A DNA stretch of 63,944 nt, counting the filler, from Fonticula-like sp. SCN 57-25 (lineage: Eukaryota), in the NCBI GenBank assembly GCA_001724245.1. It is 3 parts of 3 records of this genome, joined end to end, with 100 filler letters (N's around TTAATTAATTAA, not from the genome) between each part and the next. Parts side by side here need not be neighbours in the genome. Positions count along the whole stretch, not along the records: positions 1 to 24,260 come from MEDX01000064.1; 2 more parts are not named here. One strand, given 5' to 3'. Made by a program: the position numbers and the translations under genes. Under the pieces are notes generated by a model, which was given only the letters and a program-made list of their open reading frames with translations, made no database searches and was not told the DNA's origin. Positions 1 to 63,944 of this stretch are shown here, in pieces; the first letter of the stretch is position 1; every line of letters begins with the position of its first letter.

Positions 1-39
1 CACATTGGCGCGTGGGCAGTGTCAGCAGCGTCGGTGGGC

Positions 40-1640
40 ATGTCGGCGGTGGATCCGCCTCTCCGCGTCGATCGCGTCTCGAGCGTGCGCCGCCTCGCCC
101 TCTCTCCCTTTTATTTCTTTTAGTTAACACTTTTGATATATATAGCGCTCGGCCTTTGTGGCGCGCCGCTCGCGTCTCGATCGCGAGCACATTGATGAGC
201 AGCGCCTCGAGTTTAGCGGCTTCTTCAATCTCTTCTTTTGCGGCCTCGTCTACTATGTCGTCGTGACGCTCGCTCCCTACTTTCGTGCAGGCACACTCGC
301 CGAATTCAAGTATGCCTTGTTCTTTTCTCTTTGTTATCCGCATGCTAAACTCGCATTGCATCAGCCTGCTTCAGTTAATGAGCCGCGATCTGTTTGCCCT
401 CGGCGTGTGCGATCTCGTGCTCGTCCTGTACACCTTTACCTCCTACGCGCTCGTCTGCTACCAAGTCTCGGTCGGCCACGTCTCTCGCGGCCTCATCGTG
501 ATGCAGCATCTGCTGCAATGCGGCCTCTTTGCTTTAAGCGCCTTTTTCGTCTTTCAGCGCGACTGGCCGTGGCCGCAGTCTGGCTCGCTGAGCCTCCACA
601 CGATCGTCCTCTTTATGAAGATGCACTCTTACAGCCGCACGAACCAGGAGCTTTTTGCTGACAAGCACCCGCTCTACCCCAACAATGTCTCGCTCGCCAA
701 CTTTATCGACTTTTTGCTCGTCCCGACGCTCGTCTACGAGCCCTCGTACCCCCGCACCGACCGCGTTCGCTTTGGCTACCTTATCGAAAAAGCCATTTGC
801 TTCATTGGCGCCGCAACGCTTCTCTACCTCGACATCACGCACTACATGTACCCCGTCTTTGACGCGCTCGCGACCACCTCCTTTGTCGAGAGCATTGTGC
901 TGCTCGTCTTCCCCTTCACGCTCGCCTACCTCCTCATCTTCTACCTCATTTTCGAGTGCGTCACCAACTTTATGGCCGAAGCCACGTGCTTTGCCGACCG
1001 CGAATTCTACGAAGACTGGTGGAACTGCACCAACTTTGACGAGTTTTCGCGCCGCTGGAACAAGCCGGTGCACGCGTGGCTGCTGCGCCACGTGTACCTC
1101 GAGTCAATTCGCTCGTACCGTGTCAGCAAAACAAACGCGACGGTCGCCACATTTGTCTTTTCAATGCTGCTGCACGAGCTCGCGCTGACAGTCACGGGAA
1201 GGCGGTTTAGGCCGTACATTTTTGCGCTCGCCATGGTGCAGCTGCTCGTCATTCCGCTGCTCAGGCACCCGCTGTTCAAGGGAAGGCGGCTCGGAAATGT
1301 CTTCTTTTGGCTCGGGATTCTGTGGGGATTTCCAATGCTGGCGGTGCTCTACGCAAGGGAGAATTATAATTTGCCGCCGCCGGACGCGACAGTCGTCATT
1401 TACGCGGGCGTTGTGATTGGCGCGTTTGTCTTGTTTGCCGTCGGCGCGCGAGTGTCATTTGCATATGCGACAAGGCGCAGTGGCGAAAAGCAAGAAAAGG
1501 AGGAAAAGGAAGAGGAAAAGGAGACTAAGGAGGAAAAGGAGGAAAAGGAGGAAAAGGCGGCGGAAAAGGTGGAAAAGACGGAAAGGGAGGTAAGGGCGAT
1601 CAGGAGATCGTCGAGAAAGTTGACGAAACGAGACCTTTAA
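40..1640 (+). CDS. MBOAT-family sterol O-acyltransferase (ACAT/ARE-like), 3 exons
   Basis: ATG at 40, introns 85-145 and 310-364. Motifs FSGFFNL, MKMHSY, PTLVYE..YPRT, FADREFYEDWWN, WNKPVH and SMLLHE (catalytic His). E/K-rich tail. Confidence 0.88.
1486..1590 (+). repeat. Coding low-complexity GAGGAAAAG tandem repeat (EEK-rich C-terminal tail)
   Basis: Repeated gaggaaaag units translate to EKEEKEEEKETKEEKEEKEEK. Confidence 0.8.
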
Positions 1641-1813
1641 TGACAATTTTCTCCATTTTTATCATAATTTTGTGATATTTATTTGTATCCGATATCAATA
1701 CCTACCACTCAATATACTGAATATTACTTAAATTTGGTCTTTGAATACTAAATACTTTTTTTTATTACCGAAATACTTCTATAAAACCAAAAGCACTTCT
1801 ACAACAAGAACAC

Positions 1814-3484
1814 TTACGCAATGTAGAGCGCATCGACAAACGTCCTGGCAATCTCATCGACAACGGACCTATCCGGAATCGCCGCGGCCATTCCGTACAT
1901 TGCGCCGCTTCCCTCCGCCTTCTTGCCCGGGTTCTTCATGATATCCGCGACGATATCCCTGACGTCCTGGAGGAAATCCTTGACCGGGTCGACGCCCTTG
2001 ACCGCCTCCTTGGAGTGCAGGTACGTGCAGCAGATGTGCATGCTGGCCGGGTACTGCAGCGTGTTGAGGTTCCACCCGCGGTGCGTGAGCTCGCCGCTGA
2101 GCCTGTAGATATCAAACGTCTTGCTGCCAAAACCGACGACGGAGCCCTGCGGGTCGCCGTACACAAACACGCCGTCAATCTGCTTGAGGCCAGCGACGAT
2201 CTCGCGCGCGGCAGAGACGATGGCGCGCGTGCTCTTGATGTAGCCGTCCTCGCCCATGTACATGAGCGTCGCCCAGCAGCCGGCGAGGAGGACGCCGGGG
2301 CGGCTGCCGGCAATCGTAGGGCTCGCGTAGATGCCGCCGGTCCAGTCCTCGGCAACAAAGTACTGGTAGCGGCGGAGCGCGCGGCTCGAGTACATGATGA
2401 CGGACGAGCCCTTGGGGGCAAAGCCGTACTTGTGCGTGTCGCACGAGATGGACGTGACGCCGGGCACCCTAAAGTCAAAGGGCGCGATCGGGAAGCCGGC
2501 CTTTTCCATGAACGGCACGATAAAGCCGCCGAGGCAGCAGTCGACGTGGAGGCCAATGTTGTTCTTCTTGGCGATGGCGCCGAGCGTCTCAATGTCGTCA
2601 ATGATGCCGTGCGGGAAGTTGTAGGCGCTGCCGACGATCGCGATCGTGTTGCGGTTGACGAGGCGGCGAAGCGCGGCAATGTCGACCTTGCGCGTCACTT
2701 CGTCAACGTCCACGTGGTAAAGCTTGATGTTAAAGTAGCCGCAGGCCTTGTCAAAGGCGGCGTGGGCGGTCACGGGGATCACGAGCTCGGGCTCGGTGAT
2801 GCCCTTGACTTCGAGGGCCCAGTCGCGGTAGGCCTTGACGGCCATCAGGATACTCTCAGTGCCGCCGCTCGTCGTCGTGCCGCACGCGTCGGCACCGCCA
2901 TTGTACATGCGCACCACCATCGCCACAATCTCGGCATCCATGCGGCGAAGGCCGGGGAAGAGATCGGGGTGAAGGGGGTTGGTCCACGCAAAGCGCTCGT
3001 AGACGTACGTCGTGAGGCGGGTCAGCTCCTCGCCGCCCCAGTAGACGGCGCCGGACACGCGGCCCTTGTTCACGTCGATCTTGGTCGGCGCGAGAGCAAG
3101 GCGATCAACCTCGGACTTGACCTCGTCCTCGGTCATGCCGGTGGCGGGGAGCGCGAAATTGCGGCGCTCGCCCTCCTTGATCTGGGAAACATCCTTCTCG
3201 ATGCTGGCCTTGACCTTGCTCATCTCCTTTTCAACGAGCGAGGCGACGAAGGGAAGGCGGCGGAGATACTTGAGCGTAATCGTCAGGGCCTGGCGGCGAA
3301 GGCGGCGGAGCACCGTCATGAGGCCATGGTCATAGACATCAAGAACAGCGCCAGACAAAACGCGGATCAAAACATAAACGAAAATGGCGTTCTTCAGAAG
3401 GAGAACGCGCGGGGTCGGCGAGTTAAGAGCGCTGTCGACGAGGCCCGAAAGGCCGCCGGCAAGCGTGCTGAGTGACGGCGCCAT
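1814..3484 (-). CDS. SGPL1: Sphingosine-1-phosphate lyase (PLP-dependent)
   Basis: Intronless. N-terminal TM, GRVSGAVY, NPLHPDLFPG, TSGGTESI, HVDCCLGGF, SISCDTHKYG (PLP lysine) and YASPTIAGSRPG. Confidence 0.95.
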   Translation of the reverse strand: MAPSLSTLAGGLSGLVDSALNSPTPRVLLLKNAIFVYVLIRVLSGAVLDVYDHGLMTVLRRLRRQALTITLKYLRRLPFVASLVEKEMSKVKASIEKDVSQIKEGERRNFALPATGMTEDEVKSEVDRLALAPTKIDVNKGRVSGAVYWGGEELTRLTTYVYERFAWTNPLHPDLFPGLRRMDAEIVAMVVRMYNGGADACGTTTSGGTESILMAVKAYRDWALEVKGITEPELVIPVTAHAAFDKACGYFNIKLYHVDVDEVTRKVDIAALRRLVNRNTIAIVGSAYNFPHGIIDDIETLGAIAKKNNIGLHVDCCLGGFIVPFMEKAGFPIAPFDFRVPGVTSISCDTHKYGFAPKGSSVIMYSSRALRRYQYFVAEDWTGGIYASPTIAGSRPGVLLAGCWATLMYMGEDGYIKSTRAIVSAAREIVAGLKQIDGVFVYGDPQGSVVGFGSKTFDIYRLSGELTHRGWNLNTLQYPASMHICCTYLHSKEAVKGVDPVKDFLQDVRDIVADIMKNPGKKAEGSGAMYGMAAAIPDRSVVDEIARTFVDALYIA

Positions 3485-3900
3485 GCTCGCGTGGACTTCA
3501 GGAGCAGAAGAGGGGGACACGAGAGTAAGCTGATCACGTGACGTGTGATGATGAATGTCGTGTCGAGGCTCGATGGCGGGAGGGTGCCCGCTCGGCGCTG
3601 ATTGGTCGAAATTTCCCGCGTAATTTTGGTAAGGGTTTCAAAAGTCGGGCCACAGTGGAGTGCATCGATTCATGTTGACGTAAAAAGCCTTTTCCAATAG
3701 TAAGTGGACAATTTGACGTCAGCAGAAAAAGATTCATCGCAGTCAACTACCATATTTCAGCTGATTTTTCAGTCATTGTTTTGTTTGTCCTTTTCAACCC
3801 GACCTTTTAGCATGCAATGAAGAAAACACTTTTTTTGCCCATTGAACTACATTACCTGATGTTTATTCCTTCGCTTCCAATCAATTAAAATTCCGATACT

Positions 3901-6042
3901 CTACTTCTTAGCCGCGGGGGCCGCCTCCTTTTCAAACTCGATGAGGACCTGGTCGGCGGCGACGCTCTCGCCGGCCTTGAGGTTGACGCTCTTGACGACG
4001 CCGAGCTTCTGCGCCCTGAGCACGTTCTGCATCTTCATGGCCTCGACGACGGCGATCTCCTGGCCCTCGACGACGCGGTCGCCCTTCTTGACGGCGACCG
4101 AGACGACGGTGCCGGGCATGGGCGCGATGATGACGTTGGAGAGGTCCTCCTTGGGCTTCTCCTTCATGTGCTTGGCGAGCGCGGCGGCGCGCTCGTCCAG
4201 CACCTTGATGTCAAAGCGGGTGCCGCAGTGCACGAGGCGGAAGCCGAGCGGAAGCGGGTCGAGGAACTGGAGGATGGACTCGCGGCCGTCAACGTGCGAC
4301 TCGATGAGGGGCGAGTTGACCGGCCAGTCGGCGGCGACGTTGACCGTCTTGCCGTCCACGGTGACAGCGACGCCGTCAAACGAGCGCTCAATGCCAACGG
4401 TAAACGTGCCAACGTTCTGGATCGTCATCTCGGCCTTGATCTCGTCCTGAGGCATAAACGACTCGATGACGCTGGCGGCGCGCCACTCGACGTTCTGCTC
4501 GTAGCGGCGCGCGTACACGTACGCGGCGGTCGCAATAAGCGTCTCCTTCTCCTCGTCGTTCAGCTGAACGCCCTTGAAGCCGTCGGGGTACTCCTCCGGA
4601 AGGTACTTTGTGCTCAGCTTGCCGGCAGCAAAGCGGGGGGCGGTGAGAACGTCGCGCAGAAGCGGGATGTTGTGCGTGACGCCCTTGATGACGTACTCGT
4701 CGAGCGCGCGCACCATGCGCAGGCGCGCCTCCTCGCGCGTCGCGCCGTGCGTGACGAGCTTGGAAATCATCGGGTCATAGTACACGCTAATCTCCGAGCC
4801 CTCGACGATGCCAGAGTCGATGCGCACGTCGGCGCCACCGCGCGGCTCAATGTACGTCGAGAGGCGGCCGATCGAAGGCAGGTACTTGACGGGGTCCTCG
4901 GCGTACACGCGCGTCTCAAAGGCCCAGCCGTTGATGCCAATGTCCTTCTGCTGGAGCGGGAGGTGGCGGCCGGCGGCCACATTGAACATGTGCTCGACAA
5001 TGTCGACGCCAGTGATGTACTCGGTGATCGGGTGCTCCACCTGAAGGCGAGTGTTCATCTCCAAAAAGTAAAAGTTGCGCTCGGGGTCAACGAGGAACTC
5101 GCAGGTGCCCGCAGAGTCGTACTTGACGGCCTTGGCAAGGGCAACCGCCTGGGCGCCCATAGCCGCGCGCGTCTTCTCGTCGAGGTGGACGGACGGCGCC
5201 TCCTCAACGACCTTCTGGTTGCGGCGCTGGATGCTGCACTCGCGCTCATTCAGGTACACGGTGTTGCCATGCTTGTCGCCGAGCACCTGGATCTCAATGT
5301 GGCGCGGGTTGTCAATGAACTTTTCCACGAGAAGGCGGTCGTCGCCAAAGCTCGACTTGGCCTCGGCCTTGGAGAGGCGGTAGGCGTCAATGAGCTCCTC
5401 GTCGTTCCAGGCAATACGCATGCCCTTGCCACCACCGCCGCTGCTGGCCTTCACCATCACGGGGTACTTGATCTCATGCGCGATCTGCCTCGCGTGATCA
5501 AGATCATGAACCTCACCCTTGAAACCGGGGATGGTGTGCACGCCGGCAGCCGCAGCGAGCTTCTTGCTCTCGAGCTTGTCACCCAAGTGCGAGATCGAGT
5601 ACGAGTTGGGGCCGACAAAAGCGACACCGAGCTCCTCAAGGGCCTTGGCAAAGTCGGCCTTCTCGGACAGGAAGCCGTAGCCGGGATGCACGGCCTGCGC
5701 GCCAGTCTCGCGTACAGCGCGGAGAACATTGTCGACGCGGAGGTAGCTTTCGCTCGTCGGCGGCGGGCCAACGCAGTACGCCTCGTCAGCCATCTTGACG
5801 TGCATGGCATTCTCGTCAGCAGTACTGTACACGGCCACCGTCTTCATGCCCATGCGCTTGGCGGTGCGCATCACGCGGACGGCAATCTCGCCGCGGTTGG
5901 CAACAAGGATCTTTTCAAACGGGGGAGTGTCATAGGCCAGCGTAGACGAGTAAAGACGAGCCGGCGCGGCAAAGCGGCCGAGCAGACCGCGCGAGGCCGC
6001 AGACGCGAGCCCAGCGTGGCGAAGAGCGACCGAGTGCGACAT
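3901..6042 (-). CDS. PCCA: Propionyl-CoA carboxylase alpha subunit (biotin carboxylase + biotinyl domain), mitochondrial
   Basis: Mitochondrial presequence, KILVANRGEIA, HPGYGFLSE, ERECSIQRRNQK, EMNTRLQVEHP, GWAFETRVYAEDP and C-terminal EAMKM biotinylation motif. Confidence 0.93.
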   Translation of the reverse strand: MSHSVALRHAGLASAASRGLLGRFAAPARLYSSTLAYDTPPFEKILVANRGEIAVRVMRTAKRMGMKTVAVYSTADENAMHVKMADEAYCVGPPPTSESYLRVDNVLRAVRETGAQAVHPGYGFLSEKADFAKALEELGVAFVGPNSYSISHLGDKLESKKLAAAAGVHTIPGFKGEVHDLDHARQIAHEIKYPVMVKASSGGGGKGMRIAWNDEELIDAYRLSKAEAKSSFGDDRLLVEKFIDNPRHIEIQVLGDKHGNTVYLNERECSIQRRNQKVVEEAPSVHLDEKTRAAMGAQAVALAKAVKYDSAGTCEFLVDPERNFYFLEMNTRLQVEHPITEYITGVDIVEHMFNVAAGRHLPLQQKDIGINGWAFETRVYAEDPVKYLPSIGRLSTYIEPRGGADVRIDSGIVEGSEISVYYDPMISKLVTHGATREEARLRMVRALDEYVIKGVTHNIPLLRDVLTAPRFAAGKLSTKYLPEEYPDGFKGVQLNDEEKETLIATAAYVYARRYEQNVEWRAASVIESFMPQDEIKAEMTIQNVGTFTVGIERSFDGVAVTVDGKTVNVAADWPVNSPLIESHVDGRESILQFLDPLPLGFRLVHCGTRFDIKVLDERAAALAKHMKEKPKEDLSNVIIAPMPGTVVSVAVKKGDRVVEGQEIAVVEAMKMQNVLRAQKLGVVKSVNLKAGESVAADQVLIEFEKEAAPAAKK

Positions 6043-6255
6043 GATCGGCACCGGTCCAACGGATCCTCTTTTGGCCGCCCGCTTGGTCGTGCGAAAAAAA
6101 GAAATCAATTCGTAATTCGACACGTGACGCCGATTTTACTGGCCAACCACGTGCACGGTGAGCATGAATCTCACGTGACTTTCGAATTGCCAGCCAATCG
6201 GCTGGTCGGACCGACCTTTTTCCACGTCTTTTTGTTGTTGGGCACCACCCTCGAG
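6043..6255. promoter_or_regulatory. Bidirectional promoter of PCCA/PCCB
   Basis: 213 bp between divergent ATGs. CACGTG at 6121, 6148 and 6172 (TCACGTGAC), and GCCAATC at about 6193. Confidence 0.7.
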
Positions 6256-8153
6256 ATGCTGCGCCTTGCTGCGAGCCGGTTTGCGCGCCCCGCGGTCGCG
6301 GCCGTTGTGGCGCGTGGCGCCGTTCAGGGGAGCGTCGTCGCGTCGACCGCCAACGTGTCTCGCTACGCCGTGGTCGGCGGGCTGAGCGTGCGTCTTTTTC
6401 ATAGAGGTCCTTTTTTGACGGAGACTTACCCACATGCCGCTAGTCTGTGCTTGAGCGCATTGATGAGCGCCGCGAGAAGGCTCTTCTCGGTGGCGGCGTC
6501 AAGCGTATTGAGGCCCAGCACAAGCGCGTACGGTTTTTACTCTGTTCATCTATACCCTCTAACGCCTGTTGATAGGGTCGCTTGACTGCGCGCGAGCGCC
6601 TCTCCCTCCTGCTCGATCCCAACTCTTTCCGCGAGTATGATCAGTTTGTTGTTCACTCGTGCAGCTCGTTTGGGATGGAGAATGAGAAGCACCCCGGCGA
6701 CGGTGTTGTGACCGGCTACGGCACGATCAACGGCCGCCTTGTGTTTGTGTTCTCCCAGGATTTCACCGTGTTTGGCGGCAGTCTGTCCAAGATGTACGCC
6801 CAGAAGATCTGCAAGATCATGGACAAGGCGATGCTTGTTGGCGCGCCCGTCCTCGGCCTCAACGACTCTGGCGGTGCTCGTATCCAGGAGGGTGTCGACT
6901 CTCTTGCCGGCTACGCCGACATTTTCCAGCGCAATGTGCTTGCCAGCGGCGTGATCCCCCAGATCTCGCTCATCATGGGCCCGTGCGCCGGTGGTGCTGT
7001 GTACTCGCCTGCCATCACCGACTTTACCTTCATGGTCCGCGACTCTTCGTACATGTTTGTGACTGGCCCCAACGTCGTCAAGACGGTGACGAATGAGGAC
7101 GTGACGCAGGAGGAGCTTGGCGGTGCCAAGACGCACACGAGCAAGTCGGGTGTCGCCGCGCTCAGCTTTGACAATGATATCGAGGCGCTCGCCAGGCTGC
7201 GCGACTTTGTCGACTTTTTGCCGCTCTCCAACCGCGAGGCGCCGCCGGTGAAGCACACTGACGACCCGAGCGACCGCGAGGTCACTGCGCTCAACACCGT
7301 CGTGCCCTCGGACACGACAAAGGCGTACGACATGACCGACGTCGTCAAGAAGATTGCCGACGACGGCATCTTTTACGAGGTCATGCCCGACTATGCCAAG
7401 AACATTGTCATCGGCTTTGTCCGCATGGCCGGCAGGACGGTCGCCGTCGTCGGTAACCAGCCGACGCAGGCGTCCGGCTGCCTCGACATCAACGCCTCGG
7501 TCAAGGCGGCCCGGTGGGTCCGCTTCTGCGACGCGTTCAATATCCCGATCCTCACCTTTGTCGACGTGCCCGGCTTCCTCCCCGGTGTCAACCAGGAGCA
7601 CCAGGGTGTACGTGCTGTGGAAATACATGTCTGGTCATGCGTGTTTTTGTGATACTTTTGTGCGCGTGTTTGTTGTGAGACTTTCGTGGCGTTGAGCTTG
7701 TTTTTCGTGAAACGTTTTTAATTATCGTTGCTGATTTTGCGTCTGTAGATCATTCGCCACGGTGCCAAGCTCTTGTACGCGTACGCCGAGGCGACCGTCC
7801 CCAAGATCACTGTGATTACGCGCAAGGCGTACGGTGGCGCCTACGACGTGATGAGCAGCAAGCACCTCCGCGGTGACAGCAACTACGCGTGGCCGTCGGC
7901 CGAGATTGCCGTGATGGGCGCCAAGGGTGCCGTCGAGATCATTTTCCGCAACCAGACGCCCGAGGAGATGGCCGAGAGCGAGAAGGAGTACAAGGAGAAG
8001 TTTGCCAACCCCTTCGAGGCCGCCGAGAAGGGCTTCATCGACGAGGTGATCGAGCCCGCCACCACGCGCAGGCGCATCATCGAGGACCTTGAGATGCTCG
8101 AGAGCAAAAAGTTGACCAACCCCACAAAGAAGCACGGAAACATTCCGCTCTAA
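6256..8153 (+). CDS. PCCB: Propionyl-CoA carboxylase beta subunit (carboxyltransferase), mitochondrial, 4 exons
   Basis: Introns 6388-6443, 6528-6575 and 7608-7748 restore [64 protein letters not shown] and C-terminal KKHGNIPL. Confidence 0.95.
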
Positions 8154-8319
8154 AGAGTCGGGAAAGATGTGATTCCGCGATACTATAATGCCCTCTTGCT
8201 CTCTAAACAAGATAAATAAACCGCAATACATAATCGTGACAATAATGACGCATAAAGAATATATTTATATTGGGCTTACTAAAACAAGTTGCAATGCTAT
8301 TGGATATACACTATAGAGC

Positions 8320-10459
8320 TCACATGCGCTCGATGGGAATGGTGCCGCTCCACTTTGCGACCCAGTCGCCCTTGCCGCTGTCCGCGCTGCTCCGCATCGC
8401 CTTGATGAGGTTGATAAATTTTACGGCGTCGGGAGCCTTTATTTCGCCGCCGCTCGCTTCGATGACGCGCGGGGGCGTCAGCGAGCACAGCGTGGGCCCG
8501 TGCCAGCCAGCTAGTGATAGAGACGCAAACGGCGGGCCAAGCATAAATATCCACTCTGAGACGCGCGCCTCGCTCCAATCGAGCACCGAGCCCGCTGGCG
8601 GCGCGCACTTTGGGTCAACGCTGAACTTGCTGTGCGCAATAAAGCCATGCAGCTGCAGGCTGGTTGCGTCATTCAGCGAGGCGCCAATATCGATGATGTC
8701 GTTCAGCTCGAGCATGGTGAGCGTCGAGCCGTCTATGTCCTTAAGGGTGGATTGAAGGCGGCCAAGGCCGACGTCGCACAGCCACTCGTGGAACATGCTT
8801 CCCTTGAGGTCTGACAGCCCGCTGGTGGCGAGGCAATCTGTCAAGCCATCAAGAACGGCCGTGCATTGATAGACGATAGACTGGAGCACGGCATGTCTCT
8901 CTACCAATTGGACAATGTCGCGCGATCTGGCGAGGTACTCTGGCGTCTGCAGTGCCGTCAACATTGCACGCTCGCTTGCCACTGGAATTGGTTTAGATAT
9001 TATTGCAGTAGATAAAGGTACGCACGTGTGGCTTCGAGGTTGGCGATTGAGCGCTTCAGCTCGCTTTCCCTGGCTATTTGAGTCTTTATTTCGCTGCTGA
9101 CTGTCGACATGACGCTCGCAATTTGCTGCAGCTCCGTGTCGACCTCGGCAAGCTGGTCGCGCACGCACGGGTAAAGCTGTGAAGGTTGCAGAGAAGCGGC
9201 TGACCTGGGGGTCTCGAGCGTCTCTCCATATCGATCAGTTTGCCAGAGCTCAATCGAACCGCTAAACAGGCCGACGGCAATGAGGCCCGATGCCGCGTGG
9301 TACGTCGAGGACGTCGCCTGCACGCAATACATTAGCAACCGTCTTATGAAAGAACTGCAACATACAACGCCGGTCTTTAATTTTGCCAACTGTGCTCCAT
9401 CAGAAACGCGCCAAAGCCGCAATGTCCCGTCGGCGCCGGCCGTCATCAAGCAGGACCCGTCAGCGAGGAATTCGGCGCAGCCAATAAGGGCCGAGTGCCC
9501 CTTGAACACCATAAGAGGCTCAAAGGACCACGATGGCCCGGGAATTGATGGGACGCGCCAAAGGGACGCCGTCTTGTCCTTGCTCGCGACACACAGCATT
9601 GTCTCGCACGCGCTGAAAAGTAGCGCGTTGATCTGGAAGAGGATGAGGGTAAGCGCACGCGCAAGATAATTACTCGTCAAGGTGCGCACGCGGTCGGAAT
9701 GGTGGTTGTTTGTGGCGACAAGCGTCCATTGGCCGGTATTTGACTGTGCGTAAATAAATAGGTAGCCATCTTGACAGCCGACAGACAAAAGCTTTCCGCT
9801 GGGAGAGAAGGCGACGCGCGTCACCTGTGGTGCGATTAGAGACCGGCTGTCCTATTCACGCTCGTACCCAAGCTTTGTATCCTCTTATGACGTGAGAAAC
9901 AGCATACCCTCTAGCTGAATTTAGTATAGTAACAACATTGTCATTTCCGCCTACGGCAAGCAAACCGCTTTTACTAAACGCGCATCCGTGTAGCTGATGG
10001 GGGATGTGAGCAAGAAATATAGGCGCCGGCGACAGCATGCGCACCGTTGCGCCAGCCTCATATACCACCGAGCACGCGTTGGCGTTGAGAATCTCGGTGA
10101 CGTGGCCAGCTGCCGTCACACCCACTACTCTCGTACCGTCCAAAGACCATGCCAGCCCGTGCACCTTGCATCATGTGCGTGAGTCAGACAATTCTTGTTC
10201 ACATCAGCGCCGGCAGGGAATCGTACGGCGGACGACGACTCGGTTGTGTAAATTATTGAGCGAGTGTTGATATTTGCAATGCACAGTCGACCGTCGCTTC
10301 CGCCTGACGCCAACATCGTGCCATCTGGCGAAATCCCAGAGCACCATGCCTTGCAAGGTTCGACGATCGTTAAGCTACTTAAACCAAAGCATCGCCACGC
10401 ACTGCTCCGCCATGACGCTTGCTGATTTTCGTTTTTCTTACAAGTTTCCGCAGCACCAT
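8320..10459 (-). CDS. WD40-repeat protein with coiled coil and two C-terminal SAM-like domains (multi-exon)
   Basis: WD repeats (ISPDGTMLASGGSDG, AFSPSGKLLSVG, GHSALIGCAEF..GADGTLRLW). A 44-nt intron at about 8982-9025 joins the coiled coil to IDGSTLTMLE..I.DIG and LDWSEARVSEWI..HGPTLCSL SAM-like motifs. Confidence 0.7.
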
Positions 10460-11009
10460 GTTGAGCCTTGCTCCAACGCCCGCGACCGCGCCGTTGGTGC
10501 TCCGGCAGACAACGACAATAATTTGCTGCTAACAACACACTTGGTTAGCAAGGCTGGCAGGAAGGTGATTGGTCAAGGATGACCAATCACGTCGCTTGAG
10601 CCTATGTACTATTCGGGCGCCGACAGCGAGCTTGGAGACGCTCTCCAAGCGCTGGTACCTAAAACTCTCTCGCCCGCCTCTCTCTGAGCCGCCTCCGAGC
10701 CGCTTCCGCGTTTTTTGGGCTGTTCGTGACTAGAACGCAGCGAGAACGCGGTACAAGACCTTTATTTCTGGTGTTTTCATTCGAGTCTGCCCTTATGGGC
10801 TCTCGCCAATATCGCATGTGAAGCGGCAGGGTTTCTTAAGAAGCCAAGTATGGTTCAAAAACCGCCATTAGACCACTTGAAAGCCTTTCGATATCTGAAA
10901 TTCACGCTCACTTTTGCTCGAGTGCCATTCATACGACGTTGAATATTTTCCCAATTTAGAGCGATCTGATTGGTCAATAATTTTGTTGACGGAGTTTTGG
11001 ACCGCCAAG

Positions 11010-11361
11010 ATGTCAGACAGCGACGACGACTGGGGAGATGAGAAGCAGGTTGAGGTCCCCGCCTACATCATGGTGGGGCGCGTGAAGGAGGACTACTACC
11101 CTGAAACTCACAAGCATCTCACTCTGTTTGCCGGTGCGCCCCGCGATTGCCATGTTGATGTTTTGCTTACCGCATCGACAGGGGAGCTGGTGTACGTTTT
11201 CAAGAAGAGCAGCGACGAGGGCCCTGGCTGGTGGGAGGTGCGCTCGCCGATCTTTCCACTATGAGCCTAATTTAATATTTAAACAGGGCGAGACGCGCGG
11301 CGAGTACGGCTCTTTCATGGCCAAATATATCGAGGAGGTGGTCAAGCCCGAGGGAAAGTAG
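11010..11361 (+). CDS. Small single-SH3-domain protein, 3 exons
   Basis: Spliced product MSDSDDDWGDE...EDYYPE..HLTLFAGELVYV...GWWEGETRGEYGSFMAKYIEEV matches the SH3 pattern. GTGCGC donors. Confidence 0.75.
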
Positions 11362-11512
11362 AGGAGAGAGGATGCAGCCGCGTACTGTATGTGGGTTCCA
11401 TGGCGAATTTTGCTGGCGAACAATGTCATGTTTTTCTCTCTACTTTAACACTCATAAACTCTTATTAATGAACTTGAACTGCGCATTTAACAAAAAAACT
11501 CAAAACTTTTCT

Positions 11513-13620
11513 CTATCCCCACACATCGCGCAGCACGCGCTTCTCCTTGCTCCACCTCAGCAGGGTCGCCTTGGCCTCGGCCTCGTCCCCTGCGACCCCC
11601 TGGTCCACGAGCACCTTGACAATAGCTGCGTCGATGTCGCGGACCATTGCCAACGCGTCGCCGCACATAAAGAGCCGCGCCTGCTGCTTGAACAGGCCTG
11701 CCAGGTTGGCCGCCTCCTCGCCGCTCATGACGGCGTTGACGCGCCCGCGACGAACGCACACGCCCTCCGGCGCCTCGCTATCACCATCGGTCACCTCGCG
11801 CGACGCGCAAACAATAAGCCGCGAGAGTGTTCCGTCGCGCACAAAGCCGTGCAGCTTGTCCTTGAAGAGAAGATCGACCGCCGGGTTGCGGCACCCCGCA
11901 AAGAGCCAAATTTGGCGGGAATGCGCGAGGCCGCGCTGCGCAAACGCCGCCTGGATGTGCTCCAGGAAGGAAATAAAGGGCGTGACGCCCGTTCCCGGCG
12001 CCAAAAACACGAGCGGCGTCGCCTCGCCCAGCTCGGGGAGCCCGTCGACGCTCGGCGCGTCCACCGGCACCTCGTCCGTGTCGAGGTCGGCGACGCCCGC
12101 AGGCAGCCGGAAGGCGTCGTGGCGGCGCATAAAGGCCGGAACGTGCGTCCCAATCGGCGCATCGGCAAGCAACGCCGTGCACAGACCGCGCTGGGCCTCG
12201 CCCGAAATGTCAGTATACTCTGCGACGTTGAAGGCGAGCGTCGGGTCGCGCGGGTGCGCCCGTGGCGACGACGCGAACGAGTAGTAGCGCGGCGCGAGCG
12301 GCAGGAGGACCTGTAGGAGCGCAGCGAGCGGCGGGCGACACGACGGCGCCGACCGCAAAATGTCCATCAGCGACGGCGACCGCGCGCGCAGCGCATTGTA
12401 CTCGGAGGCGCCCTTGGCGCTCGAGAGGAACAGAAGCGCGCGCCGCTCCGACGCGTCCGACGCCGCCTCGCCAAGTAACCGGAAAAACGACTTTTTCGGA
12501 AAGTGCGCAAGATCAACGCCAAAAGTGAGCGCCTCGCGAGCCGTGCACGGGAGGCGCAGATGCACTGCTGTGCTCGCCGCGGCGTCACTGCCCTGCGCGA
12601 GCTCGACGGCGCTCGAGGGGCGAACGCCCAGGTGCGCAAGCAGCGCCTCGACAACCGCCGGCTCGTTGCCGCAGTGCACGCCGAGCGCGTCGCCGGGAAG
12701 GTAAGCCTGCATCTCGGCGGGCAGCTGCACGTCCACGCGGAGCGTATTGCGCACCGCGCCCTGGGCCGTTAAACGCTCGCGGTGGACGAGCGGGACGCGG
12801 AAGACGCCCTTTTCGGCGCCGCCGCGGAAAAAGTAGCGCTCAAGGGATGTGGTACCCTCGTCCTTTTCGTCGGCAACGGCGTCAGAGATGACAAAGAGGC
12901 CCGTGGCGGGCAGCTGCGGCAGCGTCCCGGGCTCCCACTCGGCGGGCGGCGTCGGCAGGAGGTCGAGCTTTGTCAGCACCGCTGTGGTGGGCGCCGATGC
13001 GGCCGCAGCCTGCAGCGCAAGTGCTTCCCCGTTGGCTTCCTGCGCGGCGGCAGGCTGCGCTTCGCAGGCCCGCAGCTCGCCGCGGACAGCGTCCAGCGCA
13101 GGCCACAGCCCGGCGATCCACGCCTCAACGACGGCTTCGAGCCCCGTGCCGTCGTCCGCCATCGCGTGCGGGTAAAACTCGCTCACACCAACATCGCGCA
13201 GCGCCTTGAGAACGCGAAGCCCGCCGCCGCAAAAGGAGCTGTAGTTGGTGTCGCCGAGGAGGAGCGCGGCCATGCGCACATGCGAAAGGGCCGAGTCGCT
13301 GCCAAGGCGGCGCATGTGGCGAATGAAGCGGACGCCGTTCTCGGGGACTTCGCCGTCGCCCGTCGTCGAGCAGACAACCACAACATATCGACTCGTCGCA
13401 AGATTGCCCTAGAGCGACATGTGCCATTTAGACGCGACGGTCAAGAGACACACCTGCCACGTACCTTCTCATGGCGATTAAGCGTTTGGGCGCCAGATTC
13501 AATTCCGCGCGTTTTGGCTTCGTCGCATATCCGCTTCGCTATCTGCTCGGCGTTTCCCGTCTCCGAGCCGTACAGAACCAGCAGCGGCGGCCGCTCATCC
13601 TCTGCCGTCGACGTTGTCAT
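11513..13620 (-). CDS. MTRR: Methionine synthase reductase (diflavin FMN/FAD/NADPH reductase), 2 exons
   Basis: LYGSETGNA, STTGDGE, LGDTNYSSFCGGG and DDGTGLEAVVEAW (MTRR-type), PRYYSFASSP, PGTGVTPF, C-terminal DVWG. Confidence 0.8.
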
Positions 13621-13742
13621 GGCAGGCACCCTCGTGCTTAGCTTTTGTCAGCACCCGCGTCAATGCCAGTCACGTGATATAGTTTGCATATTGCATATCC
13701 ACGTGGGCTATTCTTGAGGGTCACTTTGGGTGCGCGTGCAGG

Positions 13743-15551
13743 ATGCTGCTGAGGGGCCGCGCGCGGATCTTGTCCGTGCCCTGGGCGCGGTTCTCGAGCG
13801 TCGGCCGCTCGATGCTGACGCCCATTGACGGAGATCCGCCGCCGCTTCTTGTCGAGACGCTTCCCACCGAGGACGAGGAGGCCGCATCGGTTCTCCTTCC
13901 GCTACCCAACGTGTCTGATCGCCGAGGCGATGTGCCGTACTACCCCGTGTCATCGTTCCTTGCCGGGGCGGATGCTGTGCTCCGCGGGCGCCAGACGCCG
14001 TCGGACGCGCTCCAGAGCGAGGCATGCCAGTACTATGTGTCGCTTCTCAAGCGCATGACGGCGAATGCGATCACTGTTCCTCAAGAGCGCACGCGGGTCG
14101 ATGTTGCTCTGCGAGTGCTCGGCATGCCCGATGCCTTTTCACTCCTTGTTCGCCTCGGCATCTACGAGCCGAGCTCTGTTCCCTCCCTTCACTCTGGTGA
14201 GGTGGCGTCTTCCTTCAACTCGAGCCTGATCGCCGCGAGCGATGCCATGTGTCGCGATGCGCGCGATCGCGCCGCAGAGATCCTTGGCCACCGCCTCCGC
14301 CGCGATCTCCGCCACCTCACCGTCTACACCATTGACGACGCGAGCACGCAGGAAACCGACGACGGCCTTTCCATCGAGAGGCGCGCCGACGGCTCCCTCT
14401 GGATCCACGTGCACGTGGCCGATCCCGTCGCCTATCTGTCGCCCGGCTCGCCGCTCGATCTCGAGGCGCGCCGCCGCGTGTCCACCTTTTACATGCCCGA
14501 AGGCAAGGTGACCATGTTCCCCGCGTCGCTCGCCTTTGATCTCTTTTCGATTGAGCCCAACAAGCCCGGCGGCTGCGCCGTCTTTACTGTGAGCGCCAAG
14601 CTCGGCAGCGACGGCGAGGTGCTTGACTGCGTGATTGGCCCGGCGCTCGTGGACCGCGTGGTCAAGCTCGACTATGAGCAGGCGAGCGCGCTGTTGCGCT
14701 CCGATGCTTCTGCGGCGGACGAGCGTGTGAAGGACCTTGTCGAGATGAAGCAGTTTGCGGACGCGCACCTCGAGCGGCGGCACGCACAGGGCGGCTTCCA
14801 GCTCAACCTCCCCGAGCCCATCTTTAAACGCTCCGCGGACGGGGCGTCCTTTGACATTTCGGCCGACATGGACTTTAGCTCGGAATCGCGCGCGCTCGTT
14901 TCAGAGCTCATGATCATGTCGGGGCGGCTGGCTGCCACGTGCGGCAATGCCGCTGGCGTTGCGATGCCGTACCGGACGCAGCCGCGCTCGTTCGTGCCAG
15001 AGGACATTATGAGGGGCGTGGTCGCGGCGAGCCGCGCAAAGACGCCGGGCATTGAGGAGGCGGCGCGCATCCTGCCGTTCATGCTGCCGAGCAAGACGAG
15101 CACCGTGGCGGGGTCGCACTGGGCGCTCGGCGTCAAGATGTACGCCAAGGTCACCTCGCCCATCAGACGCTACTCGGACATTCTCGCGCACTATCAGCTG
15201 TGGGCGGTGGCGAGCGGCGAAAAGGCGCCGTTTGGCGTCGAGGAAATGGCCGACATTCTCACCCCGTTGGCGATCCGCGAGCGCGTCCTCGACAGGCTGC
15301 AGGGGACGGCCGAGCGGTACTGGATCCTGAGGTTCATCGAGAGGCAGGACCCGCTCAAGCGGTACCGCTGCACGGTCATGAGCCCCGCGGACGACGCTGG
15401 TTTTGTGCAGGCGGTCATGCTCGACACGGCCATGCGGTGCAGAGTGCGCGTCAACGCGGCTGTCGCGCTCGGCGACACAATCACCGCCATCGTGAATAGA
15501 CTCAACCCGAGAAGGATGCACCTCGTCCTCACGCAGGTCGACGGCGCGTGA
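13743..15551 (+). CDS. Mitochondrial RNase II/RNB-family exoribonuclease (DSS1-like)
   Basis: Presequence-like N-terminus, RRDLR, TIDDASTQETDDGLS, IHVHVADP, HWALG..Y...TSPIRRYSD. Confidence 0.85.
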   Translation: MLLRGRARILSVPWARFSSVGRSMLTPIDGDPPPLLVETLPTEDEEAASVLLPLPNVSDRRGDVPYYPVSSFLAGADAVLRGRQTPSDALQSEACQYYVSLLKRMTANAITVPQERTRVDVALRVLGMPDAFSLLVRLGIYEPSSVPSLHSGEVASSFNSSLIAASDAMCRDARDRAAEILGHRLRRDLRHLTVYTIDDASTQETDDGLSIERRADGSLWIHVHVADPVAYLSPGSPLDLEARRRVSTFYMPEGKVTMFPASLAFDLFSIEPNKPGGCAVFTVSAKLGSDGEVLDCVIGPALVDRVVKLDYEQASALLRSDASAADERVKDLVEMKQFADAHLERRHAQGGFQLNLPEPIFKRSADGASFDISADMDFSSESRALVSELMIMSGRLAATCGNAAGVAMPYRTQPRSFVPEDIMRGVVAASRAKTPGIEEAARILPFMLPSKTSTVAGSHWALGVKMYAKVTSPIRRYSDILAHYQLWAVASGEKAPFGVEEMADILTPLAIRERVLDRLQGTAERYWILRFIERQDPLKRYRCTVMSPADDAGFVQAVMLDTAMRCRVRVNAAVALGDTITAIVNRLNPRRMHLVLTQVDGA

Positions 15552-15724
15552 GGCCAGACTTTATGATTGGCAAACAGTTTTGGTTGTACATAATATATAT
15601 TGATCTACCAACAATTATATCAAATGGTGCTGTTCACGAAGGGTTGCACGACAACTTACTATATACGAAAGATATGCTGTACTGAGGATGTATAAATTAA
15701 GCGAAAGCCTATATAAACGGAATT

Positions 15725-17347
15725 CTAGACCGGGTTGATGTAGAGCTTGATGGCAGGAACCCAGCGGTCAATAACAGCCTGCGTCGTGCGGAGCGTAAAG
15801 CTTCCGTGGCACTTGGAAACGAGCGTGAAGACGCGCTTCTGTTCCATCTTTACTTGAACGAGGCTGAAGAGAGGATAAATGGCGATGGGCGACTGAAAGT
15901 CAGCGCATCCCTTGCGGTAAATGAAAATTTGATGGCCGTCAAAGCGAACGTCGCGCGTCGTCCAACGCTTGACGACGGAGCCGGACTGGACCTCAAAGGG
16001 CAGGCTCTTGAGCACGTCACTTTCGCCGACGGGCGAGGGCGAGATCCGGATGACGGGAGACCCGGTAGGCTGGCACTTGCTGTACACAATGAGAAGCTCG
16101 CGACCAATGGCATACTGGACGACCCGCGGCCCGAGTCCATAGTGCGAGAAAATCACGTTGAGCGAGCGGCAAACAGAGCTGGCTTCCGTAAACTTGATCA
16201 TCTCAAAGATTGCGCTTACCACCATCAGGTTCGTGTCCAAGAGCAGGCGCAAGAACTCTAGCGTGTTGTCGTCCGAAGGGCTGCCCGAGAGCACGCGCAG
16301 GCGCGCGTCTGCAACCTCGTCGTTTGGCATCAGCAACTCGGCGGCCTTGAGCTCCCCGTCCGAAATCTTGCAAGCGTCCTTGCGGCCGCGCTGACGGGGC
16401 GAAAGAGCCATGTATAGCGCGATGCGAGCAAACGGCTTTGCCACGCGCGCCCGAAGCGAGTTGGCCTCGTGCAGGACCTCCTCGGTCGGCGGAATAGCGT
16501 CGAAAATAAGGGGACGGTACTCGTCGACCGTTTCCGGCGGGGGAGGCGGGATAAGGAAGCCGGCAGGGATGTTGCCTTGAATGATAACGTGCGCCTGGTG
16601 CTTGCTGATGGAGCCATACTTTTTCATGTGGCTGTACAGATTGCGCATGGAGACCACCTTGAGAGCCAGCTTTTCAGGGGCGGCCCTGGCGGGAGAAGAG
16701 GAACGGCTAGCGATCATTGCCGTGAAGAATGTCCGAACGCGGGCGTCCTGCGCCTCGAGAAACTCGTTCAGGGGAATCATGTGCTGCTCCTTGGTGCCGA
16801 AAACGGTGTGGTTGGCGAGGTGTTGCAATACCTTGGCGCAAACAACGAGGTCATCGAGGCGATCCTTGGTGAGCGGCTGCGAGAGCGGGACACCGAGCTC
16901 GGCCGGCTTCACGATAGCCGGGCAGAAGAAACGCAGGAACAGAATGCTGAGCGTGGTCTGCGCGGCAGTCGTGTCGCCAAACGTCTTGGCAATCTCGGCG
17001 TAAAACAAGTCAAACAGATCGCGGAACTCGTCCGGGACCTGCGGGAGGGACTCGACGATAGCATCGAGCAGTACCGTGCACCATTGTACGAGCCTCTCGT
17101 GGTTCCCAGCAAGATCTGCAGGATCGCGCACGCGAATCGGGTTCATCTGCAGCCTCAGCGACTCGTCCGTCTTGAGCAGCTCGCCCAACGGCCCGGCGAA
17201 CACGCCGCGCAGGTACTCCCCCGCCACCGACATTCCATACTCGTAGACCAGCTTGGTAGCAAAGCTACTTCCTCGAAACAACGTCGTCACCTCATGCGGC
17301 GGCAGAGATGAAAACTGTGCGCCTGCCGAGACACTCATCCTCGTCAT
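15725..17347 (-). CDS. RasGAP-domain protein with C-terminal PH domain
   Basis: TTLFRG arginine finger, FLRFFCPAI, AKVLQHLAN. C-terminal KRWTTRDVRF...RWVPAI PH-like segment. Confidence 0.85.
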   Translation of the reverse strand: MTRMSVSAGAQFSSLPPHEVTTLFRGSSFATKLVYEYGMSVAGEYLRGVFAGPLGELLKTDESLRLQMNPIRVRDPADLAGNHERLVQWCTVLLDAIVESLPQVPDEFRDLFDLFYAEIAKTFGDTTAAQTTLSILFLRFFCPAIVKPAELGVPLSQPLTKDRLDDLVVCAKVLQHLANHTVFGTKEQHMIPLNEFLEAQDARVRTFFTAMIASRSSSPARAAPEKLALKVVSMRNLYSHMKKYGSISKHQAHVIIQGNIPAGFLIPPPPPETVDEYRPLIFDAIPPTEEVLHEANSLRARVAKPFARIALYMALSPRQRGRKDACKISDGELKAAELLMPNDEVADARLRVLSGSPSDDNTLEFLRLLLDTNLMVVSAIFEMIKFTEASSVCRSLNVIFSHYGLGPRVVQYAIGRELLIVYSKCQPTGSPVIRISPSPVGESDVLKSLPFEVQSGSVVKRWTTRDVRFDGHQIFIYRKGCADFQSPIAIYPLFSLVQVKMEQKRVFTLVSKCHGSFTLRTTQAVIDRWVPAIKLYINPV

Positions 17348-17855
17348 TCCAACCAGCAGAATGAAAGGGCAAGCGAAATAAGCCCTGGGGCACTGCCCTT
17401 CGTTTTCCTACGAACGGCCAAGCGACTTGCTGTCTGCTCAGGCACGCAGTTCGCTAACTCGATACAGATGGGAATTTCTTAAAATCGGCATTAATCTAAA
17501 GTCCAATTTCCTTTTTAGGGTTTAATTTAGCTAATCTCGGTCGAGTTGTACCTCAGGGGGACCGATTCGTCTATTAATGGTAACATTTTGATCATTCATC
17601 GGAAGCAAGCGAAGCATGGCAGATTGAGTTACGATTGAGATCCGCTCGAGTGGAAGCGCGCTCCGCTCCGACCAATCGTGTAGCAGGTGCGACTCTGCCC
17701 CTGAGGCATACCAGTAAATCAAATGCCTTCCGATCCCGTGTCCGACGGAACTATTACAGTGATAGTTGGATGATATTGATAATACATAAATGTGAATGTA
17801 CAAAAGTAGACACGAATGAGTGGCAAAAAAAAACGCTTGGCGCCATGTGAAGATT

Positions 17856-20800
17856 CTATTGGCTGGACGACGTGATATTGGCGTCCAGCTTTGCCGCGGA
17901 TATTATTGCTGTGCAGCGCTTGCATGCCTTGCTTGTCTTTGGGTCAATGCCGATAATGTCGATGCCTTCGAGGCAGCTGGCGCAGAAGACGCCGCCGCAC
18001 GTGCGGCACGAAGGGCGGCGGCGCTCGAGCACGCTAAACTTGATGGCGCACTCCATGCATGCGTCGTGGTCGCGCACGCGGTGGCGGTCGTCGGCCGTTG
18101 GGAGCGACCACGAGTACATCTTGCCGTTGGCGTCGCCAATGTAGATGCGGCCGTGGGCGTTCACGGGCAGCAGCGCCGTCACCGCGTGGCCGCCCAGCGG
18201 GGCCTCGGCGCCGGGGCGCGCCTGGTAAGAGGAAGAGGCGAGCGGCGGCAGCGACGAGACGAGCAGCGGGTAGTCGCGGAAGTTGGGGTGGCCACCGCCG
18301 GGGGTAAGCGTGCGCCGCGCCTCGAGAGCAGCGCGGCCGGCGTGCCAGACAAGGCCCCAGATGATGACGTGGCCGCTGCTGTGGCCCGTGACGAACGCGT
18401 CGGGGCCCGCGGGCTGCGCGGTCGTGGGTTCAATGATGCCGACGCACGTAATGCCGTCACCAATGTCCACAGAGAGGCTGCTGAACGGCGTGCGGCCCGC
18501 GGGGATCGTGTGGGCGATGCGCTTGGCCAGCGGCTCATTCGCGTTGCCGGTCCACACGCGAAGCATCGTCGGCGTGCATGTGGCGATATAGCCCGTCGCA
18601 TCCGACATGGCGGCGGCCACGATCGGTGCATCGTGGTCGCCCAGGGTGCGCACGTACGAGCAGCGGTCCAGATCCCAGATGACGCACGTTTGGTCCGTGC
18701 TGCCCGAAAGCAGCGTCGTGCGCGAGGGGTTTGTCGCGAGACAGGTGATGGCCCCAGTGTGCGCCGAAAGCGTCGCCGACAAAAACAGTGCAGTGTTGCC
18801 CACGACAACGTCGCTCGACATGTGCGGGTTGGCGTGCATGATGCGCCACACGCGCACAGTCGCGTCCTCGCCGCCAGAGGCAAACCGCATGTGCGGACCG
18901 CCCAGGCCGATCACAGCCGTGACCTGCCCCACATGCGCGCCGTCCAGCACGTCGATGCACTCTGTGTCGCCAATGAGCACAACGGACTCGTCGCCGGCGA
19001 TGCTGGCGTGAGCACCACCTTCGGAAGCAATGTTGCTCATCGAAGCCGAGTTGGCGCTGCTAGAGGACGCCAGCTCGGTGCGGCGAGGCGCGTAAAGGCG
19101 CAGCGACTGGTCCACGGCGCCCCACTCGAGGAACATCTTGCCAGAGTCGGGCAAGAGGGCCTGGCAGCGAGCAAGCGGCACCGGCGTCTGGGTCGGCGTC
19201 ACAAAGCCAATAACGCCAACAAGGTCGTCCCGCTGCGTCGTGTGGGACTCGAACGTGATCGAGCCGACGGCGCGCAGGGAGCCCTCGCGAGCCTCGCGGC
19301 CAGAACGTCCCTTTGCAATCTGCGCCAGCGGCCAGACGGACCGCACTAGAAGCGACGGCGAGTGCGCGAGGCTAATGATGGGCGCGCGCGGGTCGTACTT
19401 GCGGTTGGCATTGCGGGACGGGTGCGGCTCCTTGAACAGCTGAGCGGGCGTCTGGCCAAAGTGCGTCACAATGCCGAGCGTGGTGGCGCGCTGAACTGGG
19501 TCCGTGACGCTGTCCAGGTCCACATTGTCGTACGAGAGCGGGTGGAACAGGTTGACCGCCTCGATGGCGGCTTGGCCGCGCTGCTGGTAGCCAAAGATCA
19601 GGTCGATCCACTTGTGCAGGTTGTCGCTCACATAGTCGCATTCGAGGGCCGCACGCATCTGCGAGATAAACAGCTCCGGGCTACCGTGCGCCCACGGCGG
19701 CAGCACAACATCGTCCACGCGGCGCATTGACTCGTGGCGCAGGCCGAGGTCAAACCGGTTAGAGTTCACCAAAAACTCGGGCATGTAGTAAAACTCGGGG
19801 GTAAGCTCTTTGACATCGGCCGTGGTGAGCTCCGATGACGACCGCCACGCGTCGGCGATCGAGTGGAAGAGGCGGTCGGGGCGGTCAAAGTCGCCCTGCA
19901 GCTTGAGGAACTCGTGCGTGAACGGCTCCAGGCGCATCAGGTAGGTGCACACAGCCATCGCCGACGAGTAGTGGGTGCCGTAATGGAAGCGCTCGGCCGA
20001 GTCCTCCAGCGTCTCGAACCGCTCAACAAACTCGGCGAGGCGCGCGGGCGTCTGGGCGCCCATCGGAGCCGCCAGGTTGCGGAACGAGTTGGGGTTGGTC
20101 AGGTCGAGTTCCTCGCTCGTGTAGTCCTTGAGCACCCACGGGAACACTGGGTACTGCGTCAGGTCGTTGAACGAGCGGCCGGCGAGCGCGTTGAGCGCCA
20201 TGAGGTACTGCAGGTTGCTCAGCTGGCGAGCCTGCCAGCGCTGGAGAAGCATCTGGCGCGCCTGCTGATTCGGCCCCATGCGGCGAAGCATGTCGAGACC
20301 CGAGCCGGCTGCGCGACCAATCTTGGCTTCCAGGATTTTGAGGGCGCGCGTGCAGTCCTGCACCGTTCCGCACAGCGCAATCAACACGGTGCGGCCGTTG
20401 GCAAGGAACAGCTCGAGGCCGACAGAACGCAGCATGTAGCGACGACGCTGCACGCGACGCACGGAAGAGTACAAAATGGTCTGGATTTGGCGCCGCTGTT
20501 CTCTGGGAAGCTGCTCTTCGTCCACAGTCTCGGACACTGACGACGACGCGTACTCGCGCTGCTCGCGCGGCGCAAAGGAGAGCGGCACAATTGTCCGGCT
20601 CACATCGTCCAGCACAAAATAATCATCCATGACCTGGAGATACTTTTTGTACATTAAAAAGACGCCCTCGCGCACGTCCAGCCCAACAATGCGCGCGCAG
20701 TTGCAGAACAGGTCCGGCTTGTCGCCCATGCTGGTCTCGATCACGGTGGCAGGCACCGCGCCAGTATTGGGACTGGCTGTCGCAGTCGGCGGAGGCTGTG

Positions 20801-23800
20801 TGTGTGCCGCAGTAGGCGACTGCGGCGCCGAGATGGGCGTCTCCGACACAGGGAAAGGAGCCATGGTCACCGACGCATTAGAACTGCGGCGATCCTTTCG
20901 CTGCGTAATCGACGACGTGCGACGCTCCTTCTGATCGGGCAAAATAAGGGAATCCGTGGTTTCGCTCGCGCGGCTCGGGGTGAGGATGTCAATGCTGGCA
21001 TCGGCAAGCAGGACATTGCTGTCCTCGGGGTCCACCGGCGGGACTTCCTCCTCGGATTCGCTCTCGCTCGACTCGATGTCGCTTGTCGCCGCAGAAATAT
21101 CCTCGACAACAGAGTTGGGGCGCAGCGGTGTCGACAGCGCGCCGCCTTCCAAAAGATTACCCAGCGACAAGCGGAAGAGCTGCGGGTTGCGGGCGAACGC
21201 AGCCGCGTGATCGCGCGCTGGCGTGCGCGTGATCACCGGAATCGACGGCGTCAACGCATCCGAAGAGGTCTCGACGTGCAACTGCGGAAGCGAATCTAGC
21301 GTGGATACCGACGACGTGCGCTCCAGCATCGGCGGGAGATTCAACGAGAGAGCTAGCGCGGGCGGAACCGGCGGTTTCTCTTCGATCCCAGTGCTGCTTT
21401 CAATGGCATCCGTGCTGGACTCGCCCGTCGCGAGCGCGTCAGCCGAAGAGGGCGTCTCCGGCTCGTCCTGAACCTGCTCGGCGGCATCGGCCTCCTCCGT
21501 CACAACCTGCTCGACTTCGGGTTGAGCTTCGGGCGATGGCGTCGAGCGCGCTTCGATGATGATGCGCTGCAACTCGTTCTGCTTGTAGTAACGCGGAGGG
21601 AACGGGGCAGGCGGTTGCAGCCCACGCGACAGATACGCAAACTCGTACGAGAAAAAGCTCTGCGGGATTCGATTGCGATCGCCGCCGCCGCCAATGACAT
21701 CGTCATAGTCTTGGCCACTCGTGTTGGTCAGGTTTGCTGAATCCGCGTCCACATAAGGATACCTCAGGTAAAACTCGGTGTCTTCCACGAGGCGGCGACG
21801 CAGGCGATCGACGCCCTCGCGGTTGTCAAGCATCCATCTGCGCATATGCCGCGGCACCGGCGCAGCGGCCACGCTACGCTCACTCACGAGGTGATCGTTC
21901 AGTACGCGCCACCGCTTCTCAGCATCGGCAATGTGGAGATTTGCAAGGCGCGCGCGCCGCCGGCGAGACGCCAGAACCGAGTCGGTGATGTAAAAGGGAA
22001 GCGCGCGGAGGCCGCCGCGGGTTCGCTCGTCGTCGGTGCTGTTTGCGAGCATCGCGACTGCGCGAAGGATGACTGCGCGGCGGCGGGGCCGCTCGGTGTC
22101 CGTGTGCTGCCTCGACTCGGCGGCGGCCGCCGCGGTGTCGTCAGCGGCACGCAGCAGGACCTCGCTCATGAGAACGTCGACCTCGGCCCGACGAGCAGAA
22201 AACAAGGCAGTGATACTAGCTGCATCGGCACGGTTCGTCGCAATCGTCATCCGAATCGCCTCCAGCAGAAGCGCCTCATTGGTGGACGCGCCTGACGTCG
22301 CTTGCGAGCTGTTCGACTGGGCCGAGCGCCGCGCTTGGATGCGGAAGAGCGACTCGATCTCCGTCTTGCGATTCTCAAAGACAATGACGAGAAGCGAAGT
22401 GGCGTTCTCGGACGGCTTTGGACTGGTCGTCGTCTGCTTAAAGATAAAGTACAGCAGTGTCTTGAGGAAGCCAACGTCGTTATTGAGCGGATGCAAAAGT
22501 GCGCACAAAAACGACGACGTCTGCAGGGAAGCAAAGAGTTCATCCGCAGCCTCGGGAGAGCTACCGGGTCCCATCGCACGCGCCAAAAGCCACAGAACGA
22601 GGCGGTTAAACTCGGCGACCAAGGCCTTTAACGACGGGTCCACCGTGGGCGCCGAGCGGAAAATGCGCATCAGGGTGGATGTGGTACTGCTCTTGGCCGA
22701 AGGGTCGGATCCAACGCGGGAAACGAGCTCGGCGAGCAGCGTGGCTACCAACAACCCGCCATTCTCATACTGCTCAGTGGCAAAGACGCGCTCCACCACG
22801 AAATGGGCATACGAGACAATGTGCTTGAGCAGAGGGCGGTTGTCGGGCGATACGCGGCCGGTCTGAATGCCAACGCGCATGGCGCAGGTGAGCGCGTCGA
22901 GGATCATTATCTGCAGAGAGCGGTCGGCAAACGATGCGGAGCAGTCCAGCAAGACGGTCAGGGCGCTTAGAGGACGATGCGGCGAAACGATCGAGTCGGA
23001 AGCAATGTGCATCAAGAGGTTGAGCGCAGTGGAAAAGAGCGGCGACACGGCGACGGTGCGCGCGGGAAGTTCAGAGAGCGAATGAACGGCAGGCGGCGAG
23101 CTACCCGAAAAGAGCGGCGGAATCGAGTACGGCGAGTACGAATCCGCAAGGTTCGTCACCGACGGAACCGACAGCAGGGACGACGAAAGCTGTGAGAACT
23201 CGGTCGAGGAAGTACTGCCACCCGGCGGCACGTTCGCAAACTGCAACCAAGCGCGATTGCATGAAGTCGACGACTCGGCAAAGAAGAGGGGCGCCTGCGG
23301 CGCCTGCAAGGAGAGCAGAGGCGCCAGCGCAGTCATCAACTCGTCCAAAAGAGCACCCTCGTGCCGGTACAAGAAATGATTCTTAAACTCTTCGACATGC
23401 ACCATCAAGTGAAGCAAAAAGTCGAGAACGCCGCCGAGCAAGCGAACACCGTCGGCAATCTCAAACTCTTCAAGCTGGTACGCGCGCGCCTCCTGCACGG
23501 ACGGATAATCTGTTGCGCTTATAAAGAGCCCTTCAGGCTGGGCCACTTGAGCAGCCTCCTGAATGGTCTGCGGGCCAAACACAGTCGAAGAAGGGATCAC
23601 GCGCTTAACACCGACAATCGTCTGGACACCCATCTGCACCATGCGGATGATGACAGAGAGCACCTCGGGCACTGCAACACCCTGCAGGGGGCGCGCAAGG
23701 AAGCAGGCCAGCAGCTGCGCGCGCTCCACCGGAAGCTGTGGAGGCACATTTGCAATATTGACGCCTAGCAAAAGAGCAAAGAGCGACGGGTACAGCTGAG

Positions 23801-24260
23801 CCAGGTGCCAGCGCGGCGCCAGGTAGCGGCGCATGGTTGGGATCCCTGCTTTGAGCCGCGGAATGGAAATATCCGGGGTCAGGAAGCAGAGCTGCGCAAT
23901 CAGGCGGGAGCCGAGCACCACGGTGCGGGAATCGAGTCGGTGGCTCAGGAGCATCAACGGCCAAAGCATGACTTCGGTGACAACCGCCGACGAGAGGGTC
24001 TGCAAGCGGATCGCCAACGAGATGCGGCGGTCGGCCACCTTGCTGTCGGTGAGGATGGATAGGAGCGTCTCCAGCACCCAGTTGCGCAGGCGCACCTGGC
24101 GCATCGTCGACAGGAATGTTGCGCCCAACACATCGCGGAACACACGGCGCGGGAGCAGCGCGATCAACGTCTCGCCTTCGGCAAGCGCCAGCGAGAGGCG
24201 CCGAGCCGTGTTGCTATCGGCCCCGCCTGCTGTGGTGACCGACGGCAGCGACAAGGAGTG
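17856..24260 (-). CDS. PH-BEACH-WD40-FYVE protein (WDFY3/ALFY/Bph1-like), 5'-truncated at gap
   Basis: ORF of more than 2100 aa with [60 protein letters not shown], WD repeats and terminal CxxC FYVE-like finger. Confidence 0.93.
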   Translation of the reverse strand, partial: [2134 protein letters not shown]

Positions 24261-24360
24261 NNNNNNNNNNNNNNNNNNNNNNNNNNNNNNNNNNNNNNNN
24301 NNNNTTAATTAATTAANNNNNNNNNNNNNNNNNNNNNNNNNNNNNNNNNNNNNNNNNNNN
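24261..24360. other. Assembly spacer: 44 N + TTAATTAATTAA + 44 N
   Basis: Six-frame stop linker embedded in Ns. Genes on both sides are truncated. Confidence 0.97.
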
Positions 24361-24948
24361 GACGGCCGCACATACGCGCCAGTGTGCTTGGTCAATTCAA
24401 TCATGCGCGTCTTATCGCCGAGGATCGACCCGCCCGTCCGCGTCGACGAGGGATCCACCGCCTTTGACGTGTATACATGAGGGCGTGATAACAAGGCACA
24501 AGCGTCGTACCAGCACCGCGACGCGCTTGTCGTTCTCGATAATGTGGATGCCCAGCGTCTCAATAAAAGACGACTTTCCCACGCCGGGCGATCCCGACAG
24601 GCCGATGCGCAGCGACTTGAATTTCTGCCAACCACACACCGTCAGAGTCACCATATAGCATGATATACCCAAGCGTACGCTCTTGTGCAAGTACGCGAGC
24701 GTGAGCTCCATGAGGTGGTGCGCCTGGATCCTGTGCGCGCGGTTGGTCGACTCGACGAGGGTGATGGCGCGAGCGAGGCTATACCGGTCCCCGCCCACGA
24801 CCTTTTCATGCAGCTCGCGCGTCGCATCCGAGACGGGCATGGACGACGCCTCGGCCGCCACGCTAGGCAGGACGGCTAGCCTGCGCGCGGGCATCGCCCA
24901 CGCGATGCGCGCCGACACCCACGCAGTGCTGCTCGGCCGCCTCCACAT
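24361..24948 (-). CDS. MMAA: Methylmalonyl-CoA mutase-associated GTPase (MMAA/MeaB), 3'-truncated at gap
   Basis: Presequence, [29 protein letters not shown]-loop, [22 protein letters not shown]. Confidence 0.93.
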
Positions 24949-25066
24949 CGCAAACTGCAAAGTGACAGGCAAACTGCAATCTGATTTGTTTGAAACGGAC
25001 GAAAGGAGAAAAACAACAGAAAAGTGTTTTCTGCGGTCAACCAGCCAGGGAAGAGGAGTGTCGGAC

Positions 25067-27329
25067 ATGCCGCAGCCTCCATTCAAGGGTTCGTCCGCTC
25101 GCGCGCGTATCGCTCGCTGACACACTGTAACCTTTATCTAGTCAAGGTCTTGTATGACTACGCGCGTCAGGGCGACGACGAGCTGACGCTCGTCAAGGGC
25201 GCCATCGTGACGGTGACCTCACTGGTGGCCGAGGGCTGGTGGGACGGCAAGCTTGCGGACGGGAGCCACGGCATGTTCCCGAACAACTTTGTCGAGGTGT
25301 ATGTCGAGGAAGTGAAGCCGCCGCCGATGCCGCCGCGCAACACGGCGCCGCCCGCCAAGCCCAAGAAGTTGGCCCGCGCGCTCCACAGGTACGATGCGGC
25401 CGACAATACGGAGCTCAGCCTTCAGGTCGACGACCTCATCACCGTCACCGAGGAGGTGCGGAACACACTAGGCGAAAAGGCGGCTTAGCTGACGTGTGCC
25501 TGGTAGGTTGATGAGGGATGGTGGATGGGCGAGCTGCACGGCAAGTCGGGCATGTTCCCCAGCAACTTTGTCCGCCTCGAGACGACGACGGCGACGGCAC
25601 CCGCGGCCGCGGCATCGACATCCCGCCCGGTCCCCGCGACGCCCGAGGCCGCGCAGCCGCAAGCCGCGCAGCCGCACGCCGCCGAGCCCCATCACGAGGA
25701 GCCCGCGCCCCCCGCCGAGCCTGGTGCGCGCGATCCCCCTCGTTTTCGTGCTGCCGCTTACCGCACTGATGCGCAGAGGTTAAGGATCCTAGTACGCCCA
25801 CGACACTCGCTCATAGTTTTCCGTCCCCCTCTCCTTTTCTTTTGTGAACTGTTTTCTGACGCCGCGGCGCCCTTTACAGTGAGCCGCATCAAAAAGTTTG
25901 GCGTTTCGATGGGCGGCGGCCTTCCGCTCGGCGGTGTCGGCGCCTTCCCTAAGCTCAAAAAGGTGTGCCCTTGTCGAGCAGCTTTAGAGTGCTGACACCA
26001 TGCGCGAACAGACTTCGGAGCCGGCGCACGCTGCCCCCGCTGCCCCCGCGGCTGCCGCGCCGCCCGCCGAGGAGCCGCGCCACGAGGAGCCCGCCGCGGC
26101 GGCCGAGCCCGGCACGCGCACGTCGCGCAGCGGCAGCATCCCGCTCCTCCCCAAGGTGCGCTCACAGTTTTACACACTCACGGCGGTGCTCACGTGGCGG
26201 ATATTTCCCTTTTCCGTTCATTTTGCAGAGTGAGGAGGCTACCCCTGTTGCTGCCTCCCCTGTCGCTCCAGAGGAGGAGGCCAAGCCCGTTCGCCTCCCC
26301 GAGATTGACTTTACGCAAAAGCCGGTGCTGCGCAAGACGGAGAGCGCCGCTGTTGTCGGCGGCGCCGTGACGGAAGCCCCCGCTGAGCGCCGCCGGTTCG
26401 CGCCGCCGCCCGTCGCGCGCCAACAGACGTCAGAGGTCTCGGACGAGCTCGCGCTCAAGATGCAGCGCATCGCCAAGCGCAACATGGACGAAGGGTCGAC
26501 GCCGGCGCCGGCGCCGCACGCGGCCGCCGACCACGCGGCCACACACACCGCCGCCCCTGTGGCCAGGCCCGTTTCCGACAGCCAGGTACGCCCCCGGGTT
26601 GCATGCGTCTTGCGCCGCTAACCAGGCAGCGTAGCCCAAGCCCGAGGTTCCGTCGTTCAACAAGCCGAGGGCACCGCCGCCGGCCGTCGCAAAGCGCAAC
26701 ACCATCACGCGTGCGTGCAGACTTTTCTTGTGCGTTGATGCTCACCTTGCTACTTTCCTTTGACAGAGGCCGAGCCTGAGGCGCCCAAGCCCGCCGAGCC
26801 CGCCGCCGAGCCCGTCGTCGCTGAGGCCCCCAAGCCCGAGCCGGTCGCTGCCGCGGTCGCTGTTGCTGAGGCGCCGGTCGAGAAGGCGCCTTCTCGGCCG
26901 CCGTCGACTGCCGACAAGCTTGCAGAGAAGCCTGCGGAGAAGCCCGCGGATAAGCCTGCCGAGAGGCCCGTGTCTGCTGCGGTCGAGAAGCCCGCGCCGC
27001 CGCCGGCTACGAGCAAGCCTGGGCCGCCGCCGACACCCGAGCGGACATCCGTGCCGCATGCCGCTGCCGCACCCGCCGCTGCCGCGCCCGCCACGCCGCC
27101 TTCTACTGAAAAGGAAGCGTCACCGGCGCGCGCGGCCGCCCCGCCGCCGGTGGCGCGCCGCTCGATGGTCAAGTCGACCGCCGACCTTCCCAACAATGTG
27201 CCTGTTGAGATCCGCATGTGGTTGACGGGCGAGCTCGCCGAGTTGCACGCGCAGCTCAACGAGGAGCGCGCGGCGCGCAAGGCGCTAGAGGAGCGCGTTA
27301 ATCAGTTGGAGGCGCAGGCGCACCACTGA
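25067..27329 (+). CDS. CIN85/CD2AP-like adaptor: two SH3 domains, proline-rich region, C-terminal coiled coil (multi-exon)
   Basis: Two SH3 domains (YDY..DELTL..EGWW..GMFPNNFV; YDA..ELSL..EGWW..GMFPSNFV), PxxPPR motifs, LKKT/LRKT motifs and LNEERAARKALEERV coil. Confidence 0.72.
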
Positions 27330-27662
27330 GAGTGTTTTTTATGATTTGTTTTTTGTTCTTTCCCCTTTCTCTGCCTCGTGCACGTGTTGGATGTGTTTCA
27401 CTTTAATCATACGTCACTTGCCGCCTTGGTGTTTCCGGATCGGGCGTGGATGATGTGCTATATACTTATCTCTAGCAATACAGTGTGTTTCAACAGAATC
27501 ATCACCTTTTATTGGAATAAGGCCAATGGAGGCAGCCAATGAAAGCACACTGACACTGAAAGACTCGACATACATAAACTGAAAAATATACCAAAACAGA
27601 TGCAATTGTACAACTTGAACACTCTAGAAAAGGGCAACGAATGGCCCAAAAATGTGTCAAAA

Positions 27663-30600
27663 TCATGCGGGCAACGTCGTCCCGCTCGCAAAGACGGCGC
27701 AGTAGACGTTTGCCATCAATAGTGTCGCGCTCACCAGCGCGCACACTGCATTTCCCTCGCTCCTTGTCCTCTCTGCGAGCAGCATCCACCCCCCAAACCA
27801 CATGAGCGCGGCCGTGTACAGCACGAGCGCCATCTGCCCCGCCATGCTGCCAAACGACGCGAGGTACGCCGCCTGCAGCAGCCAAAAGAGCACGTGCCGC
27901 ATAAACAGCGACGCGCCGACAAACAGCGGCGCGCCGCTGTCCATCGCGACGGCACCCATGACGGTCGACACCGCCATCGGCATCGCCACAAACGACGCGC
28001 ACTGCCCGACGTACATGAGGCGCTCCGAGTACGTCGGGAGCGACTCGACGACGGGCCGCGACAGGATCGGCAGCAGCAAAATGAAGCAGAACGGCACGCA
28101 CGCCAGCGCGGCAATGCCCAGCGGCGAGCCGAGACGCGGCGCCAGCTTGAGCGGCAGCGTGACCGTGTCGAGCAACGAATCCAAAAAGGTCGGCGGGCGA
28201 ACCGGGACGTGCGGCTGGAACGCCGCGTTGTCGTCCGCGCGGCCGACAGCGCCTGCAGCAGCCGCCGCGTCGTCCGAAGCAAAGCCGAGCGGCGGCGACT
28301 GCGGCGACGAGAGGCTCCCGGCCAGCGACGTCGCAGTGAGCGACCGCTGCGAGCCCTGACGGTGGAACGTCCCGCCGGGCAGCGGCGACGTCAACGCAAT
28401 CTCGGAGCGAATCAGCTGACACAGGTCGCGGATGTAATCGCGAACGGCGCCGATGCACAGCCGCGAAATCATCGCTGCAAACAGTAAGTGGTCAGCACGA
28501 GCGATACACAATGTTGGCAAGGGCGCACCGCGCAGCAGGGTCGACTTGCGGAAGTGGACGCGGACGGACGCGTGGATCCGCGTCGTCGTCGGCGACATAA
28601 AGGTAAGGCAGTAGCGCGTGAACGAGTGGAAGACATCGCCGTACGGCACGTCGGGGTTTTCGACGCTCACTTCGACGACGTAGCACTCGTGCGGGATGAC
28701 AGTCGTGCGTTGGTGCGTCTCAATGGTAAGGGCGCAGGGGTTGCGAGCTGAAATTAAAGGATGAGCAAGTGAGAAAAAGTCAAAAATAGCCACAAAAGCC
28801 ATGGAAATCACGCTTCAAAAATAAAAAATAACACAATAGCACTCGGCGTACACATGGGGTTCTTGACAGGGAAATTGTACCGAACGACGCGCTTGACGTA
28901 GCCGCCCTTCCCATCCGCCTCTTCGATCCTCTCGCTCACGTCCTGCAGCCTCCTCCTCTTCTCCATCTTTCCCATCATCGGCGACCCGCTCGCCCACATC
29001 ATCGCGTCGACCGTGTCGATGAACGCCGGGAAAACTTCGTCCAGCACGACCGTATCGTAGTGCTCTGCGCACGGGCAGCTGACCGGGTGCTGCGGCATCA
29101 CAATCTCTGGCGCCGCCACCGCCGCGTTCACGGAAGAAGATCCACCGCTGCTCGCCGACGCGGCATCGTCAATCGCCCCGAGCACGTCGTCCGACGGCGC
29201 AACAGTGGCGCTCTCGTCACCGGCTGCGCTGCCGCTCGCGTCGGACATCGGGTCCTTGCTGCTCTTCCGCTTGATCCGCATGGCCACGATGCGGTCGTTG
29301 ATGCGCTTAAAGTCCTGCCCCATCTGCGAAAAGGGCCGCGCGCCTTCCGTCCGCAGGCGGCGCATCGCCTTTTTAATATCCGCCTTGATAATGTCATTGT
29401 TCGTCTTGAGCTGCTCTGAAATGTCGCGCAGCCACGAGTCGACGCTCGCGAGGTCGCCGTCGAGCGTGTCGTCGCCTTCCGGCCGCGAACCCAGCGACTT
29501 TGAGCTGCCGCTGCTGGCACCGCCGCGCGACGCGGCGGGAAGCTTGCCCGACGTGCGGCTCGGTGGCGACGACATGAAAAACTCTTCTTCACCCGACGAG
29601 CTGCCCGAGTCGTAGTCGCTCACGATACGCAGCGGCGACGTCCCACGGCCGCTCGACGCAGCCGGCGAAGGCGCGTAAAGGCCACTGCTGCCGCTGCTGC
29701 CGTCGCGCGCAAACTCGTCACTGGCGGCCTCTGTGCGGTGCGGCCCGCGGTGGCGCAGCCCGTCGCGCGACGCGGACAGCAGCGAAACGCCGTCTTCAAT
29801 CGATTCGTGCGAGCCGCTGCTACCGCTGAGCATTGGCGCCGTGTCGGCGTCCTCGCTGGCGGCAGAGTACGGCCCGTCGGTCGACGCGCGCTCGTCGCTC
29901 GACGACTGCGACTCGTTCAGCGGCGCGTCCGGCACGACCAACAGGGTGGTCGCCGCCGCCGCCGACTTTTGCCCCGACGAGCTGCTGTCCGACACGGACG
30001 ACGACATTGACGTCGTGCGCTTGCGTGTGCGCGCGCCGGTGCACTTTTCGACTGCCAAAATCCACGCGTCGCGCTCCGCCTGCGTGTCGGCAGCGAGCGA
30101 GTACGTGCGGTCGGGCGTGTACACTAGCATGCCTTCGGCCATGCGCGGGTTCGGGCGCACGCGCGCGCCCTCCGTCAGGTCGATTAGGCATCGCACCGTG
30201 TTGGGGTCATTGCGCTCCTCTTGCTGATTGTCATAGTACACGAGCGTCTGCTCGCGCAGCACAAACCACCGGAGCTTCCACGTCTTTACACCGTGGTCGC
30301 CCTGCTTACGCAGCATTCCGCGGCGAAGTACAGGCGTCTCAATCATCGACCGGTCGTACGCGCGCTCCTTTCGAGGCGGGATAATCTTGGGAAACTAAAC
30401 AAGACGGCACCCTGCGTCAGTGAAACATTTACGAGGAGAACCCCGCGTACCATATTGGTGAGCGACCCACTGGACCACTGCATAAAAGTCTTTGACCCGT
30501 CCTCGCTTCCGCCGCTGCCGTCTACGCGGCCGCCCGTCTTGGCGACGCACATGCCACACACGCGCTGCGACGAGTCCGTCGCGCCGCGCGCCCGCACAGT

Positions 30601-31334
30601 GCACGACAGGCAAGCGTACCGCCCGCACGCGCGACACTGAACGCCCGGCTTGGAGGCCGAAAACACCACTTCGCACACCGTGCAGGCAGCGTTGCTATCA
30701 AGATCCGCTTGTGAAGACTCGTGGGAAGCGATCTTTATTGTCGCGCTCGCCTTGACTGGCGTCGGCAACGGTGAGTCGGGCTGGCCCGCCGCCCCGGCCG
30801 CCACGAGCGCGTCATGCCACGCGTTCCGCACCGCCTGCGTCGAGAACCCGATTACGCGGCTGTCGGCGGGGTTGACGCGCGAGCCGATGTGCAGCGCGGG
30901 GCGCTTCGTCGGCGACTGCTCGGCGGTCCACCGGTTAACCATGCACTCGGCGATCGGCCACGAAAGGTCCTCGCTAAACCCCTCAGATCTGCGCGTCGCG
31001 ATTGGTTAGACGGGGGGAGACGAGGCAGCTAGCGCGCGTACCTAAACGCGCCGTCCTCGAGCGGCGCCGCTCGCGTCCCTAGCGAAAGCACATCATCATA
31101 CAAGACAAGCTCCTTCTTTTGGCCCTCGGCGTTAAAGCACGCGCCGTGCTTTAGCACCGCCTGGTTGGGCATCCGCACGCCCATGCTCGGCTGGCCCGGC
31201 GCTGACTGGTCCTCGGCCGGCGGCAAATCCTGCGCCGCCGACTCGATCTCCTCCTCCCGCTGGACGGCCTTTGGAGCGTCGCTGTCGCCGGACGCACTGT
31301 TGACCGTGTCGGGGGGCACCAAGTTCGACGCCAT
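27663..31334 (-). CDS. PH + FYVE-like + PH + VASt (StART-like) lipid-transfer protein with C-terminal TM bundle (multi-exon)
   Basis: PH (..RNAWHDAL), CxxC zinc finger, PH (GMLRKQG..KTWKLRWFVL..RDAWI), VASt (PDVPYGDVFH..RYCL) and several hydrophobic helices. Confidence 0.75.
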
Positions 31335-31936
31335 ATAAGCCAATATTCTAGCCTATATTCTACCGAAAGGTGGGGGCCCACTTCTCACGCGTCCCCCGGA
31401 CAACACTCAACTATTTCCATAAACAGAAGGGAATTCCCCCCCAGACTCATCACGCCACATTTGTCGCATGTGACTCACCCCAGACTAGTTCCTTATTGGG
31501 GGTGGATTCGAAAAGGCGATCGCGAAGCCATTCGTCCGGACCCACCCATAATTACCCGGACACAACCAAGCCTATGTATCCATAACATTCCCACAATATA
31601 GTATGGAGAGGGTCCATAATCGTATAGTATCTCGACAAAGTACGCGCGCGGACATGTCTATACTGAAATTGCGTCGAGAAATGTACGTGGGCGCCTGCTG
31701 GAGATTGTATTGAGTGGTTGTGCGGCAGGAGCCAGACCAATTGAACACAATTCCTCCTGATGTCCAATATAAAATATCCCTATCGTCATTGCAGCGTAAT
31801 CATCGTTCGAGCATGTTGCGCAAATAATATTATGGAGCATTTCAGTCGGGTAATTAAAGTACAGGCGCAGCAATAAAGGAAATAAGTGCCGCTCTAAATA
31901 ATACACATACGGTAGTCCGTCGCGATTCTACTCCAC

Positions 31937-32531
31937 TCACATGACATTCTCCAGCATAATTTGAAGCTCGTCAACGTGCCGCCTCGCGCGCTCGACCAGC
32001 GCCGTCGGCTCCAGCTGCGGCATCTTGTCCTTGGCGACCTGCGCATACGCAGCCAGAACCTGCTCGCGGCGTAAGCAAAGAAAGGGAATTAGACGCGGCA
32101 ACGCACCAGTCCATTAAGGTTGAATGCCACCAAAACGTGGTCGTCGCCCTTGACGACAATGGAAGGAACGCTGCTCGCGCCAATGCTCTCGGCTATCCGA
32201 GAATCAGAAGACGCCCACGCAAGGCATAAAGGTATATTCGTACCGAGCAAGTTCATTGCCGACTGTATTTCTGGTGTGAGCATAAGCGACTCTAGAAGCT
32301 CGGGCGAAAGGCTCTTTGTCCTCCAGCTGAGCGCGTGGCGGTTAGCAACGGCAGGGGCACAAGCGCGACGCACATTGGCTCCACAGACCCGTCCGTAAAG
32401 AGGCACGCATACGCAAACCGCCCCCCAAAGTCGCCCACAACGTCCTTCTCCATCAGCGTAATTTTCCGCTGTATGCTCGCCGACATCTTGTTCACAACGC
32501 CCGACGATGCGCGGCATGTCCCGGAACTCAT
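31937..32531 (-). CDS. Small roadblock/LAMTOR-like protein, 3 exons (tentative family)
   Basis: Two GTGCGT..CAG introns give a continuous frame of about 165 aa. AWASSD...SIVVKGDDHVLVAFNLNGLVLAAYAQ resembles the LAMTOR2/3 helix-strand pattern. Confidence 0.5.
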
Positions 32532-32614
32532 GGCGGCAATCACTAAAATGCCACTTGGCTCCCAAATCAAACTGATTTTACTGAGAGAGAGATACAAAGT
32601 GGTCATTGGTCACG

Positions 32615-35255
32615 ATGCTCGCGCTGCGCTTGCGCCGATCATGGGCGCGTCGGTTCCTGGCGTCCGCGCCGACCGCATCGTCGCGCCGCCGCGCGTCGGC
32701 TCCGGCGTCGTCCAGCATGACCGCTGCCGCGCCACCGAGCGGGGCGACTGACGAGCAAGTAGAGAAGCGTACGCCCTTGCTTTATATGTCCCGACGCGAT
32801 CTCACTGAACACCGCGTGCAGGCCTGACGCTCAACGTGCGGCAGCTCCGCTTTCTCGTCGGGCGCAGTACGCCTCGCTCACCTTTCCACGCAGCGCTGAC
32901 GATCTCTTTCTAGGCGGCATGAGCGTGAAGCGAGTAGAGATGGACACTGGTGCGTCCGTGTTCGTAGACTTTGCCAAGATGACGGCCAACATATCCGGCT
33001 CCCGCGCCGACGTGCTCAAGGCCACCGACATGGTGAACGCGCTCACCGTGCGCTTCCCGCTTGGCTTATATGCTTTCCTTATTGACGCGCTTGCTTCAGG
33101 CGGAGAAGGGAATGATGTTTGACGTGCCGGCGCATGTCACGCCCGCCGAGGTCGAAAAGGAGCTCATGACGAGCGGGCTATACAAGCGCGTCGCCATCCA
33201 GACGCGCACCTTTATCGAGCCGACCAACAACAACCGCACAGTACGCGCCCCCTTCCCTTTCGGCGCCGCCTCGTGTCCCCGTTGCTAATTGATTTGCGGC
33301 AGTTTGTCATTCACAGTCACACGTACCAAAACGTCTACGCGGCGTGGCGTGCAATGCTCCAAGCACTGAAAGTGACAAAAGTGCGTTTTTCACCCATTTT
33401 CCTCTTTTTCAGTTGCTGACGCTCGCTCAGCCGGACGGTGGCTCGACTGCGCTTTTATACGGCTCCCAGCTGTCGCCTCCCGCGGCCGTCTCTTTGCTCC
33501 CCTATGCCAACCCGCACATGCTGATGGGTGCCATGGCGATGGACCTCGGCAAGTTCCGTTTCTCCATCTTTCCCACTGCTCCGCCGCCTTCACCCGCATC
33601 TTCCGCGCCCGCCTCGAGCGACCCGCCGTCATCGGCGCCCGTCACGAGCGACCCCCCCTCGGCCGCAGAGCCTACATCGGTGGCGCCCGTTGGCAGCGGC
33701 TGGGCCACATGTCTTCACTCGTCGCTTCCCGACTGCGCCGCCGGCGACGTGACGACGACATCGGCTCTCTTTGAGCAGGTTGGCCGCGCGCTAGAGGACT
33801 GCGCGGCGTCTGCGTCGGCGGCGGACCGCGGGCTTTTGCTGCGCTTCACCACCGGCAAGGTGGCGCTGTGCACGCGCAGCAGGCGGCGCGTCACCGGCAA
33901 CGAGTTCCTTGTCGAGCAGTCACCGGCGCCCGTCGACCGCTTTGCGCGGTGGTTCAATCGGCAGGACGTGCGCGATACAGAGTTTGAGCCGCGCTTTTAC
34001 GGCACGTCGTGGCCGTCGCTCTCGACGCCGACGCACGCGCCGTCGCAGGTCGTCTTTACGCTCGAGCGGCGATATGAGGTCGTCAGTACGGCCGACGCGC
34101 AGACGATTTCGGAGCCGTGGACGATTCGCGCAGTGTTTAACCGCGCGTCGGACCTAAAGTCGCTCGTCGCGGACTTTAAGCAGCAGCACGTCGTCGATTT
34201 TGTCAGTGGAAGCAGGTGCGGGTCTTAGATTGGAGTGTGCTGTTTGGTGTATTTATGATGTGTTTTGGGTACTTTTTATGTTGTGTTTTTCTAAATTTTT
34301 TAATGCGACTTTTCGTGGCTATTTTTGTTGTGTATTTTATCCTCTTTCATGCATGTCTCTCCCTGTATTAGCTCTCCTCTAATGCTAATCTTTTGTCCTA
34401 CAGGGGCTGCGACGCGCGCTTTGAGCTGTGCAGCCAGGTCCCCCTCGACCTCGACTCCCCCCTCGCACTCGACCTTACCGAGTACCTCAAGCGCTACTAC
34501 GTGAGCGACGACCGCGCCAAGATGCGCCCCTTTGTCTTTGCCGGCGACGCCGGCCCCGCCGCCCCGCCCGGCGACTATGCCGTCAGCTCGTGCGAGATGC
34601 TCTGGATTCACCGCCACGACGCGCCCGACACGATCGCCCCGGGCGCCTCCCCTCTGCCCCTTAAGACGGTCGTCTCGCGGTCGATCGACCCCGCCACGGG
34701 CACCATCGGCCCGGTCACATGCTCATTGCGCGTACGCATAATTAGCTCAACTGCTTTTGCGGCCATACTGACACACTTATTATGTAGACACACGCACAGA
34801 CGCACGCACAGGCTGCCGCGACCGCCGGCGAAGCCTCCCGCGGCGTGCGCACCTTTTGGCGGCGGATGGCGGCGACGCTCGAGGAGCTCAACCGCGCACA
34901 GATGATTCGCGCGCCGCCGCAGCCGGCCGGCGACCTCGGGACGTCCGCGTCGCCCAATCTGCGCACAATTTATGCGCGGTACACGCCGCAGGTGCCGCCG
35001 AGGCCGTTCCTCGAGCGCGAGATGCAGGCCAAGGCCGGCAAGGCCGACGGGGCTGAAGGGACAAAGGACCATGTGGCTGACATTGCAAAGGATCTTCACG
35101 CGGCTGACATTGCACACAATGACCACGTGGATACAGTGGATGTGCCGAGCGAGTCGGATGAGGGTCTGCTCGACTTTATCCAGGGCGCGGCGTCGGCCAA
35201 GAAGGTCAACGACGCAGCGTTTGGGTATGCGGCGCGGCCAAAGTCGGACATATAA
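32615..35255 (+). CDS. Uncharacterised mitochondrially targeted protein with degenerate KH-like domain (multi-exon)
   Basis: Arg-rich presequence MLALRLRRSWARRF. GGMSVKRVEMDTGASVFVD..ISGS..V.KA.DMV is KH-like. Exons are linked by GTRCG..AG introns. Confidence 0.55.
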
Positions 35256-35597
35256 ACACATTTTTGGGTTGTACAGCGGTGGGATTGTGTACAAAAATAA
35301 ATGTACAGTAGATGCAATGGCTGATATCAATATTCTTTGGAATGGACACAGTGGCAGGATATGGTATGAAACGGACATCTATTTAAGCTATCTTCTGCTC
35401 GTATCCGTGAATATAAGAAAATCGGGAATGGAAAGCGACAAACCACGACAGGGCCTCCGCGCAAGGGGAAGAGCAACAAGCGTGGATTACAAGTGTCGCG
35501 CAAGACAAAAGATTAAAAGAGACAAAAAGAGACGGAAAGAGAGAAAAAACGCGTAGAGAATGGATGGGGTACATTATAAAAGACACCTTCCTGCTTC

Positions 35598-36788
35598 TCA
35601 GAGAACGAGAATGAGCGTCACGACGGTTGCCACGACGACAAGGATCGCGAGAATGATGCACATCTTGTTGCGGGCCTTCTTCTGATATGTGCTCGCCTGC
35701 GTGATCTCCTCCTTGGCGTCGTACGTGCGCACCTCGGTCTGCTCAATATTGTTGTAAATGGCATCTGGAACGATCGTCAGTGGCGCCACAAAGGCATGGT
35801 AAGTCTACGCACCGACCATCGAGCCCTGATCGTGGAGAAGGCGCGCAATATCGCGCTGAATCTCATTCACAGTTATGAGGTTCGACTCAATGTCCTTAAT
35901 TCCCTCCTCCGTCTCCTGGATGATGGCCTCGTTGTGCGCGAGCTCATTCTCGAGCGCAACCGTCTGCTGCCTGCTCGCGTCAATTCGCATTAGAAAAGGT
36001 AAAAATGACGGTAAATATGAGACGCACCGCTTCTGCTCGTCAACCAAAAAGCTGCGATTCTCGTCCTGCGACGCCTCCTCATACGGTCTAACGCGCCAAG
36101 TTAGACTCGCTTTATGCATGATTTAAGACGTACATCAAAAGATCCTGACGCTGGCTCTGCGCCTTCTTCGCCTGCGCAACAAACTCGCGCTCCTTGCTCG
36201 CCGAGAGCTTTTGGATATCGGCAAAGCGCTTGATGACGTCCTTAAAGTCGTTGGCGAGCTTGGTCTGCTGCATCTTGCGAGTGCGCTAACGGGCGGAAAT
36301 GCATTAGTACACGGCAATAGTAAAAAGGGACAAAAAGAGAAAAAAAAAAGGCGCACATTCTCAGACTGGCTTCCGCCGTCAATTGTCGACATCGACTTGA
36401 GGTCGACCTGCACGCGGCTAATGAGATCCTTGGTCGAGTGAGCAAGCCCATGCCTATCACGCTGAACGTCAGCATGCGGGGAGAAAATGAAAGAGAAGGA
36501 AAAAGAGCGTACATGCGCTCGCGCATCTCGGGCGTGTCCTTCTGCGTGCCATACAGCAACGTCATCTTTTGAAGAGTAGAGACGTTGGTGCTAATCTGCT
36601 GGATGCTCTGCGTCAACCGCTCGTTGAGGCTAATGTAGGCGCCATCACCATCGCGGCCTACGGAATGCGGTTAGGCGCCAAAACAAACAGGGAAAAAAGC
36701 AAAGCAAAAATAAATTAGCCGTACCACCAGGGTTAAAGTTCGACTGGTAGCCGTAGCCACCGCCCGACTCGAGATCACCAAACGACAT
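35598..36788 (-). CDS. Endosomal Qa-SNARE, syntaxin 7/12 (Pep12/Vam3-like), multi-exon
   Basis: MSFGDLESG start, Habc with GTQKDT..R, SNARE motif IQE.EEGIKDIE..VNEI.RDIA.L..QG and C-terminal TM after QKKARNK. Confidence 0.88.
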
Positions 36789-36965
36789 GTCGACGCAAGC
36801 GCGGCACAGTGATGAAAACAAGAATGATGGAAGCGAACCGTCCCGAGTCCGGGGTAGACTCGGGGGACCACGTGTAGCTTTTCATGATGCTGTCATCTTT
36901 CGTCAGGGCGAGAATGCAAAACGCAAAACACTTTGCACTTTGCACTCACCACGTCATTCGGCGCC

Positions 36966-38573
36966 ATGTCTGGGCTGTCGCTGGAGGACAGCATCGAGGG
37001 TCTCAAGGGCTTTGCGGATCTCTTGTCTAATGACGCCATAGAGCCGGCCGAGCGCGCGAACGTGTCCAAGGGCGCCGCCCGCGCCGCCAGTGTTCTCCGC
37101 GCCGCCGTGCAGGGCGCCCTCGCGGCCTTTGAGCCGGCGCGCATTCACGACCTTCGCGAGGCGGTGACGCTCGAGGCGCTCTTTGTCTGCCTAGGGGATC
37201 CCGCGTACATTGCCGGTCCCGAGGTCGCCGAGCTTATATTTGACTTTGCCAAGGCGGTGCCGCCGGCCAAGTTGCTGCAGGAGCCTTTTAGCACGTATCT
37301 GCTCAAGGGTCTTTCTGCTCAGTCCGAGCTGCCGCTTCGCCTTGTCCTGCGCGTCATGCGCCTTGCCGTCGGCGAAGAGTCGAACGTGACGCTGCTGCTG
37401 TCGAGCGGCGGCCGCACTGACCTCATTGTGCCCGTTGTGGGCGTGCTCGGCCTTCCGTCCGTGTCGCTCGCCGACGAGGCCGCTGACGCGATCAAGCGCA
37501 TGGCTGCCTTCCCCGCGAGCGCGCGCCTCTTTGAGGACCCGTTCCGGTCGGTGCTCCAGCGTGCAATGCGCAAGTCGGAGACGGTTCAGCACCGCATCCT
37601 CGAGCTGATGGCGGACCTCGCGCACCACCCGCACCTGACTGCCCTCGTGGCCCAGCAGTACCTCGTCTCGCGCAAGGACATTGAGCAGACGGACCCGCTC
37701 GCGCTCATGAGTGCCATCGTCATCGCGGGAATGTTTGCCCGCGGCTCGCTGTGGCCCGAGCTGTGCGCGCGCGGCGTCCCCGACGCCATCGCGGGCCACC
37801 TCGAGATCAGCGACATGAGCGACGCCGACATGATCGAGGTGCTCGTGGCGCAGCGCGCACTCCAGTTCTTTGCCGACCTCGAGACGGCGCGCCTCACGCA
37901 GTACGAGGGTGCCGACCGCGTGGCCGTCGCCGCCGCGGCGTACCTGCAGTCCGAGAACGGCGACCTCGTCGAGGCGGCCGTCGCGTTCGCGGGGCACGTT
38001 GGCGCCAAGCCCGCCGGCATCGTCTGGCTCAGCAACGCGGGGCTTCTTAACGGGCTCGCAGAGGTGGCCGGCTCGCCGCGGTGCAAGGGAGAGCTGCGGT
38101 CGCTCGTCTACTCGGCGCTGCACACCATTATTCTGGGCGCGTACGGCGCCGACAGTGGGTCGTCCGAGGCGGAGCGCATCGTGCGCGACCTCGTCGACGT
38201 CGTCGCAGCCGGCGGGGACGACAGGAGGCCGCTGTGCGCGCGACTCATCCAGGAGCGCGACGTCGAGGTGCGCGTGCCCGCGTACAGCGTCCTGCAGGCG
38301 CTCGCCGCGTTCACCTGGGGGCGCGTCATGATGATCAACACGGCCAATTTCTTTACGCATCTCTTTGATCGCGGGCGCGAGGCGACGCCGATTGGTCGGC
38401 AGGCGCAGTTTTCGGTCGTGCTCGCGCTCTTTGGCGGTGACTTTACGCGCAACGAGGAGATGCGCGCACTACCGGAAGAGCTGCGCGCCGCGGGGACGCG
38501 GTACGTGGGCGACGGGCCCAACTTTGTGCAGTCGGCTGGCGCGCAGCCCGTCGTCGGAGGCGCATTCTTGTAA
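36966..38573 (+). CDS. PSMD5: 26S proteasome assembly chaperone S5b (PSMD5/Hsm3-like), HEAT/ARM repeats
   Basis: Helical repeat protein. DPLALMSAI and C-terminal FFTHLFDR.RE....QF.VV..L...YV.DGPNFV match remembered PSMD5 motifs. Confidence 0.7.
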   Translation: MSGLSLEDSIEGLKGFADLLSNDAIEPAERANVSKGAARAASVLRAAVQGALAAFEPARIHDLREAVTLEALFVCLGDPAYIAGPEVAELIFDFAKAVPPAKLLQEPFSTYLLKGLSAQSELPLRLVLRVMRLAVGEESNVTLLLSSGGRTDLIVPVVGVLGLPSVSLADEAADAIKRMAAFPASARLFEDPFRSVLQRAMRKSETVQHRILELMADLAHHPHLTALVAQQYLVSRKDIEQTDPLALMSAIVIAGMFARGSLWPELCARGVPDAIAGHLEISDMSDADMIEVLVAQRALQFFADLETARLTQYEGADRVAVAAAAYLQSENGDLVEAAVAFAGHVGAKPAGIVWLSNAGLLNGLAEVAGSPRCKGELRSLVYSALHTIILGAYGADSGSSEAERIVRDLVDVVAAGGDDRRPLCARLIQERDVEVRVPAYSVLQALAAFTWGRVMMINTANFFTHLFDRGREATPIGRQAQFSVVLALFGGDFTRNEEMRALPEELRAAGTRYVGDGPNFVQSAGAQPVVGGAFL

Positions 38574-38703
38574 CATTAGCAAGCAGTATTATCAGTGCAG
38601 AATCCGTGTAATTCGCCCATATAAAATTGTATTATTTCACAAAAAACATACGAAACATGAGACCAGAATGTGATGACAATTGCAACAATATCGCTCGCCT
38701 ACA

Positions 38704-40182
38704 CTACTCGCTGTCCATCATCTCGTCGAGGTCGTTTGACGTCGTCTCGCGGCGAATGGACACCTCGTCGTTTGTGCGCGACTTTGACTCGTTGATTTCG
38801 CGCAGGATGTCTGGCGTGATGAGAGGGTGCGACTGCTTCTTGACGAGCTCGCGGAGCAGGTCCTTTTGCTCCTCGGTAATGTCCTCCTTGTAGCGCTGGA
38901 GGAAGGCGAGCAGCGCCTGGTGCCACAGGACGGGCAGCGAGCGGGTCTCGTACATGAACCGCGTAAAGTGGAGCACGAGCTCGTCGACGACGCGGAACGG
39001 AAGCGCGTACTTTTTGTCGATCAGGACGCGCATAAAGAGGCTATTAGCGCCCGAGTACTCCATCTGCGCGAGCTTGAGGAGCGCCGCGGCCGAGTGCAGC
39101 ACGGGGATACTGACCTTTGTGACGACGCTGCCGACCACAACGGCCTCGCGGAGCGTGCAGGTGCCCGACTCGCACAGCGGCAGCAGGATGCCCTTGAAAA
39201 AGGCCGCCGGCTTGTAGAGCGCCTTTTTCAACGACATGTAGATGTGAAAGTTGAGCTTTTTCCCGTTGCGGAACTCGTCACGGAGCCGTGGCAAGAGCAC
39301 CAGGCTATAAAACCGCTGGGCCATCTTGGCATTACAGTTGGACGCAAAGAGTCGAGTCGCCTGGTAGACGGCGTTTGGCGACCACTCGTCCGGCCGCGTA
39401 ATGTACAGAATCTCCTCCCAGTTGCTCAGCGACGGCACAATCTTGAACGCCTTCGGGACCTTGCCCGACTTGTACCGCGAAAGGATATTGCCGATCTCGG
39501 TGTACACGCGGATCACCTTGGGGTCCAGGTTGAGCATCTCGAGGCCGTCGGGGGTGGCGGCGGCGGCCTGGTCCATCTCCTCCTTGCGCTCGCGCATCTT
39601 GGCCATGATAATGTCACCGAGCGTCTCACGCGCGGCGGGCTCGCTGCGAGGCATGAACATCTCGAGCGCGCGCTGATCCTCCGCCGTCAGCGCCTGAAGC
39701 GCAGCAACCGAGCTGCCGCCAAGCGACGCATAGTTGCCGGCAATGATCTCCTCGTCGTCCTCATCATCCTCGTCGTCGCCGTTTCCGACGCCGCGGCGTC
39801 TGTACGCCGCCTCTTCGAGCTCAAGGTCAGAGTCGTCATCGGACGCATCACGGCGGCCGCGACCCGCGGCGCCCCACGCCTTCTGCGCGGGATCGGGGCG
39901 CTTGCTGAACTGGCGCTCGTGCTCGCGCTCCTCCTCGGCGAGGATCTCCTCCTGCTGAAGACGCGCCTGCTGCAGAATCTTGCGCGACGTGCGGTCATTA
40001 AGCACGGCGCTCGCCTGCTGACCAGACTCGACATCAGCCTGGCCACGCGCGCGCTCGCGGCGCTCGGCACCGCGGCCAGCCTGCTGATCACGCGCGGTCA
40101 CCATCCGGTCGCTCTGGATCTGCGCCTCAAGAGGGTCATGACGGCGCGTCTTGCCGCCGATAAGCGTGCGATCCTTGCCCAT
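38704..40182 (-). CDS. BYSL: Bystin / Enp1 (40S biogenesis factor)
   Basis: RHDPL, SRKILQQARLQQEE, YKSGKVPKAFK, KKALYKPAAFFKG, LPVLWHQ, QRYK. Confidence 0.96.
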   Translation of the reverse strand: MGKDRTLIGGKTRRHDPLEAQIQSDRMVTARDQQAGRGAERRERARGQADVESGQQASAVLNDRTSRKILQQARLQQEEILAEEEREHERQFSKRPDPAQKAWGAAGRGRRDASDDDSDLELEEAAYRRRGVGNGDDEDDEDDEEIIAGNYASLGGSSVAALQALTAEDQRALEMFMPRSEPAARETLGDIIMAKMRERKEEMDQAAAATPDGLEMLNLDPKVIRVYTEIGNILSRYKSGKVPKAFKIVPSLSNWEEILYITRPDEWSPNAVYQATRLFASNCNAKMAQRFYSLVLLPRLRDEFRNGKKLNFHIYMSLKKALYKPAAFFKGILLPLCESGTCTLREAVVVGSVVTKVSIPVLHSAAALLKLAQMEYSGANSLFMRVLIDKKYALPFRVVDELVLHFTRFMYETRSLPVLWHQALLAFLQRYKEDITEEQKDLLRELVKKQSHPLITPDILREINESKSRTNDEVSIRRETTSNDLDEMMDSE

Positions 40183-40359
40183 TCGCGCTGATGGAGACGT
40201 GCAAAAGGTCTCGATGCCTTCACTGCCACGAGGTGCAGCGCTCCAATCCAACTCAAATGGCCTCTGATTCCGGGGCAGACTTTACCCTGAACACAGGCGT
40301 GTCACAGCCCTGTCGGCAGTAGTTTGCATCACCTTGCTCGGTGAACCTGTCGGCCGACG

Positions 40360-43300
40360 ATGGGGATCCCCAAGTTTTTCCGATGGCTCAGGTACGTCAA
40401 GGCAGGCCTCTCGCGTGTCTGCGTGCTCACCGCGGTGCTTTTCATTCTGTCTTTTCCTTGCACTTTGCTTTGTACAGCGAGCGGTATCCGCTATGCAGCC
40501 AAGTCGTAGCGGAGAACAAAATCTGCGAGTTTGGTTCGTTTGTCGTTTTTCCTTAAGATGAACGTCATCGCTAATGCGCGCCGGTGTAGATAACCTTTAC
40601 CTTGATATGAACGGTATTATTCACAATTGCGCGCGTCCGGTGGACGACCGCGGGAATCCCATCCCGGGCAAGATTGAGGAGCACGACATTTTTATTGGCG
40701 TCATCACCTACGTCGATGCTCTTTTCAGCGTGATCCGCCCTCAAAAGTACTTTTTCCTTGCCGTGGACGGTGTCGCTCCGCGCGCCAAGATGAACCAGCA
40801 GCGCTCGCGCCGCTTCCGCTCTGCGCAGGAGGCCGCCGAGCGCACCCGCGAGGCCATCCGCAAGGGTGAGCTCGCCGAGGGCGAGTCCTTTTTCGACAGC
40901 AACGCCATCACGCCCGGCACCGACTTTATGTACCGCCTTTCAAAGTACCTGACGTACTTTATCGCGCGCAAGATCCGCGACGATCCCGCGTGGGGCAAGG
41001 TCCGCGTCGTTTTCTCTGGCCCGGAGGTCCCCGGCGAGGGCGAGCACAAGATCATGTCGTTTATCCGCCAGATGCGCACCGAGCCCGACTATGACCCGAA
41101 CACGCGCCACTGCCTTTACGGCCTTGACGCTGATCTAATTATGCTTGGCCTTGTCACGCACGAGCCGCACTTTGCGCTCCTGCGCGAGGAGGTTGTTTTT
41201 GGGAAGAAGAAGGGCGGCAATAGCGGCGGCGGCAACAAGGCGCAAAACTTTTTCCTGCTCCATATCTCGTTGCTGCGCGAGTACATTGCACTAGAGTTTG
41301 CAGCCATCAAGGACACATTGTCATTTGACTATGACATTGAGCGCATCATTGACGACTTTGTCGTGCTGTGCTTCTTTGTCGGCAACGACTTTTTGCCAAA
41401 TCTGCCGTCCATGTACATCCCGAACGGCTCGCTCGCCGTCATCTTTGCCGTGTACAAGCAAAAGCTGGGCGAGCTCGGCGGCTACCTGCACGAGAACGGC
41501 CACCTGAACGTCCCGCGCCTGCAGCGGTTCCTGTCAGAGCTCGCCGAGAACGAGCGCACGCTGTTTGACGCCGAGGGCGGCAACACGCGCGTGAGCCGCG
41601 GGAAAAAGCACGTCGGGCCAAAGGACCCCGTCGAGTCGGAGCAGGCGCGCCTGCAGAAGCAGACCGAGGGCCCGCGCTCCATCACGGCGGCGCAGCGCGT
41701 TATCTTTGAGCAGATCCGCGACTTTTTCGTCGAGTTTATCCGCGACGCGACGCCCGGGGAGGAGGACCTTGATAACCCGCCGTCGGTGAGCTTTCCGCCG
41801 TCGCTGTCGAGCAAGGACCGCCAGTTTGTGTCCAAGCTGGCGCAGCGCCTTGCGCTCGATTGGACCGTCAGCGGCACCGGCAAGGACCAGTACATTGTCG
41901 TGTACCCCGACTACGTTGAGAACCCGCACATGCTGATTGACGGGGCCGTGTTTGACGCTGTCCTGGCGCAGTACAACAATGCAAAGATCCGCAATGACGA
42001 GTACCAGGAGGTGGAGCAGGAGCACCGCGAGCTGTACGACGCGTCGTTTGCCATGTGGAAGGAGCAATTTTACCGCGAAAAGATGAAAATTACGCCCGAG
42101 ATGAAGGCCGAGCTCAATGCCATCTGCTGCGAGTACATCCGCGGCGTACAGTGGGTGCTCCTCTACTACTATGAGGGCGTCCCTTCGTGGTCGTGGTACT
42201 TTCCCTCGCACTACGCCCCGATGATGAGCGACGTTGTCGCCGCGACGGACGTGGACCTTGTGTTTGACAAGAACACGCCGCTCAAGCCGTTTGAGCAGCT
42301 CATGGGTGTGCTGCCGCCGCGCTCGCTCAAGCTGATCCCTCCGGTGTACCACGACCTCATGACGGACCCTGCTTCGCCGGTGATTGACTTTTACCCGCCC
42401 GACTTTGAGCACGACATGAACGGCAAGCAGAACGCGTGGGAGGCCGTCGTGCTGATTCCGTTCATTGACGAGAAGCGTCTGCTGTCGGCGATGGCGCCGC
42501 GCAACGGGCAGCTCAACAAGGTCCAGCGCGACCAGAACACGCTCGGCAACGACTGGGAGCTCTTCCACGACGCCGACTGCGACGCGACCATCCCGTCGCC
42601 CGACCCCGAGCTGTTCCCGCACCTGGCCAACAGCCACTGCGTCATGCGCCGCTTTGACCTGCCGGACGCCAACCCTTACCGCTTTGGCATCCTGCCCGGC
42701 GCGCGCCTCGGCGTCTTTTCGCTCCCCGGCTACCCGTCGCTGGCGACGCTCGAGTTTACGGCCGTGCTGCGCGTGCACGGCGTGCAGATGTTTGGCTCGG
42801 ACAGCAAGAACGAGAGCATGATTCTGATGATTGAGCCGCGCGAGGGCAACCTCGAGGACATTATCCGCAGCACGCTTGCCAAGAAGCGCTGCTACATCGG
42901 GTGGCCGTTCCTGGTTGAGGGCCTCGCCTCGCACGTCGAAAACAACCTATTCCGCTACACGCTCGAGACGGACGCGTCCGGCAAGGAGCGCCTCCACACC
43001 GAGCCGCTTTCGGACTATGAGCTCAACACGTGGGAGGACCGCTCGAGCCTTCTGGCGGCGAGCTACTCGAAGCGCGGTATCCTCGTGAGCGACATTGACT
43101 CTATCGTGTACATTCGGCCGTTCAAGGGCATGCGCCGGCTGCCCGACGGCTCGCTCGAGCCCGAGTACGCGTCGGCCGACACGCCGTGCATCCCCGTCGC
43201 GTCGTCGATGGTGGTCACGAGTGTGCGCGAGGAGGACCCGCGTTACATTGCGCGTGGCCCTCTGCCGACCAACATTGAGATGCCCGTCGGCAGCAGCGTT

Positions 43301-45682
43301 GTCTTTCTGACGCAGCAGACCAAGGTGTCGCACGGCCAGCCTTTTCCGTACGGCAGCCTCGGCGTCGTCCGCAGCCACGGCGCACCGATGACCGCCAACG
43401 TGCAGCCGCTGCAGCGCGCCCCGCGCCCGATGCTCCCCGTCGAGGTGTCCCAGCAGATCGACCACTCGACCCTAAAGTACATCCCCGGCCACGTCGTGGC
43501 GCGCACGCTCGGCATCCACCCGCTGCTGCTGGCGCGCATCACTGGTCGCCTGCAGGTGCAGACGGACGGCAACGCGGGCAGCACCATTGACATTGGTCTC
43601 CGTCTCAAGTTTGCAAAGGGGCAGATCAAGGTTGACGGCTACACGCGGTGCAACCCGGCCACGGGGCAGTGGGAGTACTCGGCGCTCGCGCTCGACCTCC
43701 TGCAGCAGTACCTCGCCGTCGTGCCCGGCTTCCTCGACGCGCTCCGCCGCTCGGACCCCAAGCAGGACATTTACTACGACACGGACCTCCTCGGTGGGCG
43801 CGCCCAGGCCGCCGCTCTCCGCGACTGGCTCAAGCAGAAGCTCGCCACGCTGCGCGCCGTCGACGTGAACCACGAGTCGTACTCGGACGAGCAGATGCGC
43901 CTCGTCGAAAAGGCCATTCCTTTGATGCGCGCCCAGGCGGACCCCAAGCAGCAGAACCTCGCTGACGGTGCGCTCGACGCAAAAATATGATTTGCTTGAT
44001 GCTGACGCGTGTTTATTTCTCAATTGCCCACAGTGACGATGCCCGGATTTGCTCTGCTTGTGTCTAGCCAGTCGCAGTTCCGCCTCGTTCAGCAGCACTT
44101 CCGCCTCGGCCACCGCTGCGTTGTCGTTGGCGCCGTTAGCGGCGTCACCTTTGGCGCTTCCGGGACGGTCGTGAGCACTGGCGGCGACAAGGTCGGCGTC
44201 ATGCTCGACGAGCCAGTTCTTGGCGCGACCAACGCCGGCGGTGCGCTCAGCGCTGCGCGGCTCATCACGGCGCCTCCGCACGCGCTCCTCAACCTCACCG
44301 ACAGGCAGCCGCCGCCCGACACGCCCATCGAGTCGCGCCCGCGCGCGTCGGTAACCGCGACAAAGACCAAGGCGCCCAAGCTCGCAAAGGCGACCGCCGC
44401 CGGCGCGGGCGTCGGGGCGAGCGCTGCGTCAAAGAGCCAGCAGGAGATGCGTGTGCTGCTCGGCGGCAGCGTCAACGCCGTCATGCCGGGCGTCTCTTTC
44501 GCCACGGTCGCCGCTCCGCCCGCGGCCGCGCTCCCAATCCCGACCTTTGCAAAGAAGCCGACGGCCGCGCCCGCGCCCGCGCCGGTGAAGCAGGACGAGC
44601 CGAGCGAGGTGCCGTTCGTGCCTGTCGTGCCGCTGAACACGACCACGTTCCCGACGCCGTCGCCCGCCGCCAAGGCCAAGCAGCCGGCCAAGCCGCAGCA
44701 GCCCGCGTCGCCGGCGTCGCCCAAGATGGTTCTCATGTCAAAGTCAAAGGCCCCCGTCACATTAAAGACGGACAAGGTCGAGGCAAAGCCGGCCGAGGTG
44801 AAGGCTGACAAGTCGGCGGTCAAGGAAAAGACTGCAGTCAAGGAAAAGACGGCCGAAAAGGCCGCTGAAAAGACGGCCGAGAAGCCTGAAAAGAAGGTCG
44901 AAAAGGAGGAGAAGAAGGTTGAAAAGGAGGAAAAGAAGGTTGAAACGCCGGTCAAGACGGCCGAAAAGGCCCCTTTGTCGCATGCGCCCGCCTCTGTCCC
45001 CGCTGCCGCCGCGGATTCCCCTGCTGCCGCTGCGCCTGCCGCCGCTTCGCCGTCGCACACCTCTTCGACGCCGAGCGGCAGCCTCGCTTCGCTCCTTGCC
45101 AAGGCCGCCGCCGCCTCCGCCGCTGCCCCTGCTGCCCCCGCGCCGTACCCCTTCGCGCCGTACCAGCAGCCCATGATGATGCACGCCCCCCTGCACCACC
45201 AGCTCGGTGCCGCCCCGCCGGCCTTCCTCCCCGGCGCGCTGTCGCACATGCCCGTGCCGACCGGCGCCTTCCCGCCCGTTCCGCCGGTCCAGTCGCTGCC
45301 CACCGCGCCGCCGGCCGCCGCTGCGCCCGCCCCCGCCGACCCCGCTGGCGACCTTGTCTCGCAGCTTGCCGACCTTGAGATGGCGCTCGGCGGCAAGAAG
45401 GGCCCGCGCGCATCGAGCAATCTTGCCGCGCACTTTGGCACGCCGCAGCAGAGCCTTGGCGCGCTTCCGACGCCGCAGCCGCTGATGCCGCAGCACCCGC
45501 CGCCGACCGCGCAGCAGATGATGTTCCCCCCGTACGGCGGCATGATGGCGCCGCCGGCCAATGGGATGCACTTTATGCCGCACATGGGGCACCCGCAGAT
45601 GATGCCCGATATGGCGCAGCAGCAGCAGCACTTCACAGGCATGCTCATGCCGCACACGCACGTCCTGTCGCAGCAGCCGCCT

Positions 45683-45715
<33 letters not shown>

Positions 45716-45736
45716 CAGCAGCAGACCCCTCAGTAA
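40360..45736 (+). CDS. XRN1: 5'-3' exoribonuclease XRN1, 4 exons
   Basis: MGIPKFFRWLSERYP, DNLYLDMNGIIH, DGVAPRAKMNQQR, PGEGEHK, YGLDADL, GNDFLP, XRN1-type C-terminal domains and P/Q-rich tail. Confidence 0.96.
45671..45724 (+). repeat. CAG microsatellite encoding polyQ at the XRN1 C-terminus
   Basis: Interrupted run of cag codons. Confidence 0.9.
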
Positions 45737-45891
45737 GCGTGTATCTTTTTTTCTTATTTTTATAATGTGTACACACTTGTTTTGTATCGAACAAACATGC
45801 ACAATAAACGAATTCCAGCGAAATTTCGACCCAACGACCCATTGTTTAATCATACTCTATTGTACACGATATCAAATATGCTGTTTACGTT

Positions 45892-47807
<1,916 letters not shown>

Positions 47808-48025
47808 CGCTGGGCCACGTGGATAAGCGAGGGAAATGGTCGGTTTCGGTCGGTTTGGATCAATGCAAAAATGATGAAAAAAAGGAAAAGGGTCAAAAAA
47901 CGCAGCCAGAAATGCAGGCAAAAAAGCTGCATGTACCATTCCGCATATATACTGCTCATAATCTGACTATATTACTCATAATGTACAATGCAATACCCAA
48001 AAATACAAATAAATACACCTCTTCA

Positions 48026-48448
48026 CTACGCCGGCACCGGCACAAACTTGGCTCTCCTCTTCAACCTCAAGCTCGCCTCATACTTTTTCAGCTTTACAAA
48101 CCTTCTCGTCTCATCAAACTTGAAGTACAAACAAATACCCACGAGCAGCACAATCACAACGCCACCGATAACCGACACTGTAATGACCGCCTGCCGCTCG
48201 CTCGGCGTCAGCCCGCCGCTCGACGTCCCTGTGCTGCACGGGGTGTTGCTCACCACCCAGCAGTCCTTGGTGACAAAGTCGCTCACGTAGATCCAGGCGG
48301 CTGAGACGCCGCGCGAGGCCATGGCGGCGACGAGGGCGGCGTTGTCGGCGGCGTCGCGCGGGGCGTCAAAGTAGGTTTGCGAGGGGCAGACGGGCAGGGT
48401 GGTGGCGGTCCACTCGGAGGCGGTGCTGCTGACGAGCCACTGGTCGCC
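48026..48448 (-). CDS. C-terminal fragment of a type I membrane protein resembling the fungal MTC6 family
   Basis: CP..TYFDAPR.A.DN..L...AWI.....CWV....C, followed by a TM helix and basic tail. 5' end lost in gap. Confidence 0.5.
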   Translation of the reverse strand, partial: GDQWLVSSTASEWTATTLPVCPSQTYFDAPRDAADNAALVAAMASRGVSAAWIYVSDFVTKDCWVVSNTPCSTGTSSGGLTPSERQAVITVSVIGGVVIVLLVGICLYFKFDETRRFVKLKKYEASLRLKRRAKFVPVPA

Positions 48449-48548
48449 NNNNNNNNNNNNNNNNNNNNNNNNNNNNNNNNNNNNNNNNNNNNTTAATTAA
48501 TTAANNNNNNNNNNNNNNNNNNNNNNNNNNNNNNNNNNNNNNNNNNNN
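48449..48548. other. Assembly spacer: 44 N + TTAATTAATTAA + 44 N
   Basis: Identical to the first spacer. Confidence 0.97.
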
Positions 48549-48601
48549 GCGGCGGCCTTTGACGGCGACTTTTTCGAGCGCACTTTGGACGTTGTCGCAA
48601 A

Positions 48602-49535
48602 CTACCTCGATGATGACGACGAAGAGTAGGCGGGTCGGCGGTGCGCGGCGCGGCGGTGTCGGCACATGTTTGTGTAAAATGTAAATGTTCGGTTGCATTC
48701 GGTGCATGGGACGCGCGGGCCGCGTTGGGATTTGAGGGCGGCGGCGCGGGCGATGAGGGCGTTGATGCGTGGTGTGGCGCGGTCAATCGCACTGAAAGAA
48801 GGAGGGAAGAAGGGAAAAGTCAGTATAGGTCATTGAAAGTGGGTCAGATATCACAATGCCACGCAGATAAAAAGCGACTAAAGGAACGGAAAATGACATT
48901 TCATAGTTGAAAAATCACATAAAACGCACAACAACCAATATCAACCAAAGATAATGTTTGCGTACCGCTGAGTGAACCCGGCCTCGTGCGCCAGCTCGAG
49001 GACGTCGACCGCCGCACCCCTCCTTCTCCTCCTGCTGCTCTCGCTGCAGTCTTCCGCCCACTCGTCCAGCCACTTTCTGTACATCCTTGCAACGTCACCC
49101 GACGCCTTCTCGATCACCGTCGCCCGATGCCTCCCTGACACCCGCGGCATCCCGGTGCGCTCCGCCGCCGCCTCGAGCTCGTCCAGCAGACCCGCGTGGT
49201 GCTCCACGGCCTCAGCGCCCGACGACGAAGCGCCGCCGTCGTCATCAGATTCAGAGTCGAAGCCAGCATCGGAGGAAGGCGCGTGCATCCCGCCCGGGGT
49301 GGGGAGGCGATGCCCCGAGGCGGCGACGAGATCGGGCAATGGGAGCGGCCACGAGCGCGTCCTATCGAGAGATCGTAAGAAATGGGAATCAATCGCAATA
49401 AACCATAACAAGAGCAATAAACAAAGCGTACCGGGCAAGAACATGGTCAGAGCCTGCGGGGCGCTCGTCATAAAAGATGGCGCGCGCGAGGCGCAGATGG
49501 CCGCCTGCCTCCCGCCGAGCCGCCGCGCTAGTCAT
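48602..49535 (-). CDS. Small protein with a single C-terminal C2H2 zinc finger, 3 exons
   Basis: ATG 49535, introns at about 49431-49362 and 48965-48792 keep frame. Last exon encodes CTECNRTFTFYTNMCRHRRAAH (Cx2Cx12Hx4H). Confidence 0.65.
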
Positions 49536-49673
49536 CCTTCCGGGTCACGTGATAATAGCGGGGTGTACACCCTGGACCATTTCAGGGGGATAAAACAATC
49601 CTCACCCGGTCTGAATAAGCACTGCTGACAGACCAGACGGGCATCATCGCTCCCGCGCAGGCACATCAGAAGC

Positions 49674-50420
49674 ATGTTTGGAGGGCACCTCATTAACCCG
49701 CACCCGGTCGTGCACGACCTCAAGAAGGACGCTGTGCCGTCGGCCAAGGCGTCCAGCGGCTCCGCTATTACGGCCGCCGAGATTTTCGGTACGCTTTGGC
49801 GATATGCGCCGCTTCCCGCTTGGCTGACACGTGATCCTCTGCTATCTAGACTACATCCGCGACATCAAGGTACGACTCGACGCGGCCATCAACATAAGTG
49901 TCTTCTTTACCACGTCTCTAATATGTTTTCTTTTTCTTTTTTCTTGATCTCTTGCGAATAGGACCCCGAGCACCCGTACACTCTCGAGCAGCTCAATGTC
50001 GTCCGCCTCGATCAGGTTGGCGTCGAATGCGAGGGCAATGACTGCATCATCCGCCTCGAGTTTACGCCGACGGTACCGCACTGCTCCCTCGCGACGCTCA
50101 TCGGCCTTTGCCTCCGTCAGAAGCTCACCCGCGTCATTGGAACCCCGTTCAAGGTACGCATTGATCCCCTGTGCATGTCGCTGGCATCTCACCACCATGC
50201 GCAGCTGGACATTTACGTAACACCAGGAAAGCACTCGACCGAAGCTGAGAGTGCGTACTATTTTCTTTTTTTCCTTTTTGTTGCCTTTTGCCAGCGTGCT
50301 GACCCAGGGATGGCGCCAGTCAACAAGCAGGTGAATGACAAGGAGCGCGTGGCGGCCGCCCTCGAGAACCCGAGCCTGCTGCCCATCGTCGAGGAGTGCA
50401 TCCGCGAGGCGGACTATTAG
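49674..50420 (+). CDS. CIAO2A: Cytosolic Fe-S assembly factor CIA2 (FAM96A/CIAO2A-like), 5 exons
   Basis: [52 protein letters not shown]. Confidence 0.85.
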
Positions 50421-50737
50421 TTGAGGGGCAGTTCATTTTAATACTCTTTTTCCTTTGTCTATTTCGTCTTCTTTCCGCTGCGCATGCCGCGGGCGGATCG
50501 GCGGCGTGTTACTTTTTCACCGCCTGCCTGCATGCTGCTTCGCGGCATCGTGGGCGGGTCGGCCTGTATTGTACACTACCATTTTCAGCATAGATCCACC
50601 GTCATAATACAGTCAATTACTGACACTTTTCCGTGCACTTTTGACCATTCCCGGTTGATTCCCGACACGTTCGCCGACGCCGGGTTTAATAGCCGCAAAG
50701 GCAAACTCCGCCGCAAACTAATCACGTGACTCCACCC

Positions 50738-52350
50738 ATGTTCCGAGTGAGCTTGGCGGCGGGCCGAGCGGCCGGGATGCGCTCAGCCCTGCGCCCGACG
50801 GCATCCCCGGCGCTTCTGCGGCCGTCCAGCCCTCTCTTTCTTCGCCCGCAGGCTGTGCGTGGCCCCCTCTCTCTTCGCATGATGTCGACGGCGACGGTCC
50901 CGCCGGCAGTCGCCGATGCCGCTGCGGTGCAGGCTCGCCGCAACAAGATCATGGGCGGGTGGCTCATGACCACCAGCGGCCTCGTGTTCGGCATCGTCGT
51001 TGTCGGCGGCCTGACGCGCCTGACCGAGTCCGGCCTCTCAATCACTGACTGGCGCCCCGTCAAGGGTAGCATCCCGCCGCTGACCCAGGAAGACTGGGAA
51101 GTTGAGTTTGCCAAGTACAAAAAGTCGCCCGAGTACATCATGTACGTCGCATGATCTTGCCCTGGGCATCCCCTTCCGTATATGTTGCTGACCCCATTTG
51201 CTTGCAGTGAGAATGATGGGATGACGCTCGACGAGTTTAAAAAGATCTTTTGGATGGAATGGGGCCATCGCCAGCTCGGCCGCTTCATCGGCCTCGCCTA
51301 CGTCGGCCCCTTTGCCTTCTTTGCCGCCCGCGGCTGGCTTCGCGGTCGCATGCTCGCCGCCACGACTGGCATTGGCGCGCTGATCGGCGTGCAGGGCCTC
51401 ATCGGATGGCTCATGGTGAAGAGCGGGCTCGAGCAAAAGATCATTGAGGACGGCGAGGTGCCACGTGTCAGCCACTACAGGCTGGCGGCGCACTTGGGAA
51501 CGGCCTTTGCTATCTATATGGCGTCGCTGTGGAACGGTCTGACGCTCTTGGCAAACTATGGCAACGACTACAAGTTGGTACGTGGCAGTGGGAAGGCGGG
51601 AAAAGTGTGGAAAGTAGGGAAGGAAAAGGCGGGTAAAATATTCGTTCTGGCGGGAACACGTATGTGTATATTATACTTGATCCATGCATTTTGCATGTAT
51701 ATGTGCTTGCTTTCATATGCAACTACTGCCATGTGTCACTGTGTCACTTTTCGTATCATTTGTCAGATGCATGTCTGTGTTGGTCACCATATCACGTGAC
51801 ATGTCTTACACCCACATCGTCATCTTGCCTGTACATGTCGATCACTAACACCTCCCAGCCGCACACCGCCCCCGAGCTGACTTCGCTCCGCCGCTTCCGC
51901 AAAGCCTCCCTGGCCCTCACCGGCGCGGTCTTCTTCACGGCCATGTCGGGCGCCCTCGTCGCCGGCCTCGATGCCGGCCTCATCTACAACGAGTTCCCCA
52001 AGATGGGCAACGGCCTCGTGCCAGAAGACCTTCTCACGCAAAAGCCCACGTGGCGCAATTTTATTGACAACCCTTCGGCTGTCCAGTTTGACCACCGCTA
52101 CCTCGGCCTCGGCACGGCGTCACTTGTCACAGGCGTGTGGGCAGCCTCGACGCGCGTGCCGCTCAGCCGCAAGTCACGTGTTTACATGAACATGCTTGCT
52201 GGCATGGTTGGCCTGCAGGTGATGCTGGGCATTTCGACGCTGCTGAGCCACGTGGAGATAAAGTTGGCGTCGGCGCATCAGACGGGCGCGATGGTGCTGC
52301 TCACTTTGAGTACGCACTTGGTGCACTCGCTCAGGAATATGCCAAAGTAA
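50738..52350 (+). CDS. COX15: Heme A synthase, mitochondrial, 3 exons
   Basis: GGLTRLTESGLSITDW, IFWMEWGHR, VSHYRLAAHL, GALVAGLDAG, VQFDHR, HQ. Confidence 0.96.
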
Positions 52351-52684
52351 GTAGTGGGAAAAGTGGTTGCAGGCGCTGATGACACCCTTGATTGCGTGCA
52401 ATGATATATGGAATATGATTAGCAATAAAGTATTGATACATTATACTATGGAGTATGGGAACTGTGGATAGGGCATAAAGTGACACTTAAAAAGCAAGCA
52501 AAAAGTATCAGTATGTGGCATATCAGTGTCTGATCGTGTATCATATCTGACCATGTGTATCTGATAACATACGAGTATACATCAAAATATGCCTATCTGA
52601 CCATAAATATATCCTATAAACTTGCTCAAATTCGTTTATTGGAGGTAACCAGACAAAGAAACATGTACAAAACCGCATCCCTTC

Positions 52685-54359
52685 TCACTTTCTCTTTGAC
52701 ACGGGCGTGCGCTCCGCCTTGCCCGTCTTCGCCACCGCCGCCGACGCCTTAACAGCCGACGCGGCCTTGCCCGCCGCCGCCGCCACCGTCGCGCTCGCCT
52801 TGGCCGCCTTGGCGGGCGTCGACGGCGCGCTCTTCACGCCGGTCGGCGCCGCCGCCTTGGCAGTCTTGGCCGCCTTGACGTCCGTCTTGGGCGTCATCTT
52901 GGCGGAAATCGTCTTTGCCGCGGGCGTCTCAACGGACTTGGTCACTTTCGCCGCGGGCGTCGCGGCAGCGGGCTTGGCCGCCTTGGCGGACGGCGTCGCG
53001 GCGGGCTTGGAAATCGTCTTTGCGGAAGGCGTCCCAGCGGACTTTGTCATTTTAGCCGACGGCGTGGCAGCCTTGGAAATCGTCTTTGCAGGGACCGTCT
53101 CAGCGGACTTTGCCTTGGCAGGCGCCGACTTTGCCGGGTTGGCGGCGGCGGGCGCGGCCTTGGCGGGCGTCGAGGCGGCGCTGGCGGCGGCCTTTGAGGG
53201 CTTGCCATTGGTCGAGGCGGCCGACTTGGCGACCGACGAGACGGGCTTTTTGGTCTTGGCGGCGGCGGCGGCGACGGCCTCGGCGTAGCCGTTGAACTTG
53301 TAGTCGATGCCGAGCTCCTTGAGGAGCGTGCGCTTCTTGGACTCGCCGGCGACGAGGCGCTTCAGGACGCGAGCGTGGTTCTCGCCAGTGCGGCTCTGGG
53401 GGAGTGTTAGAATTGGGGAAAGGGAGGTGGAAAATGTGGGGCAAAATGGTGCAAAAATGAAACAAACAGAGCATGAAACACCAAGAAAGGAAGAAACAAA
53501 AACAAAAAACAATGCGAAAAAAGACAAAAAAAGTGTGCCAATTGCACCAAAAAGCATCCAATAAAGCACATTTCACCATAAATACCACCAATAAACACCA
53601 ATAAAAACAATGTGCGTACGCGCTCCTTCTTCTCGACAGCGAGCTTGCGCCACGGAATGTTGATAAACTTGCGGCGCGAGCAGCGGAACGTGTTCTTGTG
53701 CACCTTATCCTTGGGCACAAACTTGCCTATATCCGCCTTGTTAATATTTCAGTTCAATTACGCGCATTTTTCTGCGTACACGTGAGCATGCGGCCGTGCA
53801 TCAGGTACTTGTCCATGGTCTCGGCGACGATCTTGGCCACGTCCTCATGCTCAAACTCGAGGAACGCATAGTTCTTCGGGCGGCCCGTCTTCTTGTTGCG
53901 CGAGAGGCGCATGCGCTTGATGCGCCCAAACTGAGAAAAGAAGCTTCCCATCTCCTTTTCGAAAAAGCCAAAGGGGATGTGGCCGACAAAAACGACGCCC
54001 GACGGCAATTTAGGCGCCTTGGCGCGCGCAGCAGACTGCTTCATGCCGTCAGCGAGGCGCTTCTCGCTCTTCGAGACGGCGTCCTCGTCAGCAACGTCGG
54101 CGGTCTCGGCGTCGGCGAGGGCATCCTCGGTGACACCGGCGCTCAAAAGGATCACATCCTCTTCCTCGGCATCCTCAACGTCATCGGCAATGCCGATCGT
54201 CATCTCGCCATCGGCCTCCTTGTCCTCCTCCTTTTCAACAGCACGCTTAACAGCCTTGCGCTCAACGGGCTTGGGGGCGCGCGCGCGGCGGGCTGGCGGC
54301 GCGGACGCAGCGCCGGAACGCGCGGGGGCGACGGCCACGGCCGGTCTCCTCGGGGCCAT
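52685..54359 (-). CDS. NOP15: Nucleolar RRM protein Nop15/NIFK with K/A/P/T-rich tail, 3 exons
   Basis: VVFVGHIPFGFFE..FSQFG..RLSRNKKTG...YAFLEF...VAETMDKYL and LKELGIDY. Confidence 0.88.
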
Positions 54360-54447
54360 GTGGGAACTGCAAACTGACCGGTGAATCGGCACGTGACAAT
54401 CATACAGTCAGCAAAGCGGCCATCGGCGACCTGCGGGGGTGGTAAAC

Positions 54448-56895
54448 ATGGCGATCCCGGCGGTGAGCGCGAGCGCTGCGCTCGTGCGCGTGTCCGGGCC
54501 CGACGAGGACGGCGAGCGCACGCAAGGCCGCCCGTTTTTTGACCACCGCAACGGCGTGACGCAGCTGTCATGCTCGGGGCTGGTCGTGTGCATGAAGCGG
54601 CGGTGGGTGGTCGTCCCGGTGGCGCTCCTGACGCCCTTTCTGACATGGGATATCAAGGGATCTCAAGTGCTTGTGGAAGGCGCCGACGTGGACGTGCTGC
54701 TGTGCGGCATGAGGCGGTACATCTCGGCGAAGCTGATCAAGATCGTCGATGCCGAAGGTGCGAGTGTTTTGATTGTGATGCTGCTGCTGATGCTTGTGCT
54801 GTAGCGTACCGCACGTGCATGTCTCAGCTAGCAACTAGCTCACAGTGGAAGTGTGGCTGGACATCGAGCGACGGCCTTCGGATGCCGTGCACGGATCTCA
54901 ACGACATTGGCCTCGCATCCACCCCGAGCAACATGGCCGTCAGCGGCATCGCCGTCCTCCAATTTGCAAATACAGATTTTCCCAATGACATTACTGCCAT
55001 TTGTGCCGACACGTCAAGTCATCCTAAAGTGCGTTATTTTGTTATTTTTATGTGCATTTTATGTACTTTTTCGTACTTTTGTCTACTTTTTTCGTTTTCT
55101 CGCGTACTTTTCCCCCTTCTTACCCATTTTTTCAGCGCGGCACCCCCCTCATCAGCGTGACATCCCCCTTTGGCCTCGTCGCGACTTCCGTCTTTCGCAA
55201 CACCCTCGGCTCCTGCGTCATCAGCAACCTTCTCCCTTCCGACGGCGATCGCGCCCATCTCATCATCGCCGACATGCGAACCGTTCCCGGGGCAGAAGGC
55301 GGCGGCATTTTTGACAATGGCGGGAAATGTGTCGGCGTGCGTGAATATGATTGGCTGATACGAAAATAACTAACCAATCATGTGTAGATGATTATGCCGC
55401 CACTGAGTCACGGTGAGCACCCGATAGAGTTTTCTGTCGTGATACCGGCACGTGATCTACTTGAGGCTATTGGTGTGCGGGAAGGCGAGCTGGCATTGGC
55501 CCCTGCTGTGGCTATAATTAGACAAGAAGAGGAGAAAGAAGAGTTGTCGTCAGTTGTACTTGTTGTCGTGTCACAGACATGGGCGTCGGGTGTCATCCTC
55601 TCATCATCTGGATGTGCGTTTTGTGATAATGATTAATACTTTGATATACTTTGATACCTCTTGATAGTGCGTTTGATACTTTTTGATAGTATATTTTATA
55701 CTTTGATACGTTTTTGATATACCTTGATACATGTTTATGCTCTCTTTAATACTCTTTTAGATACTTTTAATCATTCTGATACACGTTTATACTTTTCTTT
55801 GTCTTCCCACTCACCCTCTTTGCAGACATTGTCACCAACGCCCACGTGGTCCGCCCCTTCCTCCTCCCCCCCACCCCCGGTCACCCTCCCCGCCTCCAGC
55901 CAGGCGTCTCCTTGCGCATCCGCCTCAACGACGCCGCCCTCACCTGGCTCCCATCTGCTGACGTCATCTTTGTGAGCACTTCCCATTGGGACATTGCCCT
56001 TCTCAAGGTGACGTCACCATTGCCTGAAAATATCAAGTTGAGGCCTGCTGTCCACGTGGATGAAGTAAGGGTGCCGACAGTGGCGGGAACGCCCATTTTT
56101 GCTGTTGGCCACGGCATCTTTCCCGCGGGATCACGTACGAATAGTGAATATGATTGGTTGAATATGAATAATTATGTGAATAATTGGATGTGATTGGATG
56201 GAATTATGCTGACGTCATCATATAGGAATGCGTGCTTCGTTGACTGCTGGGCGAGTTGGGCGATGTGTTGAGGCGGCTGGGGTGGGCGTGCTGCTGCACT
56301 GCGACCCAGTCATCAATCAGGGGTCGAGCGGGTACGTGATTGGTCAGAGATAAGGAAATAGATAAGGAAATAGATAAGGAAATAGATAAGGGAAATGTAT
56401 CTGTGATTGATTTTTATATGGTCATATATTGGTCATTGGTCATGTTGTTCGTGTATGGGTCGGTCATATATTGGTCATGTATTGGTATCGTGATCTTATA
56501 CTATTATCTTTGATCGTATTCTTGTCTATCACTCACCACGTGGCCATAGTGGTGCACTATTTGAACAAGAAAGCGGCCGTTTCATTGGCCTTATTGTCAG
56601 CAATGCGCGCCACAATGCCTCCAAAGTCATCCCACGTGTCAACTTTTCCCTCCCCGCCTCCATTCTCCTTCCCCTATTGGACTATATAGAAACACACGGT
56701 ATTGGTTAAAATGATATGTCACGTGACCATACACTAATCTGATTGGTAGATGCGTCACTGCTTGCCCTATATAATGAAAGTGATGCCGAGACGAGTGCGG
56801 TGTGGCAGCCGTCGTCGGCGCCGTTTGCGACGTTTCAAAAGACGAGACTTGCAAAGTATTTGAGAGGGAAAGTTGGCGTAAAGAGCAAGTTATAA
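54448..56895 (+). CDS. TYSND1: Peroxisomal leader-peptide-processing serine protease (TYSND1/DEG15-like), multi-exon
   Basis: SCSGLVV, SPFG, PGAEGG, WASGV, VTNAHVV (His), WDIALL (Asp), GSSGG (Ser). Spliced last exon ends KSKL-stop (PTS1). Confidence 0.85.
55636..55790 (+). repeat. Degenerate TACTTTGATA tandem repeats inside a TYSND1 intron
   Basis: Many imperfect tac(t/c)ttgata units. Confidence 0.75.
56348..56396 (+). repeat. 12-bp tandem repeat AGATAAGGAAAT x4 inside a TYSND1 intron
   Basis: Three exact copies and one variant copy. Confidence 0.9.
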
Positions 56896-57166
56896 TAAGA
56901 TGAATGTGTGTATTTTTAGGTGTATAATGTGATGGAATAGACATGAATGTAAGCAGATATATTGTATCTATTGATTGATATATTTTATTGAAAGAGATAC
57001 ATTACACATGTACTGTATAGGTTGACAAATGATATATTATGGACCAATATTGTACTTTTTTATGTTTTGCATACAGTAACACATAAAAGTAATTGAGAAT
57101 GGCTGTAATAAAATATATCTACTATTATTGAATTGATATTATAATACTATGCAACATCCTTTACTC

Positions 57167-59293
57167 TTACCTTCCGTGCTTGTTCTCCGCACATCTTCTT
57201 GCCCACTCATCATCATACCCACACCTCCCCTCACACCCATGCAAATGCCTCTTTTCCAAAAACAGTGACAGCGCACGATGCACAAACGTATCTTGCTTAT
57301 ACACCAAATTATGCGTATCATCTTTCGCATCCGGCATCACATTATAGATGGGCAGCTCAGGCACGCCAAAGTCATACCCAACTACCACGTGGCCGTCTTC
57401 CAGTATCTCATCTGGGACGATATCGAATCCAAAGAGCGTCTCATTGTCTCTCCCAGTGACGTAATCAACAAAAGCACGTGCTCCTGCGCCTCTAGCAAGT
57501 GCATTGCAGCCCAAATGCGTTACTTGAGTGTCGCCCTTTGCCCATACAAATTGCGACATTTTGCGCGCATCTGACGCCATCATATCAACATAGGAAATAG
57601 AGTCCACGTGGTCCCATATGAGCTGCATGAGGCTGAGGAGCGCTGTCCGGTCACGTGGGTCGTCATAGCGGCCCTCGATGATGTCCCAGTATGTTTTGAA
57701 AGGGGAGGCACGGGGTAAAAGGTGGACGAATGGGGCGCCAGGGACGCCAAAGACGCCCACGTGGAAGGTGTCTGATAGGGCCAGAATTGTCGGGCCATAA
57801 ACACCCCCTAAAGAGTACCCGAAATAGCCCCTGACATTTCTGTTCAGCACTGATCCGTTGTTAAATTGGAGCACTGGATCATCCGCAAACGCATCACTCA
57901 GTACAAGCTGCTGCAACACCAACGCATTAACAACACCTTGCATACACCCATGCGGTATAATTGCAGCATCACTCACATCCGTTGCAAGCATTTTCGCAAT
58001 CGCAGCCGCGTCCGACGAACTCATTCCAGTCATATCTGTTCCAAATAGGACAAGTCCGCCAACATCGCCCGCTGCTTGCAGGTCGTCTGCCAAGATTGCC
58101 CAATGGTTCTGGAACAGTCCGTGGCCATACATTACTACACCTGACGGGTCCACGTGGCCGAGTGCGACAGATACAGGGACGGTGAGCGAGAATGTGACCC
58201 ACGCGTCGCCCTGCCACGTGGGCAAGCCGTCCTGGCCGCTGCTTCGCGCCAGCTTGCTGCCAGGCGATTGGGCCTCGAGGTAAAAGGGGACGCGGACGGA
58301 CCCGACCACGTGGCGGGCAGTGAACTCGCCGGGGTCGTCGAGGACGGCGTCGATGCGGTAGGCGGGGCCGGTGGGGGGTAGGCGGGAACGCGCGTCGGTG
58401 GCCATGTGGGTGAGCCACGTGTGCGCAGAGGGGGCGCTTTGGATGGTAAAGTCCCACGTGATGAAGAGGTCGGAGCAGGAGAAGCCGTGGGGGGATAAAA
58501 GGGAGAGAATTGAGGTGGCAAAGTGGTCGCGGCGGAGTTCATCTGCAAGACTAAAGGAATGAAAGGCGCCGTATTTGTTGTTTTTGTCGTTGTTTTTGTC
58601 GTATTCGTTGTTGTTTTTGCCGTATTTGCGGTTATTATCTCCATATTTGCCGTACTTCCCGCCATTTCCATCACCGTATTTGTCGTATTCATCATCATCG
58701 TAGTTGGCGGGAAAAGTGTCGTTGCAGAGGAAATTAAAATAGTCTGACGACTCAATTTCGTCTCCGTCGGCGTTGCGCAGCCAGCGGTACGCGACAATAT
58801 ACCTCTTTCCAAACGCGAGCGGCGCCGCCGGCCACATGAGCAGCATGCTCTCCTCATCACGTGCCTCGGGCGAGCTCACGTCCAGCTCGCACCAGTGCGC
58901 GACGGCGTCGCCCGTCTCTGCGTCAATGAGCAGCGACGTCGGGTTGTCCGCCAAAAGCGACTGCGCAATGTCCCACTGCCGAGGCAGGCGGCTCATGTCG
59001 AGATCGACACCGACGGCCAGGGTGGTCAGCGGCAGCATCCGCGCAAAGCCATCGAGATGAAGCCAGTCGGAAGGGTCAATTGGAACGTTGTCATTTGATA
59101 AGGGAAGTGCGTCGGGCGGCAGGCGAATGCGGCGGCCGCTCGATGTCGCGTTGTCGGCGGCAAGGTAAAAGTCGTTTGGGAAGGGGAGGAGGCAGTGCTC
59201 GGGGACGAGCGGATCGCACGATGAGGAGGGGGATCGCGCGAGCGAGGTGCGCGCGCTCAAGAGGAGCAAAAGTGGGAGAAAGAGGCGGCGCAT
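57167..59293 (-). CDS. Secreted alpha/beta-hydrolase-fold protein of bacterial-like type
   Basis: Signal peptide, CDPL...CLLPFPNDFY, DGF, YGHGL (oxyanion region), GYSLGG nucleophile elbow, GDTQV, terminal H. One uninterrupted 708-aa ORF. Confidence 0.75.
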   Translation of the reverse strand: MRRLFLPLLLLLSARTSLARSPSSSCDPLVPEHCLLPFPNDFYLAADNATSSGRRIRLPPDALPLSNDNVPIDPSDWLHLDGFARMLPLTTLAVGVDLDMSRLPRQWDIAQSLLADNPTSLLIDAETGDAVAHWCELDVSSPEARDEESMLLMWPAAPLAFGKRYIVAYRWLRNADGDEIESSDYFNFLCNDTFPANYDDDEYDKYGDGNGGKYGKYGDNNRKYGKNNNEYDKNNDKNNKYGAFHSFSLADELRRDHFATSILSLLSPHGFSCSDLFITWDFTIQSAPSAHTWLTHMATDARSRLPPTGPAYRIDAVLDDPGEFTARHVVGSVRVPFYLEAQSPGSKLARSSGQDGLPTWQGDAWVTFSLTVPVSVALGHVDPSGVVMYGHGLFQNHWAILADDLQAAGDVGGLVLFGTDMTGMSSSDAAAIAKMLATDVSDAAIIPHGCMQGVVNALVLQQLVLSDAFADDPVLQFNNGSVLNRNVRGYFGYSLGGVYGPTILALSDTFHVGVFGVPGAPFVHLLPRASPFKTYWDIIEGRYDDPRDRTALLSLMQLIWDHVDSISYVDMMASDARKMSQFVWAKGDTQVTHLGCNALARGAGARAFVDYVTGRDNETLFGFDIVPDEILEDGHVVVGYDFGVPELPIYNVMPDAKDDTHNLVYKQDTFVHRALSLFLEKRHLHGCEGRCGYDDEWARRCAENKHGR

Positions 59294-59544
59294 TGGCAGG
59301 GGAAGGGACCGGGAAAGTGTGCGGCGAGTGGATCATCGCGGGCGGCCAGGTACAGATGACGTACACGGCGGCAGGGGTAGTTAAGGAAAAGTGGTAAAAC
59401 TGGATTAAATTGTGAAAATGTACACGAATTAAGCGTAATTATGGATGTAAAAGTACACAACTGCGGGCCCGCGTGGGCGGCAGACGATGCCATGCTGATG
59501 ATGCCGGGAAACAACACTCTAGGGGAGATCTAAACGCCATCGCG

Positions 59545-59986
59545 TCACTCCATGCGCTTAAAGACACCGATGCGGTTGCCGCAGCTGGGGCACGAGTGCG
59601 CCACGTCGCGCATCGACTTGCTCCAAAAGGGTATCAAGCAGCACCCGCAGATGCCGCCAACGACGCAGATCCCGGCGCTGCTCATCCACGTCAACCTGCA
59701 ATCCCGCAACTCAGCAACCATCGGCAGGGGGATTAAAAAAGGCGCACTTTCCAACCACGAGCTTCGTTTCTGTCACCACAGGCTTGCCACAGTATGGGCA
59801 CACGACGCGCTGGGGCAGCTCGTGGAGCGGGAACTCGCCGCTGAGAGGCACGCGGCGATGCGTGTCGGGCGACGTGATCGCCTCCTCGGCATGCGGCTGC
59901 TCGTCAATTGAATGCTGGTGATCGGGAGGGAGAACATTGCTTGTCGAGACCAACAAGGGCTCTTCTAGCGAGTCGTTTATGTTCAT
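59545..59986 (-). CDS. LITAF-domain zinc-binding membrane protein, 2 exons
   Basis: CPYC..V.T, hydrophobic ..GCCLIPF.., H.CPSC...G. Confidence 0.88.
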
Positions 59987-60377
59987 CGTTCTATGAGCTA
60001 GAAAGGTGGGCTGGAAGGCGCCGCGCGTGAGGAGAGGAGGAGGGATGCCCGCAGGCTCTGACGCGCCCGTGAGTCACGTCACGTGATCAGGGTAAAGTGG
60101 CTGCGGAACAAAAAGAAGGCTATGTAATGGCGAAAAATGCAAGGACTATATAATAGATTGTATATTGAAACACGCTATATAATGCAGTAAAAGTGTGCTT
60201 GAAAAAGCAAATAAGCACTGCTATTGCGCCAATTGATACCTTTAGTGCTTGCTTTCTGCCTATTCCCTCCAACTTCATATGGTGAGAATATCAATTTTAC
60301 TATCTTTTTGCCTTGATTGTTCTCTGCGAATGACTCTTCCATTCCACTCGCATCCACGTGGGTGTTCACTTTTGGCC

Positions 60378-61974
60378 ATGATGCTGGTGCGGCGGTCGAT
60401 CGCGCGGCCGGCGAGCATTGCGCTCCGGGCCAAAAGCCGGACCGCTAGTCTCTTTGACCAGATTGCGGAGGGCGGCTCTGTGAATGACGTTAATCCCGAC
60501 CTTCTCAAGGAAATGTACGAGTACGAGTCGATGGACGTGTACGTGCGGGATCGCATGAAGCCCGACACCAAGCCCGATCCCGTCGGGACGGCCTTTGATC
60601 GGCTCAACAAGCGCTCGACCGAGTGGCTCACGATGGGCAGCAAGATGACGAAAATGGTGCGCTTTTTTCCCTTTTTTCCCTTCTTTTTCCTCTTTTTCTT
60701 TGGTTTTTCCTCACCTCTCTCGCTTGCCCAGGTGTCTGGCCCTCTTGAGGATGCCTGGAAGGCCCCCGCCGAGGATCCCGTTCTGTCCAACCCGACAAAG
60801 TGGAACCGCGACATGATGTCGAGCCACATTTCCCCCCCTCGCCACAAGCCCGCCGCCATCACGACCGTCGGCATTGAGGATTTGTACGCCGCCAATGTGC
60901 ACATGGGCCACTCGCGCTCCGTCTGGAACCCGCGCATGGCGCCGTACATTCACTCTGTCCGCAACAAGCTGCACATCATTGATGTTCAGCAGACGCTCGT
61001 CATGCTCCGCCGCGCCATGAATGTCGTCCGCGAAGTGTCGGCGATGAACGGCGTCGTCGTGTTTGTCGCGATGCGCCCGCAGCTCCAGGATGTCGTCAAG
61101 ATGCTCGCGCTGCACTGCGAGCAGTACTTTGTGTACCAGCGTTGGACGCCGGGCACGATTACCAACCCGCGCCGCGTGCTCAAGGTCGACGTGTACCAGC
61201 CCGACCTCATGGTGTTTTTGGACCCGCTCAACGCGCCGGTCGCCATCAAGGAGGCCAACGCAAGCGACATCCCCACCATGGGTGCGTAAATTTGCGAAGT
61301 GCATTTTTGTGGTTGCTTTTTGTGCATTTTTGTGTTATTTAGTATGTTTTTGTGTAATTTAGTATGTTTTTGTGTCATTTTTGGCTCTTTTTTTTGTGTT
61401 TCTTGTTTGGCCTTGTTTCCGTCCATTTTCGTCTTTTCGACCCTTTTTCGACCCTTTTTCTGCCCTTTTTCGACTCTTTTTCTGCCCTCGCTCACTTTTT
61501 CCAGGCATCTGCGACACCAACATGGACCCCACTCTGCTGACGTACCCGATCCCCGGCAACGATGACGGCCTCGAGTCGATCCTCCTGCTCGGCAGCCAGC
61601 TGTCCAACGCCGCCCTCGAGGGCCGCGAGCGGTACAAGCGGTCGCCGCAGGGCCGCGCCGAGATCGCCAAGAAGGGCGACGCTTCGGCCGTCGGGAGCGG
61701 CGCCGCCGCCGTGGCCGACAAGGACGCTGACGAGTACGCCGAGCTGCTGCAGAACGTGCAGGCGGCGCCCGCGGGCTTCAAGGGCGCGCTAAAGTCGAGC
61801 GGATCGCTCGGGGATCTGTTGAGCGACCGCGACGTCGGGCTCGACAGCGACCTCATTGAGCGGCTGCGCGCGCGCGGTATTGACGTGCACGGCGAGGCGA
61901 GCAGGCTCGAGCAGCGCATCGGGCAGATCGCCGACGATGCGGGGCAGACAAGCAAGATCAGGCCAAGGCACTAG
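60378..61974 (+). CDS. MRPS2: Mitochondrial ribosomal protein uS2m (MRPS2/MRP4), 3 exons
   Basis: Presequence, VHMGH..WNP.M.PYI, RWTPGTITN, PDL, GICDTN.DP..TYPIPGNDD. Confidence 0.92.
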
Positions 61975-62230
61975 CGGGAGGCATTTAGATAATTTTCATG
62001 GAAAGGGAGGGAAAGTGGACGCTGTGGAGGGAAAGGGGCGTATTTTGCGCGTTTTTCTTTTCTATGACAGAGTTTAATATGTCGTGATGAGCGCGACCTT
62101 GTAATGACGAAACGGAATGCACAGACAATGATTCGAAATGGGCCATGACAACTGGGGCAAAAAAGTGATTTTCTATGGTTTCGTGTATTGTTTGCCGGAA
62201 ATTGTGTACAGAAAGATGCTCTTGCTGCGC

Positions 62231-62476
62231 TCAGGCCTCGAGAAGGATAATGTCCACGTTGTCGTGCACGCCCTGCAGCAGCAGCTCGGACGCGTACGAG
62301 ACGACCTTGCGCTTCTTGGCGGCCTTGAGCGTGCCGACGAGGGCCTCGAAAATGTCGGCGCAGCGATCGTCCTTGACGATCACGCCAAACTTGACGGACC
62401 AGACGCCGTCGGCGTTCTGCGTGCCGAGGCGCTGGATCTCGCCCTTGAGGAGCTCGACTTCGTGATCAATGTTCAT
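62231..62476 (-). CDS. ABRACL: Costars/ABRACL family protein
   Basis: MNIDHEVELL..EI.RLG...VKFG...DDRCA.IFEALVGTLKAAKKRK...ELLLQGVHD.VDI.LL. Confidence 0.96.
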   Translation of the reverse strand: MNIDHEVELLKGEIQRLGTQNADGVWSVKFGVIVKDDRCADIFEALVGTLKAAKKRKVVSYASELLLQGVHDNVDIILLEA

Positions 62477-62577
62477 CGTGCTGCGCCGCTGATGAGGAAA
62501 ACAGCAGAAAAGACAAAGACACAAACGATGCAAACTGCAAACTGCAAACTTGCTGCGTGCGTGGTGGGCGTGCAAGC

Positions 62578-63619
62578 ATGGCGGACGCTGACGATGATTT
62601 CGCGACGGACATGTTTGCCGAGCCGGAGGACTTTCGCCCGCCGTCCCCCGAGCCGACCTTTCACAAGATCAGCAGGAGGCCAGAGTTTGTTGAGCCGGGT
62701 GCGTTGCCGTGATCGTCCGATCGAAGGTTAGACCATGCTGACTGTGATGCCGCAGGATCTCCGGCTGCCCTCGAGGTGCGCCTTCCCGGCCGCCACTCAC
62801 TCTGGGTACGTCCACATTGACAATAAAGTCATGTATTGTTTCAATATTGACGCGCTTTTATGCATATTAGGCGCACTGCCTGTGGAATGCCGGTGTCTAC
62901 CTGACACACTATCTCGACGAGCGCAAGGATCTGTGCCGCGGCAAGTGCGTTCTCGAGCTCGGCGCCGCCGCCGCCCTTCCGACATTCATCACGGCGCACA
63001 ATGGCGCTCTCCGCGCCGTCGCGACCGACTACCCCGATCCCTCCCTGATCGACATGCTCGCGTACAATGCACAGGCCAACGCCGCCGACCACGTGGCGAG
63101 CGGCGTGGTGCGCACGAGCGGGTACCTCTGGGGCGCCGACCCGCAGCCGCTGCTGGACATGCTGCCGGCGGGCGTCGACCGCTACGACCTGCTCATTCTT
63201 TCCGACCTTGTGTTCAACCATCAGCAGCATGGCGCACTTTTGACCACCGTCAAGGAGACGATGGCCGCTGATGGACAGGTGCGCATCTGATGATGATATG
63301 AAGCGTGGCGTAGAAAAAGAGTGCTAATAATGGTTTGATATTGGGTTTAATATGAAATAGGCGCTTGTTTTCTTTACGTCTCATCGCCCGTGGCTCGCCG
63401 ACAAGGACATGGTACGCACACTGAACAGATCATGTCTTCGATAACTCATGCACCACGTAGGGGATCTTTGAGATGGCCAAGGCCGAGCCGTTCTGCTTTG
63501 AGGTGGAGCGCCTCGTGGAAGACCGCATGGAGCCGATGTTCCCAGAGGACCCGGGAGATGTCGAGGTGCGCTCGACCATCCACGGATTCAGGATGCGGCT
63601 CCCAAAGGCGAGCGTGTAA
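62578..63619 (+). CDS. EFM7: Protein lysine/N-terminal methyltransferase EFM7/NNT1-like, 5 exons
   Basis: F.EPEDF.PP, HSLWAHCLWNAG, VLELGA..ALP, TDYPD, LILSDLVFNH, H.PWL..KD, MFPEDPGD..VR. Confidence 0.88.
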
Positions 63620-63718
63620 ATATAAGTTTAGAGGTGATTTCATAATAGAATCCATTCAAAAAAACATGCTACTTGCTTAAATATGTACACACTTGAAGAC
63701 TAAATGAGAAAAAAAGGC

Positions 63719-63944
63719 TTAGATGTGCTTTGATGATGTCGCGGCGCTGGTGGCCGCCATGGCCGATGCCGCCGCCTTTTGCGCATGCGCCGCCGTCGTG
63801 ATGGTGCGGTTCTGATCCAGCAGCCTCGAATAATTGTCGCTCATGCGCTTGCTCTCCGCGAGCATGCGCTCCACCGCCTCGCGCACGGACGCCTCCGCCG
63901 CGGCCTGCGCAGTCGCCATGCCTGCCGACGATGACCGTTGGGTA
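63719..63944 (-). CDS. 3' end of an unidentified coiled-coil-like gene running off the window
   Basis: Frame is open to the window edge and ends with TAA before an AT-rich terminator region. Confidence 0.5.
   Translation of the reverse strand, partial: TQRSSSAGMATAQAAAEASVREAVERMLAESKRMSDNYSRLLDQNRTITTAAHAQKAAASAMAATSAATSSKHI

Follow-up and report, generated by a model that had tools for sequence, protein, structure and literature searches.

A conserved, sequence-predicted circular permutation of the RasGAP domain, opened at the catalytic finger loop

For decades, work on the RasGAP fold, as represented by NF1 and p120GAP, has dealt with a single chain order. A gene of Fonticula-like sp. SCN 57-25, located in a window of 63,944 nucleotides (the whole stretch of DNA analysed), raises the question of whether this order has been changed in nature. 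A sequence-only reading had placed the arginine finger at about residue 25, directly at the start of the protein, and had located a segment resembling the missing N-terminal helices behind the catalytic core, which led to the proposal of a natural circular permutation. As judged at the sequence level from the inverted order of profile matches, the lack of an upstream copy and the presence of independent genes of the same order, the locus indeed encodes a RasGAP domain in genuinely permuted order, which is conserved in other genes and has its cut at the catalytic finger loop.

The gene consists of a single unbroken frame on the minus strand, which extends from 17407 to the stop codon at 15725 and contains its first ATG at 17347 (Table 1); Met4 is an alternative start of the predicted protein of 540 amino acids. 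Pfam recognizes RasGAP (PF00616) as the sole domain, with 80.7 bits compared to a curated cut-off of 28.3, and the best sequence match of the core is the GAP-related domain (GRD) of NF1 (E 1e-20). The alignments to NF1 and p120GAP start at residues 18-20 and end at about residue 215, and the finger arginine is identified as R25, as initially proposed. Short N-termini are also present in two orthologues of the same subtype (type B, see below), P0013 and L033, which start 35 and 10 residues ahead of the finger motif, respectively. Behind the core, the full-domain profile extends into a first helix of the C-terminal extra region, while a profile of this region alone gave no reportable match in any of five permuted proteins. 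The C-terminal PH domain, which had been read as directly following the displaced helices, is indeed found at this place, with a weak Pfam match (PH_6, E 0.14) and a structural match to PH folds (TM 0.64-0.72). Pairwise comparison with the PH domain of the L026 orthologue was not significant, 52 of 1000 shuffles scoring as high in the best case.

Table 1. Predicted features of the permuted RasGAP gene and its upstream flank, in positions of the window.
Feature	Position	Strand	Basis
Single-exon CDS, 540 aa, type B circularly permuted RasGAP (predicted) with C-terminal PH domain	15725..17347	-	ORF, Pfam
Leader, residues 1-19, in place of the usual N-terminal helices; low model confidence	17291..17347	-	
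R25, arginine finger; equivalent to NF1 R1276 and p120GAP R789	codon 17275-17273	-	Alignment
RasGAP catalytic core, residues 20-214, finger loop to end of GAPc	16706..17290	-	Pfam, model superposition
First C-terminal extra-domain helix, residues 215-250	16598..16705	-	Full-domain profile to residue 244; model helix 231-243
Linker, residues 251-358; Pro-rich loop followed by predicted helices, with partial conservation in type B	16274..16597	-	
Displaced N-terminal helices, residues 359-425, about NF1 1206-1266	16073..16273	-	Profile; four model helices
Residues 401-419, equivalent to NF1 1248-1266 (alpha1c, start of minimal catalytic domain)	16091..16147	-	Count on NF1 alignment
Divergent PH domain, residues 434-539	15731..16048	-	Pfam (weak), structure match
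Intergenic region, 508 bp, between RasGAP ATG and stop of upstream gene	17348..17855	.	

The inverted order is seen most directly with a profile of the 78 residues ahead of the finger motif, taken from 120 other RasGAPs that were chosen blind to the tail of the query. This profile matches residues 353-418 with 38.4 bits, compared to 7.8 bits for the best of 1000 shuffles and no match for the reversed sequence. After removal of four rows that contain no helices upstream of the finger motif, the rebuilt profile (116 rows) matches residues 354-418 with 38.3 bits, compared to 4.9 bits for the best of 1000 shuffles. The segment proposed at about 16258-16090 in the sequence-only reading is recovered in these matches, with its start at 16258 (residue 364). 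A full-domain profile yields the same inversion within one model, since its positions 81-306 align to residues 19-244 and its positions 7-76 to residues 349-418. Moreover, the query tail gave a second pairwise match in 29 of 159 proteins, which was located upstream of the target's finger motif in all 29 cases. Searches against Pfam and PDB sequences recovered the RasGAP core, while the tail alone matched no RasGAP there; detecting the moved helices therefore requires a purpose-built profile. No second copy was found when the tail was used for a single-sequence search of its own genome. Instead of the canonical order with the N-terminal GAPex helices and alpha1c ahead of the finger, these helices trail the core by about 140 residues, and both parts are homologous to one domain in reversed order on one chain, which is what defines a circular permutant. 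These matches confirm the prediction of a RasGAP gene whose N-terminal helices are encoded behind the catalytic core and whose chain is cut just before the catalytic arginine.

The position of the cut can be derived from a conserved Glu of the last N-terminal helix. In 217 of the 235 domains of normal order, this residue precedes the finger Arg by 12 positions; it corresponds to E417 of the 540-aa protein and to NF1 E1264, as counted on the NF1 alignment. The minimal catalytic domain of NF1 (GAPc) is given as residues 1248-1477 in the accessible text of PMC11751910, and the arginine finger is assigned to loop L1c in that of PMC7692384. Because the NF1 equivalents of residues 401-419 start exactly at the first residue of GAPc and the finger resides in L1c, the new chain ends fall within the finger loop. 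The alignment shows a moved block that comprises the N-terminal GAPex helices together with alpha1c of the catalytic domain, which refines the original proposal: the permutation was upheld, but the block also takes in alpha1c, and a long linker is a feature of type B only. According to the accessible part of PMC7437355, GAPex is assembled from both flanks of GAPc; the old chain ends should therefore be near each other, which makes their joining plausible. Judging from these genes, the fold would tolerate an opening at most 12 residues before the catalytic Arg, with a portion of GAPc then contributed by the opposite end of the polypeptide.

The same order was found in other microbial eukaryotes, as had been suggested to be looked for, in a survey of the best 150 of 2820 HMMER matches and 80 of 182 metagenome loci. 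Among the matches listed, the 159 proteins comprise 118 of normal order, 18 with a core only, 12 tandem proteins of the order N-core-N-core, five with the core followed by the helices (two of which are the query itself) and six others. The 80 loci include five of the core-then-helices order, 68 of normal order and seven with a core only. The genome of the query contains nine RasGAP-domain loci, two of which are permuted. In total, the full permuted order occurs in at least eight distinct genes, which fall into two clades. Type B consists of the query gene and its metagenomic orthologues, namely the gene of P0013 (L026/L027) and the fragment P0147. L026 carries core and moved helices on one contig, and the helices are encoded in the next exon of the P0013 gene; L033 shares the short type B N-terminus, and its contig ends within the linker. 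Type A is represented by G000:C17, P0042 from Pigoraptor chileana, P0120, L036 and L059/L061, and shows a layout of two PH domains, a low-complexity linker, the core, the helices and up to four further PH domains, with P0120 as a variant containing one PH domain before and two after. In P0042, a short link joins the last extra helix to the moved block, whereas linkers of more than 100 residues are confined to type B. This protein is part of a EukProt set which we take to be transcript-derived, and contains low-complexity sequence and no helices ahead of its finger. The helix blocks of P0042, P0120 and P0147 score at 29-50 bits, compared to 2.5 bits or less for 500 shuffles each. The second permuted gene of the host genome (G000:C17, L025:2110-6911 on the minus strand) shows the same layout as P0042, with PH-PH, low-complexity linker, core, helices and four PH domains, and its moved helices are interrupted by an intron. 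A search with the helix piece of this paralogue against the PDB retrieved designed armadillo repeats and ZER-1 only, which we take as helical-repeat likeness. Word-index protein searches with the query protein and with a three-row type B alignment gave no further permuted protein, and those with the Pigoraptor domain gave P0120 only, with no new core-then-helices case among 126 further proteins.

In a 73-row tree, type A (seven rows, two of which are fragments without the tail) and type B (three rows) are supported by 99/92 and 100/100, respectively, and a long branch leads to type B. Seven long or gappy rows, including P0147, and the odd-numbered unnamed normal rows were left out of this tree; in a quick tree of 104 rows, type A required two changes. 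Forcing both types together was not rejected (p-AU 0.219), so the data allow for one or two origins of the permutation. The EF-1alpha of the host genome carries the insertion characteristic of opisthokonts. With the type A clade joining this host and the filasterean Pigoraptor, the permuted order is old, as far as the sequence trees tell.

We consider it probable that the locus is an intact circularly permuted RasGAP gene whose product refolds into an active, R25-dependent GAP held at the membrane by its PH domain, and that this arrangement is old and arose by tandem duplication. The former C-terminus of the GAP domain would be joined via the linker to the former N-terminus, with the chain opened between alpha1c and the arginine finger, and the moved helices would fold back onto the core to rebuild the normal GAP shape. 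From the conserved residues and from what is known of the family, the protein should then bind a GTP-loaded Ras-family GTPase, insert R25 and accelerate hydrolysis, while the PH domain would hold it at the membrane. Ras-, Rap- and Ral-like GTPases, so named from their motifs, are encoded by the same genome. The Ral-like GTPase (L109 and L123, G000:C131) occurs there in addition to a number of Ras-like genes and a single Rap-like one. An unlikely elaboration is that the protein represents a naturally switchable RasGAP, in which a PH-linked arm of alpha1c and GAPex docks in cis or on a second molecule and thereby turns on the activity. The catalytic Arg would in this case sit on a free N-terminal or low-complexity tether, and attachment of the PH domains to the membrane, or else the linker helices of type B, would govern docking; such a design would predate the split between this lineage and filastereans and may have evolved twice at one cut site. 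A role of the linker, initially proposed to be regulatory, is possible: its residues 289-353 align to P0013 at a level reached by none of 2000 shuffles, while the comparisons with P0147 and L033 were not significant (53 and 430 of 2000 shuffles as high, respectively).

The catalytic competence assumed in the permuted-GAP reading is consistent with the retained residues, which include the finger R25, R139 of the FLR motif, K32, K172, Q175, N179, K186 and E187. Equivalents of NF1 R1276, K1283, R1391, K1423 and K1436, whose roles are described in section 8 of PMC7437355, are all present. The finger Arg occurs in all ten permuted rows covering the site, and the equivalents of K172, Q175, K186 and E187 occur in 11 of 11. 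These counts speak against the unlikely alternative that type B, although truly permuted, has weak or no GAP activity or has switched to another substrate, acting as a Ras-GTP-binding scaffold or as a Rap- or Ral-directed GAP. Such a change would be in line with the loss of a near-invariant Arg (NF1 1416 by count, 98% of 272 normal-order domains), which is replaced by D165 in the query, is absent from all four type B rows and is present in all seven type A rows. It would also fit the loss in type B of an Asn at the fourth position behind K172, which 86% of the normal-order domains contain, the long branch leading to type B, the untethering of the finger loop from alpha1c and the absence of a C2 domain; p120GAP depends on such a domain to be fully active, as stated in the accessible part of 10.1101/2024.08.29.609784. 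However, the lost Arg, located seven residues before K1423, is a conserved column rather than a textbook catalytic residue and lies outside the five NF1-KRAS salt bridges listed in section 8 of PMC7437355. The replacement of NF1 K1419 by V168 affects a column in which normal-order domains vary among themselves (T 31%, V 27%, I 24%).

Structure models bear on the question of whether the moved helices reach their own core. The core, which AlphaFold models with confidence, superposes on NF1 1269-1464 (6v65_B) with a Z score of 26.1 and an rmsd of 1.8 A over 194 residues and shows the all-helical GAP core fold; on p120GAP (1wer, 1wq1, 9bz4), it superposes from residue 779-787 with a Z score of 23. 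The proposed superposition on p120GAP thus succeeded for the core, while the moved helices stayed outside the alignment, as the structural aligners are bound to sequence order. A model of residues 12-428 reached a pTM of 0.73, with pLDDT values of at least 70 in 278 of 417 residues, 80-91 in the four moved helices and 38-59 in the linker; its alignment contained ten tandem proteins among 37 rows and a few misplaced short exon rows. The full-length model was poorer (pTM 0.50, tail pLDDT 58-72) and wrongly showed the PH region as helices, since the PH columns of its alignment had picked up the second cores of tandem rows. Since the core makes up about half of the chain, the pTM of the shorter model implies a defined position of the helices with respect to it, which suggests that they dock back on their own core, although the docked model may reflect AlphaFold's knowledge of solved RasGAPs. 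It appears very unlikely that the moved helices instead pair with another molecule, giving a swapped dimer or chain, or constitute a module of their own beside a core working in truncated form. The type B linker of more than 100 residues would be long enough for such pairing, and docking in cis was not directly observed in the superpositions, but the short link of type A (P0042) is as expected for folding in cis, the value of 0.73 was obtained for a monomer, and the helix block keeps the family pattern in all eight genes.

The permuted-GAP reading presupposes an intact gene. The earlier statement that the roughly 500 bp upstream leave no coding room was borne out: the intergenic region borders on a gene ending at 17856, none of three frames of 17271-17900 matched the helix profile (best -2.3 bits), and the same stretch contained no branch-point-plus-AG pattern of this genome's intron type. 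A copy of the moved helices at the original place is likewise missing in P0042, P0120 and P0013; for the query, this applies at the DNA level. The genome assembly is of metagenome type (9.5 Mb, 749 contigs) and stems from a eukaryote with introns; it is incomplete, and neither chitin synthase nor thymidylate synthase was matched in it. Short contigs from four independent runs cover the gene; none of them bridges core and tail, and none offers a credible contradictory junction. A single joint, one side of which measures 21 bases, was set aside as foreign. Another strain shows seven coding differences, six synonymous and one Thr to Ser exchange, and no coding indel was listed; its upstream region carries deletions of 11, 12 and 1 nt, each from one contig at a depth of 4-6. 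An artefact, either by a misjoined contig or by an overlooked first exon of a normal gene, is largely refuted and hardly credible any more, even though the assembly is fragmented, the core-to-tail span is absent from independent contigs and the gene is known here from DNA rather than from a transcript, because one frame runs unbroken through both junctions, seven other genes from separate assemblies plus the EukProt protein show the same order, the upstream DNA gives no helix match and bears frame-breaking deletions in another strain, and the four runs agree in their tiling. The neighbouring genes in the window code for a diflavin reductase (flavodoxin/FAD/NAD; 11513-13408, minus strand), a convergent RNB-domain exoribonuclease (13683-15551, plus strand) and, upstream, a BEACH-WD40-FYVE protein (17856-24260, minus strand); no link of these genes to RasGAP was seen. 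Only positions 1-24260 of the window map to contig C64 of the assembly, beyond which a run of N begins.

If the permuted order of this intact gene is taken as given, its origin would be explained by a tandem duplication, after which the outermost portions of the doubled domain were lost; this would have happened once or twice. Permutation by duplication predicts tandem intermediates, as laid out in the accessible part of PMC3320104 for saposin/swaposin and DNA methyltransferases. The 12 tandem double-RasGAP proteins among the 159, some of them from Diphylleia rotans, fit such an origin, although no tandem RasGAP is established as a direct ancestor. Type B adjoins the first domains of the Diphylleia tandem proteins without firm support (94/83), and in the nearest ones, P0015 and P0025, it is the first helix block rather than the second that the query tail matches; these two are therefore not established as intermediates. 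Together with P0172, these are three tandem double-RasGAP proteins of D. rotans with a fast-evolving second domain.

A comparison with known RasGAPs places the core closest to the NF1 GRD (6v65, 6ob2, 1nf1), which is its best match in both sequence and structure and shares with it the finger, the FLR Arg and the equivalents of K1283, K1423 and K1436. In contrast to NF1, the block of about 1206-1266 lies behind the core, Arg 1416 and Lys 1419 are not kept, and the protein is much smaller (540 compared to 2818 aa). In neurofibromin and MNF, the GAP domain is followed by a CRAL-TRIO plus PH-like module (PMC4374526); no CRAL-TRIO/Sec14 domain was found by Pfam in the 540-aa protein, and the NF1 rows form a separate clade in the 73-row tree. 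Compared to p120GAP/RASA1 (GAP-334), the parts given as GAPex (714-763) and the start of GAPc (764 on) in the accessible text of 10.1101/2024.08.29.609784 are moved behind the core, and SH2, SH3 and C2 domains are missing. With the GAP1 family, the top match of a feature search (score 0.90), the query shares a RasGAP domain followed by a PH domain. The members of this family (RASA2/3/4, RASAL1) are arranged as C2-C2-RasGAP-PH-BTK; unlike them, the query is permuted and contains no C2 or BTK domain according to Pfam, and normal-order proteins of the C2 type are found elsewhere in the tree. A C2 domain directly before the GAP domain, as in GAP1, p120GAP and SynGAP, does not occur here, as 19 residues precede the core. 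Plexins also build a RasGAP fold from separated segments (3hm6, 4m8n; Z 13-15). Their segments retain the usual order around an inserted Rho-binding domain, whereas the query shows the reversed order, with its break in the finger loop.

No earlier description of a circularly permuted RasGAP was found in the literature searched, which was covered at the level of listings and abstracts, so an earlier mention may exist. The string "permut" is absent from the main texts of PMC3141262, PMC4374526 and PMC12871552, and the accessible part of PMC4432964 treats permutations as false positives and does not name RasGAP. As the moved block lies mostly outside the Pfam model, permuted proteins are annotated as ordinary RasGAPs. 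The permuted genes would make the contribution of alpha1c and GAPex to the placement of the finger testable and may provide a blueprint from nature for RasGAP tools of split or switchable design, and their occurrence in a filasterean would point to an unrecognised branch of Ras regulation among the relatives of animals.

Some further proteins of unusual architecture were observed in the survey. An IQGAP-like protein encoded by the same genome (L009 on G000:C39, plus strand) has a long N-terminal part that, by eye, resembles helical repeats rather than a calponin-homology domain. Six proteins (P0011, P0012, P0016, P0023, P0029 and P0030) appear receptor-like, in that a single hydrophobic stretch, which probably spans the membrane, immediately precedes two RasGAP domains in tandem, and the four that were scanned (P0011, P0012, P0023 and P0030) carry bacterial-type Ig/cadherin-like repeats in front. 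These receptor-like tandem RasGAPs of metagenomic eukaryotes show a plexin-like design, and their first and second domains form separate clades.
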